DNA from: a virus | Reading direction: 5' to 3' (one strand) | DNA: 64,000 nucleotides | IMG/VR virus record: IMGVR_UViG_3300028392_000034 | Coordinates: 64,001 to 128,000 of that record | Part shown: positions 1-64,000 of the stretch, one piece after another | Layout of the letters: the number at the start of each line of letters is the position of its first letter | Position numbering within the stretch: position 1 is the first letter of the stretch | Notes under the pieces: generated by a model | What the model was told of the DNA's origin: nothing | The model's input: the letters and a program-made list of their open reading frames with translations, nothing else | Databases searched by the model: none | Translations under genes and position numbers: made by a program

Positions 1-708
1 TACAAAGATATCAAAGGTGCTGCCGGTGAGGTCAAGGACGTTCTCAAGGATCTTGACGAACAGTTTGCTAAACTACACCCTCCAGAAAAACCCGCAACTG
101 TAGCACAGAAAAATGCCTACATACAAGAAAAAAATCGCGTCATTGAATTAAACAAACGCGATGGCGAGACCACTGGAATTTACACTGAAATTGGTGAACA
201 TCTTGGTGCATACTATGACAACTATCACAAATGCATAGCCATCTTTGAAGAAGAAGAGCGGCGCAGTAAAAATGAAATATACACAGGTGATGCTAGCCTG
301 GGCAAACGTGCCTTGCAACGTGTGCTGATGAAAAAGCAACTGGAACAGATGGAGGTTGAGTTGCGTGAAATTATGGTTTACCAAAGCCCACCGGAGCTGG
401 GTGCATTGCACACCGAAGTGGAAGAAATGATGGGAGTCATGGGCCGGCAACAAAAAAGTCTCATCGTACAGCAGATGAAACAACATGAAATTGCAGAAAG
501 AAAAAGAAAACAAAAATCACACCAATTGTATATGAATATATTAATTGGTATTGGTGCATTGGTAGTTTGTTGTGGTGTTGGGTTAACATTGTCGTATGTT
601 GTAGAAGATAGAATTAAAAAGTATCCACAATACGGCACAGATTGGATACCAAAAAATCAGTCACAACGACAACGAGAAGCACAAAAACAAATCTATGTAG
701 GAAGATAG
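1..708 (+). CDS. Hypothetical coiled-coil membrane protein (5' truncated by window edge)
   Basis: Frame is open from base 1 (YKDIKGAAGEVK...) into ORF 313..708; C-terminal hydrophobic helix ILIGIGALVVCCGVGLTL. Confidence 0.75.
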   Translation, partial: YKDIKGAAGEVKDVLKDLDEQFAKLHPPEKPATVAQKNAYIQEKNRVIELNKRDGETTGIYTEIGEHLGAYYDNYHKCIAIFEEEERRSKNEIYTGDASLGKRALQRVLMKKQLEQMEVELREIMVYQSPPELGALHTEVEEMMGVMGRQQKSLIVQQMKQHEIAERKRKQKSHQLYMNILIGIGALVVCCGVGLTLSYVVEDRIKKYPQYGTDWIPKNQSQRQREAQKQIYVGR

Positions 709-722
709 AGAGTCATAATAAT

Positions 723-2021
723 TTATTGTGTTTTAGTTTTTAATAAATCTAAAATATGATCTAAATCTGCTCTAGTTGGCAAACATGTTTCTTGGTTGGC
801 TGAAACAAAATCAATTATTTCAGGAGTAGATGCCAACTTGTTCCAATAATCACTTTTGTAATTTTTTGGATCATCCAGCTGATCAAATGCTGAAGTTAAA
901 TTTGTTTTTAATTCATTAATCACTTGATTAAAAAAATCTTGGCTAAAAAATCTCTGACGATTATATTCGGCAATGGCCTGTGCTTCTGCCATATTTCGTT
1001 CACGCTGATGTGGCAACCAAGTTGAAATATATTTCATAAGCTCGGCAATCTGTATCAAACGTTCGGCAGGATCTTCTATTTGATCATAGCTTTCGTCCCA
1101 TACATCGCTAAATGTTTGAAATCCATAACTTTTTAAATATTCTAAACTACCGTATGTGCCGGCCAATATAAACGGTTGTCCAACCGCAACGGGTCGCAAA
1201 CTTTTTTCAGTCAGGTGTAACCGATCGTCATCAAATAAGGTTTCAAGAACTACTTCAATATCTGTTGAATTATAATCATTTGTGTCAAAGTCTGCGCTGT
1301 AACTGCTGTGAGCGTTGCTAATTGGAAAGAAATTTTCCAACACAGTATGTGGGCGCCACGTTGGATTTTTAAACTGGTGCGAGTCGTAGTGTATACCCAG
1401 TTCGGGTTCAATGGGATTGATGCTGGTTTTACAGTGCTCTTGTAGATTTAGAGATATCAATAGTTCAGCAAATCGTAAACGATATTCTCTAGTATTGCTC
1501 CAGGCACGATTGTAAATCAAAAATGTTTTGTCAGATTTTTTTGTCTGAGCGACATGTTCGGCATATCTAAACCAGTCTCGAGCTATTACCGCATGACTCC
1601 AGTAGTATACCGGTATCAATTCATTGCTGGCTTCATACTTTTTGAGATTGCTGGACCGCTGTTCACTGTGCAATAATATATTTTTTTCAAAAATGCTTTG
1701 TCGTCGATAATTCAAATTTGTAGTCGGGATATAGAAACCAGTAGACCTCATCAATGACGCAAATACGTTGTTTTTTTGATTGGGAAGATTTTTACTGTAA
1801 AAATCGTAATCCAGTGGTTCTTGATCATTACACCATATAGCAGGATAAGTGGTTTTGCATAGCCATTCTGTCAGTCCATAGTCTGTCAGGTTATTTAAAT
1901 CATTAATATTTTTTGAACCGTGCGGATAAAATCGATAAATTATTATGCGATCATTGTAAATCTCTTGGGCAACATTTTCAATATAATGATATAGCCGGTC
2001 TAACGGAATGCTCATAGGCAT
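723..2021 (-). CDS. Putative glycosyltransferase-like protein of a phage glycan-modification family
   Basis: LTEKSLRP...PFILAG...LEYLKSYGFQTF..VWDESYD motif, reminiscent of the GT10-like C-terminus; start placed at the ATG just after a TAAATA element. Confidence 0.5.
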   Translation of the reverse strand: MPMSIPLDRLYHYIENVAQEIYNDRIIIYRFYPHGSKNINDLNNLTDYGLTEWLCKTTYPAIWCNDQEPLDYDFYSKNLPNQKNNVFASLMRSTGFYIPTTNLNYRRQSIFEKNILLHSEQRSSNLKKYEASNELIPVYYWSHAVIARDWFRYAEHVAQTKKSDKTFLIYNRAWSNTREYRLRFAELLISLNLQEHCKTSINPIEPELGIHYDSHQFKNPTWRPHTVLENFFPISNAHSSYSADFDTNDYNSTDIEVVLETLFDDDRLHLTEKSLRPVAVGQPFILAGTYGSLEYLKSYGFQTFSDVWDESYDQIEDPAERLIQIAELMKYISTWLPHQRERNMAEAQAIAEYNRQRFFSQDFFNQVINELKTNLTSAFDQLDDPKNYKSDYWNKLASTPEIIDFVSANQETCLPTRADLDHILDLLKTKTQ

Positions 2022-2058
2022 ATATTTACACAGGAAACAGCACATTACAATTAAAATT

Positions 2059-2580
2059 ATGACACAGACTCTACACAAGTATCAATTATATCCATTTTGG
2101 GACAATGAATACACAGCATTAACGTATATTCAAGAAGCGTTCAATGATCACGATCTTGTTGCCAAGTGGCGTCAACAAGGATACATGCCCAAGTTTACCG
2201 GAGACATGTGTGATATGCGTAGCCCACAACCTGGCTGGAATCAAAGATTTGTAGAGATGTTTGAAGGACAAGGATGGAGGGATGTTGGAACCAGTTACTA
2301 TAGAATGACGACCGGCACCATATTACCAACACACAGCGATCTGTATTTAAAATATATCGATCTGTTCAACCTTAAAGGTCGCGAACACACCATACGTCGT
2401 GCCATAGTATTTTTAGAAGATTGGCAACCTGGTCACTACGCTGAATATCAAGATCAGGCCTATGTAAATTGGAAAGCCGGAAGTGTAGTTGAATGGAAGT
2501 ATGATACACCACACATGGCAGCCAACTTAGGATTAACGCCACGATACACACTACAAATTACAGGACATGTTGATGATTGA
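2059..2580 (+). CDS. 2OG-Fe(II) oxygenase / cupin-like hydroxylase
   Basis: HxD (PTHSD), distal H (PHMAAN) and R (PRYTLQITG) pattern. Confidence 0.65.
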   Translation: MTQTLHKYQLYPFWDNEYTALTYIQEAFNDHDLVAKWRQQGYMPKFTGDMCDMRSPQPGWNQRFVEMFEGQGWRDVGTSYYRMTTGTILPTHSDLYLKYIDLFNLKGREHTIRRAIVFLEDWQPGHYAEYQDQAYVNWKAGSVVEWKYDTPHMAANLGLTPRYTLQITGHVDD

Positions 2581-3496
2581 TAGTCGCAATGAATGGGATC
2601 CGATAGAAGCCATTATAGTAGGTACAGCCACTGGGGCCAATTGGCCCATGACTGATCCGGTGTTTGCTGAGGAAGCTCGTAACAGTTTATGGACTGAATC
2701 TCCTGCCCCTAGCGGAGCAGTACCCCAATTCATCATAGACGAAGCCAATAGAGAACTTGACACATTATCAGAGACCCTGGCCCGTAACGGTGCCACGGTA
2801 TATAGACCCCGACCCATGGATTTTGTTGCGATGAACGGAATGTATAACTATTGTCCCAGGGACCGTTTATTGGTGGCCGGTGACACTGTGGTTGACTGCA
2901 ACATGATGTATCCATGCCGCAATCAAGAAATAGCCAACTATCCACGCTTGTTAGGTGATGCCCGACAGGTATTGACCATGCCAAGAGATTCGGGCATGAC
3001 GCTAGATGCAGCCAACATTTGTCGACTAGGCGATACTTGGCTGTTCTTGGAATCAGCTTCGGGTAATCGAGCCGCATACGAATGGTTGTGTGAACATTTT
3101 CCCAGCATCACGATCGAGTTGGTAAACTTTTATGCCGGAGTGCATATTGACAGCACAATTACACCGCTACGCGAAGGACTGGTTATGTTGAACGCCAGTC
3201 GTGTAACCTCGGACAACTGTCCCAAAGCATTTCAAGATTGGGAAAAAATTTGGGTAACTGAAGATCAAATTGTAGCCCAGGATTTTTATCAGTATCCATA
3301 CGCATCAAAATGGATTGCTATGAATATGTTGGCCGTGAATCCAGAAACAGTTATTATAGATGCGGCCCAAACTGAGCTAATTACTATACTAAAGAAACAC
3401 GGCATTGACAGTATTCCTTTAACCTTGAGTCATAGTAGAACACTAGGTGGTGGATTCCATTGTGTTACTTTAGATACACGGAGACATCATGCTTGA
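2567..3496 (+). CDS. Amidinotransferase (glycine / inosamine-phosphate amidinotransferase family)
   Basis: NEWDP, CPRD, DAAN, HIDST and GGGFHCVT catalytic motifs. Confidence 0.9.
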   Translation: MLMIDSRNEWDPIEAIIVGTATGANWPMTDPVFAEEARNSLWTESPAPSGAVPQFIIDEANRELDTLSETLARNGATVYRPRPMDFVAMNGMYNYCPRDRLLVAGDTVVDCNMMYPCRNQEIANYPRLLGDARQVLTMPRDSGMTLDAANICRLGDTWLFLESASGNRAAYEWLCEHFPSITIELVNFYAGVHIDSTITPLREGLVMLNASRVTSDNCPKAFQDWEKIWVTEDQIVAQDFYQYPYASKWIAMNMLAVNPETVIIDAAQTELITILKKHGIDSIPLTLSHSRTLGGGFHCVTLDTRRHHA

Positions 3497-4769
3497 TACA
3501 GCGGCCATTGAGCAACTAGTACGACAACAGATTACAGAACAAGTAAGTGAACAAATTTCAGTTACATTAGGGTCAGATGCCTGGCTGGCTAGTTTTGAAC
3601 AACAAATAATTGAATATGTGCAGGCCCGTGTTATGGCAAAATTTGCCAACGCTGAATACCTGCCCGAAATAACCGATACAGTTAAATCAAGTGTCAGTGA
3701 ATTATTTAAACGCGGTGCGGTTCCTGGCATTGACCAATATGTAGATACTGTAACTATCCGTAGAACTATTGATACGGCTGTAGAACAATTGGTTGACAGT
3801 TCTATTGAGGTATTGGGCAAGGATCCTGTATGGCTAGCCAAAATTGAACAGCAAATTAATCAAGCAGTGGTAGATCGTGTAATTCGACAGTTTGGTCAAA
3901 TCGATCTCAACCCAATTATCAAAGAACGAGTTGATGAACACATGACTCAGTTCCAGCAAGATATTTTAAACAATTTTGCCAGCACAGGAATCAGTGATCA
4001 AGCCGGTACCTGTCAGTTGATCATAAATGATGATTCTGTTGTAGTTGGAAATCAATTGACCACACGTGATTTAACTGTGTCTAATGCGGCAGTGATACAA
4101 GATCTTGTGGTCAAAGGATCTGTCAACATTGACAATCCAAGCTGGGAGTTATTGGCCACAGGTATTAGTGAAAAAACAATCAATCGACTTTCTGATGAAT
4201 GGAAAACAGTATTAACAGCTCAAGTGGCAGAACAAATACGATCCAATGGTGTTGATTTTGATTCTGTAAAAATCAACGGAGAAACATTGGTCAGTGGTAA
4301 TACCTTGGCAAAAAGTATTACTGATACCAATATACGATCTGTGGGTGTATTAAAGACTTTGACTGTTGACGGAGAGTCTATATTTAATAATCAGACTCTG
4401 GCAGTATTAAACAAACGCATAGGTGTAAACACTATAAGTCCAGAAATGGCTCTAAGTGTGTGGGACGAAGAAGTCAGCATAGTAATTGGAAAAAACAAAG
4501 CCAACGAAGCCTACATTGGAACCAATAGAGCTCAAGGTGTTGCCATTGGTGTTAATCGACAACCGCAAATTGAGATCTCAGCAGATGGCCTAACACGAAT
4601 ACGACAATTACAGGTTGGGCTACATCGTGTCAGTCACGCCACACAGGTTCCTGGATGGTCAGGTACCAAAGGTGATATAGTATTCAATTCAGATCCTAAC
4701 GATACTCCTGTGTTTGCTTGGGTTTGTATAGGCGGCCATCGTTGGAAAACTCTTAAAAGCGCCGAATGA
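3489..4769 (+). CDS. Hypothetical protein, possibly structural
   Basis: 426 aa ORF overlapping its neighbours; helical N-terminus, beta-rich C-terminus. Confidence 0.6.
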   Translation: MLDTAAIEQLVRQQITEQVSEQISVTLGSDAWLASFEQQIIEYVQARVMAKFANAEYLPEITDTVKSSVSELFKRGAVPGIDQYVDTVTIRRTIDTAVEQLVDSSIEVLGKDPVWLAKIEQQINQAVVDRVIRQFGQIDLNPIIKERVDEHMTQFQQDILNNFASTGISDQAGTCQLIINDDSVVVGNQLTTRDLTVSNAAVIQDLVVKGSVNIDNPSWELLATGISEKTINRLSDEWKTVLTAQVAEQIRSNGVDFDSVKINGETLVSGNTLAKSITDTNIRSVGVLKTLTVDGESIFNNQTLAVLNKRIGVNTISPEMALSVWDEEVSIVIGKNKANEAYIGTNRAQGVAIGVNRQPQIEISADGLTRIRQLQVGLHRVSHATQVPGWSGTKGDIVFNSDPNDTPVFAWVCIGGHRWKTLKSAE

Positions 4770-5323
4770 ACATCAGTTGGGTAATAGCTGACAGTGCAGA
4801 GTTGGATCCTACTCAGAATATTGATGCACTTAAAAAATTAGGACCAATTTGGGGATCGTGGCGAACCTGGCGTGCCTATCAAACAGACAATGTTGTATGC
4901 CATAATCAAAACAAAGCAGAAGAGTTGGTCAAACGCAAGTTTCATGAACGTTGCAATTTTTATATTCCTGATTCGGTAAATGTATCATTAGGAAGACCCG
5001 CTGGAGTTCGGTTATACGCTGGGGATTTTGTTCACGATGTCATTAGGCAAGAAGAACTTGTGGCACTACATCTAGCCGCAACCACCAGTGATATTGTATT
5101 GTTACTAGGATGGGATCTTGCCAAACTAAAACCAAATTCTGATCGACTGGAATCAAATCAAGCACAGCATCACCGTAACCTATTTCACCAAGCGGTAAAA
5201 GATTATGGACAAACACAATGGGTAGCGGTGGATCATCTGGAGCCATTGGCTCCGTCATTGCAGGTTTTGGAAAATTTAGTCCTCGACACAATGGATGCGG
5301 TTTTGGCCCTAGCTCCTGATTGA
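4766..5323 (+). CDS. Hypothetical protein (possible glycosyltransferase-like Rossmann fold)
   Basis: 185 aa ORF with ATGA overlap; DIVLLLGWD motif. Confidence 0.5.
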   Translation: MNISWVIADSAELDPTQNIDALKKLGPIWGSWRTWRAYQTDNVVCHNQNKAEELVKRKFHERCNFYIPDSVNVSLGRPAGVRLYAGDFVHDVIRQEELVALHLAATTSDIVLLLGWDLAKLKPNSDRLESNQAQHHRNLFHQAVKDYGQTQWVAVDHLEPLAPSLQVLENLVLDTMDAVLALAPD

Positions 5324-5348
5324 CAACTAAGTTGTGATGCTGTATAAT
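5320..5348 (+). promoter_or_regulatory. sigma70-like promoter giving a leaderless uvdE transcript
   Basis: TTGACA-17-TATAAT, ATG 6 nt downstream, no SD. Confidence 0.75.
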
Positions 5349-5354
5349 AGCAGT

Positions 5355-6416
5355 ATGACTACACTAAAGCGTATTGGTTTCTGTTGCAAATGGCTCAATG
5401 ATCCGTCCGAATGTGGCGGCATGAAAGTCAATGCAGTGGATCGGGACCTTAACGGGCGTTCAACTACCATGCGTTGGTTGCGTGAGCACCCACTTGAAGC
5501 CGAACAGCGCCAGTGGGACATTATGAATCACAATACTGCAGCCGCTGTACGGTTGATTGAACGTGTGGCCACACTGCCTGCTGAACGCAGAATGGTACGC
5601 TTGGGCAGTGAAATGCTACAAGGCTACACTGAAAAAGATTGGATCACTTGGTGGCAACGCAAGGAAATACAAGACCACTGTGCAAAGATATTTGCACCCA
5701 TTGGTGAAACTGCCCGCAGACTTGACGTTAGACTCAGCTTTCACCCTGGACAGTTTTGTGTATTGGCCAGTGAGAACGAAGGCATCGTAAATAGAAGTAT
5801 ACAGGAGTTTGAATATCATGCAGATATGGTCAGATGGATGGGATATGGTCGGTCGTTTCAAGACTTTAAAATCAATGTTCACATCTCAGGTAAAAGAGGT
5901 CCAGCCGGTATCAAAGACGCACTTAAACGACTCTCGCCTGAAGCAAGAAACTGCATCACAATCGAAAACGACGAAAACGCCTGGGGCATCGATTCAAGTC
6001 TCGAACTCGCAAACGATTGTGCCCTTGTGCTTGATATACACCATCACTGGATCCGTACAGGAGAATACATTCAAGCCACCGATAGTAGACTTGCTCGCAT
6101 AATTGATTCGTGGCGCGGAGTAAGACCAGCCCTGCACTATTCAGTAAGTAGAGAAGATGTGCTGGTAGATCATCCGGCGGATACTGTGCCTGATCATGCA
6201 CTACTATTAGAATCAGGCTACAAAAAACAAAAAATGCGAGCACACTCGGACTTTTATTGGAATCAACCAGTGACAGACTGGGCCTTGAGCTTTTGGGATC
6301 AGTTTGATATACAGTGCGAAAGCAAAGGCAAGAACTTGGCCAGTGCTCAGGTTTACAACAGGGCAGTAGAACTGGGACTAGCGGATGATACAGTTAAAAC
6401 TTTGGCCACCGCCTGA
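5355..6416 (+). CDS. uvdE: UV DNA damage endonuclease (UvdE/UvsE)
   Basis: RIGFCC, RLSFHPGQF, ITIENDE, LVLDIHHHW, HYS and AHSD motifs. Confidence 0.92.
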   Translation: MTTLKRIGFCCKWLNDPSECGGMKVNAVDRDLNGRSTTMRWLREHPLEAEQRQWDIMNHNTAAAVRLIERVATLPAERRMVRLGSEMLQGYTEKDWITWWQRKEIQDHCAKIFAPIGETARRLDVRLSFHPGQFCVLASENEGIVNRSIQEFEYHADMVRWMGYGRSFQDFKINVHISGKRGPAGIKDALKRLSPEARNCITIENDENAWGIDSSLELANDCALVLDIHHHWIRTGEYIQATDSRLARIIDSWRGVRPALHYSVSREDVLVDHPADTVPDHALLLESGYKKQKMRAHSDFYWNQPVTDWALSFWDQFDIQCESKGKNLASAQVYNRAVELGLADDTVKTLATA

Positions 6417-6618
6417 TTGGCACGAGTGTGTAGTCAGTTGGGATTGGTTATTGGAAGATAATAGTCCACATATAAATGAAATATACAGTTGGTGCGATCA
6501 ACACGGTAGTCCCAGCAGATATCATGTGCATGGGTGGAAGTCAACTAAAGGATTTGCATTTCAATTTGAAGATCCCAAGGACGCTGTTTTGTTTAGTTTA
6601 ACATGGACACATCGGTAG
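6385..6618 (+). CDS. Small protein of the FxDxxDAxxFxLxW family
   Basis: C-terminus FQFEDPKDAVLFSLTW. Confidence 0.6.
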   Translation: MIQLKLWPPPDWHECVVSWDWLLEDNSPHINEIYSWCDQHGSPSRYHVHGWKSTKGFAFQFEDPKDAVLFSLTWTHR

Positions 6619-6779
6619 AATACTACGGTGTTGAGTTGCACCGAGTCTCTACTCGGGTATTGGCATGGATAGTTGACACTTATGGCCCGCTGGGTGCAAG
6701 ACGTTGGTTTGTAAAAAATAAAACAATATATTTTTACAACAAAGCCGACTATGAAATGTTTCTATGGAGATGGATGTAA
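6603..6779 (+). CDS. Small protein of the FxDxxDAxxFxLxW family (58 aa, not in the ORF track)
   Basis: Manual translation MDTSVEYY...IYFYNKADYEMFLWRWM. Confidence 0.55.
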   Translation: MDTSVEYYGVELHRVSTRVLAWIVDTYGPLGARRWFVKNKTIYFYNKADYEMFLWRWM

Positions 6780-7078
6780 TGAATTTTATTTTTGTTGCTG
6801 CCGCTAATGTTTGGAAGTATATCAAAACGGATTGGCATTCAAATCCAATTAGATTTTGTGCCGAAGCATTTGCCTGGGCCTGCAGTGTAATATCTGCTGT
6901 GATATTTGCGGTCACTATTCCTGATATTCCGGTAGTGCCACTTTACACTATCTTTATTTCCGGGTGTTGTGCCAGTTGCTGGGCTTGCTGGACTAGACGC
7001 AGCTTTGGCCTAATGGCCAACTCTGCATTTTTGGTTATTATCGACAGTATCGGTCTTGTACGATACTGGTTACATTAA
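6764..7078 (+). CDS. Small membrane protein
   Basis: Three hydrophobic segments; start uncertain (6764-6779). Confidence 0.6.
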   Translation: MEMDVMNFIFVAAANVWKYIKTDWHSNPIRFCAEAFAWACSVISAVIFAVTIPDIPVVPLYTIFISGCCASCWACWTRRSFGLMANSAFLVIIDSIGLVRYWLH

Positions 7079-7251
7079 GCCTTGGGAGTTCGTGGCTTAC
7101 GTGGCGCGGCTTTTTTAACAGCAGGCGTTTTGGCTACTTTTTTAACCGCTGGGGTAGTTTCTGCTACCGGAGCAGGTGTTTCGACCTTGTAAGGTGCTGG
7201 GCTTGCTTCAGTTGGTTTTGTACCAAAAATTTTCTTTAAAAACGATAGCAT
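7075..7251 (-). CDS. Lys/Pro/Ala-rich histone H1-like small protein (58 aa)
   Basis: MLSFLKKIFG...PAVKKAAPRKPRTPKA; AAGGAG SD and TAAATA upstream. Confidence 0.65.
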   Translation of the reverse strand: MLSFLKKIFGTKPTEASPAPYKVETPAPVAETTPAVKKVAKTPAVKKAAPRKPRTPKA

Positions 7252-7413
7252 AATAAATCTCCTTGTCGATTATTTATGGGCATATTATTCAATTACAAAT
7301 CTATTAGATTTCAATGAATTCTCTCAGTAGAAACACTGACTATTATTGCACCACAGCATAAATAAATTTGTAGAAGCCAAGAGCCTCTACTAAAATTTAA
7401 GGAAAAACACAAA

Positions 7414-7584
7414 ATGTCTTTAGAAAGAATATTAGAACGTCTAGCAGAAATGTTTCCTAAACAGGCTTATCAGAGCCGTTTAGAACAGTATATCAACAGC
7501 AAAAATCCAACCAATGCAGCAGAAGTGGACTATTGGCAACGGCAGTATGAAACCGAAGCACAACATTGGAGTCGCGGTGTATGA
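7414..7584 (+). CDS. Small protein, DUF3563-like (56 aa)
   Basis: MSLERILERLAEMFPKQAYQSRLEQYI...AAEVDYWQRQYE; AAGGA SD. Confidence 0.55.
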   Translation: MSLERILERLAEMFPKQAYQSRLEQYINSKNPTNAAEVDYWQRQYETEAQHWSRGV

Positions 7585-7688
7585 TGAAAATTATTTGGAA
7601 AATTTTAGAATCATGGGGTGAGGCTAGAGCAGCAGCATATCTAACCCGTAACGGCCGTATTGCAGAAGCCAAAGCAATATACAAATGA
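7581..7688 (+). CDS. Small hypothetical protein (35 aa)
   Basis: ATGA-coupled ORF MMKIIWKILESWGEARAAAYLTRNGRIAEAKAIYK. Confidence 0.5.
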   Translation: MMKIIWKILESWGEARAAAYLTRNGRIAEAKAIYK

Positions 7689-7780
7689 ACACAATTGAAG
7701 CATTTGGAGAGAAATACGGCAACAAGATTGCTGCCTGGACTATTGCGGCAATGATTATATATTTGGTTATTGCACAATAG
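7685..7780 (+). CDS. Small membrane peptide (31 aa)
   Basis: ATGA-coupled; C-terminal hydrophobic helix. Confidence 0.4.
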   Translation: MNTIEAFGEKYGNKIAAWTIAAMIIYLVIAQ

Positions 7781-7795
7781 ACTTTTGATAAGTAA

Positions 7796-8503
7796 TTGAT
7801 GCTGACAATTATTGCAACCCTGGTGATGACACACATCACCATAGCCTGTGTTACCCTGTATTTGCACCGTAGTCAGGCGCATCGATCTGTGGAATTTAAC
7901 CCTGCAATAGCACATTTTATGCGCTTTTGGCTTTGGCTGACCACAGGCATGGTTACCAAACAATGGGTAGCTGTGCATCGCAAGCATCATAGGTTCACAG
8001 AACAAGAGGGAGACCCACACAGCCCACATGTGTATGGGATCGGGCGTGTGTTCTTTAAAGGAGCAGTGTTATATCATGCGGCAAGCAAAGATACGGTCAT
8101 GGTTGACACATACGGTCGTGGCACTCCTGCTGATTGGATGGAGCTTCACGTATACCAGCCTCACAGTAGACTTGGCATTGGCCTTCTCCTTGTGCTCAAT
8201 ACAGTGATATTTGGCTGGTGGGGTTTACTGGTTTGGGGTATACAAATGATTTGGATACCTTTTTGGGCCGCTGGAGTTGTAAATGGCGTAGGACATTGGA
8301 TAGGATATAGAAATGGACATACTAAAGATCATAGTCGTAATATTAGTCCTTGGGGCATTGTCATTGGTGGCGAAGAGCTTCATAACAACCACCACTTGGA
8401 CCCAGCGAGTGCCCGGCTCAGCAAGAATTGGTTTGAATTTGATATAGGTTGGTTTTACATTTGCCTATTAAAATGGTTAGGTTTAGCCAAATTACGAGCA
8501 TAA
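7796..8503 (+). CDS. Fatty acid (acyl-CoA delta-9) desaturase
   Basis: His boxes HRSQAH, HRKHH and HNNHH; WFEFDIGW. Confidence 0.92.
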   Translation: MMLTIIATLVMTHITIACVTLYLHRSQAHRSVEFNPAIAHFMRFWLWLTTGMVTKQWVAVHRKHHRFTEQEGDPHSPHVYGIGRVFFKGAVLYHAASKDTVMVDTYGRGTPADWMELHVYQPHSRLGIGLLLVLNTVIFGWWGLLVWGIQMIWIPFWAAGVVNGVGHWIGYRNGHTKDHSRNISPWGIVIGGEELHNNHHLDPASARLSKNWFEFDIGWFYICLLKWLGLAKLRA

Positions 8504-8642
8504 AATTAGTGACCACTCACTAGTAGAAACCACTAGGAAATTGCGGCAGTGCCATGTATAATAGATAAATACAGTAGAGAAAAGAAGTTAGTGCCGACGG
8601 TCGGGCTAACACAAACCCTCGCTTAATTTAAGGAGATTTACC

Positions 8643-8867
8643 ATGTTTAATTTCAAATCCGTAGTAGACCAAGTAGCAACAGCAACTAAGACACCTTTGA
8701 TGTATGTTGAAGACAAAGCAATTCGCGCAAACCTAGAAACTCTAGTAGATGCTTATGTAGACTTTACTAAAACTGCATACGACACAGGTTTAGAGCTTTC
8801 TAAGCAAGTAGTTGAAGCTACTAAGAGTATTGACTACTCTAAGTATTTTGCTAAAGCAGGCAAGTAA
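8643..8867 (+). CDS. Small amphipathic helical protein, phasin-like
   Basis: 74 aa, strong AAGGAG SD, hairpin leader, highly biased codon usage. Confidence 0.45.
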   Translation: MFNFKSVVDQVATATKTPLMYVEDKAIRANLETLVDAYVDFTKTAYDTGLELSKQVVEATKSIDYSKYFAKAGK

Positions 8868-8894
8868 TAGTAACACATCCTATATAGGATTATC

Positions 8895-8918
8895 AAGCCC
8901 AGGTAACTGGGCTTTTTT
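8895..8918 (+). terminator. Rho-independent terminator
   Basis: AAGCCCAG-GTAA-CTGGGCTT plus T run. Confidence 0.8.
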
Positions 8919-8963
8919 ATTGCTTATTTTTTCACTAAATACTTGGTCTAACCGGAGAGTAAA

Positions 8964-9692
8964 ATGCGTGAGAGTTTTAACTGGAGTCAACTAGATCGCG
9001 ATAATCTTTATACCATGCTGTATACAGCCGGACGTGATATTGTTGGCAAAAAAATGCCAGTGAATGTCCTACAAAAACACATAAGCTCATACATCAAATC
9101 TAACTTGCCGGTGCGGGTAGTTCGTATTAAAAACAACAAGAAACAAAAGCCCAATACTGTCTATATGGGTGGCGCCTACTATAGTGATCTAGACCGGCAT
9201 CAGCGCAGTCGATTTATAGAAATAGTATTGAGTTATCATCCTGATACTAAGGCAATTCGAATAACCGACTATCGTTGGACCAGACTTTGCACACTATTTG
9301 CTGATACTATCTTGCATGAAGTTATACACATGAGACAGTATCGCAGTAGAAATTTTAAAGATATTCCTGGCTACGAAAGCACAGCATACTATCACAAACA
9401 ACGCATAACGCAACAATACTACGGCAACAGAGATGAAATGGGTGCATTTAGTTTTAATATAGCCTGCGACATGATAGATCGTTTTGGCAACAATACACAA
9501 GAAATAAAAAAATATTTAAATAGTATGCGAGCCAAGCGCCATAAGCATTCAAGCTGGTATGAATTTTTATCTGCATTTGATTGGGATTTAGATCATGCCA
9601 AAGTGCGTCAGATGCAACAGAAGATTTTTAAACAATTGGAATACGCCGCAATAGGCCGGCCGTTTAAGACTACTACACATTTAACCTATTAG
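8964..9692 (+). CDS. Zincin-like metallopeptidase domain protein
   Basis: HEVIH (HExxH) and downstream YY..RDEMGAF glutamate. Confidence 0.65.
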   Translation: MRESFNWSQLDRDNLYTMLYTAGRDIVGKKMPVNVLQKHISSYIKSNLPVRVVRIKNNKKQKPNTVYMGGAYYSDLDRHQRSRFIEIVLSYHPDTKAIRITDYRWTRLCTLFADTILHEVIHMRQYRSRNFKDIPGYESTAYYHKQRITQQYYGNRDEMGAFSFNIACDMIDRFGNNTQEIKKYLNSMRAKRHKHSSWYEFLSAFDWDLDHAKVRQMQQKIFKQLEYAAIGRPFKTTTHLTY

Positions 9693-9722
9693 CATAAATA
9701 AAAGTAATCAGTAGGAGATATC

Positions 9723-10265
9723 ATGAGCACAGAATTATTTAGAAACTACATTGACCTTATCAATGAGAACAGTCAACCCAGGGTTCAACTGGATGAAGGC
9801 ATGATGGACACAATCAAGTCTGTAATACCCAAAGTGATGAAACTTTTGGGCGGTGATACTGCTCAACAAATTGCACAGCAAGTGAAACAAGTTACTGGTG
9901 GTGATTTTACACCCAGTAAAGAAAATGCTATCAAAGTGGCACAAGCACTTGGTTTCGACAAAATTGCACCAAAAAAGGCAGTGGCCGAACAAAAACTTGA
10001 TGAAGTTACTTGGGGCTTAGCAGGAGATTGGAAAGGTAAATTGATTCAACTTATATATACCTTGGGTTTAGCAGGCACAGCCGTTGGAGGATATCTAGGA
10101 GCACAACCGGGTGTGGCTGGCACAGATATAGGTGTAGCATCTGGTATTCTTATTCCAATCGGAATATTACTATTAATGTTTGCTGATACATTTTTTGGAA
10201 GAGGAACAGGGCAAGTCGGAGCAATGGGCCATCCAAAAGAAAAACACGATAACACAATGGGTTAA
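9723..10265 (+). CDS. Putative virion or membrane protein with two TM helices
   Basis: TAAATA and AGGAG upstream; N-terminal INE/LDE motifs; two hydrophobic helices. Confidence 0.55.
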   Translation: MSTELFRNYIDLINENSQPRVQLDEGMMDTIKSVIPKVMKLLGGDTAQQIAQQVKQVTGGDFTPSKENAIKVAQALGFDKIAPKKAVAEQKLDEVTWGLAGDWKGKLIQLIYTLGLAGTAVGGYLGAQPGVAGTDIGVASGILIPIGILLLMFADTFFGRGTGQVGAMGHPKEKHDNTMG

Positions 10266-10283
10266 CCATTATTTGATTCACAC

Positions 10284-10308
10284 AAAAGGCTCTTCGGAGC
10301 CTTTTTTT
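10284..10308. terminator. Bidirectional terminator between convergent genes
   Basis: AAAAGGCTC-TTCG-GAGCCTTTTTTT. Confidence 0.85.
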
Positions 10309-10324
10309 GTGTCAGCGTAAAATG

Positions 10325-11887
10325 TTAACGCTGGCGTTTACGTCCTAGTGCTTTTTCGGTGCCTAACTTCTCATCCGCAGCGGCTTTGATCCTACTACGC
10401 TGACTGCCAACTTGATCTAGATCTTTGGTGGACGCTTTGACGTTGGGTTGATCAGCCACGTCATTGGCCATCGGATCCAATAAGTCTGATTCTTTGGCAC
10501 CGTTCTTTAAGATCTTAAATGTAAAGTTGCCTTTGCCCTGTGTGCTCATGTAGGCCTTCGAAGCATCTAACAGCACACCGCTAACAGTGTCACTGGGATA
10601 CACAGCACGGAAGCTGGTGATTGAAATAGTGTCAGCTGTTTCTGTTGCTTCGGTATACATCTGCACCAGAGCCGAGTTGTTTAAAATCTCTGACGCAGCT
10701 TGTCCAAAATTGGTGTGCTCGTTGATGTAATCGGCTGTGTTATACGCCATCACACTGAGCATGTGCTCTATTGGAATAATCTTGGACCAATCTCTAGGAG
10801 TTCGACTTTGATACAATGTGTTTAACTTTTCATTCTTAAACTTGATTGGGTCGTTGGGACCACGTCCTTTTAATGCCCGTATTTCATTGGCCTCATCCGG
10901 GGTGATCAGTTTGTAGTCCACAGCCAAATCTAACGGAGCATTGGTGTGACCACGGTTATTAATGACGTTGAGAATCTCAACCACATCCTTGTGCTTTTCT
11001 AATAATTTTTTACCTTTGGGAGCCACTGACAATTCCTGAATACTTTTTAACAAGTTGACCACTGATGCATTGGCACCACTTTTACCTTTGCTACTTAATT
11101 TAATTTGTTTGCCGCCGGGACTCACAAGTAAACTGTCATACAATCCACCAGTTACGCTGTTGTTAAAACTGATAGTGGCATCACCGTATCCGCCTGCGGT
11201 AGGACCAAAGAATATAGTGGCTGCTTCTTGTGCATTGCCCTTGACTGGCTTGTTCATAACTAGCGCAACAGGTTGTAGCATTTCGCAAAAATAATCACGG
11301 AAGGCCGTGAAGTTGATCGAACCTTTGGGGAATGTAACAGGAAACTTGGTGGCCTGCATGAATGTAGCGGCTGCAACCACTTCATCACTGCCTTTGCCAA
11401 ACTTGGCCACAATTTGATTCATTATGGTTTCAGGAGTATTGTCCTGAAATTGTGTTAATACTTCACTGGGCTTGTAACCAGTATTTTCTTTGGCTCCGGC
11501 TTTGGATGCAAATTTAAATCCACCCGGAATGTCACTGTGAGCAAAGTTGTTTAAGGCACGATTTGGATTGATTTCTTTTACCCATTTTCCTAAATAATAA
11601 GGCTGGCCGTCTTCGCCTGTAAACGACGCAATCATAAATGCACGGGTCGATCCATTGGCCTGATTGACCCAATGCACATTAAGACCCGGCTTGTCCACAT
11701 TATCGACTTTGAGGCCAACCAACTCGCTGGCTGTGTCGACAGCACCAGATTCTGGATAAAAATCCACGCCCTGAAATGTAATAACATCACCTTCGGGGTT
11801 TTTAAACTGTTCGCCCGGGCGCCGATTGGTAAGCCCTACGCCTTCAGTTACAACAACGGTATCGAGTAAATTTAGAATATCACGCAT
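10325..11887 (-). CDS. Large protein with a putative PD-(D/E)xK nuclease-like motif, possibly virion-associated
   Basis: FCE...LYDSLL...IKLSSKG; N-terminus MRDILNLLDTVVVTEG. Confidence 0.45.
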   Translation of the reverse strand: MRDILNLLDTVVVTEGVGLTNRRPGEQFKNPEGDVITFQGVDFYPESGAVDTASELVGLKVDNVDKPGLNVHWVNQANGSTRAFMIASFTGEDGQPYYLGKWVKEINPNRALNNFAHSDIPGGFKFASKAGAKENTGYKPSEVLTQFQDNTPETIMNQIVAKFGKGSDEVVAAATFMQATKFPVTFPKGSINFTAFRDYFCEMLQPVALVMNKPVKGNAQEAATIFFGPTAGGYGDATISFNNSVTGGLYDSLLVSPGGKQIKLSSKGKSGANASVVNLLKSIQELSVAPKGKKLLEKHKDVVEILNVINNRGHTNAPLDLAVDYKLITPDEANEIRALKGRGPNDPIKFKNEKLNTLYQSRTPRDWSKIIPIEHMLSVMAYNTADYINEHTNFGQAASEILNNSALVQMYTEATETADTISITSFRAVYPSDTVSGVLLDASKAYMSTQGKGNFTFKILKNGAKESDLLDPMANDVADQPNVKASTKDLDQVGSQRSRIKAAADEKLGTEKALGRKRQR

Positions 11888-11942
11888 TTGCTTTTCTTTA
11901 AAAAATTTGTTATAATTACTTATCATTTATCTGGAGACCTTG

Positions 11943-12536
11943 ATGTCAAATTTAGTGCCAATTGTAGTAGAAAAAACCGCCAATGGAGAACGCAGTTACG
12001 ATATATACAGTAGACTCCTGCGTGATAGAATTGTCATGCTGGACACAGATGTTAACGAACACACAGCCAGTTTGGTTGTGGCTCAGATGCTGTTTTTAGA
12101 AAGCGAAGATCCGGACCGGGACATCCTATTTTACATCAACAGTCCAGGCGGTGTAGTCACAGCAGGCATGGCGATTTACGATACCATGCAGTTTATCAAA
12201 CCCGATGTCAGCACAGTTGTCATGGGTCAGGCTTGTAGTATGGGCAGCCTATTGGCACAAGCTGGTGCTGCAGGCAAACGATTAATTTTGCCCAATGCAC
12301 GTCATATGATTCACCAACCATCTGGGGGTGCCAGAGGACAAGCAACAGACATGCTGATTCAAGTTGAAGAGATTCTAGCTATGAAGAAAAATCTAACTGA
12401 GATCTATGTTCGACACAACACAGCCGGCAAAACTTTTGAAGAGCTAACTACAGATATGGAACGAGATAACTTTATGAGTGCCGAACAAGCAGTGGCCTAT
12501 GGTCTTGCAGACAAGATAGTTACCAAGAGAGATTAA
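11943..12536 (+). CDS. clpP: ATP-dependent Clp protease proteolytic subunit
   Basis: [21 protein letters not shown] (catalytic Ser), MIHQP, ERDNFM. Confidence 0.97.
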
Positions 12537-13780
12537 TGGCCTTATCTGATACTTTTTGTTCAGCTCCGTGGTTCCAAACTAGAATTGATTGGGATGGTCA
12601 TTACAGACCCTGTTGCGGACTAACAGAAAACGCTAGCGAGTTTGAAGGTCGAACCCAATACTCAATAAAAGACACCACCGTGGATGAATGGATGTCTAGC
12701 GAGTATTCACAGTATCTAAGAAAAAATTTAACAGAAGGTATACAGCTAAAAGAATGCAATAATTGTTGGCAAAAAGAAAAACACAATGTCAAAAGTTTTA
12801 GACATGATGCTAACAATATTGTTACTAAAAATCAAAATAGCAATCTTGACAATACCTGGGTCAAACTTTTTGTAGACAAAAATCAAAATTATCAAAATTA
12901 TCAGATAGTATCAGCTGATGTCAAATTGTCAAATGTTTGCAATTTTAGCTGTGCTATGTGTTCGCCATTTAACAGTTCAAAAGTGTATGACAAATGGCAA
13001 TCTAATTTAGATAATAAATTTGTGCAAGAACGTTTACTACAGCAACCAACGTTTTTAAAAGATATTGCATCGACTTATCAAAGTAAACGGGGATATCAAC
13101 ATCTTAAAGATATATTAAAACATCCGTTGAGATATCTTAAAGTGCTTGGCGGCGAACCAACATTAGATAAAGACTTATTTCGTGTAGTAGATCAAGTACC
13201 AATTGACAAGAAATCAAAAATACATATAGAGCTAGTTACCAATGGCAGTCAAGATCTAATAGAAATTTCTAACCGATTACAAGATTACGGATCAGTAAGT
13301 TACACAATCAGCCTTGAAGGCGTTGGAGACATACAAGATTATGTGCGTAAAGGAAGCCACTGGCCTACCATTGAAAAAAATATATTGGCCGCAAAACAGA
13401 ATGGCATACACGTCAATGTTAATTATACTATACAGGCCATGTCGGTGTTAAATTTACATGAATTATTAAAATGGTGTTCCAATAATCAAATACCGATATC
13501 GTTTGGTGTATTAGATTATCCAGGTCATCTTGCTGTGTCAGTATTGCCCAAAAAAATTCGAAACAGTATTGTTGATAATTTACGCAAAAGTTCAGGTGTT
13601 GACGTTATAAATTCTCCAGACAGTACCGATCTATTGTCAATTGATAAGATAATTGAGTTAATTGACACTATCCCGGATCAGTCTGAACTTTACCCAAAAT
13701 TTCTTGAATATGTGGCATGGTTTGATCAGGACTCGATTCAACCGCTACGTGATATACAACCTTTGCTATATTATGTTTAA
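12536..13780 (+). CDS. Radical SAM protein with N-terminal SPASM/twitch-like domain
   Basis: CNFSCAMC, GGEP and TNG motifs; N-terminal FCSAPW...PCC...CNNC. Confidence 0.88.
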   Translation: MALSDTFCSAPWFQTRIDWDGHYRPCCGLTENASEFEGRTQYSIKDTTVDEWMSSEYSQYLRKNLTEGIQLKECNNCWQKEKHNVKSFRHDANNIVTKNQNSNLDNTWVKLFVDKNQNYQNYQIVSADVKLSNVCNFSCAMCSPFNSSKVYDKWQSNLDNKFVQERLLQQPTFLKDIASTYQSKRGYQHLKDILKHPLRYLKVLGGEPTLDKDLFRVVDQVPIDKKSKIHIELVTNGSQDLIEISNRLQDYGSVSYTISLEGVGDIQDYVRKGSHWPTIEKNILAAKQNGIHVNVNYTIQAMSVLNLHELLKWCSNNQIPISFGVLDYPGHLAVSVLPKKIRNSIVDNLRKSSGVDVINSPDSTDLLSIDKIIELIDTIPDQSELYPKFLEYVAWFDQDSIQPLRDIQPLLYYV

Positions 13781-13861
13781 GTAATAAAAGTGTAATGCTA
13801 TATCCGCTAAATAAAAGACCGGGCACAAGATAAGGTGTCGTGGGAATCCGTAATCCACGCT

Positions 13862-13887
13862 AAAGGACCTACCGGTCCTTTTTCTTT
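13862..13887. terminator. Terminator hairpin overlapping the glycosyltransferase stop codon
   Basis: AAAGGACC-TACC-GGTCCTTT followed by TTCTTT. Confidence 0.7.
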
Positions 13888-14885
13888 GGCGTCACTGGCA
13901 CCAGGTTGTCGCGGAATATCGCCCAGGCACGTTCCCAACTCCAGCGAGCACTACCCGCCCATACCTGTTGTCGATTCAAAAACAAACAATCAGTTACGGC
14001 CTGCCGCAGGTCTGTGTTCATACAGCCGGTAACACCTTCGTCAATGACATCTTCTGGCCCCTGAACAGGATAGGCTGCCACCGGTGTACCACAAGCCATA
14101 GATTCGATCATCACAATGCCAAATGTTTCCCACTGGCTAGGAAATACAAACACTTCAGCATTGGCATAGTAGCGAGCCAATTCTACTCCTGTTTTAAATC
14201 CTGTGAAATGCACATCTGGATATTGCTTACGATAGGTTTCTAGCATGGGTCCATCACCTACCATGATTTTCAAGAAACCCGGATAGTCCATTTCGAGAAA
14301 CTTTTCAAGATTTTTTTCTTTGCTGACACGACTTACGCACAAGATATATCGACTGATAGTTTTTTTTCTATGAGTAGGATTAAACGTTTCACGGTCAACA
14401 CCGCGTGTCCAACTCACAATCTCGCCTTTAAACCCGTGTGATCTTAATTCTTGCACCATTGAATCCGTTGTGGTCAATACTTTGCCTGAGTGTTTGTGGA
14501 ACCAGCGCACCATGGGCCAAGTCACTAGTTCGGGAATGCCAAACAGCTTTTTTAGCCCTTCAGGAAACTTAGTATGATAAGCGGTGTTGTACCTATAACC
14601 ACATATTGAAAGATACTTTCTAGCCCACAAACCAAGAGGACCTTCTGTGGCGATGTGGATATGATCCGGGTCAATTTCTTCAATCTTCTTGCCCATCGCC
14701 CGCGGAATGGCAAGTTTGACTTGGTCGTAGCCAGGACAATCAACATAGCGGAACCGCCCGGGATCAATATAATCAACCCGATAACCATCCAGTACCGCAC
14801 AAGCCTCAATGTTCTTGTAAGTGGTGACCACGCCATTAATCTGATCCGGTAAGTTGTCTGTTATTATCAATATCTTCTTTGTCAT
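13869..14885 (-). CDS. GT4 glycosyltransferase (Agt-like glycolipid synthase candidate)
   Basis: ITDNLPDQINGVV, IHIATEGPLG, YHTKFPE, FVFPSQWETFGIVMIESMACGTPV. Confidence 0.88.
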   Translation of the reverse strand: MTKKILIITDNLPDQINGVVTTYKNIEACAVLDGYRVDYIDPGRFRYVDCPGYDQVKLAIPRAMGKKIEEIDPDHIHIATEGPLGLWARKYLSICGYRYNTAYHTKFPEGLKKLFGIPELVTWPMVRWFHKHSGKVLTTTDSMVQELRSHGFKGEIVSWTRGVDRETFNPTHRKKTISRYILCVSRVSKEKNLEKFLEMDYPGFLKIMVGDGPMLETYRKQYPDVHFTGFKTGVELARYYANAEVFVFPSQWETFGIVMIESMACGTPVAAYPVQGPEDVIDEGVTGCMNTDLRQAVTDCLFLNRQQVWAGSARWSWERAWAIFRDNLVPVTPKKKDR

Positions 14886-15630
14886 TTTTTTGTGTCCATG
14901 TTACAATCTCCCATGTGCCATCGTGATGTTCTACCAGTGCTGTGCATGATTCAACCCAGTCGCCATCATTCATGTAAGTGACGCCATCTATTTCTTTTAT
15001 TTCTGCGTGGTGTATGTGACCGCAGACCACGCCATCAAATCCTCTTTTCTTACAGTAGGTTGCGAGGTTCCGTTCAAAGTGGAAAATAAAGTCCACTGCC
15101 TTTTTGACCCTATGCTTGAGATACAGGCTAAGACTCCAGTAACCAAAACCCATACGATGGCGGATCCAATTAAATTTGCTATTAAGTCCCAGGATAAAGT
15201 CATATGCTCGGTCTCCTAAAAAGTTCAACCACGGTGCCAATCTTGTGATGCCATCAAACATGTCGCCATGAACCACAAGGTAGTGCCGCCCGTCGGCACC
15301 TATGTGTTCGGTTTGATTTACAATTTCTATCAGTCCAAACGAAAATCCGTAGGGTATCATCGGACGCAAGAATTCGTCATGATTTCCAGATATGTATACG
15401 ACCCTAGTGCCACGTTTAGCGTGACCAAGAATGCGACGAACAACGTTGGTGTGGCTTTGTTTCCATCTCCACCGGTTTTGTTGGATCTTCCAAGCGTCAA
15501 TGATATCTCCCACAAGATACAGGGTATCACAGGTGTTGTGTTTGAGGAAGTTGTTTAGTTCTTCTGCTTTGCAGTCCCTCGTCCCGAGGTGGATGTCTGA
15601 CACAAATATACTGCGATACGTTTTTTGCAT
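14836..15630 (-). CDS. plcP: Metallophosphoesterase of the PlcP / LpxH-like family
   Basis: SDIHLG, LVGDIID, GNHD, HGD, CGHIHHA and NDGDWVESCTALVE; paired with a GT4 as in plcP-agt loci. Confidence 0.7.
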   Translation of the reverse strand: MQKTYRSIFVSDIHLGTRDCKAEELNNFLKHNTCDTLYLVGDIIDAWKIQQNRWRWKQSHTNVVRRILGHAKRGTRVVYISGNHDEFLRPMIPYGFSFGLIEIVNQTEHIGADGRHYLVVHGDMFDGITRLAPWLNFLGDRAYDFILGLNSKFNWIRHRMGFGYWSLSLYLKHRVKKAVDFIFHFERNLATYCKKRGFDGVVCGHIHHAEIKEIDGVTYMNDGDWVESCTALVEHHDGTWEIVTWTQKNDKEDIDNNRQLTGSD

Positions 15631-15655
15631 CTAGTATTTAGGCAGAAATGTGTTA

Positions 15656-16303
15656 CTATTTTGTTACAAACAATTGATCTACAAATTCTAATAGCAGTTG
15701 ATGATGTTGACGATGGTGCCAGTGTGGTCGCATCCACGAATAACCTGTGTACCAAAACTGTTCGCTTTCGGGATGACATCCTATTAGCCCAATCTTGTTT
15801 TGATATATGGCCATTGCATCACCATTGGCATAGGTGGCTACTGTTTCAAATCGATCAGGATCGCCCACTAAGGCACAGCCATCATACCAAAACATTGACA
15901 TGGGTGTTCCTTGCCAAGTTATGGCAATATTTTTGGCATGTGGTCTACGAGTATCGGTTCCAGGTCTAGCAAGATATTGAACAGCATCTACTGAATCTAG
16001 TATATCAAAGTAATTGCTACCGGCCCAGTAGGCACCCATACAGATGCCTAGATAGCGTCCGCCCTGCTGAACAAATTCAGTTACCCTGCGTTGGTTGGCT
16101 TTTAGTAAGGTAGCAAAACTGTCAGCATCACCTATACCACCCGGAAACGCAACCATGCTTACGTCGTCAAAAAACGAGTCTTCAACTGAGTTCTTGCTGA
16201 ACAGTTTAAAACGATAATAATCGCCCAGGGCTTGCATTACGCCATTGCCCGATTGAACCGAACATTTTGGATCTTGAATGAATAATGCTATTGTGGGCTT
16301 CAT
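15656..16303 (-). CDS. BPL_N / class I glutamine amidotransferase-like protein
   Basis: FPGG, GGRYLGICMGAY and GCHPE. Confidence 0.8.
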   Translation of the reverse strand: MKPTIALFIQDPKCSVQSGNGVMQALGDYYRFKLFSKNSVEDSFFDDVSMVAFPGGIGDADSFATLLKANQRRVTEFVQQGGRYLGICMGAYWAGSNYFDILDSVDAVQYLARPGTDTRRPHAKNIAITWQGTPMSMFWYDGCALVGDPDRFETVATYANGDAMAIYQNKIGLIGCHPESEQFWYTGYSWMRPHWHHRQHHQLLLEFVDQLFVTK

Positions 16304-16401
16304 GTTGGTGTATTTATAGCCCTGTTAACCTGTTGTTTTTAAACAACAAAATGTGGCTAAAAAACAACAGTTTTTGCCTGTATAAATTGGGCCCAAATAA
16401 C

Positions 16402-16456
16402 GGTTGACCCAAAATGGCCCATTTGCTAAAATACTTGTATAGTAATTAAAAAGGAG
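16402..16456 (+). promoter_or_regulatory. Early promoter-RBS cassette, copy 1
   Basis: GGTTGACC...TAAAATACTTGTATAGTAATTAAAAAGGAG. Confidence 0.8.
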
Positions 16457-16462
16457 TCCGGG

Positions 16463-16615
16463 ATGAAAAACAAAATGACTGTAGCAGACTTGATCGAAAT
16501 ACTCCGCACTATGCCTGCTGACGCCACGGTAATCGCACATGACAGCGACTGGGGTTATACTGCACCTCTAGTGGAGATGGATGACGACGGCGAAGTTGTA
16601 ATATCAGCAGGTTGA
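16463..16615 (+). CDS. Small hypothetical protein (50 aa, MKNKMTVADLIEILRTMPADA...)
   Basis: Directly follows the cassette SD; stop codon overlaps the next -35 box. Confidence 0.6.
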   Translation: MKNKMTVADLIEILRTMPADATVIAHDSDWGYTAPLVEMDDDGEVVISAG

Positions 16616-16664
16616 CCCAAAATAGCCCTTTTGTTATAATACTTGTATAGAAACTAAAAAGGAG
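16610..16664 (+). promoter_or_regulatory. Early promoter-RBS cassette, copy 2
   Basis: GGTTGACC...TATAATACTTGTATAGAAACTAAAAAGGAG. Confidence 0.85.
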
Positions 16665-16669
16665 CGGAA

Positions 16670-16987
16670 ATGATCGACTCAAAACGCAAAGAAGATTTTT
16701 ATGTTGACGAAACCAACAGCAAGTCTGGCCCTGTGGTACGTTGGAACAGCAACGATCGTATTCCGTTTGGTGACATGTTGGCAGAGTTTGCTCATGCTGG
16801 TTGGATTTCTGTGCAAACGGTTGAGAACAGTTTGGCTCAGCGTAAAGTCGAAGACCGCATCGCACTTGAGGCTTATGCTAAAAACTACAAAGGCCCAAGC
16901 CAAGAAGACCTGTTTGAAATGCGAGCCGCATTTGGCTCTGGTGCTCGTGTAGTAAATGTTTTAACCGGCCACGAATATACCGTTTAA
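16670..16987 (+). CDS. Hypothetical early protein
   Basis: Follows the cassette SD. Confidence 0.7.
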   Translation: MIDSKRKEDFYVDETNSKSGPVVRWNSNDRIPFGDMLAEFAHAGWISVQTVENSLAQRKVEDRIALEAYAKNYKGPSQEDLFEMRAAFGSGARVVNVLTGHEYTV

Positions 16988-16996
16988 GGAGACAAG

Positions 16997-17323
16997 ATGA
17001 AATTTACAAATAAAGCCAATGCCAACATGACCAGCCTCAAAGGTGAGTTTGTAATTACTTTTGCAGAACTGACGGAAATTTTTGGACGACCTGATCATGG
17101 CCCTAATGCTGACTTAGACAAGGTCACTTGTGAATGGGCGTTGACGTTTGAAGACGGCACCATTGCCACTATCTATGATTGGAAAACAAACCGCACCCCA
17201 ATGGGTGAATACGAGTGGCACATTGGCGGCCACTCTGAAGCGGCTGTAGACCGTGTCGTGGACACCATTGCCATGCATCGTGACCAACTGGTCAGTATGA
17301 TTAGAGGGTATCAAGGCGCATGA
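16997..17323 (+). CDS. Conserved phage hypothetical protein
   Basis: DKVTCEW...ATIYDWK...WHIGG; AAGGAG SD. Confidence 0.7.
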   Translation: MKFTNKANANMTSLKGEFVITFAELTEIFGRPDHGPNADLDKVTCEWALTFEDGTIATIYDWKTNRTPMGEYEWHIGGHSEAAVDRVVDTIAMHRDQLVSMIRGYQGA

Positions 17324-17676
17324 AAGTATTCCAAGAAACCACAGAGTGGGGCATTCCAGGTGCTAAAAATCACATCTACTTTTTGTCGGATTCAAAGGAC
17401 AAGATGTATGCTTACATCAATAAGGAAGGTCGCATTGACGAAGTAAAGACGCCTTACCGATTCCATATCAAGGGCCGTAAATTTAAAGAAGTTGCCAACA
17501 CCTGGGGATTCTTTCCTAGAGAAGAATTAGAGTCAGTTGGAGAAACTCATCGGGTTGCAGGTAGCAAGGGTTCTGTTTATACAGTTACAAACGATCGTGG
17601 ATCGTGGACTTGCACTTGCCCGGCTTCAAAATGGCAAAAGGGCGACTGCAAACATATCGTGCAGTTAAAAGGTTAA
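17320..17676 (+). CDS. SWIM zinc-finger protein
   Basis: GSKGSVYTV...CTCP...CKH. Confidence 0.8.
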   Translation: MKVFQETTEWGIPGAKNHIYFLSDSKDKMYAYINKEGRIDEVKTPYRFHIKGRKFKEVANTWGFFPREELESVGETHRVAGSKGSVYTVTNDRGSWTCTCPASKWQKGDCKHIVQLKG

Positions 17677-18794
17677 GGTCGGGTTATCAAATGCAAGAAT
17701 TCAGGCCGAGATTTTCTTATGGTTTGATCCAGGTTTGATATACACACCTGCCGCTCACACACAACAGACTGGTTTAAAAACGCAATTTTGGAACCCAGTT
17801 GTCCAATAGGTCCGCCATTCTGACAAGGACCGCGATACACTAGACCGTCGAAATCCAAAAATAAACTGTCTACACCAACAAAACAGCGCCAGCCATGAAA
17901 TTGATTAGCATTGTTGGATACCATAGTATCTGAGTTGGTTTCTGTGTAGTTGAGATCTTGGTCCCAGACGCCGATGTTTTGCCAAGCCGTGGCCGGTATA
18001 TGGGTCGCAAGCCAGTCAAGTTCGTCAGCAGTGTAGAATGTTTCTTCGGCATACACTTGGTAGAGTCGACGATCCAACGTATCTTTTTCTAATTTTTTAT
18101 GTTGTGTTTGTTGTTCTAGGGTGTATACTTGTTTGAGTATTTCCTTTTTGGGTGTAGTTTGCCACTCTTCGTGGGTTTCATTCAACCATGGTCGTATACG
18201 CCTCAGTGTAAATTTTATACCATTTGATTCCAGTATTGGCATCACAACGTTTTCAACAAACTGTAGTTTTCCCGGCGCACACATGACCTGCACACTGATC
18301 CAATGTTCGGGGTATTTGTGATGCAGTTCGATAATTTTATGTAGAGTTGTCTGTGTTTCAGCTTCGGGTTTTTCTAAGTGCAAACTCACAGTTAGGTGAG
18401 TTAGATATTCCAGCGATTGTTTGTATAATTTCAACGGCATAGATCCATTGGTTATTGCCGACAGTTGATCACCAAATGCTGTGGCCTGATGAATTGTTCG
18501 GAGTATCTCCAGTATGTCAGGATGCACAAATGGTTCACCACCGGTTATGCTCATGTTGAATGTTTTGTTCTGCAAAGCAGCCCAGTCATTTACTTGGCCA
18601 ACAAAATTTCTTATGTGATCGATTGGGTGATGTGGGCTTACCCAGTCATGCACATACGGGCTACAATAACTACAATCGTAATTGCACCTCTTGCCTAGAT
18701 TCCAATTGACCAGAACCACTTGAGGTTCAATGTTGTTGGCGTGATGCTCGCTGCGGAGACTACGCAAGGCCACTAGATTTTTTTCCCAAGTCAT
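17673..18794 (-). CDS. Radical SAM protein
   Basis: CNYDCSYC, TGGEP, TNGS and C-terminal Cys cluster. Confidence 0.9.
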   Translation of the reverse strand: MTWEKNLVALRSLRSEHHANNIEPQVVLVNWNLGKRCNYDCSYCSPYVHDWVSPHHPIDHIRNFVGQVNDWAALQNKTFNMSITGGEPFVHPDILEILRTIHQATAFGDQLSAITNGSMPLKLYKQSLEYLTHLTVSLHLEKPEAETQTTLHKIIELHHKYPEHWISVQVMCAPGKLQFVENVVMPILESNGIKFTLRRIRPWLNETHEEWQTTPKKEILKQVYTLEQQTQHKKLEKDTLDRRLYQVYAEETFYTADELDWLATHIPATAWQNIGVWDQDLNYTETNSDTMVSNNANQFHGWRCFVGVDSLFLDFDGLVYRGPCQNGGPIGQLGSKIAFLNQSVVCERQVCISNLDQTIRKSRPEFLHLITRP

Positions 18795-18831
18795 GCTAAT
18801 AGTTATGCTAGATTACGTATCTAGCAGTAAT

Positions 18832-19563
18832 TTAAAGGCCGAATCTTGATCGATAGTATTCAAAGTTTTGCGTGACTTCTGTGCCAGTTAGTGCTGAGTT
18901 GTAAAGATTAACAATGGCCAATCGGCCGCCCCAGAACCCACCCGAATCCCACCGTGTCATTAAACCATATCCAATTGAGAGATTGGCGGCACCACCAGGT
19001 GGCCTATTGGTAGTTTCGACCAGGGTGTTGTTTACATACAGGTTGAGAGTGGTGCCATCAAATGTGCCCACAATCTGATACCAGTTTCCCGGTGTTAGTG
19101 TATATGGGTCAGTGGTTTGGAATCCTGGACCATACCACCAGGTCTGTAAATCAGACGCATTATTAGTAGAACCCAGGCCAAGATTGATAGTGCCACCGCC
19201 GTATGGGTATTCTGTGAATATGTTGGGTCCAGAACCCACATTGGTTCCATCATAGTAATGCCATGCTTCGATTGACCACGCGGCCAAGGTGCCCAAGTTT
19301 GTGGGGCTGGCTGCATACTGTCCTGCGCTGGGCGTGAACTGTATGTATCCACCGTTGGCACTGTTGTATGTGGGACCGTTTACCAGTGTAAATGTCATTG
19401 ATCCAACTGTGTCAGTCCAGGTCGAGTAGCCTCCTGCTCCGGGATAACTGGCAGGATTGCCAGCGTCCAGACTCAGCACTTGGTTGGTCAACGGGGATGC
19501 TGATGAGGAAGTAACTGTTGCACCAGCTCCTATTGCAATTCCGGGTCCGATTGTTATGGTCAT
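18832..19563 (-). CDS. LamG / concanavalin A-like lectin domain virion protein
   Basis: LSLDAGNPASYPG, WYQIVGTFDG, YNSALT..EVTQNF...RFGL. Confidence 0.85.
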   Translation of the reverse strand: MTITIGPGIAIGAGATVTSSSASPLTNQVLSLDAGNPASYPGAGGYSTWTDTVGSMTFTLVNGPTYNSANGGYIQFTPSAGQYAASPTNLGTLAAWSIEAWHYYDGTNVGSGPNIFTEYPYGGGTINLGLGSTNNASDLQTWWYGPGFQTTDPYTLTPGNWYQIVGTFDGTTLNLYVNNTLVETTNRPPGGAANLSIGYGLMTRWDSGGFWGGRLAIVNLYNSALTGTEVTQNFEYYRSRFGL

Positions 19564-19576
19564 ATTAGTATTCTGT

Positions 19577-22500
19577 TCAACTTATTTTGGTCCAACCGTA
19601 ACGCACAGTGACATTACCGCCGCTGGTGTTGCGGATACCAAAGTCAAATCTATTGGTAGTTGCACTGGGAGCCACACTGCTTCTCACAATAGTATTTGAT
19701 GTTCCTACGAACTGATTGGGTATGCTGGTAAAGTCAATGGGCGTTCCGCCACCGTTGTAGACCCAGGCAAACTGTTGTCCTATCACAGGCACGTTGGTAT
19801 TGGTCACAGTGGCAGTGGCGTTCCAAACCAAGATACCATTAGAGATATTGCAATCAACCCACATGCTATATGTGCCGCTATTCACAGTGAAACTCTGGGT
19901 GCTGTTGCCCACAGGCACGTCCCACGATCCTGTTACTTGAGTTGCAACATTAGATAATGTTGCACCATTACCAATGAAGTTAGCGGCTGTGATGTTGCCA
20001 GCTACACTTATAGTATTGCCATAGGTGATTTCCTTGCTGGAGGTATTGTAGAACATGACTTCAGCAATGTTTGAATTATCATTTCTAACTGGGGCTACTG
20101 TGAATGTGTTGGCAGTGGTTTGATCCAACGCATCACCAGTGGCATTCAATATGATTGAATTGTTGCCTTGATTATTGTAACCAGCTTTTTTACCAATTGC
20201 TATAGATTGCTGACCTTGATTTTGATTAGCGGCCTTAAAGCCAATAGCTATTGCCTCAATACCTTGTATATTAGCTCCAGTATCTGTGCCAATGGCCACT
20301 GCAGCTTGGCCTTGACCATTACCACCAGCGCCTGCTCCAATTGCTATTGAAATAAAACCTTGTAAAGTTTGTCCGGCTTCTTTACCGATGGCCACTGCAC
20401 TATTGCCTTGATTGTTATTAGCAGAACCAGCACCGATTGCCACAGAATAAGAACCCTGGCTAACATAGCCGGCACCGTTACCAATGGCCACTGAAAAAAC
20501 TTGTTGACTTACAGCGCCAGCAAAATTGCCCACTGCTACGCTATTTAATGATTGATTGATTTCTCCAGCGCCATATCCAATGGCAATAGTTCTTGCCGCT
20601 TGCCCAACATTTCCTGACAATGTGCCAATTGCAATAGCGCCGTCGCCTTGGGCACCTGCTCCTGAATATCCAATTGCCAGAGCATTATTACTACTGTCTT
20701 TGATCAAAGTTCCATTGGCCAGTGTAACAGTTCTGGTGCTGATATTATTAACACCAAGGATGTTGCCGCTGGTCAGGACAATATCACCGCCCGACCCAGA
20801 AGATACAATTAAATTTCCACCTGCTGGCAAAGTCAAATTACCGGTTTCGCTAAAGCTCCATTGGCGTTGTGCTCCGTTCCAGTCCGTTTGGATAAACGCA
20901 CCATCGTTGCCAACACCCATGTAAGTGTTGCCAGTGCTACCAGCAAGCTCTACGTAACTGTTGGCAGCGGCATAAAGATCGTAACCAGTGAATACTGCAC
21001 CATTTGGGAACGTGGTATTACCAGTATTGCCAAAGGCCCATGAGTTAGCACCAGAGTTAGTTTGAATATAAACACTGCTATTACCAGCCAAGGTTGCTGT
21101 GTTAGCGGCGTAGTCTAGCCCTAAGTTTACTTGATATGGATCCGCTATGTTGGCAGTCAAACCTACTGTGTCTGTTCCCAAAGTCCATACAGCACCACCG
21201 CCCGGCACAGTCAAGTTACCAGCAGTGTCAAATGTCCAGTTAGACTCAACAAAATTGTTGTTGCCTTGATTGCCCAGCACATTATATTGGGTGATAACAA
21301 ATGTGCCTCCGGTGCCTTCAGACACAGTAATAACATCACCATTAACATATCCTGAGCCCGGATTTACTACAGTGACACTTGCTAATTGGTTACTCAGTCC
21401 ATAGCCTATGCCTACCGTCATTCCTGTGCCTGAACCACCAGTGGTTGCCTTCAAAGCACTTCCAGTATTATATCCACTACCGCCAGTAACAATGGTACAA
21501 ATATTAAATTGTCCACCGGCTGTTAAGGTTAACCCTTCTAGATTGATCAATCTGCCATCTGTGCCAAATGTCCATTGTGCTGAGTTGCCTACCGCATCAT
21601 TGCTGTTGACCACAATATTGCCAGTGTTGGCCAATTTCACATAAAGATTGTCGCTGCCTAGATACAGTTCAGTGTTATACAAATTGCCTGTGGTAAGATG
21701 TAAATGATTGCCTTCGACAACATTGCCAGTTGGGTATATTGCCAATTGTTGATCAATATTGCCACCATCGGCAGGGGTAATAATCACTGCATTGCCAGAA
21801 TAAGTTGTGACTGGTCCTTCTGATACGACACCGCCCTGGGGTAGCGTTAAGTCACCACCTGACCCAAAGTCCCAAGCCTGTGTGTTGCCAACGTTGCCAG
21901 AATTGCTTGTGATTACTGTACCGAAAGCATCTATGTTTAGTTGACCCTGGTCTTCACGGATGTAAACACTTTGATCTGCGCTGAACACAATGCCAGCACC
22001 TTGACTGGCATTACCTGGGCCAATCAAGTTGCCTGTACCTGTTTCAAATGTCCAAGTTCCGTAGCCATCCGTGCCCACATTGACTACCAAATTGCCGTCT
22101 GCTGTGGCTATGTTGGCATAGCTGTTACCGTTGGCAATGAGATTGGTTGCTCCACCACCTGATCCACCGTAAGGATTGCCGTTGGCATAGTTGATGCTGG
22201 CAATGTTACTGGGTAGTGTTAAGTTACCGTTTTCATCAAAGGTCCAACGAAGTGGTATACCATCACTTGCTTTCTGATTTTCAATGAATACTTGAGGTTT
22301 GTTTATTAAATTATCTTTGAATGTTACATCTATCCAAGACCATGCATCATTAGGTCCAGTAGCAACATCTTCTACGTATACATCCCAAACACCTGCTGTT
22401 TGATACTCTACTGTTCTATAATTTCCAAATGTTGTAGTGAGTTGCAATGATGTATCAGAAGTTATGTTACCTGTAGGGAATATTGTAGTTCCATTATTTC

Positions 22501-24118
22501 TAAATGACCAAGTGCTTGCACCGGAACCAATGTTTACATTACCGTATTCTGCTAGGCCGTTGGCCGAACCGCCACCGGTGATACTTACAGCAGCACCTGG
22601 ACCTGCTTGGCCAAAACCACCAATGATATCAACAGCACCTCCGGTGCCGCTACCACCAACACCACCTGTTATCTGAACATATCCGCCCGAGGTAGTGCCA
22701 CCTTGACCGCCGGTGATTTCAATAAAGCCAGGAGCACCATTGCCTTGCGATTCACCACCATCCATACGGATATAACCGCCGGTGCCATCTGCTGGAGCAT
22801 AACCACCACGGATCTTGACGTCACCACCCGAACCGTTGTTGTTGCCACCACGACCAGCCCATAAGTAGATGTCACCACCTTCTCCGCCGTTGCTGTCTTC
22901 ACCTTTGCCAGGATTGATTACCAAGCGTTGGCTATTAATACCATCTGCATTGCTACCATCTGGAGTTGAGATAATGGCTTCTTGTGTGGCATCACCAAAC
23001 AACAGGGTTTGACCACTAATTGTGCCCGACGGATTGTCACCACGTTGCACTGTTATATTTGGGAATATGGTGCTACGATCCGCACCAAAGGTCCAGGTGC
23101 CTGTGGCTGTGTTGATTGCCACATTACCTGCATAGTTGCTGACTGTCAATGCTTCTACGTTGGCATTTTGATTTGCTGGCAAATAGACATCTGCGGCACC
23201 TTCAATACCGGGATTGATACGAATACCCTCTGTACCATATTCGGCACCGTTGTATTCACCAATGGTCCACTGACCGTCCAGGTAGCCGATCAAGTTGCCA
23301 AGACCGTATTGTATAGTATTGGCGGCGCCGCTTGGTGTGTTTGGTAGTGCAATGGCGCCATTTACAGTGACATTGCCGTCGACCAAAAAGCCATCCGGTG
23401 TGGTCACAGTGATATTCACACTGTTGACATTGGCATAGATACTGCCACTAGGATCTGGAATGTTGACTTCGCTGAATTCGTTAATCAGTTTGCTTGCTGT
23501 TCCAATGTTGGCAGAGGCCACAATTCCAGTTAGCCCAGATCCGTTTCCTGAATAGTTGTAGGAATAAATTGTGTTCCAACGCAGAGTAGGAGCACCCAAA
23601 TTACGGACATGAGTCTGATCCGGCACAATGTTGACATTGCTCTTGACCATACCCGTTCCATTAGGAGCCAACACCAAGTTACCGTTGGTATTTGTGGTTT
23701 TTATGGTGTTGCTGACCATTTGGATATTGCTACCAACCGGACCTGCCGCAAAAACTTGGTCAAAGTTTAGATTGGTATCATTGAAAGCTGTGCGTAGCGG
23801 ATCGCCTGTGCCGTCGTTTGGCAAAGTGCCAATGTTGATTATTTGTTGTCCGCCCGAGCTAAATGTGCCAGTCATGACACCCGTGGCTGTGGTCAACCCA
23901 ACGACAGCACCGCCGGGCAAGCTGGTCACTGTGATGGTGCTGGTTGGGTATCCCGGAACGACGGTGCCGATATAATAAGTAGCACCAGCGGTTATTCCGC
24001 CAAATGTGGTGCCCGAAAACACAATGGGCATGCCTGAAAACATGTTGGTCGCCGAGCTGACGGTAATCGTATCGGTGGTAGCATTGGTGGCTGTAGCGGT
24101 TACTGTATAGGTGGTCAT
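19577..24118 (-). CDS. Long tail fibre / adhesin with gp9/gp10-like N-terminal motif, Gly-rich segment and YadA-head-like repeats
   Basis: QQIINIGTLPNDGTGDPLRTAF; repeated WTF..GNLTLP; repeated (S/A)(V/I)AIG..AG units. Confidence 0.85.
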   Translation of the reverse strand: MTTYTVTATATNATTDTITVSSATNMFSGMPIVFSGTTFGGITAGATYYIGTVVPGYPTSTITVTSLPGGAVVGLTTATGVMTGTFSSGGQQIINIGTLPNDGTGDPLRTAFNDTNLNFDQVFAAGPVGSNIQMVSNTIKTTNTNGNLVLAPNGTGMVKSNVNIVPDQTHVRNLGAPTLRWNTIYSYNYSGNGSGLTGIVASANIGTASKLINEFSEVNIPDPSGSIYANVNSVNITVTTPDGFLVDGNVTVNGAIALPNTPSGAANTIQYGLGNLIGYLDGQWTIGEYNGAEYGTEGIRINPGIEGAADVYLPANQNANVEALTVSNYAGNVAINTATGTWTFGADRSTIFPNITVQRGDNPSGTISGQTLLFGDATQEAIISTPDGSNADGINSQRLVINPGKGEDSNGGEGGDIYLWAGRGGNNNGSGGDVKIRGGYAPADGTGGYIRMDGGESQGNGAPGFIEITGGQGGTTSGGYVQITGGVGGSGTGGAVDIIGGFGQAGPGAAVSITGGGSANGLAEYGNVNIGSGASTWSFRNNGTTIFPTGNITSDTSLQLTTTFGNYRTVEYQTAGVWDVYVEDVATGPNDAWSWIDVTFKDNLINKPQVFIENQKASDGIPLRWTFDENGNLTLPSNIASINYANGNPYGGSGGGATNLIANGNSYANIATADGNLVVNVGTDGYGTWTFETGTGNLIGPGNASQGAGIVFSADQSVYIREDQGQLNIDAFGTVITSNSGNVGNTQAWDFGSGGDLTLPQGGVVSEGPVTTYSGNAVIITPADGGNIDQQLAIYPTGNVVEGNHLHLTTGNLYNTELYLGSDNLYVKLANTGNIVVNSNDAVGNSAQWTFGTDGRLINLEGLTLTAGGQFNICTIVTGGSGYNTGSALKATTGGSGTGMTVGIGYGLSNQLASVTVVNPGSGYVNGDVITVSEGTGGTFVITQYNVLGNQGNNNFVESNWTFDTAGNLTVPGGGAVWTLGTDTVGLTANIADPYQVNLGLDYAANTATLAGNSSVYIQTNSGANSWAFGNTGNTTFPNGAVFTGYDLYAAANSYVELAGSTGNTYMGVGNDGAFIQTDWNGAQRQWSFSETGNLTLPAGGNLIVSSGSGGDIVLTSGNILGVNNISTRTVTLANGTLIKDSSNNALAIGYSGAGAQGDGAIAIGTLSGNVGQAARTIAIGYGAGEINQSLNSVAVGNFAGAVSQQVFSVAIGNGAGYVSQGSYSVAIGAGSANNNQGNSAVAIGKEAGQTLQGFISIAIGAGAGGNGQGQAAVAIGTDTGANIQGIEAIAIGFKAANQNQGQQSIAIGKKAGYNNQGNNSIILNATGDALDQTTANTFTVAPVRNDNSNIAEVMFYNTSSKEITYGNTISVAGNITAANFIGNGATLSNVATQVTGSWDVPVGNSTQSFTVNSGTYSMWVDCNISNGILVWNATATVTNTNVPVIGQQFAWVYNGGGTPIDFTSIPNQFVGTSNTIVRSSVAPSATTNRFDFGIRNTSGGNVTVRYGWTKIS

Positions 24119-24247
24119 GAGTCTAGTTAGCCTTTTTAGTTATTTATGGTAAAATAGCTATCCAGACGGCATTGCACAATGTGCAATTCAGTGTTATACT
24201 AGCATCAGCTGTTGTTAAACAGCGTTTAACATTGAAAGGTAAAAACA

Positions 24248-24511
24248 ATGAAACATTTTAATCCAGAAACCAAGACGTTCAAAGTATTCACAGCATTGCA
24301 ATCCGGCAAGGCTTTGACTGCTAGTCAAGCCAGTAAAATGGGCGTAAAAAACCTGTCAGCTGAAGTGAGCAGAATCCGTTCAAACGGTTTTGCCGTCTAT
24401 ACGAATTCTCGTAAAGCAGGCAACGGTGTTACTGTAACCGAATACGTGTTGGGCAAACCAAGCCGTAAATTAGTAGCCGCTGGCTACCGCGCTCTTGCAT
24501 TAGGTATCTAA
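24248..24511 (+). CDS. Winged helix-turn-helix DNA-binding protein
   Basis: LQSGKALTASQA...NLSAEVSRIRSNGFAVY. Confidence 0.7.
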   Translation: MKHFNPETKTFKVFTALQSGKALTASQASKMGVKNLSAEVSRIRSNGFAVYTNSRKAGNGVTVTEYVLGKPSRKLVAAGYRALALGI

Positions 24512-24550
24512 TACCCTTCCGCTGTCCAATTCAGACTGGACACTGAGCCC

Positions 24551-24576
24551 AAACCCCGTGCAATGCGGGGTTTTTT
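24551..24576 (+). terminator. Rho-independent terminator
   Basis: AAACCCCGT-GCAA-TGCGGGGTTTTTT. Confidence 0.8.
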
Positions 24577-24617
24577 CTTGACTTGACCATTAAATTCATT
24601 TCCTGTATAATACTTGT

Positions 24618-25073
24618 ATGCTAAAACATCTATTCAAACGCCTGGGAAGATATAGGGTTATTATGGATCGCGAAAACAACGAACCATACCTGGAACGCTA
24701 TTATCTTTTTCTTCGAGATCGTACTTGGTTTCCATTCAATGTGTTTTTACACAAATTTTTAAAAAGTGATCCTGACCATGTGCATGATCATCCATGGCCC
24801 TATGCAACCGTAATTTTGCGTGGCGGCTACTGGGAATGGGTTCCGCAATTTGATGCAAACGGTCACAAAATTTGTGAAATTGCCAAATGGCGCAGACCCG
24901 GTCATGTTCGCATTTGCAGTGCTGACTCGTACCATCGAATCGAACTAGACCCTAGTGTTGTTACCTGGACCCTATTCATGCCAGGACCCAAACAGCGTGA
25001 TTGGGGCTTTTTGGTTCGCAATCGCTGGATACAACATGAACAGTATTTTGCTCAACGACAAGCCATTAAATAA
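24618..25073 (+). CDS. Cupin-like protein (leaderless)
   Basis: HDHPW...GGYWE...YHRIEL...WTLF; TTGACC-17-TATAAT ending 6 nt before the ATG. Confidence 0.75.
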   Translation: MLKHLFKRLGRYRVIMDRENNEPYLERYYLFLRDRTWFPFNVFLHKFLKSDPDHVHDHPWPYATVILRGGYWEWVPQFDANGHKICEIAKWRRPGHVRICSADSYHRIELDPSVVTWTLFMPGPKQRDWGFLVRNRWIQHEQYFAQRQAIK

Positions 25074-25077
25074 CAGC

Positions 25078-25653
25078 ATGACGTTAAAACCCTATCATCA
25101 ACTTGATTGTCCAGACGATCTGCAGAAAACTATTTCTGAAAAAACCATTGATTTTTTAAAAACAAAACATGATATTTTAAATGTAACAAAACCCTCGCTG
25201 TGGAACAAATTGGACACAGTAGAGTTTGTTCGAGCAGTTCCGGAGTTAGCACAATATTTCAAAACTCTCAAGTTGCAATTAAGAGAAGTGGCATTTACAA
25301 TTTGTGTCAGTAACGAAAATGCCAATCTACACATTGATGAATTACCAGTGACTGCTAAAATTAACTTTCCTATTTTGAATACCCAAGACAGTCGAAATTT
25401 ATGGTATTCGGTTCCGGCGGAATTAATGTCTCAAGTGAAACCGATCGTAAACAAATTTGGTGCAGCCTATTACGATCTAAGTGCAATTGATCTTAGCCAG
25501 TGCCAACAACTTGCTTCGGTAGAAGTTTTAAAACCAGTGGTATTTAACAGTCAAATTCCACACACGATTGACATGTCTAAATGTCAATCATTTCCAAGAG
25601 TAGTGTTAACCTGTATGTTTTTTAAAGAACCCGTCGATTTTCTTAAGGAGTAA
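25078..25653 (+). CDS. 2OG-Fe(II) oxygenase-like protein
   Basis: LHID, INFPI, NSQIPH and PRVVL; start after TAAATA. Confidence 0.6.
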   Translation: MTLKPYHQLDCPDDLQKTISEKTIDFLKTKHDILNVTKPSLWNKLDTVEFVRAVPELAQYFKTLKLQLREVAFTICVSNENANLHIDELPVTAKINFPILNTQDSRNLWYSVPAELMSQVKPIVNKFGAAYYDLSAIDLSQCQQLASVEVLKPVVFNSQIPHTIDMSKCQSFPRVVLTCMFFKEPVDFLKE

Positions 25654-25655
25654 CT

Positions 25656-26183
25656 ATGCCCAATTGGTGTTCAAATCGTGCCGTTATTACAGGTCCAGCG
25701 CCGGTGATCGCTGAAATCAAACAGCGCCTGGCCCAGAATGATCCTGAATTGTTGGCTTGGATGGTGCCACAGCCTCGATTTGAAGGCGATCAAGATTGGT
25801 ACCAGTGGAATGTAAATAACTGGGGAACCAAGTGGGACATTTGTGATGTTGGTATCCTTGATGACACAGAGGAAGATTCAATCTCATTTGAGTTTTCTAC
25901 AGCCTGGGCACCACCTATTGAAGCGTTTCATACCTGGGCCGCTGGTGATGGACGGGTGCAGTTTAAATTGGACTATTGGGAGTCTGGTGTGGGTTTTATA
26001 GGAACCACCACATACGATGGCGAATACCTAGACTCAGATGACGTTGATGCAAACTCAGATCAAGAACGCTATCGAGAACTGGCAGCAGAGACGTGGGGCT
26101 ATGTTGAATGGGACGACCCGGAGCCCTTGACTGAATGGTATAAAGAAGGTGTAAAGAACAAAGGATTGACAAATGGAATTTGA
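25656..26183 (+). CDS. DUF1281 / YubB ferredoxin-like domain protein
   Basis: MPNWCSN, WYQWNVNNWGTKWD, FSTAWAPP. Confidence 0.8.
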   Translation: MPNWCSNRAVITGPAPVIAEIKQRLAQNDPELLAWMVPQPRFEGDQDWYQWNVNNWGTKWDICDVGILDDTEEDSISFEFSTAWAPPIEAFHTWAAGDGRVQFKLDYWESGVGFIGTTTYDGEYLDSDDVDANSDQERYRELAAETWGYVEWDDPEPLTEWYKEGVKNKGLTNGI

Positions 26184-26532
26184 TGACGTTTTAAATGTGT
26201 TACTGGGCGTTGTAATCGGAATTGGCCTGGTCTTGCTGTATGCATGGTACCAATTTCAAATTCTTAGAAGTCAAATCGATCACATAATCGATCAGGCAAT
26301 CACAGAAAAGTCTGCCATTGAATTGGAAATTGAAGTTGACAAGGGCGTGTATTTCTGCTACAATAACAAAGATAAACAGTTTGTTTGTCAAGGAAAAACA
26401 GCAACCGAAATCCGCGAAACCTTGCAAACTCGTTTTCCGGGCAAAGCGGCCTACTTGGTAGCCGGCGATCCTGTAATCGTAGCACAGTTCAAAGCAGAAT
26501 TAGAAATCAATGAAAATAGCTCTAGCGTCTGA
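26173..26532 (+). CDS. Membrane-anchored hypothetical protein
   Basis: N-terminal TM helix; FVCQG motif. Confidence 0.65.
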   Translation: MEFDDVLNVLLGVVIGIGLVLLYAWYQFQILRSQIDHIIDQAITEKSAIELEIEVDKGVYFCYNNKDKQFVCQGKTATEIRETLQTRFPGKAAYLVAGDPVIVAQFKAELEINENSSSV

Positions 26533-27433
26533 TATTCATTTGGAATTTGGTCCAATTGATCTAACCAATGATCAAGCAGCTGATGTGCTGATCCTGGCCG
26601 GAGATATCTGTGTGGCCGACGACTTTGTTAGTCCACGTGGTTTCAAGCAAGAACAGGCACAACAGTATCGTAAATTCTTTGAGCAGGCATGCAGTGAATT
26701 TCCGCACGTGGTTTACATCCTGGGTAACCATGAACACTATCACGGTGACGCGGCTAAAAGTTATAGTATTCTTCGAGAGCATTTGGATTTTGGAAATTTG
26801 CATATTCTTGAAAAAGAAACATGGCGTCATCAGGATCATACCTTTATCTGTGGTACCTTGTGGACTGATATGAATCGTGAGGACCCGATAACCTTGATGC
26901 ATACCAAAACGGCCATGAATGATTTCCGTGGAGTGGTGAACAGCCGTCGGACCATAGCACGTAAAGTACCACTTTACGAACCCAACCCACTGTGGACTGA
27001 AGATGGCCAGAATGGTGGGCGGTATCTCACAAATGAAGCAGGTCAAATGATTGTCATTGGGCATAAACGCAAAGAAGAGCCGGCCAACTGGAGCCCAGAA
27101 GATACTGTAGAAGAGCATCAGCAGATGTTGGCCTATATCAATACCGTGGTTCAGGATCCCGGCAACTACATTGTGGTCGGGCATCATGCACCCAGCAGTC
27201 GCAGTGTAGCAGAGTATTATCGTGCCGACACAGTGATGAATGGTGCGTTCCGCAGTGAGCTGGATGAATTTATTGCAGATCGTCCACGTATCCGACTATG
27301 GGTGCATGGTCACATGCACAACGCCAGTGACTACCGGATTGGTGAGACCCGAGTGGTGTGTAACCCACGTGGATACATTGGCTATGAAACATGTGCAAAC
27401 AACTTTGAACTAAAGTATTTGGAGGTCGAATGA
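26510..27433 (+). CDS. Calcineurin-like metallophosphoesterase
   Basis: SDIHLE, AGD, GNHEHY, TLWTD, HHAP, HGHMH, NPRGY. Confidence 0.92.
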   Translation: MKIALASDIHLEFGPIDLTNDQAADVLILAGDICVADDFVSPRGFKQEQAQQYRKFFEQACSEFPHVVYILGNHEHYHGDAAKSYSILREHLDFGNLHILEKETWRHQDHTFICGTLWTDMNREDPITLMHTKTAMNDFRGVVNSRRTIARKVPLYEPNPLWTEDGQNGGRYLTNEAGQMIVIGHKRKEEPANWSPEDTVEEHQQMLAYINTVVQDPGNYIVVGHHAPSSRSVAEYYRADTVMNGAFRSELDEFIADRPRIRLWVHGHMHNASDYRIGETRVVCNPRGYIGYETCANNFELKYLEVE

Positions 27434-27621
27434 AAGTAAAAGAATATACAGTGTTGGTAGATTGTATCGAGCGCGGAGTCAAATACGGTATGAACCGTGC
27501 ATATAAATATTCAGAAACCCCCACACGGGCCTACATTGAAGAACAGATTGCTGATGCTGTGTTGTTGGAAATTTCGGAGTATTTTACGTTTGACAATGAA
27601 ACAACCATGGAGATTGATTGA
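27430..27621 (+). CDS. Hypothetical protein
   Basis: ATGA-coupled, GGAGG SD. Confidence 0.6.
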   Translation: MKVKEYTVLVDCIERGVKYGMNRAYKYSETPTRAYIEEQIADAVLLEISEYFTFDNETTMEID

Positions 27622-28061
27622 TGAAAATCGGACTTAGTTATAGTCGATGCGTTCGAGACATTGTGGACGGCAAGGTAGACATTGCGGATGTGCTAGTGCT
27701 GATTACTCGTACCGATTTCGATCCGCATGATGACAAGCAATGGTCAGGTATTTGGATTGGCTACGGTGGTGGCACAGACAATGCATACAGCCGTGGATTT
27801 TTTAGCCACAGCAATCCCGAATGGGCCGGCTACCACGATGAAGATCGTTTCCGTAGTGTCAGCATTGAACTTTGGGAAACTGGTCGACTACATCAGCCAC
27901 GCAAGTTTGGCGTAAAACCTGCTCGCCGTCCAGAGATTTGGTTAGAAACTGTTTTGCCTAGTAGCGAACTGGAAAGTAATCCTGCGGCAAAAAGTGCATG
28001 GGATCAGTTTCAAACAGTGGCTGGCTTGACCAACGTTAGTTTAGATCGGGAGTATCGATGA
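27621..28061 (+). CDS. Hypothetical protein
   Basis: In-operon ORF, MKIGLSYSRCVRDI. Confidence 0.65.
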   Translation: MKIGLSYSRCVRDIVDGKVDIADVLVLITRTDFDPHDDKQWSGIWIGYGGGTDNAYSRGFFSHSNPEWAGYHDEDRFRSVSIELWETGRLHQPRKFGVKPARRPEIWLETVLPSSELESNPAAKSAWDQFQTVAGLTNVSLDREYR

Positions 28062-28240
28062 ACTGGCTAAGATACAGTGGCATCACAGTTAGATTGAATC
28101 TAAATCCATTCCACTGGTCTTATTTGGGCGGCGCCGGTCGTGAGTTTAGAGGTGAGTGGGCCGGACCCAATGAAAAGGGCTGGTATGTTCGATTTCTTTT
28201 TTTAACTGTTAGTGTTTGGATTGATGATGGGAGTTGGTAA
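28058..28240 (+). CDS. Hypothetical protein
   Basis: ATGA-coupled. Confidence 0.55.
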   Translation: MNWLRYSGITVRLNLNPFHWSYLGGAGREFRGEWAGPNEKGWYVRFLFLTVSVWIDDGSW

Positions 28241-28443
28241 TGACTGAATTGGCACTTAACCGTAAACAGCTGGGCAAGTTAACCGAGATATATACTCATT
28301 TTAAAGAAGTAGAATGGTTTACGATCAAAGTGGATCACACCAGTGGCATTGGCACAGGACTGGTAGTTACATTCAATCTGTTCAACGATAACGACAAAGA
28401 TGTTGACACCACAATTGATATCACTGATGTAAGCACCTGGTAG
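28240..28443 (+). CDS. Hypothetical protein
   Basis: In-operon ORF with TSGIG motif. Confidence 0.6.
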   Translation: MTELALNRKQLGKLTEIYTHFKEVEWFTIKVDHTSGIGTGLVVTFNLFNDNDKDVDTTIDITDVSTW

Positions 28444-28453
28444 TCGTTGAACT

Positions 28454-28858
28454 ATGGGCATGTTTGATAATATCCGTTATCGAGGCGAGGAGTATCAAAC
28501 AAAAGATACTCCGGCTCAGTTGTTGGATAATTACAAGATAGAACAGAATCAGGATGACGGGTATTGGTATCTATGGCATGAAGAATACGATGCCGAGTGG
28601 GTTGAGGATGATGCAGCATTGTTGGGCGGCTATATAAAACAGTCAAACCAGCATTGGATATGCTGTAATGAGTTTGATGGGGAAATACGTTTTTATCGGC
28701 ATGCATTAGAAACCCCGCAGAAATCATGGGAAAGCAATGCCTGGATAGAATACAAGGCCTTGTTCATGGATGGGCAGATGATAAAGATTCGAGAAATATT
28801 CAATGAACCTCTTACCGAATGGTACAAAGATGGTGTAAAGGAAAAAGGATTAGAATGA
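28454..28858 (+). CDS. Conserved phage hypothetical protein (MGMFD...YQTKD family)
   Basis: MGMFD, QTKD, WIEYKALF.DG. Confidence 0.7.
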   Translation: MGMFDNIRYRGEEYQTKDTPAQLLDNYKIEQNQDDGYWYLWHEEYDAEWVEDDAALLGGYIKQSNQHWICCNEFDGEIRFYRHALETPQKSWESNAWIEYKALFMDGQMIKIREIFNEPLTEWYKDGVKEKGLE

Positions 28859-29532
28859 AAGTTTACATTAGCAAATATCGTGATCATTGGATCTCACCAT
28901 ACACCATCTTAAAAACTGTTTGTTTTTGGGAAAAGGATGAGGGTGTATTTTACGACCACGAAGATACAGGCCAAGGCCGATATGTCAAGTGGGTCAACTT
29001 CTTAAATCCCATTTGCGTTGCCGTGCGTAAGTTTTTAGACGTTGTGCATCCTCGAATCACGTATGTCAAAATTGATCGGTGGGATACCTGGAGCATGGAT
29101 CACACTTTGGCTGAAATTGTTCTGCCCATGCTTCGACAGTTGAATAAAGATAAACACGGTGCTCCGTATGTGGATGACAAAGATGTGCCCAAAGGCTTAG
29201 GCTTGCGTAGCACAGAAGCACCAGCCAAAGAAAACGAGTGGGATACTGATGCCAACCACTTCCGACGTTGGGATTGGGTGCTGGGTGAAATGATTTTTGC
29301 GTTCGAATGTAAAACAGATGACTCGTGGGAAGAGAAGTTTCGTTCGGGCGAGTTTGATCAGAAAACAGTGGCTTGTGCATGGGACGAAACCGGCAAGGCC
29401 ACCATGTATAAATGGGAAGACGGCCCTAATCACACTTACCAATGTGATTACAAAGGTATAGAAAAGGTTCAGAAACGTATCAAAAATGGGTTTGTGCTGT
29501 TTGGAAAATACTACCAGAATCTTTGGGACTGA
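28855..29532 (+). CDS. Conserved phage hypothetical protein
   Basis: DTWSMDHTLA...EMIFAF...FGKYYQNLWD. Confidence 0.75.
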   Translation: MKVYISKYRDHWISPYTILKTVCFWEKDEGVFYDHEDTGQGRYVKWVNFLNPICVAVRKFLDVVHPRITYVKIDRWDTWSMDHTLAEIVLPMLRQLNKDKHGAPYVDDKDVPKGLGLRSTEAPAKENEWDTDANHFRRWDWVLGEMIFAFECKTDDSWEEKFRSGEFDQKTVACAWDETGKATMYKWEDGPNHTYQCDYKGIEKVQKRIKNGFVLFGKYYQNLWD

Positions 29533-30023
29533 TGACAGAAGAATCCAACATTGCCAAAGGCAGAGACAGTTTTGATATTTCTACTGGCAACACTTTAGTT
29601 GCCTTTTTCAATCGAAACATAACGCCTTACGCTACCAGCACCCTAGGACCCGCATTTGATCTAGTGCCGGTAGAAAAACAAAAAGATCTCATGATCAATC
29701 ATGCCAGGATGTATGCCCAGCAGGAATATGATCGTATTATGGAATTGGTCGCAGTGCTACAAAAACAAGCCGAAGATATTCGACGTAGACTAGAAGTCAC
29801 TGACCGGGTGCATGCCGCAGAATATCAGTTTCAAGTTGTGATGGGCAACTCGTATTGGTTGGTATGGCACCGGAGACGTGAACGAACTCTCTTGGTCATG
29901 ACCGGTCCTACAGAATGGAATACCGGTGTACCCGAAGATTATGAATACCTGACGCAGGTCAAATATATAGGAGATCATACTTGGTTAGAGATTGACACAA
30001 ATAGAGAAAGCGTGTTAAAATAG
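29532..30023 (+). CDS. DUF2452-like protein
   Basis: Coiled coil, then A.YQFQ...YWL...GP.EW...GDHTW. Confidence 0.6.
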   Translation: MTEESNIAKGRDSFDISTGNTLVAFFNRNITPYATSTLGPAFDLVPVEKQKDLMINHARMYAQQEYDRIMELVAVLQKQAEDIRRRLEVTDRVHAAEYQFQVVMGNSYWLVWHRRRERTLLVMTGPTEWNTGVPEDYEYLTQVKYIGDHTWLEIDTNRESVLK

Positions 30024-30026
30024 AGT

Positions 30027-30272
30027 ATGACAAACCCTTTTGAACAGATAGTGGCCTTTGCCGATCAAGATAGTAAAATTCGTAAATCTATCTCTCAACA
30101 ACAATTCGAGCAATGGCGCCAGGAGTTCAGTTTTGATGCCTTGTACGGCATTAGATACGGGCAAAGTTTTTGTAATCACTTTGGTATTACTGATAATATT
30201 CTGTTTTATACCTTCGACGATCCAGCCAAAGCTGATCTTTACATAAAGAAACACTACATTGCACGACCCTGA
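30027..30272 (+). CDS. Hypothetical protein (leaderless)
   Basis: RYGQSFCNHF; TTGACA-18-TAAAAT upstream. Confidence 0.65.
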   Translation: MTNPFEQIVAFADQDSKIRKSISQQQFEQWRQEFSFDALYGIRYGQSFCNHFGITDNILFYTFDDPAKADLYIKKHYIARP

Positions 30273-30477
30273 ATATATCCACTCAATCACGGTTGCCCTG
30301 GACAACAAAGATGACATGTTGAGGTGGGATCAAATCTGTATTGACGCCATTGATCTGTTCGGCTTGCCTGGTGGTAGATACATAACTGATATTGGTGGCA
30401 ACTCAATGGATTGGATTTTTCGAGACCAACAAGATGCATTACTTTTTAAATTGAAATTCAGCGAGGTCGTATGTTAG
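30259..30477 (+). CDS. Small protein of the FxDxxDAxxFxLxW family
   Basis: WIFRDQQDALLFKLKF. Confidence 0.6.
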   Translation: MHDPEYIHSITVALDNKDDMLRWDQICIDAIDLFGLPGGRYITDIGGNSMDWIFRDQQDALLFKLKFSEVVC

Positions 30478-30878
30478 AAAAGAATTTATATTTTGCTTAT
30501 GGTGCCAACATGCATCCAGAAGCCATGTCATGGCGTTGTCCTAAAGCTCAAGCCGATGGTGCTTTTATTCTGCAGGATTGGCAATTGAAATTCTACAACC
30601 ACGCCACCGTTGAGCCATGCAGAGGTGCAGAAGTAGCCGGAGTCTTATGGAACATTACTGCTGATTGCGAACGTAGTCTGGATGCATTTGAAGGATATCC
30701 GCACTACTACACCAAACGCACTTGGACACAAGATGGAGTAGAATTTTTCTTTTATGAAATGACCAGTCCTAAATCAGGCCGGCCTGGTGCAGGATATGTA
30801 TCTGACATTGCAGAAAGTTATGCACTTTGGCAATTGCCTACCGAGTTATTAACCGAGTCCTTGCAGTCACATGCCTAA
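30471..30878 (+). CDS. Gamma-glutamylcyclotransferase (AIG2-like)
   Basis: YFAYGANM, GVLW, LDAFEGYP. Confidence 0.88.
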   Translation: MLEKNLYFAYGANMHPEAMSWRCPKAQADGAFILQDWQLKFYNHATVEPCRGAEVAGVLWNITADCERSLDAFEGYPHYYTKRTWTQDGVEFFFYEMTSPKSGRPGAGYVSDIAESYALWQLPTELLTESLQSHA

Positions 30879-31137
30879 CGTCCAAGTTGAATCTGCTGAT
30901 CAGTTGTTACAAAGTCCCATGCAGTTTATGCGGGACAAAGACAGTTTTGATCATGCCTGTAGAATTCAAAAAAACTATGGTGTGTTGGAAGAGATCCTGG
31001 ACTGGTCCAAAAAATCATTGATAGACCAATGGCGATGGCAACTGGTCACTGTGAGTTCTAACGATCGACCCGGGGAATATATTTTCTATTTTGATAGCGA
31101 GCGTGATTACTTGGCATTTGTAATGAAATGGAGTTGA
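30871..31137 (+). CDS. Small protein of the FxDxxDAxxFxLxW family
   Basis: YIFYFDSERDYLAFVMKW. Confidence 0.6.
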   Translation: MPNVQVESADQLLQSPMQFMRDKDSFDHACRIQKNYGVLEEILDWSKKSLIDQWRWQLVTVSSNDRPGEYIFYFDSERDYLAFVMKWS

Positions 31138-31138
31138 T

Positions 31139-31888
31139 GTGACAGTAGATAATTTTGTAGTGTTAGACAGTGTATATGGTCGATTCATTGTGGCTAGGAC
31201 CTGTTTGTTTCAAGCAGAAGCATTGGTCAAAACTGGACGTACCCATATCGAGTCAGAACTGGCCAATATCTTTGCCATTATTGATACCTTGCCTGCAGAT
31301 GCGGTCATTGTGGATGGTGGAGCCAATGTTGGATTCTTTACTGTGCCTGTGGCCCATAGAACACAAGGCCGCGGCACTAGGATCGTTAGCTTTGAACCAC
31401 AGCGTCAATTATTCCAAGCCTTGGGTGGCAGTTTGGCACTGAATGGATATCGCCATGTGTATCTGCACAATTGCGGACTTGGTGCAGAACCCGGTATAGC
31501 CCAACTGCCCGAGGTCAATTACAGTGAAGTGCAAGATTTTGGTACTGTGTCGTTAACAGATGAAACTACCGTAGATGAAGATGGTTGGATGAACGACCGT
31601 GTGGTAAACATCACCAGTATTGACGCTATGGCATTGGCCAGACTGGATTTTTTTAAACTGGACGTAGAAGGCTACGAAGTTCCAGCACTAACCGGCGCAC
31701 TTGCAACCATAAAGCAACACCGTCCGTGGATTTGGGTTGAATATTTTATCACCGGAGCGGATCCAATTAAAACGGCTTTGGCTGAACTGGATGACTATGT
31801 TTTTTATTTGGTTGATTATCAAAATATGCTGGCGGCTCCTAAAGAACGACTAGTTAGCATCACTACAACAGGACTAAAAGAGGTATAA
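31139..31888 (+). CDS. FkbM family SAM-dependent methyltransferase
   Basis: DGGANVG, SFEPQ, KLDVEGYE. Confidence 0.9.
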   Translation: MTVDNFVVLDSVYGRFIVARTCLFQAEALVKTGRTHIESELANIFAIIDTLPADAVIVDGGANVGFFTVPVAHRTQGRGTRIVSFEPQRQLFQALGGSLALNGYRHVYLHNCGLGAEPGIAQLPEVNYSEVQDFGTVSLTDETTVDEDGWMNDRVVNITSIDAMALARLDFFKLDVEGYEVPALTGALATIKQHRPWIWVEYFITGADPIKTALAELDDYVFYLVDYQNMLAAPKERLVSITTTGLKEV

Positions 31889-31889
31889 T

Positions 31890-32084
31890 ATGACAATGGC
31901 AACACGATTTACATCACCGGATGGTAAGATATTTGTAGTAGAAGAAGTTCGACAGGTTGAAAAGGAACTGTGGGTTTACTATAATAATGCCACTACCGGG
32001 CAAAAATACTCATGTCTGTTGGATGCATTTAGCCAGCGATTTCAACCATTGGTAAACGAATCTCGCAGGGTTAGTGGGCACTAA
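31890..32084 (+). CDS. Hypothetical protein
   Basis: GAGG SD; YSCLLDAFSQRF. Confidence 0.55.
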   Translation: MTMATRFTSPDGKIFVVEEVRQVEKELWVYYNNATTGQKYSCLLDAFSQRFQPLVNESRRVSGH

Positions 32085-32092
32085 CCTACAGG

Positions 32093-32121
32093 TTGACACC
32101 AAGTTATAATGATGTTATACT
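32093..32121 (+). promoter_or_regulatory. sigma70-like promoter of the ParB-nuclease-MTase operon
   Basis: TTGACA-17-TATACT, preceded by palindrome GGTTAGTG-GG-CACTAACC. Confidence 0.7.
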
Positions 32122-32185
32122 AGTGCTGTAGTAACAATTTATCAACTAATCCCGCATTGTGTCGGGTAACGAAGGAAAAAGTAAA

Positions 32186-33235
32186 ATGGCCGCAAAACGC
32201 CTTGTCCGTAAATTTACGGAAGTTGTCGCAGAAGTAGAATCACAGCTCAAAGCACACTACGAAGTCACAGAAAAAGATCTGGCGGCTTGGCGAGCTCGTG
32301 CAAAAGCTCTAGTTCATACATTCCCACATAGTACCATGATTACCATAGAAGATCTTTGGATTGACTATGAAGTCCAACGTGACGTTATTCATAAACATGT
32401 TATCAACATTATGAAAAAATGGGATCCACGTATTTGTAGTCCAGGAAGTGCATGCCGTATTAAGGGCAGTAATATCTATTTGTATGATGCTCAACATCGT
32501 ACCTTGGCCGCAGCCATCCTTGGCTATACAGAAATTCCTTGTGCTGTAGTAGAAACTGATGACCCAAACTTTGCTTCGTATGCGTTTGAAATGTTAAACG
32601 ACACTGGAGTCAAGCGTCTTAATCCCGGCGACTTGCATCGTAATGCTTTGGTGCGTTACAAAAATGGCAGTCGTGATATCAAGAACGTTCGTGCCAGAAC
32701 TATGCAAGATCAATTTGACAACAACGGTATTGACCTGCAAGACAAAGGTAGCCGTGCCAGTGATAACCTACGTGGTGACAACGACTACTTCTTTAGTCAC
32801 TTTAAGTATGCACAAAAAGGCATTGAGCTAGACGAGACTGGTCGGATCTTGAGTCAGATACTTGCGGCTGTTAAATCTGTGTATCCATTACAAGAAGAAA
32901 TTGATCAAGGTGTTTTTATTGGCCTCTATGAATTGCAACGACTGGCTGGCACTGCTGGCACAGTTCAGTTACCCGCAGACTGGATGAAAACACTATTAGA
33001 ATCTTGTAGGCAGACGTTTAGAAGCAGTCACTTGATGCATGCCAAAGCAAAGATTCAATGGGAGCACAGTCACCCTGGCGCAGGTTGGGTCGCTCCAACT
33101 GCCATGAGTAACTTCCTGCGTGAATTGCACCTACGCAATGGTGGCGATTTAAACTTACCATTCCACGGTGCTGGCGCCAAGGTTGGTATCGAAGATGGTA
33201 ATACGGCTCCTGGCTTGTTTCCTGAGGAGAATTGA
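32186..33235 (+). CDS. ParB/Srx-like (DGQHR-type) domain protein
   Basis: IDYEVQR...YDAQHRTLA...IPCAVVE; AAGGA SD before ATG 32186. Confidence 0.7.
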   Translation: MAAKRLVRKFTEVVAEVESQLKAHYEVTEKDLAAWRARAKALVHTFPHSTMITIEDLWIDYEVQRDVIHKHVINIMKKWDPRICSPGSACRIKGSNIYLYDAQHRTLAAAILGYTEIPCAVVETDDPNFASYAFEMLNDTGVKRLNPGDLHRNALVRYKNGSRDIKNVRARTMQDQFDNNGIDLQDKGSRASDNLRGDNDYFFSHFKYAQKGIELDETGRILSQILAAVKSVYPLQEEIDQGVFIGLYELQRLAGTAGTVQLPADWMKTLLESCRQTFRSSHLMHAKAKIQWEHSHPGAGWVAPTAMSNFLRELHLRNGGDLNLPFHGAGAKVGIEDGNTAPGLFPEEN

Positions 33236-33236
33236 A

Positions 33237-33701
33237 ATGAACGAGCAAAAATTTATTGAGTTGTTGAACAACAAAAAAAAGTTAATGTCGTTGGTGCCCA
33301 CACATCCATACGACACAAATTATAAAGTCATGTTTGAAAAAGTTCCGGCCTGGTATCAGGTCGTGATGGGATTAAGTGAAAACTTATCAAATTCTAAAAA
33401 ACGAGCAAAAAAATTTAAATGGGACTGCAATTTGGATTTGCCTTACCTGGCTGAATTATGGATTGCTCAAAATGGAAAATGTTCATTAACTGGCCAATGG
33501 TTGGATCATGTCAGCGGCACTCCAGAATATAAAAATCCATATCGTGCTAGTGTTGATCGCATCGACAACACCAGAGGGTATGTCAAAGGAAATGTAAGAC
33601 TGTTAACACACTGGGCCAATAATGCTAAAAGCACTTGGTCTGACTCAATCTTTGAAACTTTTGTTAAAACATCTAACCAGGTATTAACGGAAAATGCTTA
33701 A
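33237..33701 (+). CDS. HNH-type endonuclease-like protein
   Basis: QNGKCSLTG...ASVDRIDNTRGYVKGNVRL....N.AKS. Confidence 0.8.
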   Translation: MNEQKFIELLNNKKKLMSLVPTHPYDTNYKVMFEKVPAWYQVVMGLSENLSNSKKRAKKFKWDCNLDLPYLAELWIAQNGKCSLTGQWLDHVSGTPEYKNPYRASVDRIDNTRGYVKGNVRLLTHWANNAKSTWSDSIFETFVKTSNQVLTENA

Positions 33702-34251
33702 AGAATCCTTGGACCAATTCACAGCACCAATCTATGGTAAGACTCAACGCAGTCCTGAAACATATCGTACAGTAGCTGCTCGTTGCCGTAGAAATCTCAC
33801 TAGGTTAGTAGAAGAGTACCACGGCGTGGAAAATAACCAGCAAGAGTTACGAGAAATACGCAACGACATTGATGATAACCTACGTAGATATCACGAATAC
33901 TGTATTCAACAACGTGATGGTATGAAAGCACACTATCACGAAATTGGTGCCGATGAAGACTGTGACTTTGAACACTTGATACCAGCGGCCCGTATTCGCG
34001 ATCTGTTGTTAGCTGACTGTATCACTGTGGATCAAGCTCTTAATGCTCCTACTGTAGTTTTAAGTCGTGCCAAACACATGGCACTGAAAGATGCTGGATG
34101 GGCCAGCAAGACTCCAGACATGTGGTTGCCGTTTCGTCGATACACTAATGTATTTGAGGCTACGTATCAAACACACGACGGAACAGCAGTAGATCCAACT
34201 ACTTGGACCTTGGAACGACATTTTGATTACTTTAAACACTTGGTGATTTAA
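33694..34251 (+). CDS. Putative HNH-like nuclease
   Basis: DFEHLIP...H motif; RY near the C-terminus. Confidence 0.5.
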   Translation: MLKESLDQFTAPIYGKTQRSPETYRTVAARCRRNLTRLVEEYHGVENNQQELREIRNDIDDNLRRYHEYCIQQRDGMKAHYHEIGADEDCDFEHLIPAARIRDLLLADCITVDQALNAPTVVLSRAKHMALKDAGWASKTPDMWLPFRRYTNVFEATYQTHDGTAVDPTTWTLERHFDYFKHLVI

Positions 34252-34252
34252 C

Positions 34253-34897
34253 ATGGAAGTTCAAAGCCATGGTGTGGTATTTGAGGACAGTGTAGTCAGA
34301 TCTATCACTGGCCTGAGCAAAGCCGAATATCAAACCCGATTAACTCATGCCTACTTTGCCACTATGGATGTGGTCAAAGGCATTGAGAGCGACGTCAATT
34401 ACAGTATCAAAGTCAGCAAAGGCCGAGACATTGGCTGTGCTAATATACTTAGATTTATTGACCATTGTCGAGACACGGAATTTACTATGGTGGTTGGTGT
34501 ATGGCAACAGATAACGCCCACAGTCAAACGCTATACCTGCATCTACGAATTTGACGTCACTCCTGCTCATTACAATCTGTTATGGGCCAATGTTAACAAA
34601 GAAACTGTTGAACAATTTGTTGAATATGTTAAGAGTGTGCCGCACGGACCAGAAGGACAACGAGCGCATAGGAAGCTGTGGAAACAAAAACGCAAGGAAA
34701 TTTATGAAACTTACGGTCAAGGACTTTGTCAAATTGATGCCAAGATTGACAGTAAACGACAACGCAGGGTTCAAGGTCGTTTTAGAATCAAAGATCTGAT
34801 TACAGCACAAGCAATTCCGCATCGTAAATATGAAACAGCATATCGAGGCATCCAACTTCCATATGAACAAGCCAGTGGACCAAGACAGTTTGATTGA
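34253..34897 (+). CDS. Putative PD-(D/E)xK restriction-endonuclease-like protein
   Basis: QSHGVVFE...MD...YSIK...KIDSKRQRRVQ. Confidence 0.55.
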   Translation: MEVQSHGVVFEDSVVRSITGLSKAEYQTRLTHAYFATMDVVKGIESDVNYSIKVSKGRDIGCANILRFIDHCRDTEFTMVVGVWQQITPTVKRYTCIYEFDVTPAHYNLLWANVNKETVEQFVEYVKSVPHGPEGQRAHRKLWKQKRKEIYETYGQGLCQIDAKIDSKRQRRVQGRFRIKDLITAQAIPHRKYETAYRGIQLPYEQASGPRQFD

Positions 34898-36035
34898 TCA
34901 ATACTACCAACAACTATGTGACGAGTGGGGATACACACCTACTGTTGATGTCTGCACGGGCTACGAACCGGTTATGCCGAGACTTCGCGCCTTGGGCAAA
35001 GATGTATGGACCAAGGCTGACGATGCTGGCAAAGAATCTATCCAACAAGAAGTATTTGACATCTATAGATCAGTGGGCATAGTTCCTATTACTTACTACA
35101 GCCTAGATGGATGTCGTGCTCAGGTCAATGACTTGGCAACCAAAACCAAATCAGTTAGAAACAGTCAACTGGGTGTGGGCAACAACGAAGGTCTAGCTTT
35201 TGGTCGCTTTTGGTTTCCTAACATGCAGGACGCCAAGTGGAACGACAATGCCACAGTGAGCATTCGTGCTAGATTCAATCACGATAACAAACTCAAACGT
35301 GCCATTAAGTTGGCCTATGTTCACAGAGATGAAGGTGAAGACACAGTCATACCCAAAAACATACGCAGAGCATTGGAACTAGTCAATGGTGGCACTATAC
35401 AAAACTTCAAGCCCATGAATGCTCGTGCAGTATGGGAACACATTTGCCCTGTGTTCCGTGGCAACTTGTTGGACTTTAGTTCAGGCTATGGCGGACGCAT
35501 GTTTGGCTCAATGACCAGCAATCTACGTTATCACTATACGGGTTTAGATCCCAACACCAGAACCTTTCAAGGACTTGAAGCCCTGGGTGCATTACTAGAC
35601 GAACAAGGGCATGGTGCCGGATATCGGATGCATTGTGTTCCTAGCGAAGAATTTGAGCCTGAACCGGGTTTTTATGATGCAGCATTTTCAAGTCCACCTT
35701 ACTTCAATTTGGAAACTTACACGGACGAGCCTACTCAGTGTATGAATCGTTATACCACCTTAGATGAATGGTTTGATGACTACGTGGCCAAGACTGTTGC
35801 AATGACACATAAGGCTTTGGCCGCAGACAGTCTATATGCTGTGAACATCGCTGATTATAAGAACGGCAAGCAAGAGTTTAAAATTGTTGACCGCTGGATT
35901 CGATTGGCTGAATCTGTAGGATTTCGACACGTAGAAACTGTGGACATGATTTTAAATGTGCGCCCAGGGGTCGGAAACGGCAAACTTGAGAAGGCTTACA
36001 AGTCAGAAGGAATTTACATCTTCCAGAAAAACTAG
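34830..36035 (+). CDS. Amino (N6-A / N4-C) DNA methyltransferase
   Basis: Motif I DFSSGYGG and motif IV SSPPYF; start uncertain (34830/34863/34875). Confidence 0.85.
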   Translation: MKQHIEASNFHMNKPVDQDSLIDQYYQQLCDEWGYTPTVDVCTGYEPVMPRLRALGKDVWTKADDAGKESIQQEVFDIYRSVGIVPITYYSLDGCRAQVNDLATKTKSVRNSQLGVGNNEGLAFGRFWFPNMQDAKWNDNATVSIRARFNHDNKLKRAIKLAYVHRDEGEDTVIPKNIRRALELVNGGTIQNFKPMNARAVWEHICPVFRGNLLDFSSGYGGRMFGSMTSNLRYHYTGLDPNTRTFQGLEALGALLDEQGHGAGYRMHCVPSEEFEPEPGFYDAAFSSPPYFNLETYTDEPTQCMNRYTTLDEWFDDYVAKTVAMTHKALAADSLYAVNIADYKNGKQEFKIVDRWIRLAESVGFRHVETVDMILNVRPGVGNGKLEKAYKSEGIYIFQKN

Positions 36036-36062
36036 TATAATTACTTACTTGCAGGAGTTATT

Positions 36063-36311
36063 ATGGGCAATCAAACTGATTATTTCAACCGCATAGGTTA
36101 CCAATCAACATATCAAATCGGCGATAGAGTATTTGGTCGATTCAACGACATTCCTTTTGTAGGAACAGTTGGAAACGATCGCGTAGTCAGTCCTGCTGGC
36201 CCAGAAATAACTATTCACTTGGATTTACCAATCCGAATCAATGGCGAAGTAAAGAATTTTATTGTCGTCAAACATCAAGATATCAAACAAACTTTAAAGG
36301 AAATATTATGA
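36063..36311 (+). CDS. Hypothetical SH3-like protein
   Basis: AGGAG SD; YQIGDRVFG. Confidence 0.65.
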   Translation: MGNQTDYFNRIGYQSTYQIGDRVFGRFNDIPFVGTVGNDRVVSPAGPEITIHLDLPIRINGEVKNFIVVKHQDIKQTLKEIL

Positions 36312-36853
36312 AAACAGTTGGTGATAAATTAGAAAAATTCGCTGTAACAGGTGTTAAGCCAGGACAACCAGAAGATGCATTCTTCGAAATCACAGACGAG
36401 AGCTTTGCTGGCAAGTGGAAAGTAATCGTTTACTATCCAAAGGACTTTACATTTGTATGTCCTACAGAAATCGTAGCCTACGATAAACTAGCCAGTGACT
36501 TTGCTGACCGTGACGCAGTATTGCTTACAGGTAGCACAGACAATGAGTTCTGCAAAGTGGCATGGCAAACGGCACACGCCGATCTAAAGAAAATTACCCA
36601 CATGCAGTTCGCAGACACACAGCGTGGTGAGTTGAGCTTGATTGAACAACTGGGTGTATTCTATGCGCCAGCAGGTGCCGCACTTCGTGCAACATTTATT
36701 GTTGACCCAGACAACACGATCCAACACGTTACAGTCAACAACTTGAATGTGGGTCGCTCACCAGAAGAAACACTTCGTGTATTGGATTCTTGCCAAACTG
36801 GAGAATTGTGTCAGTGTAATAGACAAGTGGGTCAAGAAACACTAGGCAAGTAA
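36308..36853 (+). CDS. ahpC: Peroxiredoxin AhpC
   Basis: YPKDFTFVCPTE, RATFIVDP, GRSPEE. Confidence 0.95.
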   Translation: MKTVGDKLEKFAVTGVKPGQPEDAFFEITDESFAGKWKVIVYYPKDFTFVCPTEIVAYDKLASDFADRDAVLLTGSTDNEFCKVAWQTAHADLKKITHMQFADTQRGELSLIEQLGVFYAPAGAALRATFIVDPDNTIQHVTVNNLNVGRSPEETLRVLDSCQTGELCQCNRQVGQETLGK

Positions 36854-36937
36854 ATGGAAGGATTGGTGATAAATAATAGTGTAGTTCACGGGACGGCAAT
36901 CCCCAACTACTCTAATGCTACAAAGGAGCAATCAGCA

Positions 36938-37846
36938 ATGATATTTATCACCAACCGATACACTCGTATCTACTTTTCTATAATAGAAACTGCTAGATCA
37001 AGAGTGCTATCAAAAGACCATTACAAAGAAACTCATCATATTATTCCTCGTTCGATGGGCGGGGATAATTCTTCTGGTAATCTAGTTAACTTAACTGCTA
37101 GAGAACATTTTATCTGTCATAAACTTTTAGTAAGAATGACTGAAGGTGAGTCTAGAGGTAAAATGGCATTTGCGTTAGTATTGATGTCTGGTAAGAACGG
37201 TAGTAAGATTTATGATTCTACTAAAAAACTTTTAGCCGAACGAATGAGTAACTTACACCTCGGAAAGATTCCAGTTACCAATGGAGTTGTTGACAAAGCG
37301 ATATTCGCAGGTGATAGTATTCCTGAAGGATTTTATCCGGGATTTTCACCTCTTACCATTAAGAAGCACGGTGCCGGCAACAAGGGGAAGAAGTGGATTA
37401 CTGATGGGAATGTGTCATACCAAATAAAACATAATATTCTTCCGGAAGGATTTTACTGGGGACAGGCAGATTATCAGAAAGAAAAATCTAGCCAACCGGG
37501 CGAACTTAATCCAATGTTTGGATTATTTTTTATCACAAACGGAACAACTAATTCTGTCTGTAATAATCTAGATAACATCCCCGAAGGATGGTATAAAGGT
37601 AAAATAGAAAAGAAAAGTGCGTTAAAAGTTGAGTCAAAACTAGGATCAAAAAATCCTATGTATGGAAGACTTCCACACAATGCCAAATCTATTGAAATCG
37701 ATGGTGTAGTTTATTCATCAATGTCAGAAGCCAGATTAAAAACTGGGTTGTCTAGAAGAACTATAGAAAACTTGGTTAAGTCTGATTTGACTACACCTGC
37801 TGATTGTGTTATACTAAACAAGAAACATTTCGGAGTTGAAGAATGA
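36938..37846 (+). CDS. Free-standing HNH homing endonuclease with repeated WITDG/ITNG DNA-binding modules
   Basis: ETHHIIPRSMGG.N...NLVNLTAREHFICHKLL; NPMYG; SD AAGGAG before ATG 36938. Confidence 0.88.
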   Translation: MIFITNRYTRIYFSIIETARSRVLSKDHYKETHHIIPRSMGGDNSSGNLVNLTAREHFICHKLLVRMTEGESRGKMAFALVLMSGKNGSKIYDSTKKLLAERMSNLHLGKIPVTNGVVDKAIFAGDSIPEGFYPGFSPLTIKKHGAGNKGKKWITDGNVSYQIKHNILPEGFYWGQADYQKEKSSQPGELNPMFGLFFITNGTTNSVCNNLDNIPEGWYKGKIEKKSALKVESKLGSKNPMYGRLPHNAKSIEIDGVVYSSMSEARLKTGLSRRTIENLVKSDLTTPADCVILNKKHFGVEE

Positions 37847-38113
37847 ACAAACGAATAAACGAACTTGCTGAACAGGTAAGTCCTGTTGCAACTATTGGTA
37901 ATTGGGGCAGAGTTGAATGGTCAGACAATGTCTATCCACAACTTGGTGATAAGATGTATGCGTCTATTGATTTGGAAAAGTTCGCCGAGTTGATTGTGCG
38001 AGAATGTGTTTCTATTTGTCAAGATGTAGATGGCGAAGATAACATTGATGCTAGGTCAGGTAGGCAGGATTGTGCTGTAGAGATTAGAGAACATTTCGGA
38101 GTTGATGAATGAA
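37824..38113 (+). repeat. 24-bp direct repeat pair (37824-37847 and 38090-38113)
   Basis: AACATTTCGGAGTTGA(A/T)GAATGAA, 23/24 identical. Confidence 0.85.
37843..38112 (+). CDS. Phage protein of the MN.RI.ELAEQ...KFAELIVREC...HFGV family
   Basis: Motif pattern; flanked by 24-bp direct repeats. Confidence 0.75.
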   Translation: MNKRINELAEQVSPVATIGNWGRVEWSDNVYPQLGDKMYASIDLEKFAELIVRECVSICQDVDGEDNIDARSGRQDCAVEIREHFGVDE

Positions 38114-38134
38114 TAACATTAAAAGGAAAACAAA

Positions 38135-38641
38135 ATGAGTTTTATTGAATCAGTAAAAGGTGCTTTGCCAGACTATGCCAAAGATACAAAATTGAATCTG
38201 GATGCAGTATTACTTCGTAGCACATTAGATGCAGATGTGGCCATGGGTTGTGCTGTGGCCGCACTGGCCGCAACTGGCAATGGTAAAATCCTATCAGTAA
38301 TTTTGGCAGATTCTCCGGTATATGCCGAGTCAGCAATGACAGCGGCCAGCATCATGTCCCAAAACAACGTTTGGTACCCCTATGTTGAGATGGCCGATGA
38401 TCCTGCATTAAAAGGTTTGCCAGCAGGTTTACGTATGAACGCTATTGCTAATCATGGCGGCACAACCAAAAGCAATTTTGAAGCATTTAGTTTGGCCGCA
38501 AGCATTGTGGGCAAGTGTCATTTCTGTGTAAAAGCACACTATGAAACATTGAAGCAAGAAGGCTATACTGTGGAACAACTTCGTGACATTGGCCGTATCG
38601 CGTCAGTTATGAATTCAGTGGCTCGAGTGCTAAACAGCTGA
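38135..38641 (+). CDS. ahpD: Alkyl hydroperoxide reductase AhpD
   Basis: LPDYAKD.KLNL, NNVWY, E..SLAAS...KCHFCVKAH. Confidence 0.93.
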   Translation: MSFIESVKGALPDYAKDTKLNLDAVLLRSTLDADVAMGCAVAALAATGNGKILSVILADSPVYAESAMTAASIMSQNNVWYPYVEMADDPALKGLPAGLRMNAIANHGGTTKSNFEAFSLAASIVGKCHFCVKAHYETLKQEGYTVEQLRDIGRIASVMNSVARVLNS

Positions 38642-38664
38642 TCTGTTGTGTAAAAACAACACCC

Positions 38665-38692
38665 AAAAACCCTACTTTTTGTAGGGTTTTTT
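38665..38692 (+). terminator. Rho-independent terminator
   Basis: AAAAACCCTAC-TTTTT-GTAGGGTTTTTT. Confidence 0.8.
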
Positions 38693-38764
38693 GTGGTCAG
38701 TGCCCACTAACTCAGTGGCCACAATTCGGTTGACTCAAAATACTCCATTTGCTATAATACTTGT

Positions 38765-39091
38765 ATGGAAGTTAAAAAGCAAACCCGAAAACGCCGTCAA
38801 GACAGCAACCATGCTGTCTATACCATAACCAACTTGGTCACAGGCGATTACTACATTGGTATTACCGTGTGCTCAGGTAGCATAAAACGGGCCCTAAAAG
38901 TGCGTTTTCAGAAGCACGTTCGCCGTGCAGTAACTGAAGAAAAAGTGTGGGCTTTATGCAACAGTATCCGTGAATATGGTGCTGAGATGCATACTGTTGA
39001 ATTTGTTGAAAAAGTCCGCGGTCGCAAGCCAGCCCATGCACGTGAGCGCGAGCTGATTCGCGAATATGCGCCAGCTCTAAATACACATTGA
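38765..39091 (+). CDS. GIY-YIG nuclease-like protein (leaderless)
   Basis: AVYTITN...YYIG...RFQKH...ERELI...LN. Confidence 0.8.
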   Translation: MEVKKQTRKRRQDSNHAVYTITNLVTGDYYIGITVCSGSIKRALKVRFQKHVRRAVTEEKVWALCNSIREYGAEMHTVEFVEKVRGRKPAHARERELIREYAPALNTH

Positions 39092-39095
39092 TTTA

Positions 39096-39150
39096 GGTTG
39101 ACCAAAAAAGCCATTTCGGTTATAATACTTGTATAGAAACTAAAAAGGAG
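39096..39150 (+). promoter_or_regulatory. Early promoter-RBS cassette, copy 3
   Basis: GGTTGACC...TATAATACTTGTATAGAAACTAAAAAGGAG. Confidence 0.85.
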
Positions 39151-39157
39151 CAGAAAA

Positions 39158-39430
39158 ATGTCCCAACTAAAAGAATACACATTAGAAATTTACCGAACTG
39201 ATCGACGTGTCAAAGCAGGTCGTCGTTTGTATGCCAAGCAGGATTTTGCACCTAGCACCAAGGACTACATCAATGCCGTGGCCGATGCTAAACGCGGTTT
39301 GGGTTTTGTTGTTGAAGTGTTTGAAACTTTTGTCACCAAGCAAAACCTAATAGGTGGTAAAGAATTCCAAGAGCGTTATGATACGCCTTACTTCTGCTCA
39401 CCCGCAAGCGAATCTTATTGGAGCATGTAA
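39158..39430 (+). CDS. Hypothetical early protein
   Basis: DTPYFCSPASESYWSM C-terminus; cassette SD. Confidence 0.7.
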   Translation: MSQLKEYTLEIYRTDRRVKAGRRLYAKQDFAPSTKDYINAVADAKRGLGFVVEVFETFVTKQNLIGGKEFQERYDTPYFCSPASESYWSM

Positions 39431-39431
39431 T

Positions 39432-39680
39432 ATGAAAGTTCGAGAACTTATTGAATCCCTGGGCTATATGAACCCTGATGCCGAAGTGCATTTCAGCTAC
39501 AACTATGGCGACCACTGGCGCACCGAAGTAGCCCCTGCGGTTAACCAAGTGTCTGAGGGCATTGTGGAGTTCAGCGACTATCACCGTATGGACAAACTGG
39601 TCACAGACGATGAGGATGTCTATGACGAAGAAACAGGCGACTACAAGACAGAAGTCCGTCGTGTGGTAGTAATAGGTTAA
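39432..39680 (+). CDS. Hypothetical early protein (MKVRELIESL...)
   Basis: In-operon ORF. Confidence 0.7.
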   Translation: MKVRELIESLGYMNPDAEVHFSYNYGDHWRTEVAPAVNQVSEGIVEFSDYHRMDKLVTDDEDVYDEETGDYKTEVRRVVVIG

Positions 39681-39704
39681 TAATTGATACACAAGGAGTC
39701 AGAA

Positions 39705-39929
39705 ATGATTGCAGTAAGAGATTATGGTATGTTCACAGATCGCGGCAATGCCGCAATTGGTGACTTGGTAAACTTTGCCAAGACTGCAGAATTGACTTGG
39801 CCCGAAACATATCAAATATTAGGAATCCTAAGCGAGTCTAACCCTGAGATCTATGGTGAAGCCATGGACACTGAAGTGCGTGAAATCGTTTATAGTCGTT
39901 GTAATTTTACCTCTGCCTTTTACTTCTAA
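39705..39929 (+). CDS. Hypothetical early protein
   Basis: AAGGAG SD; YGMFT..GN, EAMDTEVRE. Confidence 0.65.
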   Translation: MIAVRDYGMFTDRGNAAIGDLVNFAKTAELTWPETYQILGILSESNPEIYGEAMDTEVREIVYSRCNFTSAFYF

Positions 39930-39938
39930 GGAATAAAA

Positions 39939-40412
39939 ATGGGAACTCGTTCACGTATCGCAGTCATGCATGGTCCAATCGCAAAGTCTGTCTACTGTCA
40001 TTGGGACGGCTATCTGGAACACAATGGTGCTATTTTGCAAGAGCATTATGACTCAAGCAAAGCCAACCAACTGGTTGCCCTAGGCGACTTGAGTAGCCTA
40101 CGCCCTGAGATTGGTGTAAAGCATCCTTTCAGTTGCTTGGATGCTGAGGCTGGTAGCGACTATGAACAACGCTATGGCAACATGTGTACCTTTTACGATC
40201 GCGATCGCGGCGAAACAGAATGCACTTGGTCAGTAGATCATTCATTTGAAGACTTTTTGGACCGTACCAAGGGTTGCGGTGCTGAGTTTTACTATGTGAT
40301 GAAAGATGGTACATGGTATGTGGGTGACACTTATGGCTCAACGGCCTTAAGCAATAAGTTAACACCATTGGCAGAAGCACTTGAAGCAGTGAAGGAAGAA
40401 GTACCTGCATGA
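39939..40412 (+). CDS. Conserved phage protein (MGTRS...YCHWDGY family)
   Basis: Motif pattern; SD. Confidence 0.75.
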   Translation: MGTRSRIAVMHGPIAKSVYCHWDGYLEHNGAILQEHYDSSKANQLVALGDLSSLRPEIGVKHPFSCLDAEAGSDYEQRYGNMCTFYDRDRGETECTWSVDHSFEDFLDRTKGCGAEFYYVMKDGTWYVGDTYGSTALSNKLTPLAEALEAVKEEVPA

Positions 40413-40636
40413 AAACCACCAGGATCAACTGTGGCGCTTGGACATTGAGCAATGATGACGTTGAACAGGCTACCAAACTGTTTGGCCCCGGTGGTACTCA
40501 AGCAGACCGTCGTTGGTTCTATAGGTTACTCGACGATAGAGAATGGCGCAAAAAAGGTCGCTTAGACACGCAGCTGGTGTTGTATTTTCGCAACAGCGTA
40601 GATGCTGTGTTTTTTGCCCTAAAAAAGGGTGGTTGA
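40409..40636 (+). CDS. Small protein of the FxDxxDAxxFxLxW family
   Basis: LYFRNSVDAVFFALK. Confidence 0.55.
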   Translation: MKTTRINCGAWTLSNDDVEQATKLFGPGGTQADRRWFYRLLDDREWRKKGRLDTQLVLYFRNSVDAVFFALKKGG

Positions 40637-40685
40637 CCAGAAATGCCCGATTTGCTATAATACTTGTATAGAAACTAAAAAGGAG
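40631..40685 (+). promoter_or_regulatory. Early promoter-RBS cassette, copy 4
   Basis: Same 30-mer core. Confidence 0.85.
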
Positions 40686-40691
40686 CCCAGA

Positions 40692-40967
40692 ATGAAAACC
40701 ATTCAAGAAGTCAACCAAGCAATCATGTTCGGTAATTGGACCAATGTAGAACTGAGTAGCATGATCGATGCTGTCAAGTTTAACCGTGCCCGATTGACCA
40801 AGGACGTGAAGAATTCAATCAAGCCGGGTCAAATGGTCAAGTTTACATCAAGCCGTACCGGCAAGGTCATGGTAGGTGATGTGACCAAAATTGCCATCAA
40901 GTTTGTCACAGTTCGCACTCCATCTGGCTTGTGGAAGGTGCCGGCCAACATGTTGGAAGCCGCATAA
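40692..40967 (+). CDS. Hypothetical early protein (SH3-like C-terminus)
   Basis: Cassette SD; start MKTIQEV. Confidence 0.7.
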   Translation: MKTIQEVNQAIMFGNWTNVELSSMIDAVKFNRARLTKDVKNSIKPGQMVKFTSSRTGKVMVGDVTKIAIKFVTVRTPSGLWKVPANMLEAA

Positions 40968-40970
40968 AAC

Positions 40971-41025
40971 GGTTGACCAGAAACACCCATTTTTGTATAA
41001 TACTTGTATAGAAACTAAAAAGGAG
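40971..41025 (+). promoter_or_regulatory. Early promoter-RBS cassette, copy 5
   Basis: Same 30-mer core. Confidence 0.85.
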
Positions 41026-41031
41026 TTCAAG

Positions 41032-41379
41032 ATGTCAGTTACAGTTAACGGTATCAAAGTAGATGCAATTGTAGCCGAAGCCAAGTCAGCCGCTCGTGAA
41101 GCCGCTGAACGATTCTTCCAAGATAAACTAGGCGGCCGTGATCAGTTTGCTTGTGGCTTTGCTTGGGTTGACATTTTTGGTGTCAAAGGCAATACCAAAT
41201 TAGGCCGGGCTTTCAAAGAAGCCGGTGTCAGCAAGAGCCATACCGGTGCTTTCCAAATTTGGAATCCAGCAGGCATGTATGTTCAGAACGTGGACACACT
41301 GGAAGCCGGTGCAGAAGCAGCCGCTCAAGTGTTTAAGAAATACGGGTTCACAGCCTACGCTGGTAGCCGTTTAGATTAA
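41032..41379 (+). CDS. Conserved phage protein (CGFAWV...SRLD family)
   Basis: Cassette SD; motif pattern. Confidence 0.75.
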   Translation: MSVTVNGIKVDAIVAEAKSAAREAAERFFQDKLGGRDQFACGFAWVDIFGVKGNTKLGRAFKEAGVSKSHTGAFQIWNPAGMYVQNVDTLEAGAEAAAQVFKKYGFTAYAGSRLD

Positions 41380-41391
41380 TTGGAGTAACAT

Positions 41392-41580
41392 ATGAATAAA
41401 GTTTTTCTTATCGTGGCATTTGTGATATTGCTTATTATACTTGCACCAATTGCAACCATTTGGTCCTTGAATACCTTGTTTCCTGCCTTGGCAATACCCG
41501 TGACATTTGATACCTGGATGGCGTCACTGGTCCTAGGCGGTGTTGTAGGCGGCACAACTGGCGTTTCATTTAAGAAATAA
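41392..41580 (+). CDS. Small membrane protein
   Basis: Two hydrophobic segments; GGAG SD. Confidence 0.65.
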   Translation: MNKVFLIVAFVILLIILAPIATIWSLNTLFPALAIPVTFDTWMASLVLGGVVGGTTGVSFKK

Positions 41581-41581
41581 A

Positions 41582-41746
41582 ATGAACATAGATCAAGCCT
41601 GCGAAATCATGGAAGCCTATGCTGTGCAACAAGATTTAGAAGATCTAGAGGCAATTGAGCACATGGTCGAGAACTATCGTACATTAGATCCCAAAGTTCG
41701 TCAGGCATTGAAATTTTTTATGAACACCGCAAAGGAAATGGCATGA
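41582..41746 (+). CDS. Small hypothetical protein (54 aa)
   Basis: Fills the operon gap; ATGA-coupled to the next gene. Confidence 0.5.
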   Translation: MNIDQACEIMEAYAVQQDLEDLEAIEHMVENYRTLDPKVRQALKFFMNTAKEMA

Positions 41747-42396
41747 AAGCGAATCGCGATACAATGGCCGCAGTTGATGCCAACTTGCTCTGGGCTGCGG
41801 CTTGCACTGCCTTCCGTATCAACAACGGTTACTATAAGCAACCCGAAATGATCGGTGATCAGGTTGTGCGTTCACCCAATCGTGTTATTGTTGAGCGAGC
41901 TTTGTCTGACGCCAGTATGATTACTGATGCTGATCGTACTATGGGTGTGGACTGTCGTCGACACTTGGCCTCGGCTGTTACCTTGCAGGCCTTGCGAACC
42001 GAACTAAACGAATGGGCTAGGATAACTGCTCGAGTGTGCAGTTTGGATGAGATTACCAGCCGTTACGATATGAGTGTGATCACAGCCATGCCGCACGGTT
42101 ATGCTAGACAATTAAGAAAAGAATCAGTAGATGCTAGACTTGCTCGTTGTGATGGCCTGGTTGGCAAGGTAGGTGACAAGGTTGAGCTCACAGTAGAAGT
42201 GGTTCGCAGCAGCTACAGTGAAAAATTTAATACTTGGTTTATCACAGCCATTACTGACAACAATCATTCAGTTTACTTTTCGTATCGTGAGTCAATCGAA
42301 CCCGATACTCACACAACTATTCGTGGCACGGTGAAGCGACACAATAACCTGGCCACTCAACTCAACCGTGTCAAAGTGTTAGGAGTTTCCGAATGA
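41743..42396 (+). CDS. OB-fold domain protein
   Basis: VGKVGDKVEL...IRGTVKRH...TQLNRVK. Confidence 0.65.
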   Translation: MKANRDTMAAVDANLLWAAACTAFRINNGYYKQPEMIGDQVVRSPNRVIVERALSDASMITDADRTMGVDCRRHLASAVTLQALRTELNEWARITARVCSLDEITSRYDMSVITAMPHGYARQLRKESVDARLARCDGLVGKVGDKVELTVEVVRSSYSEKFNTWFITAITDNNHSVYFSYRESIEPDTHTTIRGTVKRHNNLATQLNRVKVLGVSE

Positions 42397-42521
42397 AAAC
42401 ATTTATCATTGGTGCCATTTTTGGTATCGTTCTCTGCACCGTGGGATTTTCGGGCATTGCTCGGATGTTTGATAACGGTGTATCCAAAGTTCAACAAGTA
42501 ACCAAAGAGGCAGCACAATGA
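42393..42521 (+). CDS. Small membrane peptide (42 aa)
   Basis: MKTFIIGAIFGIVLCTVGFSG...; AGGAG SD. Confidence 0.55.
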   Translation: MKTFIIGAIFGIVLCTVGFSGIARMFDNGVSKVQQVTKEAAQ

Positions 42522-42655
42522 AATCTTTAATTGTCATTGCAATGATTGGTCTATTGACCGCGTGTAACACCGTGTCGGGTCTTGGTAAAGATCTGTCCGG
42601 CAGCGCAGAATGGACCAAAGACAAAATCAGCAAAAAAGAATTTAATCAAAAGTGA
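42518..42655 (+). CDS. Entericidin EcnA/B-like lipoprotein (45 aa)
   Basis: Lipobox LTAC followed by NTVSGLGKD. Confidence 0.75.
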   Translation: MKSLIVIAMIGLLTACNTVSGLGKDLSGSAEWTKDKISKKEFNQK

Positions 42656-42787
42656 TACTTTTGGTTAACCGGAATCTACATTATGGTTGACATTCAAACA
42701 ACAGTCCGCTATAATATGGATATGCTAAACAATTTAGCATGTGTATTTTAAATCAACTTTTTAACAGGCAACAACGAAAGGCAACTT

Positions 42788-43120
42788 ATGTCGCAAGATA
42801 AACTTTTTACCGTAGCAGGTACCGCAACTAATTCTAACGGAACAGTGAAAGCTCGTTTCGCTAACGACTTGGTGGCTCGTATCAAGATCCTGAACAAAGC
42901 AGGATGCACCAACATCAATTTGGTTGAGCTCCCAAGCCCAATGACCAAATTGCAAGCTCTCCAGCATTTGCAGAGCTTGGGCATTACCGAAGGTGATGCT
43001 GGTTATGCTGTAGCCAACAAATTGGCTGAGAAGACCAAGGTCGCCAAGAAAGGCGAAGTCAAAGTAGCAGGCGCTAGTATCAAGGCCACTGCAAAAACTT
43101 CAGCCAAAGTAACGGCTTAA
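42788..43120 (+). CDS. Hypothetical basic protein
   Basis: Promoter TTGACA-17-TATAAT at 42687-42715; Lys/Ala-rich tail. Confidence 0.7.
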   Translation: MSQDKLFTVAGTATNSNGTVKARFANDLVARIKILNKAGCTNINLVELPSPMTKLQALQHLQSLGITEGDAGYAVANKLAEKTKVAKKGEVKVAGASIKATAKTSAKVTA

Positions 43121-43162
43121 TAGGTACCAGGGGCAGTGCCAATAAGTCCCCTAACTTATACC

Positions 43163-43447
43163 ATGAACAAGATACTTGCAGTATCTTTTCTTTTTTTGTT
43201 ATCCGGTTGTGCGGCTCCATTGGTGTGGACCGGGCTAGGCGTGTCGAGTGTGGTCGTTAACGAAACCACAGGCAAAGGCATTGCTGATCATACTGCCAGT
43301 GCAGTAACGCAACAAGACTGTAGACTTCCTAGGGCACTCAATAATCAATCCATTTGTCAAGATCCTGCATTAACCAAAATACAATTAACTACAACTGGCA
43401 CCAAGCCATCTACAGTTAGCGAAATTGAGTTGAGATATCGTCAATAA
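43163..43447 (+). CDS. Putative lipoprotein
   Basis: MNKILAVSFLFLLSGC lipobox. Confidence 0.7.
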   Translation: MNKILAVSFLFLLSGCAAPLVWTGLGVSSVVVNETTGKGIADHTASAVTQQDCRLPRALNNQSICQDPALTKIQLTTTGTKPSTVSEIELRYRQ

Positions 43448-43474
43448 CTTGATCATTTGAGCTAAGTATGTTGT

Positions 43475-43705
43475 ATGTTAGACGACCTTGATTATCCCAT
43501 TAGGATGGCCATTAACCAACTGTTGTTGGTTTTGTATCAGCAAGGTATTACGGAAATTCACACAGGCGGACTCATGCGCTTGTTAGGAGTTCCAAACGAA
43601 GTTTCACAAGAGTATGACGATGAGCGTATACTGTTAGATGACGACTTTGTTAAACATGTGAGTGAATTTGGTTCACCAAGATCTTCGGATCAATCTTTAC
43701 ATTAA
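43475..43705 (+). CDS. Hypothetical protein
   Basis: ORF after TAAGTA element. Confidence 0.6.
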   Translation: MLDDLDYPIRMAINQLLLVLYQQGITEIHTGGLMRLLGVPNEVSQEYDDERILLDDDFVKHVSEFGSPRSSDQSLH

Positions 43706-43947
43706 TGACTGCACCTTCAAATAAAAATGGGGACGCCCTATATACGGTAATCTTACGGGCACCTGACGCAAAAAGCCAACTGACTCGATGGATCAATACT
43801 AGCCGAAACATACGGGCTCGTGTTGACGACAATCGTATGCACATCTATAATCAAAATACTTTGAGCCTGTTTATGGTCACTTGGACACATGGTTGGGACA
43901 ACATGGTCATTTGGGATGCCTGGACAAAACGGCATATTAGTCTTTGA
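43705..43947 (+). CDS. Hypothetical protein
   Basis: Stop/start overlap. Confidence 0.6.
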   Translation: MTAPSNKNGDALYTVILRAPDAKSQLTRWINTSRNIRARVDDNRMHIYNQNTLSLFMVTWTHGWDNMVIWDAWTKRHISL

Positions 43948-44019
43948 TATTTCTTGACATCGTGTCTTTATAGTGTATAATTAAAGGGTGCTTAGGCACT
44001 TTATTATAAAGGAAATACA

Positions 44020-44208
44020 ATGTCACAAAACCATGACGCAATCAAAACAGCGTTTGATAACTATCTTACCGAAAACGAAAAGTTCACAGCCAAGGGTGTT
44101 AAAGCTGCCGCGGCTCGTGCTAGAAAAGCCTTGCAAGAAATGAGCAAAGCAATCAAAGAACGTCGTAAAGAAATCACAGTAGAAAAAGAAGCTCTAGCCG
44201 CAAAATAA
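44020..44208 (+). CDS. Histone H1-like (Hc1-type) DNA-binding protein
   Basis: KF..KGVKAAAARARKALQEM...RRKEI. Confidence 0.75.
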   Translation: MSQNHDAIKTAFDNYLTENEKFTAKGVKAAAARARKALQEMSKAIKERRKEITVEKEALAAK

Positions 44209-44209
44209 C

Positions 44210-44380
44210 ATGCGGTATAGTTCTATTACAACTATAGTAGAAGACCCTGATCACCCAGGCGAAATGTTATTGCTCCTGGGTGATGAGCTCTGCGAACACA
44301 TGGAGTGGACGGAAGGTGATGTTCTAGAGTGGATAGATAACAAGGACGGCACATGGACCTTACGCAAGAAAAAACCTTAG
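44210..44380 (+). CDS. AbrB/MazE-like small protein (56 aa)
   Basis: GEMLLLLGDELCEHMEWTEGDVLEWIDNKDGTWTLRK. Confidence 0.6.
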   Translation: MRYSSITTIVEDPDHPGEMLLLLGDELCEHMEWTEGDVLEWIDNKDGTWTLRKKKP

Positions 44381-44886
44381 ACGAGCTCGTCTCTGAGCTT
44401 AACGATACTGTCACAATATCGTTAGACGGCTACTATAAAAAAACCAACGGATGGGCCGATCCACAATATGGTGCTATTCCGCCGTTGACTGTGAGCAATA
44501 TTGATGGCAACATCAACGGAACCACTTACAGCAACATTAGTCTTACCGGAAGTCCGTTTACATTTAGTAATACTGCTGGGCATGTTTGGACCACCGGAAC
44601 TACTAGCCCATACACTGTTAACAGTCCTTACACCATGAATCAAAGTGGTAAAGTTGTTATTCAAGGCGATAATGCCGATCTTGTGATAGGCGAAAAAAGT
44701 ATGCGAGATTGGATGGAACGGGTTGAGGAACGATTGAACATCCTAACACCTAACACCAAATTGGAAGAGGAATGGGAAGAACTCCGTGCTCTGGGCGAAC
44801 AGTATCGTCAACTTGAACAGCACATCAAAGATAAACAGGCCACATGGGACCGTTTGAAGGCCATGCCACCGCCAGTGACAGAGTAA
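44353..44886 (+). CDS. Hypothetical protein
   Basis: Thr-rich middle; ERLNIL.PN..LE..W.EL C-terminus. Confidence 0.65.
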   Translation: MDLTQEKTLDELVSELNDTVTISLDGYYKKTNGWADPQYGAIPPLTVSNIDGNINGTTYSNISLTGSPFTFSNTAGHVWTTGTTSPYTVNSPYTMNQSGKVVIQGDNADLVIGEKSMRDWMERVEERLNILTPNTKLEEEWEELRALGEQYRQLEQHIKDKQATWDRLKAMPPPVTE

Positions 44887-44960
44887 TATGCCCAGTTAAC
44901 GGCAAAAACCTATCAAAAATCGTAGATCTTTGCCGGCATAGGGTGTATAATAATAAGTAT

Positions 44961-45240
44961 TTTAGAGAGTAGAATACACAACCAAGCTAACAGATGTTTA
45001 GCGTAGGATTATAATCTTAGATCTACTCCACAACGGATGGACCAGTGCCGCAAAGCTGGTCTTTTTTAGAGAGGGCTTCGGAAATCCTCTTCATTGACAA
45101 ACGGTCCGAATTGGCCAGCAACAACAGTCAATTCGGAGAATATGGCACTGAGGCCCGAGGTCTTTTGTCGAATCTACAGCCACCGTCAATGCGCTCATCC
45201 TGGGCACCTCCGCTGACACGCACAGTCTTGTGATGAGGAG
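44961..45240 (+). ncRNA. Candidate structured non-coding RNA or leader
   Basis: Multiple nested complementary segments in a ~350 nt intergenic gap (see findings). Confidence 0.5.
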
Positions 45241-45246
45241 AAGGCA

Positions 45247-45807
45247 TTGAAATTAAATTCGATAACTGACGTAGGTAACAAAATTTTTCAATTTTGTGGT
45301 TTTATGATTGTGATGTTTGCTGTAATCACAGTAACACAATATAAATTAGATATCCTAAAAGTAACAAACGAAACAGCTCGACAAGGTTTTATCAGCGTCG
45401 AGGACAGAACCAGACAACTGGCCTGTTTAACCAAAAACATCTATTGGGAAAGTGCAAGCGAACCTTTTGAAGGTAAGGTCGCTGTAGCCCAAGTCACTAT
45501 TAACCGTGTAGACAGCGGCAAATTTGCATCCGATATTTGCGGTGTGGTTTATCAAAAGAACATGGTCTTAGGCCGAGAAGTTTGCCAATTCAGTTGGATG
45601 TGTGACGGATCCAGTCGAATTAGACCCATTTATCCAGCCTATTGGAAAGAGTCAGAAGAAGTGGCTAAAAAAGTATTACTAGAAGGTTTTAGACTACCCG
45701 GCTTGAAGAATGCTCTGTATTTTCATGCAGACTATGTTCAAGCTCAATGGGGCAAACCACAAGTGGCCAAAATTGGTCGACACGTATTTTATTCAGAGAG
45801 GATATAA
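45247..45807 (+). CDS. Cell wall hydrolase (SleB / Hydrolase_2) with N-terminal TM anchor
   Basis: CLTKNIYWES..EPFEGKVAVAQVTINRV, ICGVVYQ, CQFSW, ALYFHADY, IGRHVFY; TTG start with GAGGAG SD. Confidence 0.92.
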   Translation: MKLNSITDVGNKIFQFCGFMIVMFAVITVTQYKLDILKVTNETARQGFISVEDRTRQLACLTKNIYWESASEPFEGKVAVAQVTINRVDSGKFASDICGVVYQKNMVLGREVCQFSWMCDGSSRIRPIYPAYWKESEEVAKKVLLEGFRLPGLKNALYFHADYVQAQWGKPQVAKIGRHVFYSERI

Positions 45808-45809
45808 AC

Positions 45810-46121
45810 ATGGAAAAACTCGACGGTTGGATCAAGTGTGCAAGAGCATGGTTAGATCAGCAATTGCCCAAAGTAAGTGCCGATACGCTAGGGTGGTTGG
45901 CTGTGATCTTAATGCATTCCGCTACCATTCCTTCTTTGATAGCGTTATTAACCGGGTTAAGTGATCGCACTCCGGGCCTAGATATTGTGCTGTTCATTTG
46001 GGCCGGCCTGTTGTTGTTGTTTGGTCGAGCCATTGTGCTCAAGGACACCTTAAACATTGTCACAATAGGTGTTGGGTTTATAATACAAGCCGTCATAATG
46101 GCTGTGATCTTGTTCAAATAA
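45810..46121 (+). CDS. Three-TM membrane protein (holin candidate)
   Basis: Three hydrophobic helices, adjacent to the hydrolase. Confidence 0.5.
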   Translation: MEKLDGWIKCARAWLDQQLPKVSADTLGWLAVILMHSATIPSLIALLTGLSDRTPGLDIVLFIWAGLLLLFGRAIVLKDTLNIVTIGVGFIIQAVIMAVILFK

Positions 46122-46159
46122 ACGGTTGACCTGCGCCCAATTATCTGCTATAATACAGT

Positions 46160-46390
46160 ATGATTAAGATTTCTCAGGGTCGATCCTATAAAACTTTGCG
46201 TCCAAGTGACCCAGATTTTACATTCTCGCCTGATGGCTTTACACTGGTGTCACGAGCCGCAATTGAAATCAGTCAGCGATGTCCAGAAAACTATCAAGAT
46301 CTTATACAGGAATGCATTCGTCACGGTTGGCTCAAACCTGTGGCCTATATGCGTGATACCGAATACACTATGGAGTTATTACAAAAATGA
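46160..46390 (+). CDS. Hypothetical protein (leaderless)
   Basis: TTGACC-17-TATAAT ending 5 nt before the ATG. Confidence 0.65.
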   Translation: MIKISQGRSYKTLRPSDPDFTFSPDGFTLVSRAAIEISQRCPENYQDLIQECIRHGWLKPVAYMRDTEYTMELLQK

Positions 46391-46776
46391 CCATGCACCT
46401 AGTAGGCCCGTATCTTAGTCTCAACGGCAAAAAGAAAGGCCGAGTGAAATTTCGCAACGCCGACGAAGCTCGTAAATCACGTGAGCTCGATGCATCATGG
46501 CAAGAGTTAAAAAAGAAGTGGGAAGTAGACGCAGACGAGAAAAAACGTAGCCGGGCCTTAAAGGCCGAGCCACTCGATTATAAATTGTCCGCGCCCGCCG
46601 GCCGTTTTACCACACATCATATTCCCAGTCGCAACACTGGTGGCAATGCTACTCTAGCACCGGCCAAAGTTTACACAGGTACCAAAGTCAAAGGGATCGC
46701 TACCATGCACAAGTCAAATGCTGTTCCGGTATTTTCAGATGAGGAAGCCAAAGATATAAGTAAAATGCGTCGCTAA
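46387..46776 (+). CDS. Conserved T4-like phage hypothetical protein
   Basis: YTGT.VKGIATMHKSNAVPV...MRR. Confidence 0.7.
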   Translation: MTMHLVGPYLSLNGKKKGRVKFRNADEARKSRELDASWQELKKKWEVDADEKKRSRALKAEPLDYKLSAPAGRFTTHHIPSRNTGGNATLAPAKVYTGTKVKGIATMHKSNAVPVFSDEEAKDISKMRR

Positions 46777-46794
46777 AATGAAAGAACTTATTAA

Positions 46795-47013
46795 TTGAGC
46801 AAAGAAGATGTAATAAAAATGGAAGGGGTTGTAGCAGAAGTTTTACCCAATACCATGTTTCGTATCAAAATGGAAAACTTTGAAAAGCCTGTGCTGGCCA
46901 ACCTCAGTGGTCGTATGCGTAAAAACAACATCAAGGTCCTGATGGGCGACAGTGTAGAAATGGAATTTAGTCCCTACGATCTAACCCGTGGTCGTATTAC
47001 TCGCCGTAGATAA
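46795..47013 (+). CDS. infA: Translation initiation factor IF-1
   Basis: [17 protein letters not shown]...[23 protein letters not shown]. Confidence 0.95.
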
Positions 47014-47020
47014 ATACCCT

Positions 47021-47575
47021 ATGCATGTTAGTATAAGACAAGATATTGAATTATTAGAAGCTTCGACTCGGCCAGCCAAGTTGGAAACCACACCTTTGCC
47101 CTACACACACAAGGCGTTGGAGCCTGTAATGAGCCCGGCTACAATTGAATACCATTACGAGCATTTGGCCAAAGGCTATGCCAAACGCTACAATGCGGGT
47201 GAAGGCAATGCAGATTTTAACCGTGCTGGTAGTTTTTTACATAATAAATTTTTTCCACAACTTCGAGAACCCAAAGGAGCTAATCGCCCCAAAGGCGCTG
47301 TGCTAGAACTAATTGAAACCAACTTCGAAACCTACGAAGATTTTAAAGCGGCGTTCAAAGAAGTCGCGATGAAGATTCAAGGATCAGGCTGGGTATATCT
47401 CAGCACCGCGGGCACAATTAAAACCATTCCAAACCATCAGGTTAGGACAGATATTTGTGTGCTAGTGGACTGGTGGGAACACGCATGGAGCCTAGATTAC
47501 CAATGGGACAAAGAGCGTTATCTAGATAACATCTGGAAAATTATTGACTGGAACGTTTGCAACGAAAGAATATGA
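47021..47575 (+). CDS. sod: Fe/Mn superoxide dismutase
   Basis: LPY...LEP, EYHY, LHNKFF, GSGW, DWWEHAW. Confidence 0.92.
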
Positions 47576-47898
47576 TCACAATTACCGACAACGCAGTGGC
47601 AAAAATACGAGATATCATTGCCGAAGAAAACAATCCCGAACTTAAACTACGTGTATTTGTCCAAGGCGGCGGCTGCAGCGGAATGCAATACGGTTTTACC
47701 CTAGACGAAATAAAAAACGAAGATGACTGGGACTTAAACTATAACGGAGTTCAAGTGCTAGTTGATAGCATGAGCGGCGGATATCTACAAGGTGCAGAAG
47801 TAGACTACAAAGAAGACCAATACGGTGCTACTTTTAGTATCAAAAATCCCACAGCACAAACCACCTGTGGCTGCGGCAGTAGTTTTAGCCCAGGTTAA
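47572..47898 (+). CDS. erpA: Fe-S cluster insertion protein ErpA/IscA
   Basis: [23 protein letters not shown]. Confidence 0.92.
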
Positions 47899-47961
47899 AT
47901 AAAATACCCCACGTAGTCTAGAATTGGCCCTCTGCTAAATACAGCAAGAGGACAATTATCT

Positions 47962-50019
47962 ATGACCCAACAAGTTATCCAAGTAGGAGCCGAACCAAAT
48001 GACGGGCAGGGCACCCCTTTACGCAACTCTTTTATCATTACCAATGAAAATTTTACAGAACTTTATGCTCGTGCCCAGGTCTCTCCTCCTACTACTTTAG
48101 TTGGACAGATAGGTGATCAAGCCGGTTGGTATGCCTACGACAGCACGTATTTTTACTATTGCTTTGCAGATTATGATGGAACCAGTGTTATTTGGGCACA
48201 GATAAGTCAAATTGGCAATGTAACCGTTACTACCATTCAAAATGGAACCAGTAATGTAGCCATTACCAACATCAATGGTAATGTAATTACTGGAGTCAGC
48301 GGATTCTCAAATGTTGTAACGGTTGCTGCCACTGGACAATATGTTCAAGGTGTTGTTAGTGCTCTTGGCAATGTCACTGGCAGTTACATTTTAGGCAACG
48401 GTAGTCAATTAACTGGGCTTCCAGCAACTTACACCAATTCAAATGTTACCACATTGTTGGCCACATTTGGATCAAATACAATTTCGTCCACTGGTAATAT
48501 TACCAGTGGTAATCTAAGTGTAACTAATAATAGTGTTACTGTCGGCAATGTCACAGGTGGAAATTTAACCACTGGTGGGCAAGTTAGTGCCACTGGCAAC
48601 ATTGTAACAGATCAATATTTTGTTGGCAACTTTTTTGGTAACATCACCGGTAACTTTGTAGTCCCTGGCAGCAATACTCAAGTTATATTCAATACCAACG
48701 GCAATGCTGATGCCGTCGCCGGTATGACTTTTAACAGAGATTCTAACACATTTATAGTATTAGGAGTTGTAAGTAGCCAAGGTAATGTTATAAGTGGAAA
48801 CTTGACCACTGGTGGTCAAGTAAGTGCCACTGGCAATGTCAGAGGTGGCAATGTATTGACCACTGGTGTGATCAGTGCTACCGGGAATGCCACAGTTGGT
48901 AATATCAGTGCTACAAATTACACCGGAACCGCAGTCAGTGTCACGGGCAATGTAACAAGTGCTAATGTATCAACTGGCGGTGTGGTCAGCGCCACAGGTA
49001 ATGTCAGTTCTGCAGGCAATGTTTCGGGCAATTATCTTCGTGCTACCCTTGACGTCAATGCCGGCGGAAATGTATCGGCTACTGCACATACCGGAACCGC
49101 AGTCAATGTCACTGGCAACATAACAGGTGGCAATGTATTAACTGGTGGACAAGTAAGTGCTGTTGGCAACATAACTGGTAACTATTTTGTTGGTAACGGA
49201 TCTGCACTAACCGGCGTCAGCAATTATGGCGACAGCAATGTCAACACACTGCTGGCCGCGTGGGGGTCCAATACAGTATTAACCACTGGCACAATCACAG
49301 CCGGCAATGTAACAGGTGGCAATGTATTAACTGGTGGATTGGTAAGTGCTGTTGGCAACATAACTGGTGGCAACGTAGTAACAGGTGGATTGGTAAGTGC
49401 TGTTGGCAACATAACTGGTAACTATTTTGTTGGTAACGGATCTGCACTAACTGGTGTGATTGCCACTGGAATTGGCACCATTGGCTCGTTGAGTGTAACC
49501 GGCAACATAACAGCTGGCAATATAACCGTGTCAACTGGCACTGTATCAGTGGGCAGCATAACAAACAACAACAGCAACGCCGTTGGCAATATTGGTAGTT
49601 CGAGCAGCTATTTTAACACTGTGTTTGCTAAAGCCACTAGTGCTCAATATGCTGACTTGGCTGAAAATTATCTAGCTGACACAGATTACACACCAGGCAC
49701 TGTGGTTGTGTTTGGTGGCGAGCAAGAAATAACTATCAGCACCGACGTTGCTGATGAACGGGTAGCTGGTGCAATATCTACCAATCCGGCGCATTTAATG
49801 AATGCCGCCATGCCAGGATTACCAGTGGCATTGCGTGGACGAGTGCCGGTCAATGTCGTTGGGTCTGTAGTTAAGGGTGACAGTCTGGTAACCAGTTCGA
49901 CTGCAGGACATGCTCAAAGCGTTGGCCGCAGTCGTTTATATGGACAGGCTGTGTTTGCCAAGGCTCTTGAAACCAATCTTGAGGACGGCAAAAAAGTTAT
50001 TATCGCTGTTATAATTTAA
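47962..50019 (+). CDS. Tail fibre/spike protein with GNVTGGN repeats and C-terminal intramolecular-chaperone-like domain
   Basis: QQVIQVGAEPNDGQGTPLR; 17-aa repeats; SAQYADLAENY...ALRGRVP. Confidence 0.85.
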   Translation: MTQQVIQVGAEPNDGQGTPLRNSFIITNENFTELYARAQVSPPTTLVGQIGDQAGWYAYDSTYFYYCFADYDGTSVIWAQISQIGNVTVTTIQNGTSNVAITNINGNVITGVSGFSNVVTVAATGQYVQGVVSALGNVTGSYILGNGSQLTGLPATYTNSNVTTLLATFGSNTISSTGNITSGNLSVTNNSVTVGNVTGGNLTTGGQVSATGNIVTDQYFVGNFFGNITGNFVVPGSNTQVIFNTNGNADAVAGMTFNRDSNTFIVLGVVSSQGNVISGNLTTGGQVSATGNVRGGNVLTTGVISATGNATVGNISATNYTGTAVSVTGNVTSANVSTGGVVSATGNVSSAGNVSGNYLRATLDVNAGGNVSATAHTGTAVNVTGNITGGNVLTGGQVSAVGNITGNYFVGNGSALTGVSNYGDSNVNTLLAAWGSNTVLTTGTITAGNVTGGNVLTGGLVSAVGNITGGNVVTGGLVSAVGNITGNYFVGNGSALTGVIATGIGTIGSLSVTGNITAGNITVSTGTVSVGSITNNNSNAVGNIGSSSSYFNTVFAKATSAQYADLAENYLADTDYTPGTVVVFGGEQEITISTDVADERVAGAISTNPAHLMNAAMPGLPVALRGRVPVNVVGSVVKGDSLVTSSTAGHAQSVGRSRLYGQAVFAKALETNLEDGKKVIIAVII
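49153..49451 (+). repeat. Intragenic near-exact repeats in the tail fibre gene
   Basis: GTAAGTGCTGTTGGCAACATAACTGGTAACTATTTTGTTGGTAACGGATCTGCACTAAC at 49153 and 49393; partial copy at ~49342. Confidence 0.8.
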
Positions 50020-50020
50020 T

Positions 50021-52483
50021 ATGTCACAACCGGTTTGGCAAACTCCTGCTGGTAGCCTAGGGACCATACCCGAAGGAGTCTTTTACAGTCTTCCTTTATT
50101 GGCCACAGCTGACAATACTGTATATTATCAGCTAATAGCTGGTGCATTACCTCGCGGTATGCAGATTAATGAAACAGGAATTATCACCGGAGTTCCAAAC
50201 GCCCGGGCAACAATTCAAGGCGTTCCACTTGATGTGCCAGTAGACACTCTGAGTAAGTTTGCCGTAAGAGCGTATACACGAACCGGTATGGTAATCAATC
50301 GACTGGCCGACAGAACGTTTACCATTGAAGTGGCCAATACCGCGATTCCTGCATTTGTTACACCGGCAGGGCAACTGGCTCAGTTGTATGATGCCAGTTT
50401 AATTACAGATTTGCAAATACAATACACAGGCCCGGATAATACCATAGTTAAACTGATAGCAGGCAGCTTACCTCCTGGTTTAACTATCAGCACTGCCGGA
50501 TTGATATCTGGTTTAATTGGCCTTAGTAGCGCAAACACTGACTATGCGTTTACACTACAACTGACCGATGGCACAGTAAACGGAACTGTTAATAGATCAT
50601 TCAGTATATATGTATGGAGTAGAAATAGTCTTTCGGCTGACGATACATATATCACCTCAGACAACACATTTATTACTGCCGACGGAACACCTATACTTGT
50701 GCCAGTATTATTAAATACTCCCGGATCAATTGGTACTGTGCGTAGTGACAATTTCTTTGCTTATCAATTCAATGGTGTAGATTTAAATGGTGATCAATTT
50801 CAGTATTCTACTGACGCCGACATACCTGGACTGACATTAGATCCCAATTCAGGTTGGTTCTATGGAAACATTCCTCCATTGGGTATAAACAATCAAACGT
50901 ATTCTTTTAACATTTATCTGCAATTAGTTGCCTACCCTGACTACATTAGTCCTCCATATGCGTTTTCATTAACTGTAATCGGACCAGTAAGTGCTGATGT
51001 AACTTGGTTGGTTCCTGACAATCTTGGAACAATCGACAACGGTGCCACTAGCACATTTTATGTAGCGGCTGTAAATAGAAGTGGTGTAACACTACAATAT
51101 CAACTGCTGTCAGGCAGTGATAGTTTATTACCTCAAGGTTTAGAATTATTACCCTCGGGTGAAATTGCCGGGCGAGTAAGTTTTAATACTTTTGCCTTGG
51201 ACATGGGCACAACTACATTTGACAACAACACTACTACATTTGATTTGGTTTACTATTTTACAGTTACCGCTTATAGTGTTGATGGTTTAATCAGCTCTAA
51301 CAAAGTATTTTCAATTCGAGTCAACCGAGCCTATAACGAGCCTTACGACAATCTTTATATTCAGGCCATGCCACCACTCAATGATCGGGCCGTGATCAAT
51401 AGTCTGCTACAAAATAGTGATATTTTTCAACAAAACTTATTATATCGCCCAACCGATCCCAACTTTGGTGTGGCAAAAAATGTAACTTATTATCATGCGT
51501 ATGGTCTTAGTGCCGCCACATTGGATGAATATGTAGCCAGTTTAGACATTAACCACTATTGGAAAAATCTTGTGCTGGGTTCTATCGAAGTTGCACAGGC
51601 CATTGATAGTTCAGGAACGGTCATCTACGAAGTGGTCTACAGTAGAATCATTGATGACCTGGTCAACGCACAAGGCCAAAGTGTCAGTAAAGATGTCACA
51701 CTACCCTATCCTGTCACTGCCGAATTACCGTATCCTAAAAACTCAACAGTGAGTGTCAGCACAGTATATCCTAACAGTTTGATCAACATGCGAGATCAAG
51801 TTATTGATGTAGTAGGACAAATTTCAAATACATTGCCCTTGTGGATGATTTGTAAACAGGCCAATGGCCAAACTTTGGGCTTTACTCCGGCCTGGGTCAT
51901 AGCCTATGCCAATCCCGGACGCGGTGAACAATTGGCCTATTATATTGGTCAAGATTTTATTGACCAACTCAACGTGATTGACTTTGAAGTTGATCGTTAC
52001 GAATTAGACAATCTATTAACCCGGAATTGGAATAGAGCCGATCAACATTGGGGCTATTCCGACAATTCAGCGATCCCGTACCCAGCTAGCTTGACCACGT
52101 TTGACCTTATTGGATTACCTATATTCTCTTCGACTGAATCATACCAAGTTGGGCAGGTTGTGGAATATCAAACTATACGCGGCGACGTCAGAATTAATAA
52201 AATATACGAATGTATACAAGCGACTGTGCCAGGAACGTTGCCCACTGATCCTGCATATTGGAATCAAAATGGTCAAAATATCGGCAGCTGGATCAACGAC
52301 GCAGATGCAATAACCACCTGGGAAGATGACTATTTTACACTGACCAATTGGACTTATGCAACACCACCGGGTACTACGTTTGACGGCGGAAGTATGCAGT
52401 TCACTGCGCCAGTTGACATGTATTCTAACACCAATGTATACGATAAATATCTCGTATTCCCCCGACGCAATATTTTAGGATAA
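50021..52483 (+). CDS. Baseplate wedge-like structural protein with Ig/cadherin-like repeats
   Basis: Repeated W.TPAG.LG, G.LP.GL....G.I.G units; DFEVDRY; DKYLVFP. Confidence 0.7.
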   Translation: MSQPVWQTPAGSLGTIPEGVFYSLPLLATADNTVYYQLIAGALPRGMQINETGIITGVPNARATIQGVPLDVPVDTLSKFAVRAYTRTGMVINRLADRTFTIEVANTAIPAFVTPAGQLAQLYDASLITDLQIQYTGPDNTIVKLIAGSLPPGLTISTAGLISGLIGLSSANTDYAFTLQLTDGTVNGTVNRSFSIYVWSRNSLSADDTYITSDNTFITADGTPILVPVLLNTPGSIGTVRSDNFFAYQFNGVDLNGDQFQYSTDADIPGLTLDPNSGWFYGNIPPLGINNQTYSFNIYLQLVAYPDYISPPYAFSLTVIGPVSADVTWLVPDNLGTIDNGATSTFYVAAVNRSGVTLQYQLLSGSDSLLPQGLELLPSGEIAGRVSFNTFALDMGTTTFDNNTTTFDLVYYFTVTAYSVDGLISSNKVFSIRVNRAYNEPYDNLYIQAMPPLNDRAVINSLLQNSDIFQQNLLYRPTDPNFGVAKNVTYYHAYGLSAATLDEYVASLDINHYWKNLVLGSIEVAQAIDSSGTVIYEVVYSRIIDDLVNAQGQSVSKDVTLPYPVTAELPYPKNSTVSVSTVYPNSLINMRDQVIDVVGQISNTLPLWMICKQANGQTLGFTPAWVIAYANPGRGEQLAYYIGQDFIDQLNVIDFEVDRYELDNLLTRNWNRADQHWGYSDNSAIPYPASLTTFDLIGLPIFSSTESYQVGQVVEYQTIRGDVRINKIYECIQATVPGTLPTDPAYWNQNGQNIGSWINDADAITTWEDDYFTLTNWTYATPPGTTFDGGSMQFTAPVDMYSNTNVYDKYLVFPRRNILG

Positions 52484-52486
52484 AAA

Positions 52487-53542
52487 ATGACAGTTCCATT
52501 CACATTCGGCACAGAATCCAGCCCAATTCCATTAAGTCAGCTAGATGCAAATTTTGCTGCCCCAATAGCATTTGCCAACACAGCAGGCAATGTTGCCAAT
52601 GCTGCACAGCCAAATATTACCAGTGTTGGCACGTTGACTTCGTTGTCAGTCGCTGGCAATGTCACAGGTGGGAACTTGGTAACCAATGGCGCTGTATCAA
52701 TCACTGGTAATATTGCAGTAGGCAACATTGCCACCGGCGGGCGTGTCAGTGCTACAGGCAATGTTACAGGTGGTAACTTATTAACAGCTGGATCGATTAG
52801 TGCCACCGGCAATGCCACTGTTGGCAACATATCAGTCACAGGTATCTTAGGCCTTGGTTCAACTGCGTCAATTACTGGTAATGTCAATGCTGGCGGAAAC
52901 ATAACTTCCACTGGTGATATCAGCACTCAAGGTAATGTGCTGGCACAAGGTATTGTGTCAGCCACTGGTAACATTGTGACTGCTGGCAAGTTTGTGGGAG
53001 CTTTTCAGGGCAGCATTGTTGGAAACATCACAGGTGCACCTGGATCAACTTCGCAAGTTTTATTCAATACCTCTGGCAACGTTGATGCTGTTGGCGGATT
53101 GACCTATAACAAAGGATCTAATGCATTGGGTGTGCTAGGTACAATATCAGCACAGGGCAATATTACTACGGGTGGTAATTTATCAGTGGCGGCTAATGTA
53201 TCAGTTACTGGTACAACTCAATTGGTTGGAATAGCTACAGCACCAACAGCATCAACTGGCACAAACAACAATCAAGTGGCCACCGCGGCTTTTGTTAACA
53301 ATCAAATAACTGCCTTCCAAAGTGCCAGTCTGGGAACTATGTCTAGCCAAAATGCCAATGCTGTTTCAATCACCGGTGGCGCCATTGGCAATGTGTCAGC
53401 AGTTGGTTTATCTGGCGGCTGGTCTATAACTCCTAGTGGAAATACATTGTTTTTTAGTTTTAGCGGAAGTAATATTGCTAAGTTAGATTCAAGTGGCAAC
53501 TTTACCACCATCGGCAATATAACTGGATCTGGAACCTTGTAA
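52487..53542 (+). CDS. Tail fibre-like protein
   Basis: AQPNITSVGTLTSL and GNV/IT repeats; APTA...ATAAFV. Confidence 0.8.
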   Translation: MTVPFTFGTESSPIPLSQLDANFAAPIAFANTAGNVANAAQPNITSVGTLTSLSVAGNVTGGNLVTNGAVSITGNIAVGNIATGGRVSATGNVTGGNLLTAGSISATGNATVGNISVTGILGLGSTASITGNVNAGGNITSTGDISTQGNVLAQGIVSATGNIVTAGKFVGAFQGSIVGNITGAPGSTSQVLFNTSGNVDAVGGLTYNKGSNALGVLGTISAQGNITTGGNLSVAANVSVTGTTQLVGIATAPTASTGTNNNQVATAAFVNNQITAFQSASLGTMSSQNANAVSITGGAIGNVSAVGLSGGWSITPSGNTLFFSFSGSNIAKLDSSGNFTTIGNITGSGTL

Positions 53543-54480
53543 TGACTTTGCCTACTTCAGGACCTATAAGTCTCGTTGACATACAGGCAGAGTTTGGCGG
53601 CCCAACACCAATCAAGTTAGAGAATTATTATCGTGGTGGTGCCTATGTGCTAGACACTGATTATGCACCAAATGTACCAGCGTCGGGTCCTATTAGCCTT
53701 GGCGATTTTTATGGAGCTAAACGCACAGGATTAACTACTGTTAGTTTTAATAATGTGGGAAGTAATTTTATAATTCTTCCAGCAACTTTTTCTGGTAATT
53801 TGACCATTGTTACAATGACTGGTGGTGGAGGTGGTGGAGGTGGCCCAGACAGCCAGCCAGGGCGAGTAGGGTATCCTGGATTAACTATCACCGGTGGAAA
53901 TATACCTGCAAGCCCAGGAGATGTAATCAACGCCTATGTTGGAGGCGGAGGTGGCGCAGGTGGATCCGGCGGCGGCGGTGGCGGTGGGGGTGGCAAGATT
54001 ATTTGCACCAAACTATATGAACTTGGACTAATGAGCAAAGAAATATATCTTGCAGATCAAGCATTTGGTGCAGAGTTAGTTAAATCTCATCCAGATATCT
54101 ACAATGGTTATCGCGCCTGGGCTGAAATAGTAGTGGACTGGATGGACGGACGCGGACCTAAAATGATGCCTTGGATGTCAGATGAAGATTTTAGCAATGC
54201 TGCCCGGTCTTGGTCTACTCGATGGGCACAAGCTATTGCTACACCGTGGGCCGAAGAAATGGCCTATCAAATGTCAGAAAGTATGTTGCCCAACAATACA
54301 GGTAAAGCCATTATGGCCATCGGAACACCGATATGTAAAATAGTCGGTGTATGGCAACGAGTCGTTGGGCCAAGCAACAAACCAGCTGGATTTGGAAAAG
54401 GGTTGATGTTGATTCCTGTATTTGTCTTACTTAAACTTGTAGCCGAACTAGGACGATTGATTGAAGGAAAAAAACCATGA
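53542..54480 (+). CDS. Gly-rich adhesin N-terminal half fused to a GGGKIICT domain
   Basis: MTLPTSGPISL.DI..EFGG...SGPISLGDFYG; poly-Gly; KIICTKLYELG...GY. Confidence 0.75.
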   Translation: MTLPTSGPISLVDIQAEFGGPTPIKLENYYRGGAYVLDTDYAPNVPASGPISLGDFYGAKRTGLTTVSFNNVGSNFIILPATFSGNLTIVTMTGGGGGGGGPDSQPGRVGYPGLTITGGNIPASPGDVINAYVGGGGGAGGSGGGGGGGGGKIICTKLYELGLMSKEIYLADQAFGAELVKSHPDIYNGYRAWAEIVVDWMDGRGPKMMPWMSDEDFSNAARSWSTRWAQAIATPWAEEMAYQMSESMLPNNTGKAIMAIGTPICKIVGVWQRVVGPSNKPAGFGKGLMLIPVFVLLKLVAELGRLIEGKKP

Positions 54481-54677
54481 TAGATCTATTAACACAAAAT
54501 ATATTAACTTTAAACAAAACAGATCAGGCCCAAGTGTTTCGCATGTTGTCCGACAATGCTGATGTTCTGATAAAAGTGATACCAAACGCACCCTTATTGG
54601 TCAGTATCATAAGCGGTATGCCGGTTGACGATAGTCCAATTATTCAAGCCTACACCGCTTGGAAACATAGTTTGTAG
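54477..54677 (+). CDS. Small hypothetical protein
   Basis: ATGA-coupled, AAGGA SD. Confidence 0.55.
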   Translation: MIDLLTQNILTLNKTDQAQVFRMLSDNADVLIKVIPNAPLLVSIISGMPVDDSPIIQAYTAWKHSL

Positions 54678-54685
54678 GAAAAAAT

Positions 54686-55132
54686 ATGGCCATTACAGAT
54701 TATTACGGGGGGTTAGGTGGAAGTTTTGGGGGCTCTGGATATAGCGGAGGGGGTGGCGGTGGCGGTGCCGCTTCGGTAGTTTCTGTAAACACCGTAATAC
54801 TAGCTGTGGCCGGTGGTGGTGGTGGCGGGGGCGGTGGCGGGCAGTATAGTGCTGGCCTCCCCAATCAAAACACTCCGGGTAATGCTGGTACCACATATGG
54901 TGGGTATGGGCAAGGCAAAGGCAGCGGAGACGGCGCAGGTGGAGGTGGTGGAGGTGGTGGCCAATTTGGTGGTGCAGGTGGACTTGTGACCGGTGGCGAC
55001 AATGGCGCATACTCTGGAGAAAACGGCAATTGTTTAGTGCCCACCGGTGGTGTTGTATCTGCTGGATCAAATGGCGGCAGCATTAATAGTGCAGGTGCCC
55101 AAGGAATTGTAACTTTAAGTTATTATTCTTAG
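54686..55132 (+). CDS. Gly-rich adhesin C-terminal half
   Basis: GGGGGGGAASVV...LAVAGGGGGGGGGG...GAQGIVTLSY. Confidence 0.75.
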   Translation: MAITDYYGGLGGSFGGSGYSGGGGGGGAASVVSVNTVILAVAGGGGGGGGGGQYSAGLPNQNTPGNAGTTYGGYGQGKGSGDGAGGGGGGGGQFGGAGGLVTGGDNGAYSGENGNCLVPTGGVVSAGSNGGSINSAGAQGIVTLSYYS

Positions 55133-55178
55133 CCTTATTAGAGTTTGATAAATATTATAGGATAAATTAGGAATACAT

Positions 55179-56087
55179 ATGACAAGTGCAATTAACCCAA
55201 ACAACATTAACGGTGCTTACCCAGTAGCCGGGCAGGACAATAATTCGCAAGGATTCCGTGATAATTTCACAAATACCTCTACGAACTTTCAATATGCAGC
55301 TGACGAAATTTCAGATCTGCAAAGCAAAGCAGTGTTAAAAGCAGCATTAACTGGAACTACACTTGACAACGATATGTTGGGCAGTCCTTTATCCAATGCA
55401 CTATTATCTAACATGAGCGAAAATGTAGTTGTGTTAAACACAGTGAGCGGAACAACTGTTATCAACTATGCCTTGGCCAGTTATCAAACCCTAACAACCA
55501 ACGGTGCTGTAAGTCTAAGTTTTACTAATTTTCCAGCAGCTGGAGCGGCCGCATCTGTAGTGGTTCAAGTCACAGTGGCCAGCACAATTCATACACTGGT
55601 ATTGCCGGCCGCAGTCACAGTAAACAACACAGGAATACAAGGTCTTAATACTTCAACCAATACTATTTCGTTTGCTGCCACTGGTGTTTATAGTTTTGAA
55701 TTTTCAACCAGCAATGGTGGAAGTACCATTACAGTTAGAGAAGTTAACAAAGTGTTACAGCCATTCAACAACAGCAGTGAAAATTTAACCGACACTGCAA
55801 ACGTTAATGCAGCAGTAACTACCAGTTATTTCAGCACAGTCACTTCTACTACAGCTCAATTGCTTGCAGGTGTTCCTGGACAAATTAAAACTTTGGCCAT
55901 GTATTCAGCTTCGGGCAACATGAGAATCACTGTTTCCAATGCCGGATGGAAAACTTCAGGCACCGGAAATATCCTATTCACTGCAACTGGCCAGGCCTGC
56001 ACACTACAATATATCAACAGCAATGTGGCCAACATAGCTCAAAGCAAATGGTTCTGTATTGGCAACAACGGCGCCACATTTAGCTAA
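55179..56087 (+). CDS. Structural (tail/baseplate-associated) protein
   Basis: YPVAGQDNNSQGFRDNF N-terminus; Thr/Asn-rich; TAAATA upstream. Confidence 0.7.
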   Translation: MTSAINPNNINGAYPVAGQDNNSQGFRDNFTNTSTNFQYAADEISDLQSKAVLKAALTGTTLDNDMLGSPLSNALLSNMSENVVVLNTVSGTTVINYALASYQTLTTNGAVSLSFTNFPAAGAAASVVVQVTVASTIHTLVLPAAVTVNNTGIQGLNTSTNTISFAATGVYSFEFSTSNGGSTITVREVNKVLQPFNNSSENLTDTANVNAAVTTSYFSTVTSTTAQLLAGVPGQIKTLAMYSASGNMRITVSNAGWKTSGTGNILFTATGQACTLQYINSNVANIAQSKWFCIGNNGATFS

Positions 56088-56132
56088 CCAAAACTCATTG
56101 ACTTTTGTCACGAGATCATATACAATCAGTAT

Positions 56133-56354
56133 ATGGAACATCCTTTAATTGGTAGTTTGGAAGATTTTACACCCGAACAACTGCTGGAAAAAATTACCGA
56201 ACTAAGTCGCAAATTGGGCATAGCCTACAGCATGGGCAATGGCCATCTTTGCAATCAACTCAGAATGGCCATTGAAAGCCATCAAAACAAATACCAAGAA
56301 AAAATTCGCCGCAACACCGACACCAACTTTGATGGAGTAATCGACATCTCATGA
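56133..56354 (+). CDS. Hypothetical protein (leaderless)
   Basis: TTGACT-17-TACAAT ending 6 nt before the ATG. Confidence 0.7.
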   Translation: MEHPLIGSLEDFTPEQLLEKITELSRKLGIAYSMGNGHLCNQLRMAIESHQNKYQEKIRRNTDTNFDGVIDIS

Positions 56355-56962
56355 ACGTTAGACTTAAACACGACATACAATTTACCGCGGGCATATACCA
56401 TGACAATAAACTGATCATGAACAACTACACTCTTAGATTGTGGATGACCACCAACAGTGAAAATTCTGTTGACCAAAGTATTTCATTTGAACGAATTAAG
56501 TATTTTGTCTACACTCAAATCGACAATACTATTTTTATCAACAGTAACCAAAAAGCACAATGCACTCTTTTTTCCAAAGCTGGGCTCGATATTACAACCA
56601 TGCCAAATGATCCTGTTGACCAATTGGTAGGAATAATGTTATACTACAAGTTAAATGCCATTACAGAAGATCGTATGATTATTATGGAAACTGAAATATC
56701 CAGCACATACGGTGCTAATATGACGTATCTACATTCTGATTTTGAAAACACTTCTGGATTCAAACAACCCGACTGGTGGACTAGTCCCGACTTAGCTCAC
56801 AGTGATTTTGTGCTCGCTAATAAATCTGAAAAAGTATTATCTATACCAACCAGCACAGATTGGAGAGAGTTGGAATTGGCCTGGTCCGACGAACCTGCAG
56901 CAAACTCTCCAGGAAATGTTGTAGTGTTTGCAGATTTTAAACAGCCCAATGAAACAAAATAA
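56351..56962 (+). CDS. Hypothetical protein
   Basis: 203 aa, ATGA-coupled. Confidence 0.7.
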   Translation: MNVRLKHDIQFTAGIYHDNKLIMNNYTLRLWMTTNSENSVDQSISFERIKYFVYTQIDNTIFINSNQKAQCTLFSKAGLDITTMPNDPVDQLVGIMLYYKLNAITEDRMIIMETEISSTYGANMTYLHSDFENTSGFKQPDWWTSPDLAHSDFVLANKSEKVLSIPTSTDWRELELAWSDEPAANSPGNVVVFADFKQPNETK

Positions 56963-57470
56963 ATTCGGTGAACTAGTATTTTCAGAAGATGACATTTGTG
57001 ACTTGTTGATGCAAGGGCGCACTGTCGATTCTTTACAACGCATGACAGTTGATGAAACGGTTGATCTTGAAAATTTAGTCGGGCTGATTGAAAAGCCAGA
57101 ATCATTGTTTCGTTGGAGCTTCCCTCATAACAGCGACATAGCAGTTCCAGAGTTTCATTTGACACAACAAAATAGTTGGCACATGCCTGCGGAATATAAG
57201 CAGTTGGATATTGCAGAACATATACTTGGACTTTGTAAATCTGAAGCTGAACTACAGCGATGCGGGGAAGAATTATTGCTATTCCAAGAACGCAATCTGT
57301 TTGACCTGTTACGATATTTAAAATATCTAGTGGATGTTATGACCATTAATTGTGTCATTTGGGGAGTAGGACGTGGATCGAGTGTGGCCAGTTATGTTTT
57401 ATACAAATTGGGCGTTCATCGAATTGACAGCCTATTCTATAATTTAGACTGCCGTGAATTTCTGCGTTAA
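56949..57470 (+). CDS. dnaE: DNA polymerase III alpha subunit-like fragment
   Basis: R..EEL......L......Y.VD......WGVGRGSSVASYVLY.LG.H.ID. Confidence 0.8.
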   Translation: MKQNKFGELVFSEDDICDLLMQGRTVDSLQRMTVDETVDLENLVGLIEKPESLFRWSFPHNSDIAVPEFHLTQQNSWHMPAEYKQLDIAEHILGLCKSEAELQRCGEELLLFQERNLFDLLRYLKYLVDVMTINCVIWGVGRGSSVASYVLYKLGVHRIDSLFYNLDCREFLR

Positions 57471-57497
57471 ATACAGGTATATGCTAAGGAAATCAAA

Positions 57498-58001
57498 ATG
57501 ACACGCAACGTTTATAAATCAGCCATGGGTAAAACAGTAGACATGGGATCATTGTTATTGCAAAACGAAAGAGTTCGAGCTGTGGGCAACATGAATGTAA
57601 ATGCTCGCGGCGATCGTTTGAACAGTAATAACGAAATAGTTGAGCCAAAAAATCAACAAGCTCAACGTAGGTATAAAAAGCAAACCAATGTATCTGCTGG
57701 ACCAGCACATTCAAGCACACGTTCGGCCAAAGAAGCAGTTCAACAGCCCGTGGTTGACCCCACCGATAGTTTTTCAGATCTGCCAATAGACGAGCCACCT
57801 GCAGAACCAGTGGTTGTTCCAGAACCAGCCACACCTATAGTGACAGCACCTCCTCCAGTGTCTCCAGAGCGTCAGAATACTCCGACACCGGCCCAGGGCG
57901 GCGGCCTAGCCGGCGCTATTGCTAGATCTAGAGAAGTCAAACAAGAATTGGAAAAAACACGTCGCCAACAAGCACAGGCGCAAGGCGTAAGAAGGATTTA
58001 A
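57498..58001 (+). CDS. Hypothetical Pro-rich protein
   Basis: AVGNMNVNARGD motif; TAAATA and SD upstream. Confidence 0.7.
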   Translation: MTRNVYKSAMGKTVDMGSLLLQNERVRAVGNMNVNARGDRLNSNNEIVEPKNQQAQRRYKKQTNVSAGPAHSSTRSAKEAVQQPVVDPTDSFSDLPIDEPPAEPVVVPEPATPIVTAPPPVSPERQNTPTPAQGGGLAGAIARSREVKQELEKTRRQQAQAQGVRRI

Positions 58002-58010
58002 AAGGACCGT

Positions 58011-58412
58011 ATGACTAAATTAGCATTTGAACCACACCGAATCTCTCAAAGCCAACTCAAGGCTTTAAATGATAACATATTAGTAGCAGACATGGAGTTT
58101 GATACTCGATTAAGTCAGGGCGGTATTATTATACCCAATGATAATGGAACCAGTCTGGGTATTCGCCCACGCTGGGGTCGTGTATATGCTGTGGGTCCAA
58201 AGCAAACGGATGTCGTTGTGGGTCAATGGATTATGGTAGCACATGGCCGTTGGACAAGGGGCATTGATATTGACGATGGCACCGCTGACCATAAAATAAC
58301 CATTCGTAAAATTGATCCCAATGATATCTTGTTGGTTTCAGACGAGCCAGACCGTCCACGCGATGACACACATAGCGATGCTGTTTACGTTCCTAACAAA
58401 TCCAACGAATAA
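58011..58412 (+). CDS. groES: Co-chaperonin GroES-like (possible capsid-assembly cochaperonin)
   Basis: LKALNDNILV...GGIIIP...GRVYAVGP...DILLV. Confidence 0.85.
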   Translation: MTKLAFEPHRISQSQLKALNDNILVADMEFDTRLSQGGIIIPNDNGTSLGIRPRWGRVYAVGPKQTDVVVGQWIMVAHGRWTRGIDIDDGTADHKITIRKIDPNDILLVSDEPDRPRDDTHSDAVYVPNKSNE

Positions 58413-58418
58413 AGCGGT

Positions 58419-58640
58419 ATGGGATTTCGTAAACCCGATGTAGCGTCAGCGTATTCTATTATACGCCAGAGTCTAGGCGAAATACATAGTCCTTACAACG
58501 ACGGTTTTACCGGACGAGCTTGCAAACAAGAATTGTATATGTTAAAATGTTGGTTAGACGCCGAGTATAAAAAGCTACCAACTTTTTCAGGCGAAGAAAA
58601 ATGGGAACAAGACAGACTAGTAGAAATACTCAAACAATAA
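58419..58640 (+). CDS. Hypothetical protein
   Basis: SPYNDGF...KQELY motif. Confidence 0.6.
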   Translation: MGFRKPDVASAYSIIRQSLGEIHSPYNDGFTGRACKQELYMLKCWLDAEYKKLPTFSGEEKWEQDRLVEILKQ

Positions 58641-58658
58641 CATCAAAGGAAAAACAAA

Positions 58659-58847
58659 ATGGCATTGACTAGACCTACCAAAACACAAGTAGAAAATCCA
58701 AACATCATCAAACATCGTGTTATTACTTTTACCAAAAGCGGACTGCGTATTGTGGCCTGTGGATTTTTAGCCTATTACGACATACAAATTGCAGCCTGTT
58801 TGTTTCTAGTAGCAGAGCTGTTGGGTGTGGCCCAAGAATTAATTTAA
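58659..58847 (+). CDS. Small membrane protein
   Basis: KSGLRI...AELLGVAQEL. Confidence 0.6.
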   Translation: MALTRPTKTQVENPNIIKHRVITFTKSGLRIVACGFLAYYDIQIAACLFLVAELLGVAQELI

Positions 58848-58868
58848 ACAGTTGATTAAAGGTATTGA

Positions 58869-59789
58869 ATGAAAGAACTTTGGATAGAGAAATATAGACC
58901 AAAAACTGTAGATGGTTATGTGTTTGTTGATGATAATCAACGTCAACAAGTAGAGTCATGGATTCGAGATGGAAGTATTCCAAATCTATTGTTTAGCGGC
59001 AGTCCTGGCACAGGCAAAACCACATTAGGAAAACTACTGATCAATGAACTAGGTGTTGATGAGTATGATGTCCTATATGCTAACGGATCAAAAGAAGGTC
59101 GTAAGATTGAATGGGTAGATAAACTGATCAGTTTTTGTCAGACTATGCCATTTGGTAAGTTTAAGGTTGTGTTTATTGACGAAGCAGACTATTTGAATCC
59201 TAATTCAGTTCAACCTGCCATGCGTAACTTAATGGAAGACTATAGTCACAGCGTTCGATTCATTTTAACTTGTAACTATCCTAATAAAATTATTCCGCCG
59301 CTACATTCAAGACTGCAACAGTTACATATCTTAAAAAGTGATCATACTGAATTTACAGCCCGCGCTGCCACGGTGTTAGTGACAGAAGAAATTGAATTTG
59401 ATATTGATACCTTAGATAGTTATGTCCGTGCCACTTATCCAGATCTGCGTAAGTGCTTACAGTTATTACAACAAAATAGTCAGTCTGGCGTGTTGAATGC
59501 ACCCAACAGCGCAGACAAGAGTGTAGGCGATTGGAAACTGGATTGTGTTCAGTTGTTTAAGTCGGGCAAAATTCGTGAAGCCCGAACACTAATTTGTCAG
59601 CAAAGCACTCCAGAAGAAACCGAAGATATTTTTCGCTGGATGTATGACAATTTAGATCTCTGGACCACTGATGTAGAACGTCAAGACCAAGCAATCATTA
59701 TTATTCGCAACGGCATGGCTGCAATGCCAATGGTAGCTGATCAAGAAATCAATTTAAGTGCCACACTGTGTGAACTAAGCAGGCTGTAA
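58869..59789 (+). CDS. Clamp loader small subunit (T4 gp44 / RFC-like AAA+)
   Basis: LWIEKYRPK, GSPGTGKTT, IDEAD, RFILTCNY, SR, PDLRK. Confidence 0.95.
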   Translation: MKELWIEKYRPKTVDGYVFVDDNQRQQVESWIRDGSIPNLLFSGSPGTGKTTLGKLLINELGVDEYDVLYANGSKEGRKIEWVDKLISFCQTMPFGKFKVVFIDEADYLNPNSVQPAMRNLMEDYSHSVRFILTCNYPNKIIPPLHSRLQQLHILKSDHTEFTARAATVLVTEEIEFDIDTLDSYVRATYPDLRKCLQLLQQNSQSGVLNAPNSADKSVGDWKLDCVQLFKSGKIREARTLICQQSTPEETEDIFRWMYDNLDLWTTDVERQDQAIIIIRNGMAAMPMVADQEINLSATLCELSRL

Positions 59790-59791
59790 CA

Positions 59792-60928
59792 ATGCCGGCA
59801 TATGAGGTTCTTGAACCTGCAATAGATCCCAACAATAGAATCTCTTTTCTATTGGATTGGGAACTCACAATGAAGTGTAATCTTGATTGTAGTTATTGTG
59901 ACTCAGGATTAAACGGAGGACACGATAACTCTACCAAACATCCTCCAAAAGACAAATGTATCCAAGCTCTAGAGTTTATGTTTGAATATGCGGATCAATA
60001 CATGCAATTCAAGCCTAATGGACTACGGTATGTTGTGCTCAATGTGTATGGTGGAGAAAGTTTACACCACCCTGATATAGTAGAAATATTATCTCAAATA
60101 CAACAAAAATATCAACCATACGCAGACCGTTGGAAATTAACAGTTACTACAACAACCAATGCCATAATATCCGATAAAAAATTATCAAAAATAATTCCTT
60201 ATATTGATGAATTCACCGTGAGTTCTCATGTGGAATGTACCGACCGTCAAAAACAACAGTTTAAACACAATCTATTGTCTATTAGAGACTCGGGTAAGAG
60301 ATTAAAATGTATTGTGATGCTGCATGATAATCCGCAACTATTTCAACAATCTCAAGATTTTTTATTATGGCTTGATGAAAATCAAATACGCTCATTGCCC
60401 AAACAAATCGACGGCGCCAGTTTAAATCAATCGTATGATCAACAACAAATAAAATGGTTTAATTCAATATATCAAAATAAAACATACGGAACAAAAATCT
60501 TTGAAATTATCAATACTGATGTTGGTGCGTCTTCCAATCTCAGTCAGGTCGGACGAGCCTGTTGTGGCGGCAGACAAAGTTGTCTAGATCAGAATTACAA
60601 GGAACGCCACTATTACGTTCTCGATAATAAATTTCCAGACTGGTATTGTAGTGTGAATCAATTTTTTCTTTTTATCAAACAGGTCAATGGAGAAGTATAT
60701 GTCAATAAAGATTGCAAAATGACATTTGATGGAACCGTTGGGCCAATTGGAAATTTAGATGAGCCTGACAAAATCATCAACCAACTAAAAACACAACTAA
60801 ATAACGGACAGCCTGTAATACAATGTAAAATACCCGTATGTCGTTGTGGTCTTTGCGCTCCTAAAGCGAAAAATCTAGACACATATCATTCAATCATAAA
60901 AAAATATCAAAAAAATCACATCACATGA
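59792..60928 (+). CDS. Radical SAM protein
   Basis: CNLDCSYC, GGE, TTN, C-terminal C...C.CG.CAPK. Confidence 0.88.
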   Translation: MPAYEVLEPAIDPNNRISFLLDWELTMKCNLDCSYCDSGLNGGHDNSTKHPPKDKCIQALEFMFEYADQYMQFKPNGLRYVVLNVYGGESLHHPDIVEILSQIQQKYQPYADRWKLTVTTTTNAIISDKKLSKIIPYIDEFTVSSHVECTDRQKQQFKHNLLSIRDSGKRLKCIVMLHDNPQLFQQSQDFLLWLDENQIRSLPKQIDGASLNQSYDQQQIKWFNSIYQNKTYGTKIFEIINTDVGASSNLSQVGRACCGGRQSCLDQNYKERHYYVLDNKFPDWYCSVNQFFLFIKQVNGEVYVNKDCKMTFDGTVGPIGNLDEPDKIINQLKTQLNNGQPVIQCKIPVCRCGLCAPKAKNLDTYHSIIKKYQKNHIT

Positions 60929-61206
60929 GATACCTGATGCTAACATATTATTACCAGCCCTCTGGTAAAATCGACGAAGTCATGACTGTGGCAACTCGAG
61001 TCAAAAATAAAGATTGGCAAACTGCCAGTGTAATTTTGGACTTTAAAGAACAAATAGTTCTCAAAGCTGCCCTGCGTGATACTGCTATTCCTAAAGACTG
61101 GGATCGAATTGTTGGCTACTATTATCCGTTCTATACCAACATCATGGAAAGATTATTGCAACAAAACGGTCATGAATTACCCAAGGCAGTCGCAATGCAA
61201 CCATAA
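60925..61206 (+). CDS. Hypothetical protein
   Basis: ATGA-coupled ORF. Confidence 0.65.
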   Translation: MRYLMLTYYYQPSGKIDEVMTVATRVKNKDWQTASVILDFKEQIVLKAALRDTAIPKDWDRIVGYYYPFYTNIMERLLQQNGHELPKAVAMQP

Positions 61207-61212
61207 TGACTC

Positions 61213-62121
61213 ATGATTGAATCAATTACTGGATTTCACATTGAACCTACTAATATTTGCACACTAAAATGTCCTGGTTGTGCAAGAACTCAATTTATTG
61301 AACAGTGGCCACAGCACTGGAAAAATCAAAGTCTTGATATTGATTTATTGTTGCAGTTTCTTGATATTGATTTGACCAATATAGGTATAAAATTATGCGG
61401 CGACTACGGTGATCCGATATATCATTATGATTTTATCAATTTTGTCCGGCGGTTAAAACAAAAAGGTGCTGTGGTGATGATCACCACCAATGGCAGTTAT
61501 AAAACACATAACTGGTGGCAAGAGTTAGTTGATATGTTATCGTCCCAGGACAACATAACGTTCAGTATCGACGGTACTCCTGAAAATTTTACCCAATATC
61601 GAATCAACGCCGATTGGGATTCAATTCGAGTTGGACTAGATGTTGTTGCTGGTTCCAATTGCAATAGTCATTGGAAATATATACCTTTTGCGTTCAATCA
61701 AACTGATATTGAACAGGTAGAAAAACTCAGTCAGACAATTGGCATCAAGAATTTCTATGTGGGATTCAGTGACCGATTTGACGAAAAAACTCAGCACTTG
61801 ATCCCAGACAAGTCGTTGATTAGTTCTCGTTACGCTGTGCAGGCCAAATGGAAATTAGAAAATGCCGCAACAGCATTGACACCCAAATGCCATACCGGCC
61901 ATGAGCATTTTATTACAGCCGGCGGACATTATATTCCATGTTGCTATCTTGCCGACCATAGATTTTATTACAAAACACCATTTGGTAAAAACAAACCGCA
62001 ATACGATATTCGTCAACATACCCTGTCTGAAATTTTACAACAGCCGCAGACCATAGAGTTTTATCAAACACTGGATCAACATCCTGGATGCCAATACAAC
62101 TGCCCAAACACAGCCGGTTGA
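61213..62121 (+). CDS. Radical SAM protein with SPASM-like C-terminus
   Basis: CTLKCPGC, GDYGDP, TNG, FSIDG, PCC. Confidence 0.9.
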   Translation: MIESITGFHIEPTNICTLKCPGCARTQFIEQWPQHWKNQSLDIDLLLQFLDIDLTNIGIKLCGDYGDPIYHYDFINFVRRLKQKGAVVMITTNGSYKTHNWWQELVDMLSSQDNITFSIDGTPENFTQYRINADWDSIRVGLDVVAGSNCNSHWKYIPFAFNQTDIEQVEKLSQTIGIKNFYVGFSDRFDEKTQHLIPDKSLISSRYAVQAKWKLENAATALTPKCHTGHEHFITAGGHYIPCCYLADHRFYYKTPFGKNKPQYDIRQHTLSEILQQPQTIEFYQTLDQHPGCQYNCPNTAG

Positions 62122-62152
62122 CCAAAACTGTGCTTTGTAGTATAATAACAGT

Positions 62153-62755
62153 ATGAAATCAAAATATCAAAATTTAAACAAACTGATTCTAACCGACGCT
62201 GATGGTGTGCTATTAGATTGGGAATGGGCATTTAATGTTTGGATGCAAGAACACGGCTTTGAAGAAGTCTCGGGCAGTAAACTCAATTATGATATGAGTG
62301 TGCGTTACGGTATACCAAAAGAGCAAGTTAAAAAACTGATACGCATCTTTAATGAATCGGCCGCAATTGGATTTTTACCTGCACTACGTGATGCCATGTA
62401 TTATGTCAAGCGACTGCATGAAGAATACGGATTTAGATTTCACTGTATCACCAGTTTGAGTTTGGATCCTAATGCACAAAAACTTCGCGAAATGAATCTA
62501 AATAAATTGTTCGGGACGTCGGTATTTGAACGTATTGTGTGCTTGGACACCGGTGCTGACAAAGAAGAGGCCTTGGAAGAATACAAAGGCTCTGGATGCT
62601 ATTGGCTTGAGGACAAACCAGAAAATGCCGAAGCTGGCTACAATGTAGGCCTACAAAGTCTACTGGTAGAACACGGGCATAACATGCATTATTATCACAA
62701 AGGCATTACTGTAGTTAAAAACTGGAAGCACATTTACGAGATCGTTACCGGATGA
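62153..62755 (+). CDS. HAD-superfamily nucleotidase-like protein (T4 gp30.2-like), leaderless
   Basis: DADGVLLDW, ITS, WLEDK. Confidence 0.85.
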   Translation: MKSKYQNLNKLILTDADGVLLDWEWAFNVWMQEHGFEEVSGSKLNYDMSVRYGIPKEQVKKLIRIFNESAAIGFLPALRDAMYYVKRLHEEYGFRFHCITSLSLDPNAQKLREMNLNKLFGTSVFERIVCLDTGADKEEALEEYKGSGCYWLEDKPENAEAGYNVGLQSLLVEHGHNMHYYHKGITVVKNWKHIYEIVTG

Positions 62756-63480
62756 CGCCGTTGATACACAATTATTCACAAGTAGCAGGTCGAACCCTAC
62801 ACTGGGATACCAGCGACAATAAAAATAACTATATTCAGAGCCTACAAAATCCAGTAGCATATCAACGACTACATGATCTTGGATTTATAAATACACAGAT
62901 TGACTACCAATACAATAGTCACGGGTTTAGAACAAAAGAATTTGATCAGCCATTTGATGCAGTGTGTTTTGGTTGTAGTTTTACCATGGGCACCGGAGTT
63001 CACAGTCGAGATACCTGGCCTGAACAGTTGTCTGCTATCACCGGTCTGTCGGTGGCCAATCTTGGACATGCTGGCAGTAGCAACGATACAGCCGTTAGAT
63101 TTGCATTGCATTATTTGCCATTGCTACGCCCTCAGTATGCCATATGGCTACAAACAGATATGCATCGTATTGAGCTATTGGATGAATCATTTCCAATGAG
63201 CTTGAATATTATAGCTAGTGATACTCAAAATCCCTGTGCCAACGATTTCTTTATTAAAACTTGGTTCACGTCGCCCTCTAATCAACAGTTGAATCTTCAA
63301 AAGAACGCCTTGGCATTTAAACAGCTATGCAATTCTTTGGGTATACAGAGTATAATTTTGCCCAGAGATAACGCCATGGATTATCCATGGCCTGGTGGCA
63401 CAGCTAGAGATTTACTACATCCTGGTGCAGACATATATAAAAAACTAGCCCAACAAGTTGCTGGGCTACTGGTTTCCTAA
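62752..63480 (+). CDS. SGNH/GDSL hydrolase-like protein
   Basis: YNSHGFR, GCSFTMG, NLG..G.SND, RDLLHPG. Confidence 0.75.
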   Translation: MTPLIHNYSQVAGRTLHWDTSDNKNNYIQSLQNPVAYQRLHDLGFINTQIDYQYNSHGFRTKEFDQPFDAVCFGCSFTMGTGVHSRDTWPEQLSAITGLSVANLGHAGSSNDTAVRFALHYLPLLRPQYAIWLQTDMHRIELLDESFPMSLNIIASDTQNPCANDFFIKTWFTSPSNQQLNLQKNALAFKQLCNSLGIQSIILPRDNAMDYPWPGGTARDLLHPGADIYKKLAQQVAGLLVS

Positions 63481-64000
63481 TCGGAGTAAAGTCGTAGCAC
63501 AGAATCAATGATTCTATGCCGCTGTATGTCTTGATTGTCAAGATTGCAAACAGCTATTCCTTTTACACCCCCTTCCCCCAGTCTTTGGCACAGGTCCATT
63601 AGACCATTATTGCCGCGGTTGCGATCCGCTTGTTCTACGTCGCCCGTGATTACAATTTTACTACCTTGGCCAATACGGGTCATTAGCATTTTGCACTGAT
63701 TGGGAGTTGCATTCTGCATCTCGTCAGCGATAATATACGCATTTTTAAAAGTGCGGCCGCGCATGAAGGCCAATGGAGCTATCTCTATTCGTTGCTCCTG
63801 GATCATGGCAGCAATGTCCGGCTGACGATAATACTCACGTAGTATATCAGTCAATGGACGAACCCATGGATCCATCTTTTGATTTAAATCACCGGGCAAG
63901 AACCCGTGCTGTTCATCTTCTACACCCACTGCGGGCCGCGTCAATACTATACGATTGACCTCACCTGCTCTAAATGCCTTTACTGCTGCCAGCATGGCTA
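63477..64000 (-). CDS. phoH: PhoH family ATPase (5' truncated by window edge)
   Basis: LTRPAV, GFLPGD, PLAFMRGRTF, DEMQN, TRIG, GD..Q.D, RH. Confidence 0.93.
   Translation of the reverse strand, partial: AMLAAVKAFRAGEVNRIVLTRPAVGVEDEQHGFLPGDLNQKMDPWVRPLTDILREYYRQPDIAAMIQEQRIEIAPLAFMRGRTFKNAYIIADEMQNATPNQCKMLMTRIGQGSKIVITGDVEQADRNRGNNGLMDLCQRLGEGGVKGIAVCNLDNQDIQRHRIIDSVLRLYSD

Follow-up and report, generated by a model that had tools for sequence, protein, structure and literature searches.

The fibre locus and its three open reading frames

The window analysed here is a 64,000-nucleotide stretch from a freshwater jumbo phage (IMG/VR record IMGVR_UViG_3300028392_000034, positions 64,001 to 128,000). 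The locus of interest, all of it on the + strand, begins with a fibre gene (52487..53542; 351 aa) that contains GN-x-TGGN repeats and matches the PHROG tail-fibre families phrog_7032 and phrog_6942. The stop codon of this gene overlaps the start of the next gene, ORF A, and the synteny is kept in the related locus L010. The upstream gene thus places ORF A, and ORFs B and C behind it, in a fibre module. The original prediction described an adhesin ORF, a 66-aa ORF and a third ORF in a different frame with its own Shine-Dalgarno, and this layout was confirmed: ORF A (53542..54480), ORF B (54477..54677) and ORF C (54686..55132) lie in three different frames.

ORF A (312 aa) comprises an attachment N-part, the first third of a glycine-rich domain, and a domain named KIICT after its opening residues. 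Its residues 1–151 (the N-part; 53542..53994) hold an N-terminal domain and the first repeat unit of a TNF-like/glycine-rich domain. Residues 1–~60 form a widespread phage N-terminal domain with the motif ..SGPISL.DIQ.EFGG..YYRGG and a match to phrog_30374; tblastn with residues 1–60 or 1–90 finds matches in many phages, adjoining fibre genes. The N-part ends in a run of GGN codons (53941..53994; residues 134–151, G5-A-GG-S-G9), past which homology to alternative cassettes stops. K-I-I-C-T begins at 53995, straight after the glycine run, and the domain that it opens (53995..54480; residues 152–312) is unrelated to the part before it. The abrupt switch to a helical domain of ~160 aa that had been predicted here is therefore real: the domain has 161 aa and is modelled by AF2 as a six-helix bundle.

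The ATG of ORF B (66 aa) overlaps the TGA of ORF A as ATGA, an arrangement of translational coupling, and is preceded by an initiation region, AGGAAAAAA, similar to that of ORF C (repeat D4). The initiation region of ORF C (54676..54688) has a Shine-Dalgarno AGGA at 54676–54679, six bases 5' of the ATG, which overlaps the TAG stop of ORF B. ORF C itself (148 aa) supplies the TNF-like/glycine-rich domain with its second repeat unit and its C-terminal strands. Members of the ORF B family lie 3' of type-1 KIICT genes, whether the fold is split or unsplit. Searches of all three ORFs against Pfam, NCBIfam and PHROGs gave phrog_30374 at the N-terminus of ORF A as the sole match, and none for ORF B. 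Since the A-B-C layout recurs on numerous contigs, independent of one another, from metagenomes and IMG/VR, misassembly is excluded.

One receptor-binding domain is encoded by two genes

ORF C had been proposed to carry the missing rest of the glycine-rich domain begun in ORF A. The two are indeed colinear on a single-chain relative, P0331: residues 1–150 of ORF A align with P0331 1–153 (101/150 identical, 67%; Z 42.7 against composition-preserving shuffles), and residues 4–148 of ORF C with P0331 157–316 (105/145 identical, 72%; Z 31.8 against the same kind of shuffles). The halves also abut in a further single-chain protein, P0332. Searching the phage's record in six frames with P0331 gave these two abutting pieces again and no further copy.

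A model of P0331 identifies the fold. The model is moderate (mean pLDDT 62.6) and the alignment of its N-half is shallow; residues 61–316 nonetheless match 7ypx_A with Z 13.5 (157 aligned residues, rmsd 2.7, 26% identity), and the model matches the ALK structure 7nx3_A (Z 13.0, 28% identity) and 9d93_Qa (Z 12.0), after which the next match falls to Z 3.0. Foldseek also matched ALK, at E 5e-5. Both halves supply high-confidence strands, ORF A alone contains only part of the strands of the beta-sandwich, and residues 146–171 around the break have low confidence. The fold is that common to the cyanophage Pam3 fibre protein gp24, the ligand-binding region of ALK/LTK and a tail-tip protein of mycobacteriophage Bxb1, and the chain break, as placed on the model, falls in a poly-Gly stretch of low confidence.

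Profile searches bear on the same assignment. Neither ORF A, ORF C nor P0331 matches the Pfam profile Gly_rich_2 (PF21722) at E up to 1 or 0.01, probably owing to the composition filter. Among relatives with a KIICT junction, P0234 matches it with 37.5 bits (cut-off 24.3; profile positions 2–167 of 226), and P0072 and P0073 have precomputed matches. In the window the domain is spread over two polypeptides, ORF A 1–151 and ORF C, rather than lying on one; its membership of the TNF-like/glycine-rich group is by homology, with unusual topology. An internal repeat was exposed when MAFFT, given many N-part rows, placed ORF C on the glycine unit of ORF A; fewer, trimmed N-part rows were used for the alignment of N-part and ORF C.

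Together, the N-part of ORF A and ORF C make up a single receptor-binding domain of the TNF-like plus glycine-rich type. What separates them is an insert made up of (i) the helical KIICT domain, fused C-terminally to the first piece, (ii) the coupled ORF B, and (iii) a new ribosome-binding site and start for the second piece. P0331 may be a co-resident paralogue instead of an empty site, because it shares its longest-contig figure (18,772 bases) with the split-type P0034. IMG/VR and JGI metagenomes, scanned by pattern for the P0331-type context, yielded split forms only.

KIICT is a widespread C-terminal domain of viral proteins

The six-helix bundle of the window KIICT is modelled with pLDDT 93.7 (AF2). 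The domain starts with an invariant hydrophobic-hydrophobic-Cys, and its last helix, which is hydrophobic, gives way to basic residues. A hydrophobic terminal segment with basic residues is found in most KIICT subtypes, while some members (e.g., P0274, P0280 and P0314) have no hydrophobic tail. In many members this end is strongly hydrophobic and tail-anchor-like, a feature that would be superfluous for a soluble cap.

Searches yielded 376 close relatives and about 780 clusters at 50% identity. KIICT lies within the last 200 residues in all 121 representatives, always C-terminal and in frame with the upstream protein, and is mostly preceded by glycine runs. It is 75–95% conserved across phages with wholly different fibre parts, and it also terminates many unrelated proteins of the fibre region, including non-adhesin-like ones of 1,400–1,800 aa. 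In the sets searched KIICT is confined to viruses: pattern scans of 185,579 prokaryotic species genomes found none, and among cultured phages only Synechococcus phage SynMITS9220M01 carries it.

The domain has no match in Pfam or NCBIfam (E up to 1) or in PHROGs, and a sequence-profile search of the PDB was empty. The Foldseek search that had been proposed for a known fold found none in the PDB at E <= 0.001. BFVD holds uncharacterised family members only, and the ESM Atlas unnamed viral clusters only. The best structural match, to NEL-type E3 ligase domains (SspH1/SlrP/IpaH), is weak, its Z values of 6.4, 5.0 and 3.3 sitting below the level treated as meaningful for helical bundles. Pam3 gp25, Tfa-type chaperones and Peptidase_S74 show no detectable sequence similarity to KIICT, and none of them is among the fold matches listed; KIICT may nonetheless be analogous to these fibre chaperones in function. 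The suggested likeness to CFI-box-CTERM domains was not upheld: NCBIfam and Pfam give no match, and KIICT, a bundle of six helices and 160 aa, is no short sorting signal. A literature search for the KIICT domain, PF21722 or the combination of Hint and glycine-rich domains in phages found nothing relevant.

The split is old, and its KIICT body has been exchanged

Comparison with eight related loci gave dN/dS values of 0.04–0.16 for the N-part of ORF A, 0.05–0.10 for KIICT, 0.14–0.25 for ORF B and 0.09–0.20 for ORF C (the last at dS 1–1.9), with dS at least 0.8 for all four pieces. Purifying selection acts on all four, and the arrangement is old. ORF C keeps a length of 148–150 aa, its start and its ribosome-binding site in 11/11 related loci where it is found.

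In a tree of 134 N-parts, 128 are joined to KIICT type 1, three to type 2 (at least two origins) and one to a Hint module; two are unsplit. The fold is thus split in 132 of the 134, and single-chain P0331 is nested within the split clade. The original prediction had a ~0.7 kb cassette entering the GGN codon run. The break does lie in that run and both halves are intact and translatable; a simple recent insertion is unsupported, given the dS of at least 0.8, the near-universal split and the position of P0331.

Exchange at the junction is visible directly. Homology to the window in blastn stops at 53994 for L012 and at 54006 for L010, with breakpoints also against L004; in L010 the KIICT body alone has been replaced and ORF B kept. 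Identities of N-part and KIICT are loosely correlated (Spearman 0.35), with pairs at 62%/94% and 81%/38%. At the poly-Gly junction a second KIICT subtype or a Hint-type module has, on several occasions, taken the place of the KIICT body.

Searches of the insert find neither an intron nor a nuclease family

GGN repeat families D1 and D2 flank the insert on both sides. An Rfam scan of 53400–55300 (E up to 1) found no match and no intron, so joining of the halves at the RNA level, including the RNA splicing that had been raised, was rejected. Insertion by a homing endonuclease or a group I/II intron was discarded on the same Rfam result and on the lack of any nuclease family; Pfam, PHROG and NCBIfam likewise give no nuclease, recombinase or transposase signature in KIICT or ORF B. 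The ends of the insert contain a 26-nt pair (53991–54016 with 54667–54692) that is 77% complementary. Since duplex energies of the ends in nine related loci are no better than those of shuffles, the inverted repeat is not conserved, and a terminal inverted repeat or long-range RNA pairing is treated as chance. Ribosomal bypass was set aside: the ~700-nt gap is fully coding and conserved.

Hint modules and a second break site occur in relatives

A Hint module lies immediately N-terminal of KIICT in P0200, P0234, P0245, P0255 and P0325, and at the same poly-Gly junction in P0135; that of P0234 has a weak PT-HINT match. The window KIICT is a six-helix bundle with no Hint match, Hint being seen only in relatives. 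Processing at the Gly/Cys junction, which the original prediction envisaged, thus gains indirect support from close relatives with Hint there or between glycine run and KIICT; the ligation proposed alongside it is unsupported.

Within the TNF-like/glycine-rich fold KIICT occupies either of two putative loop tips, the second being the equivalent glycine run in other phages; the genes for the remainder come next in L004, L007 and L050. In-frame domains of ~130 aa are found at both break sites in P0332 and P0327–P0330. A glycine-rich upstream part is paired with a glycine-rich start of the downstream gene (counts 8/2/0/43, Fisher p = 5e-8; four of the eight Gly/Gly cases are close kin of the window).

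Discussion

The work above characterizes a conserved receptor-binding domain whose chain is interrupted, at a glycine-rich loop, by the end of one gene and the start of another. A close comparison is with Pam3 gp24/gp25 (PDB 7YPX). The glycine-rich loops of gp24 have variable distal tips, which are proposed receptor binders, and the fibre requires a chaperone whose helical domain trimerises; this chaperone, the authors argue, must be released before virion maturation (PMC9608196). The window shares with Pam3 the fold, a presumed place at the distal receptor-binding end of a fibre and a helical partner, on which assembly depends in Pam3; in Pam3, however, gp24 is a single chain and the chaperone gp25 is separate, whereas in the window the fold is divided over two genes, its first piece continuing at the glycine loop into the helical domain. 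The ALK/LTK region and Salmonella phage S16 gp38, cited as a related adhesin (PMC9608196), likewise carry a polyglycine lattice on a beta scaffold, but both are single-chain, and neither has a loop tip that holds an inserted terminal domain.

KIICT resembles the C-terminal intramolecular chaperones of tailspikes and fibres (Peptidase_S74 type) in being a promiscuous C-terminal module of very different fibre proteins, and its relatives have a Hint (bacterial intein-like) autoprocessing module at the same junction. Unlike both, KIICT is all-helical and bears neither signature; any self-cleavage is putative. Genes split by mobile insertions include T4 topoisomerase genes 39/60, with mobA, and Aeromonas phage Aeh1 nrdA, split by mobE. 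In these the functional protein consists of two polypeptides, of which the downstream one has a start of its own, and the inserts are free-standing homing endonuclease genes. The insert of the window, in contrast, encodes a conserved domain that is not a nuclease and that continues the reading frame of the upstream piece; this domain is strongly selected and recurs at what appear to be structurally equivalent loop tips.

We favour, at a probability of roughly 0.55, a two-chain adhesin in which KIICT is a detachable assembly or anchoring module. A two-chain adhesin, as originally predicted, appears the most economical reading of the sequences because both halves are under purifying selection. 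The break would lie near the distal tip of a glycine-rich loop, chains A and C would fold together, forming a single adhesin domain at the end of the fibre, and ORF C would carry most of the receptor-contacting loops. Recombination between GGN tracts could place KIICT inside genes; as KIICT would have to be C-terminal, the remainder of a gene would need to restart wherever it lands. KIICT might then be used in assembly, as a cis-acting cap, an oligomerisation aid or a membrane tether, before removal from the mature fibre by Hint where present or otherwise, in the Hint-less majority to which the window belongs, by putative cleavage near G-K-I-I-C. A bolder version, which we consider a long shot, makes Gly-Lys-hydrophobic-hydrophobic-Cys itself a Hint-independent autoprocessing site: KIICT would template two-chain co-folding, then remove itself, perhaps even transferring poly-Gly from the C-terminus of A to the N-terminus of C and so regenerating a single chain.

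Other explanations give KIICT, or ORF C, a different part. One is that KIICT, with or without the small gene, is a selfish cassette that spreads by recombination into GGN tracts and has no fibre function; by supplying a stop, a ribosome-binding site and a start it would let the host gene live on in pieces, much as in the T4 and Aeh1 insertions. Such spread fits the GGN tracts on both flanks, the exchange of the KIICT body independently of those flanks, its occurrence in widely differing host proteins as well as at two positions within one fold, and the existence of single-chain forms. It is nevertheless unlikely: the insert contains no intron and no signature of a nuclease, recombinase or transposase, it shows strong purifying selection over saturated synonymous divergence, and the split is kept in 132/134 members of the lineage. 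Moreover, KIICT is always an in-frame fusion to the upstream protein, the inverted repeat of the window is not conserved at related loci, and L010 exchanged the domain body only, not ORF B. A further explanation is that only ORF A functions and that ORF C is the decaying leftover of an old 3' end, pushed out by an incoming C-terminal cassette; it draws on the fact that displaced 3' ends are common beside phage fibre genes. It is already contradicted by the conservation of ORF C and its dN/dS; in addition, ORF A alone would provide an incomplete beta-sandwich.

The remaining alternatives concern where KIICT ends up. Its last helix might be a transmembrane tail-anchor that tethers the fibre precursor, or KIICT itself once Hint or a protease has released it, to the host inner membrane, with the N-part freed for the virion; the role could be assembly at the membrane or a different one, for example in lysis timing or superinfection exclusion. 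The hydrophobic ends and basic residues of most subtypes suggest as much, and Hint before KIICT resembles pre-toxin Hint release modules (the weak PT-HINT match of P0234). We hold this to be doubtful, since AF2 packs the last helix of the window KIICT into the bundle with pLDDT about 90, the tail is absent from P0274, P0280 and P0314, and we know of no precedent for membrane-anchored fibre precursors in tailed phages. If KIICT instead stayed on the virion as a distal tip interacting with the host surface or membrane, the split would be a topological consequence only. Its apparent attachment near the distal receptor-binding end (from fold and alignment) and its invariably terminal position are consistent with this; conservation of 75–95% amid differing fibre parts is, however, unlike that of receptor-binding tips, Hint modules imply separation, and KIICT also ends the non-adhesin-like proteins of 1,400–1,800 aa, all of which make a virion tip improbable.

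The polyglycine adhesin fold is a main host-range determinant in several phage groups, and it is also the ligand-binding region of ALK. If it does assemble from two gene products, as in the favoured two-chain reading, the locus would provide a split-domain system for receptor-binding proteins that occurs in nature: being a gene of its own, the half that contacts the receptor could be exchanged, and glycine-rich loops would be shown to be permissive engineering sites. KIICT, for its part, is a conserved helical end-domain not described before; related phages exchange it, lose it or, by what appears to be a self-cleaving module, cut it off. It represents a large family with neither a Pfam entry nor a solved structure, and its function is a testable gap in knowledge of fibre assembly.

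Gene layout in the fibre module

The window covers bases 64001–128000 of a virus record that comprises 148,970 bases and is judged 43% complete; related contigs reach 320–350 kb, which identifies the source as a freshwater jumbo phage. No near relative was found among the deposited phages searched. Within the fibre module lie three consecutive plus-strand ORFs, each in a different frame: A (53542–54480, 312 aa), B (54477–54677, 66 aa, its ATG overlapping the TGA of A), and C (54686–55132, 148 aa, with AGGA six bases ahead of its ATG). Residues 1–60 of A match phrog_30374, a widespread phage N-terminal domain that tblastn places beside fibre genes in many phages. Residues ~61–151 are Gly-rich and terminate in a GGN codon run (53941–53994); at 53995 the protein switches to an unrelated domain, here called KIICT after its opening residues K-I-I-C-T. 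The insert ends carry a 26-nt inverted repeat (53991–54016 and 54667–54692, 77% complementary), whose conservation was sought in nine related loci and not found; it is probably due to chance.

A single domain encoded by two genes

Searching longer proteins with C retrieved P0331 and P0332, single chains of 316 and 419 aa, respectively. A 1–150 aligns with P0331 1–153 (101/150 identical; Z 42.7 against shuffles) and C 4–148 with P0331 157–316 (105/145 identical; Z 31.8 against shuffles), so the two pieces abut with three residues between them. This colinearity bears out the original prediction that one Gly-rich adhesin has been cut into two genes by an inserted domain and its partner ORF. When used as a query against the phage's own record, P0331 returned the A and C pieces and no further copy. 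MAFFT repeatedly placed C 5–95 on A 55–145, indicating an internal repeat in the Gly-rich domain; the chain is broken at the terminal Gly run of repeat unit 1.

An AF2 model of P0331 (alignment A6) is of moderate quality (mean pLDDT 62.6), with confident strands at 65–140, 172–200 and 280–316 and poor regions at 146–171 and 209–275. For residues 61–316 the top fold match is cyanophage Pam3 fibre gp24 (7ypx_A; Z 13.5, 157 residues aligned at rmsd 2.7), ahead of human ALK at Z 13.0 and a tail-tip protein of mycobacteriophage Bxb1 at Z 12.0. The match after these drops to Z 3.0; Foldseek was concordant. In the Pam3 fibre, TNF-like beta-strands run on into six Gly-rich loops, for whose variable distal tips receptor binding has been proposed (PMC9608196). 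According to the model and fold matches, the beta-sandwich requires strands from both A and C; the Gly-rich part of A and C are one split domain and not a pair of domains.

The KIICT domain

KIICT (A 152–312) is modelled as a six-helix bundle (pLDDT 93.7). No relatives were found in Pfam, NCBIfam or the PDB, and the best structural likeness, to NEL ligase domains, is weak (Z 6.4). A clustered database yielded 376 relatives at 75–95% identity, and an exhaustive search 780 clusters (E ≤ 0.001) in proteins of 69–1,859 aa. KIICT falls inside the last 200 residues in all 121 representatives with the boundary kept, and apparently needs this C-terminal position. Ahead of it, 74 of them carry a Gly run, five the C-terminus of a Hint module (..H-N) and seven Asn-Cys repeats. 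None was found in prokaryote genomes, and the only cultured phage found with it is Synechococcus phage SynMITS9220M01. In that phage the A-B-C layout recurs as gp028, made up of a Gly-rich domain, poly-Pro, poly-Arg and a KIICK domain, then gp029, then gp030, which starts M-A-K-A-G6.

A second break site

In locus L004, from another phage, protein P0072 contains the fold up to and including unit 2 and closes with G6-KIICT; next come a B homologue of 67 aa and a gene starting M-A-D-G10 with the fold's last strands. Loci L007 and L050 are broken at the same second site, and their downstream proteins terminate in another KIICT. These chained genes (L007 5465–7195, L050 4492–6165) open with the remainder of one split Gly-rich domain, continue into a new partial Gly-rich domain and KIICT, and are followed by a remainder gene, amounting to two successive splits within one fibre module. 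In P0234, KIICT stands behind a Hint module that follows a match to Pfam Gly_rich_2 (positions 2–167 of 226).

Among 53 non-redundant KIICT genes from IMG/VR loci, a Gly-rich upstream part and a Gly-rich downstream-gene start occur together in eight, upstream only in two, downstream only in none, and neither in 43 (Fisher p = 5e-8; four of the eight double positives are close kin of the window). Single-chain relatives hold in-frame ~130 aa domains at both break sites (P0332 at the first, P0327–P0330 at the second), and the Gly runs are structurally permissive. The ~130 aa domain, which bears the motifs ..FLN.YGVW.. and ..Y.F.VSADN.., found no match in Pfam.

Maintenance and exchange of the pieces

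Across eight related loci (dS ≥ 0.8), dN/dS is 0.04–0.16 for the N-part (A 1–151), 0.05–0.10 for KIICT, 0.14–0.25 for B and 0.09–0.20 for C, and C measures 148–150 aa in all 11 related loci that yielded it. The split is thus old, and all of its pieces are maintained; that C is a remnant is contradicted. The same selection data, together with the absence of a nuclease or recombinase, make it less likely that the insert is a purely selfish cassette. Given the hydrophobic terminal segment of the domain, KIICT may alternatively act as a membrane anchor.

The junction is all the same a site of recombination. The syntenic locus L010 (~80% nt identity) is homologous up to 54006 and again from 54465, with a different KIICT subtype between; the match to L012 extends no further than 53994, beyond which L012 has a Hint-type domain (G-V-C-F-T-A-D-S...). 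Identities of N-part and KIICT correlate weakly (Spearman 0.35), with values of 62%/94% for some pairs and 81%/38% for others. When 134 N-parts are placed on a tree, at least two origins are seen for type 2 KIICT and one for Hint; the two single-chain forms are separate, P0331 lying within a clade of split forms (100% SH-aLRT). The longest contigs of P0331 and the split-type P0034 have the same length, 18,772 bases, so P0331 may be a paralogue, not an empty site.

Other genes of the window

A 180-aa ORF (56928–57470, plus strand), conserved in L010, matches Pfam DNA_pol3_alpha over positions 22–94 of 260 only, narrowly below cut-off (E 5.6e-5); it may be a further gene in pieces or a polymerase fragment. 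PHROG matches mark three radical-SAM domain proteins in the 64 kb: 12536–13780 (plus), 17673–18794 (minus) and 59792–60928 (plus). The window yielded no Asn-Cys protein; the Asn-Cys/KIICT architecture does occur in some of the other loci analysed. A 685-aa fibre protein (47962–50019, plus) has GN-x-TGGN repeats, and its C-terminal ~110 residues, with a ..YADLAENY.. stretch, match phrog_22593 and the tail-fibre phrog_19602; this end is reminiscent of a C-terminal region for autoprocessing or chaperoning that would differ in kind from KIICT.

Proposed mechanism

The observations fit a two-chain adhesin. Recombination between GGN tracts would place KIICT at one of the loops in the Gly-rich fold, and the remainder of the fold would be translated from a new start and then co-fold with the first piece. 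KIICT itself may be a detachable assembly or tethering module, since (i) Hint modules directly precede it in some relatives, (ii) it is strongly conserved across unrelated fibre proteins, and (iii) fold match and alignment put its attachment near the distal end. The Pam3 chaperone gp25 sits at the distal end, near which KIICT would also attach, and C-terminal intramolecular chaperones offer a second analogy for a removable assembly module.
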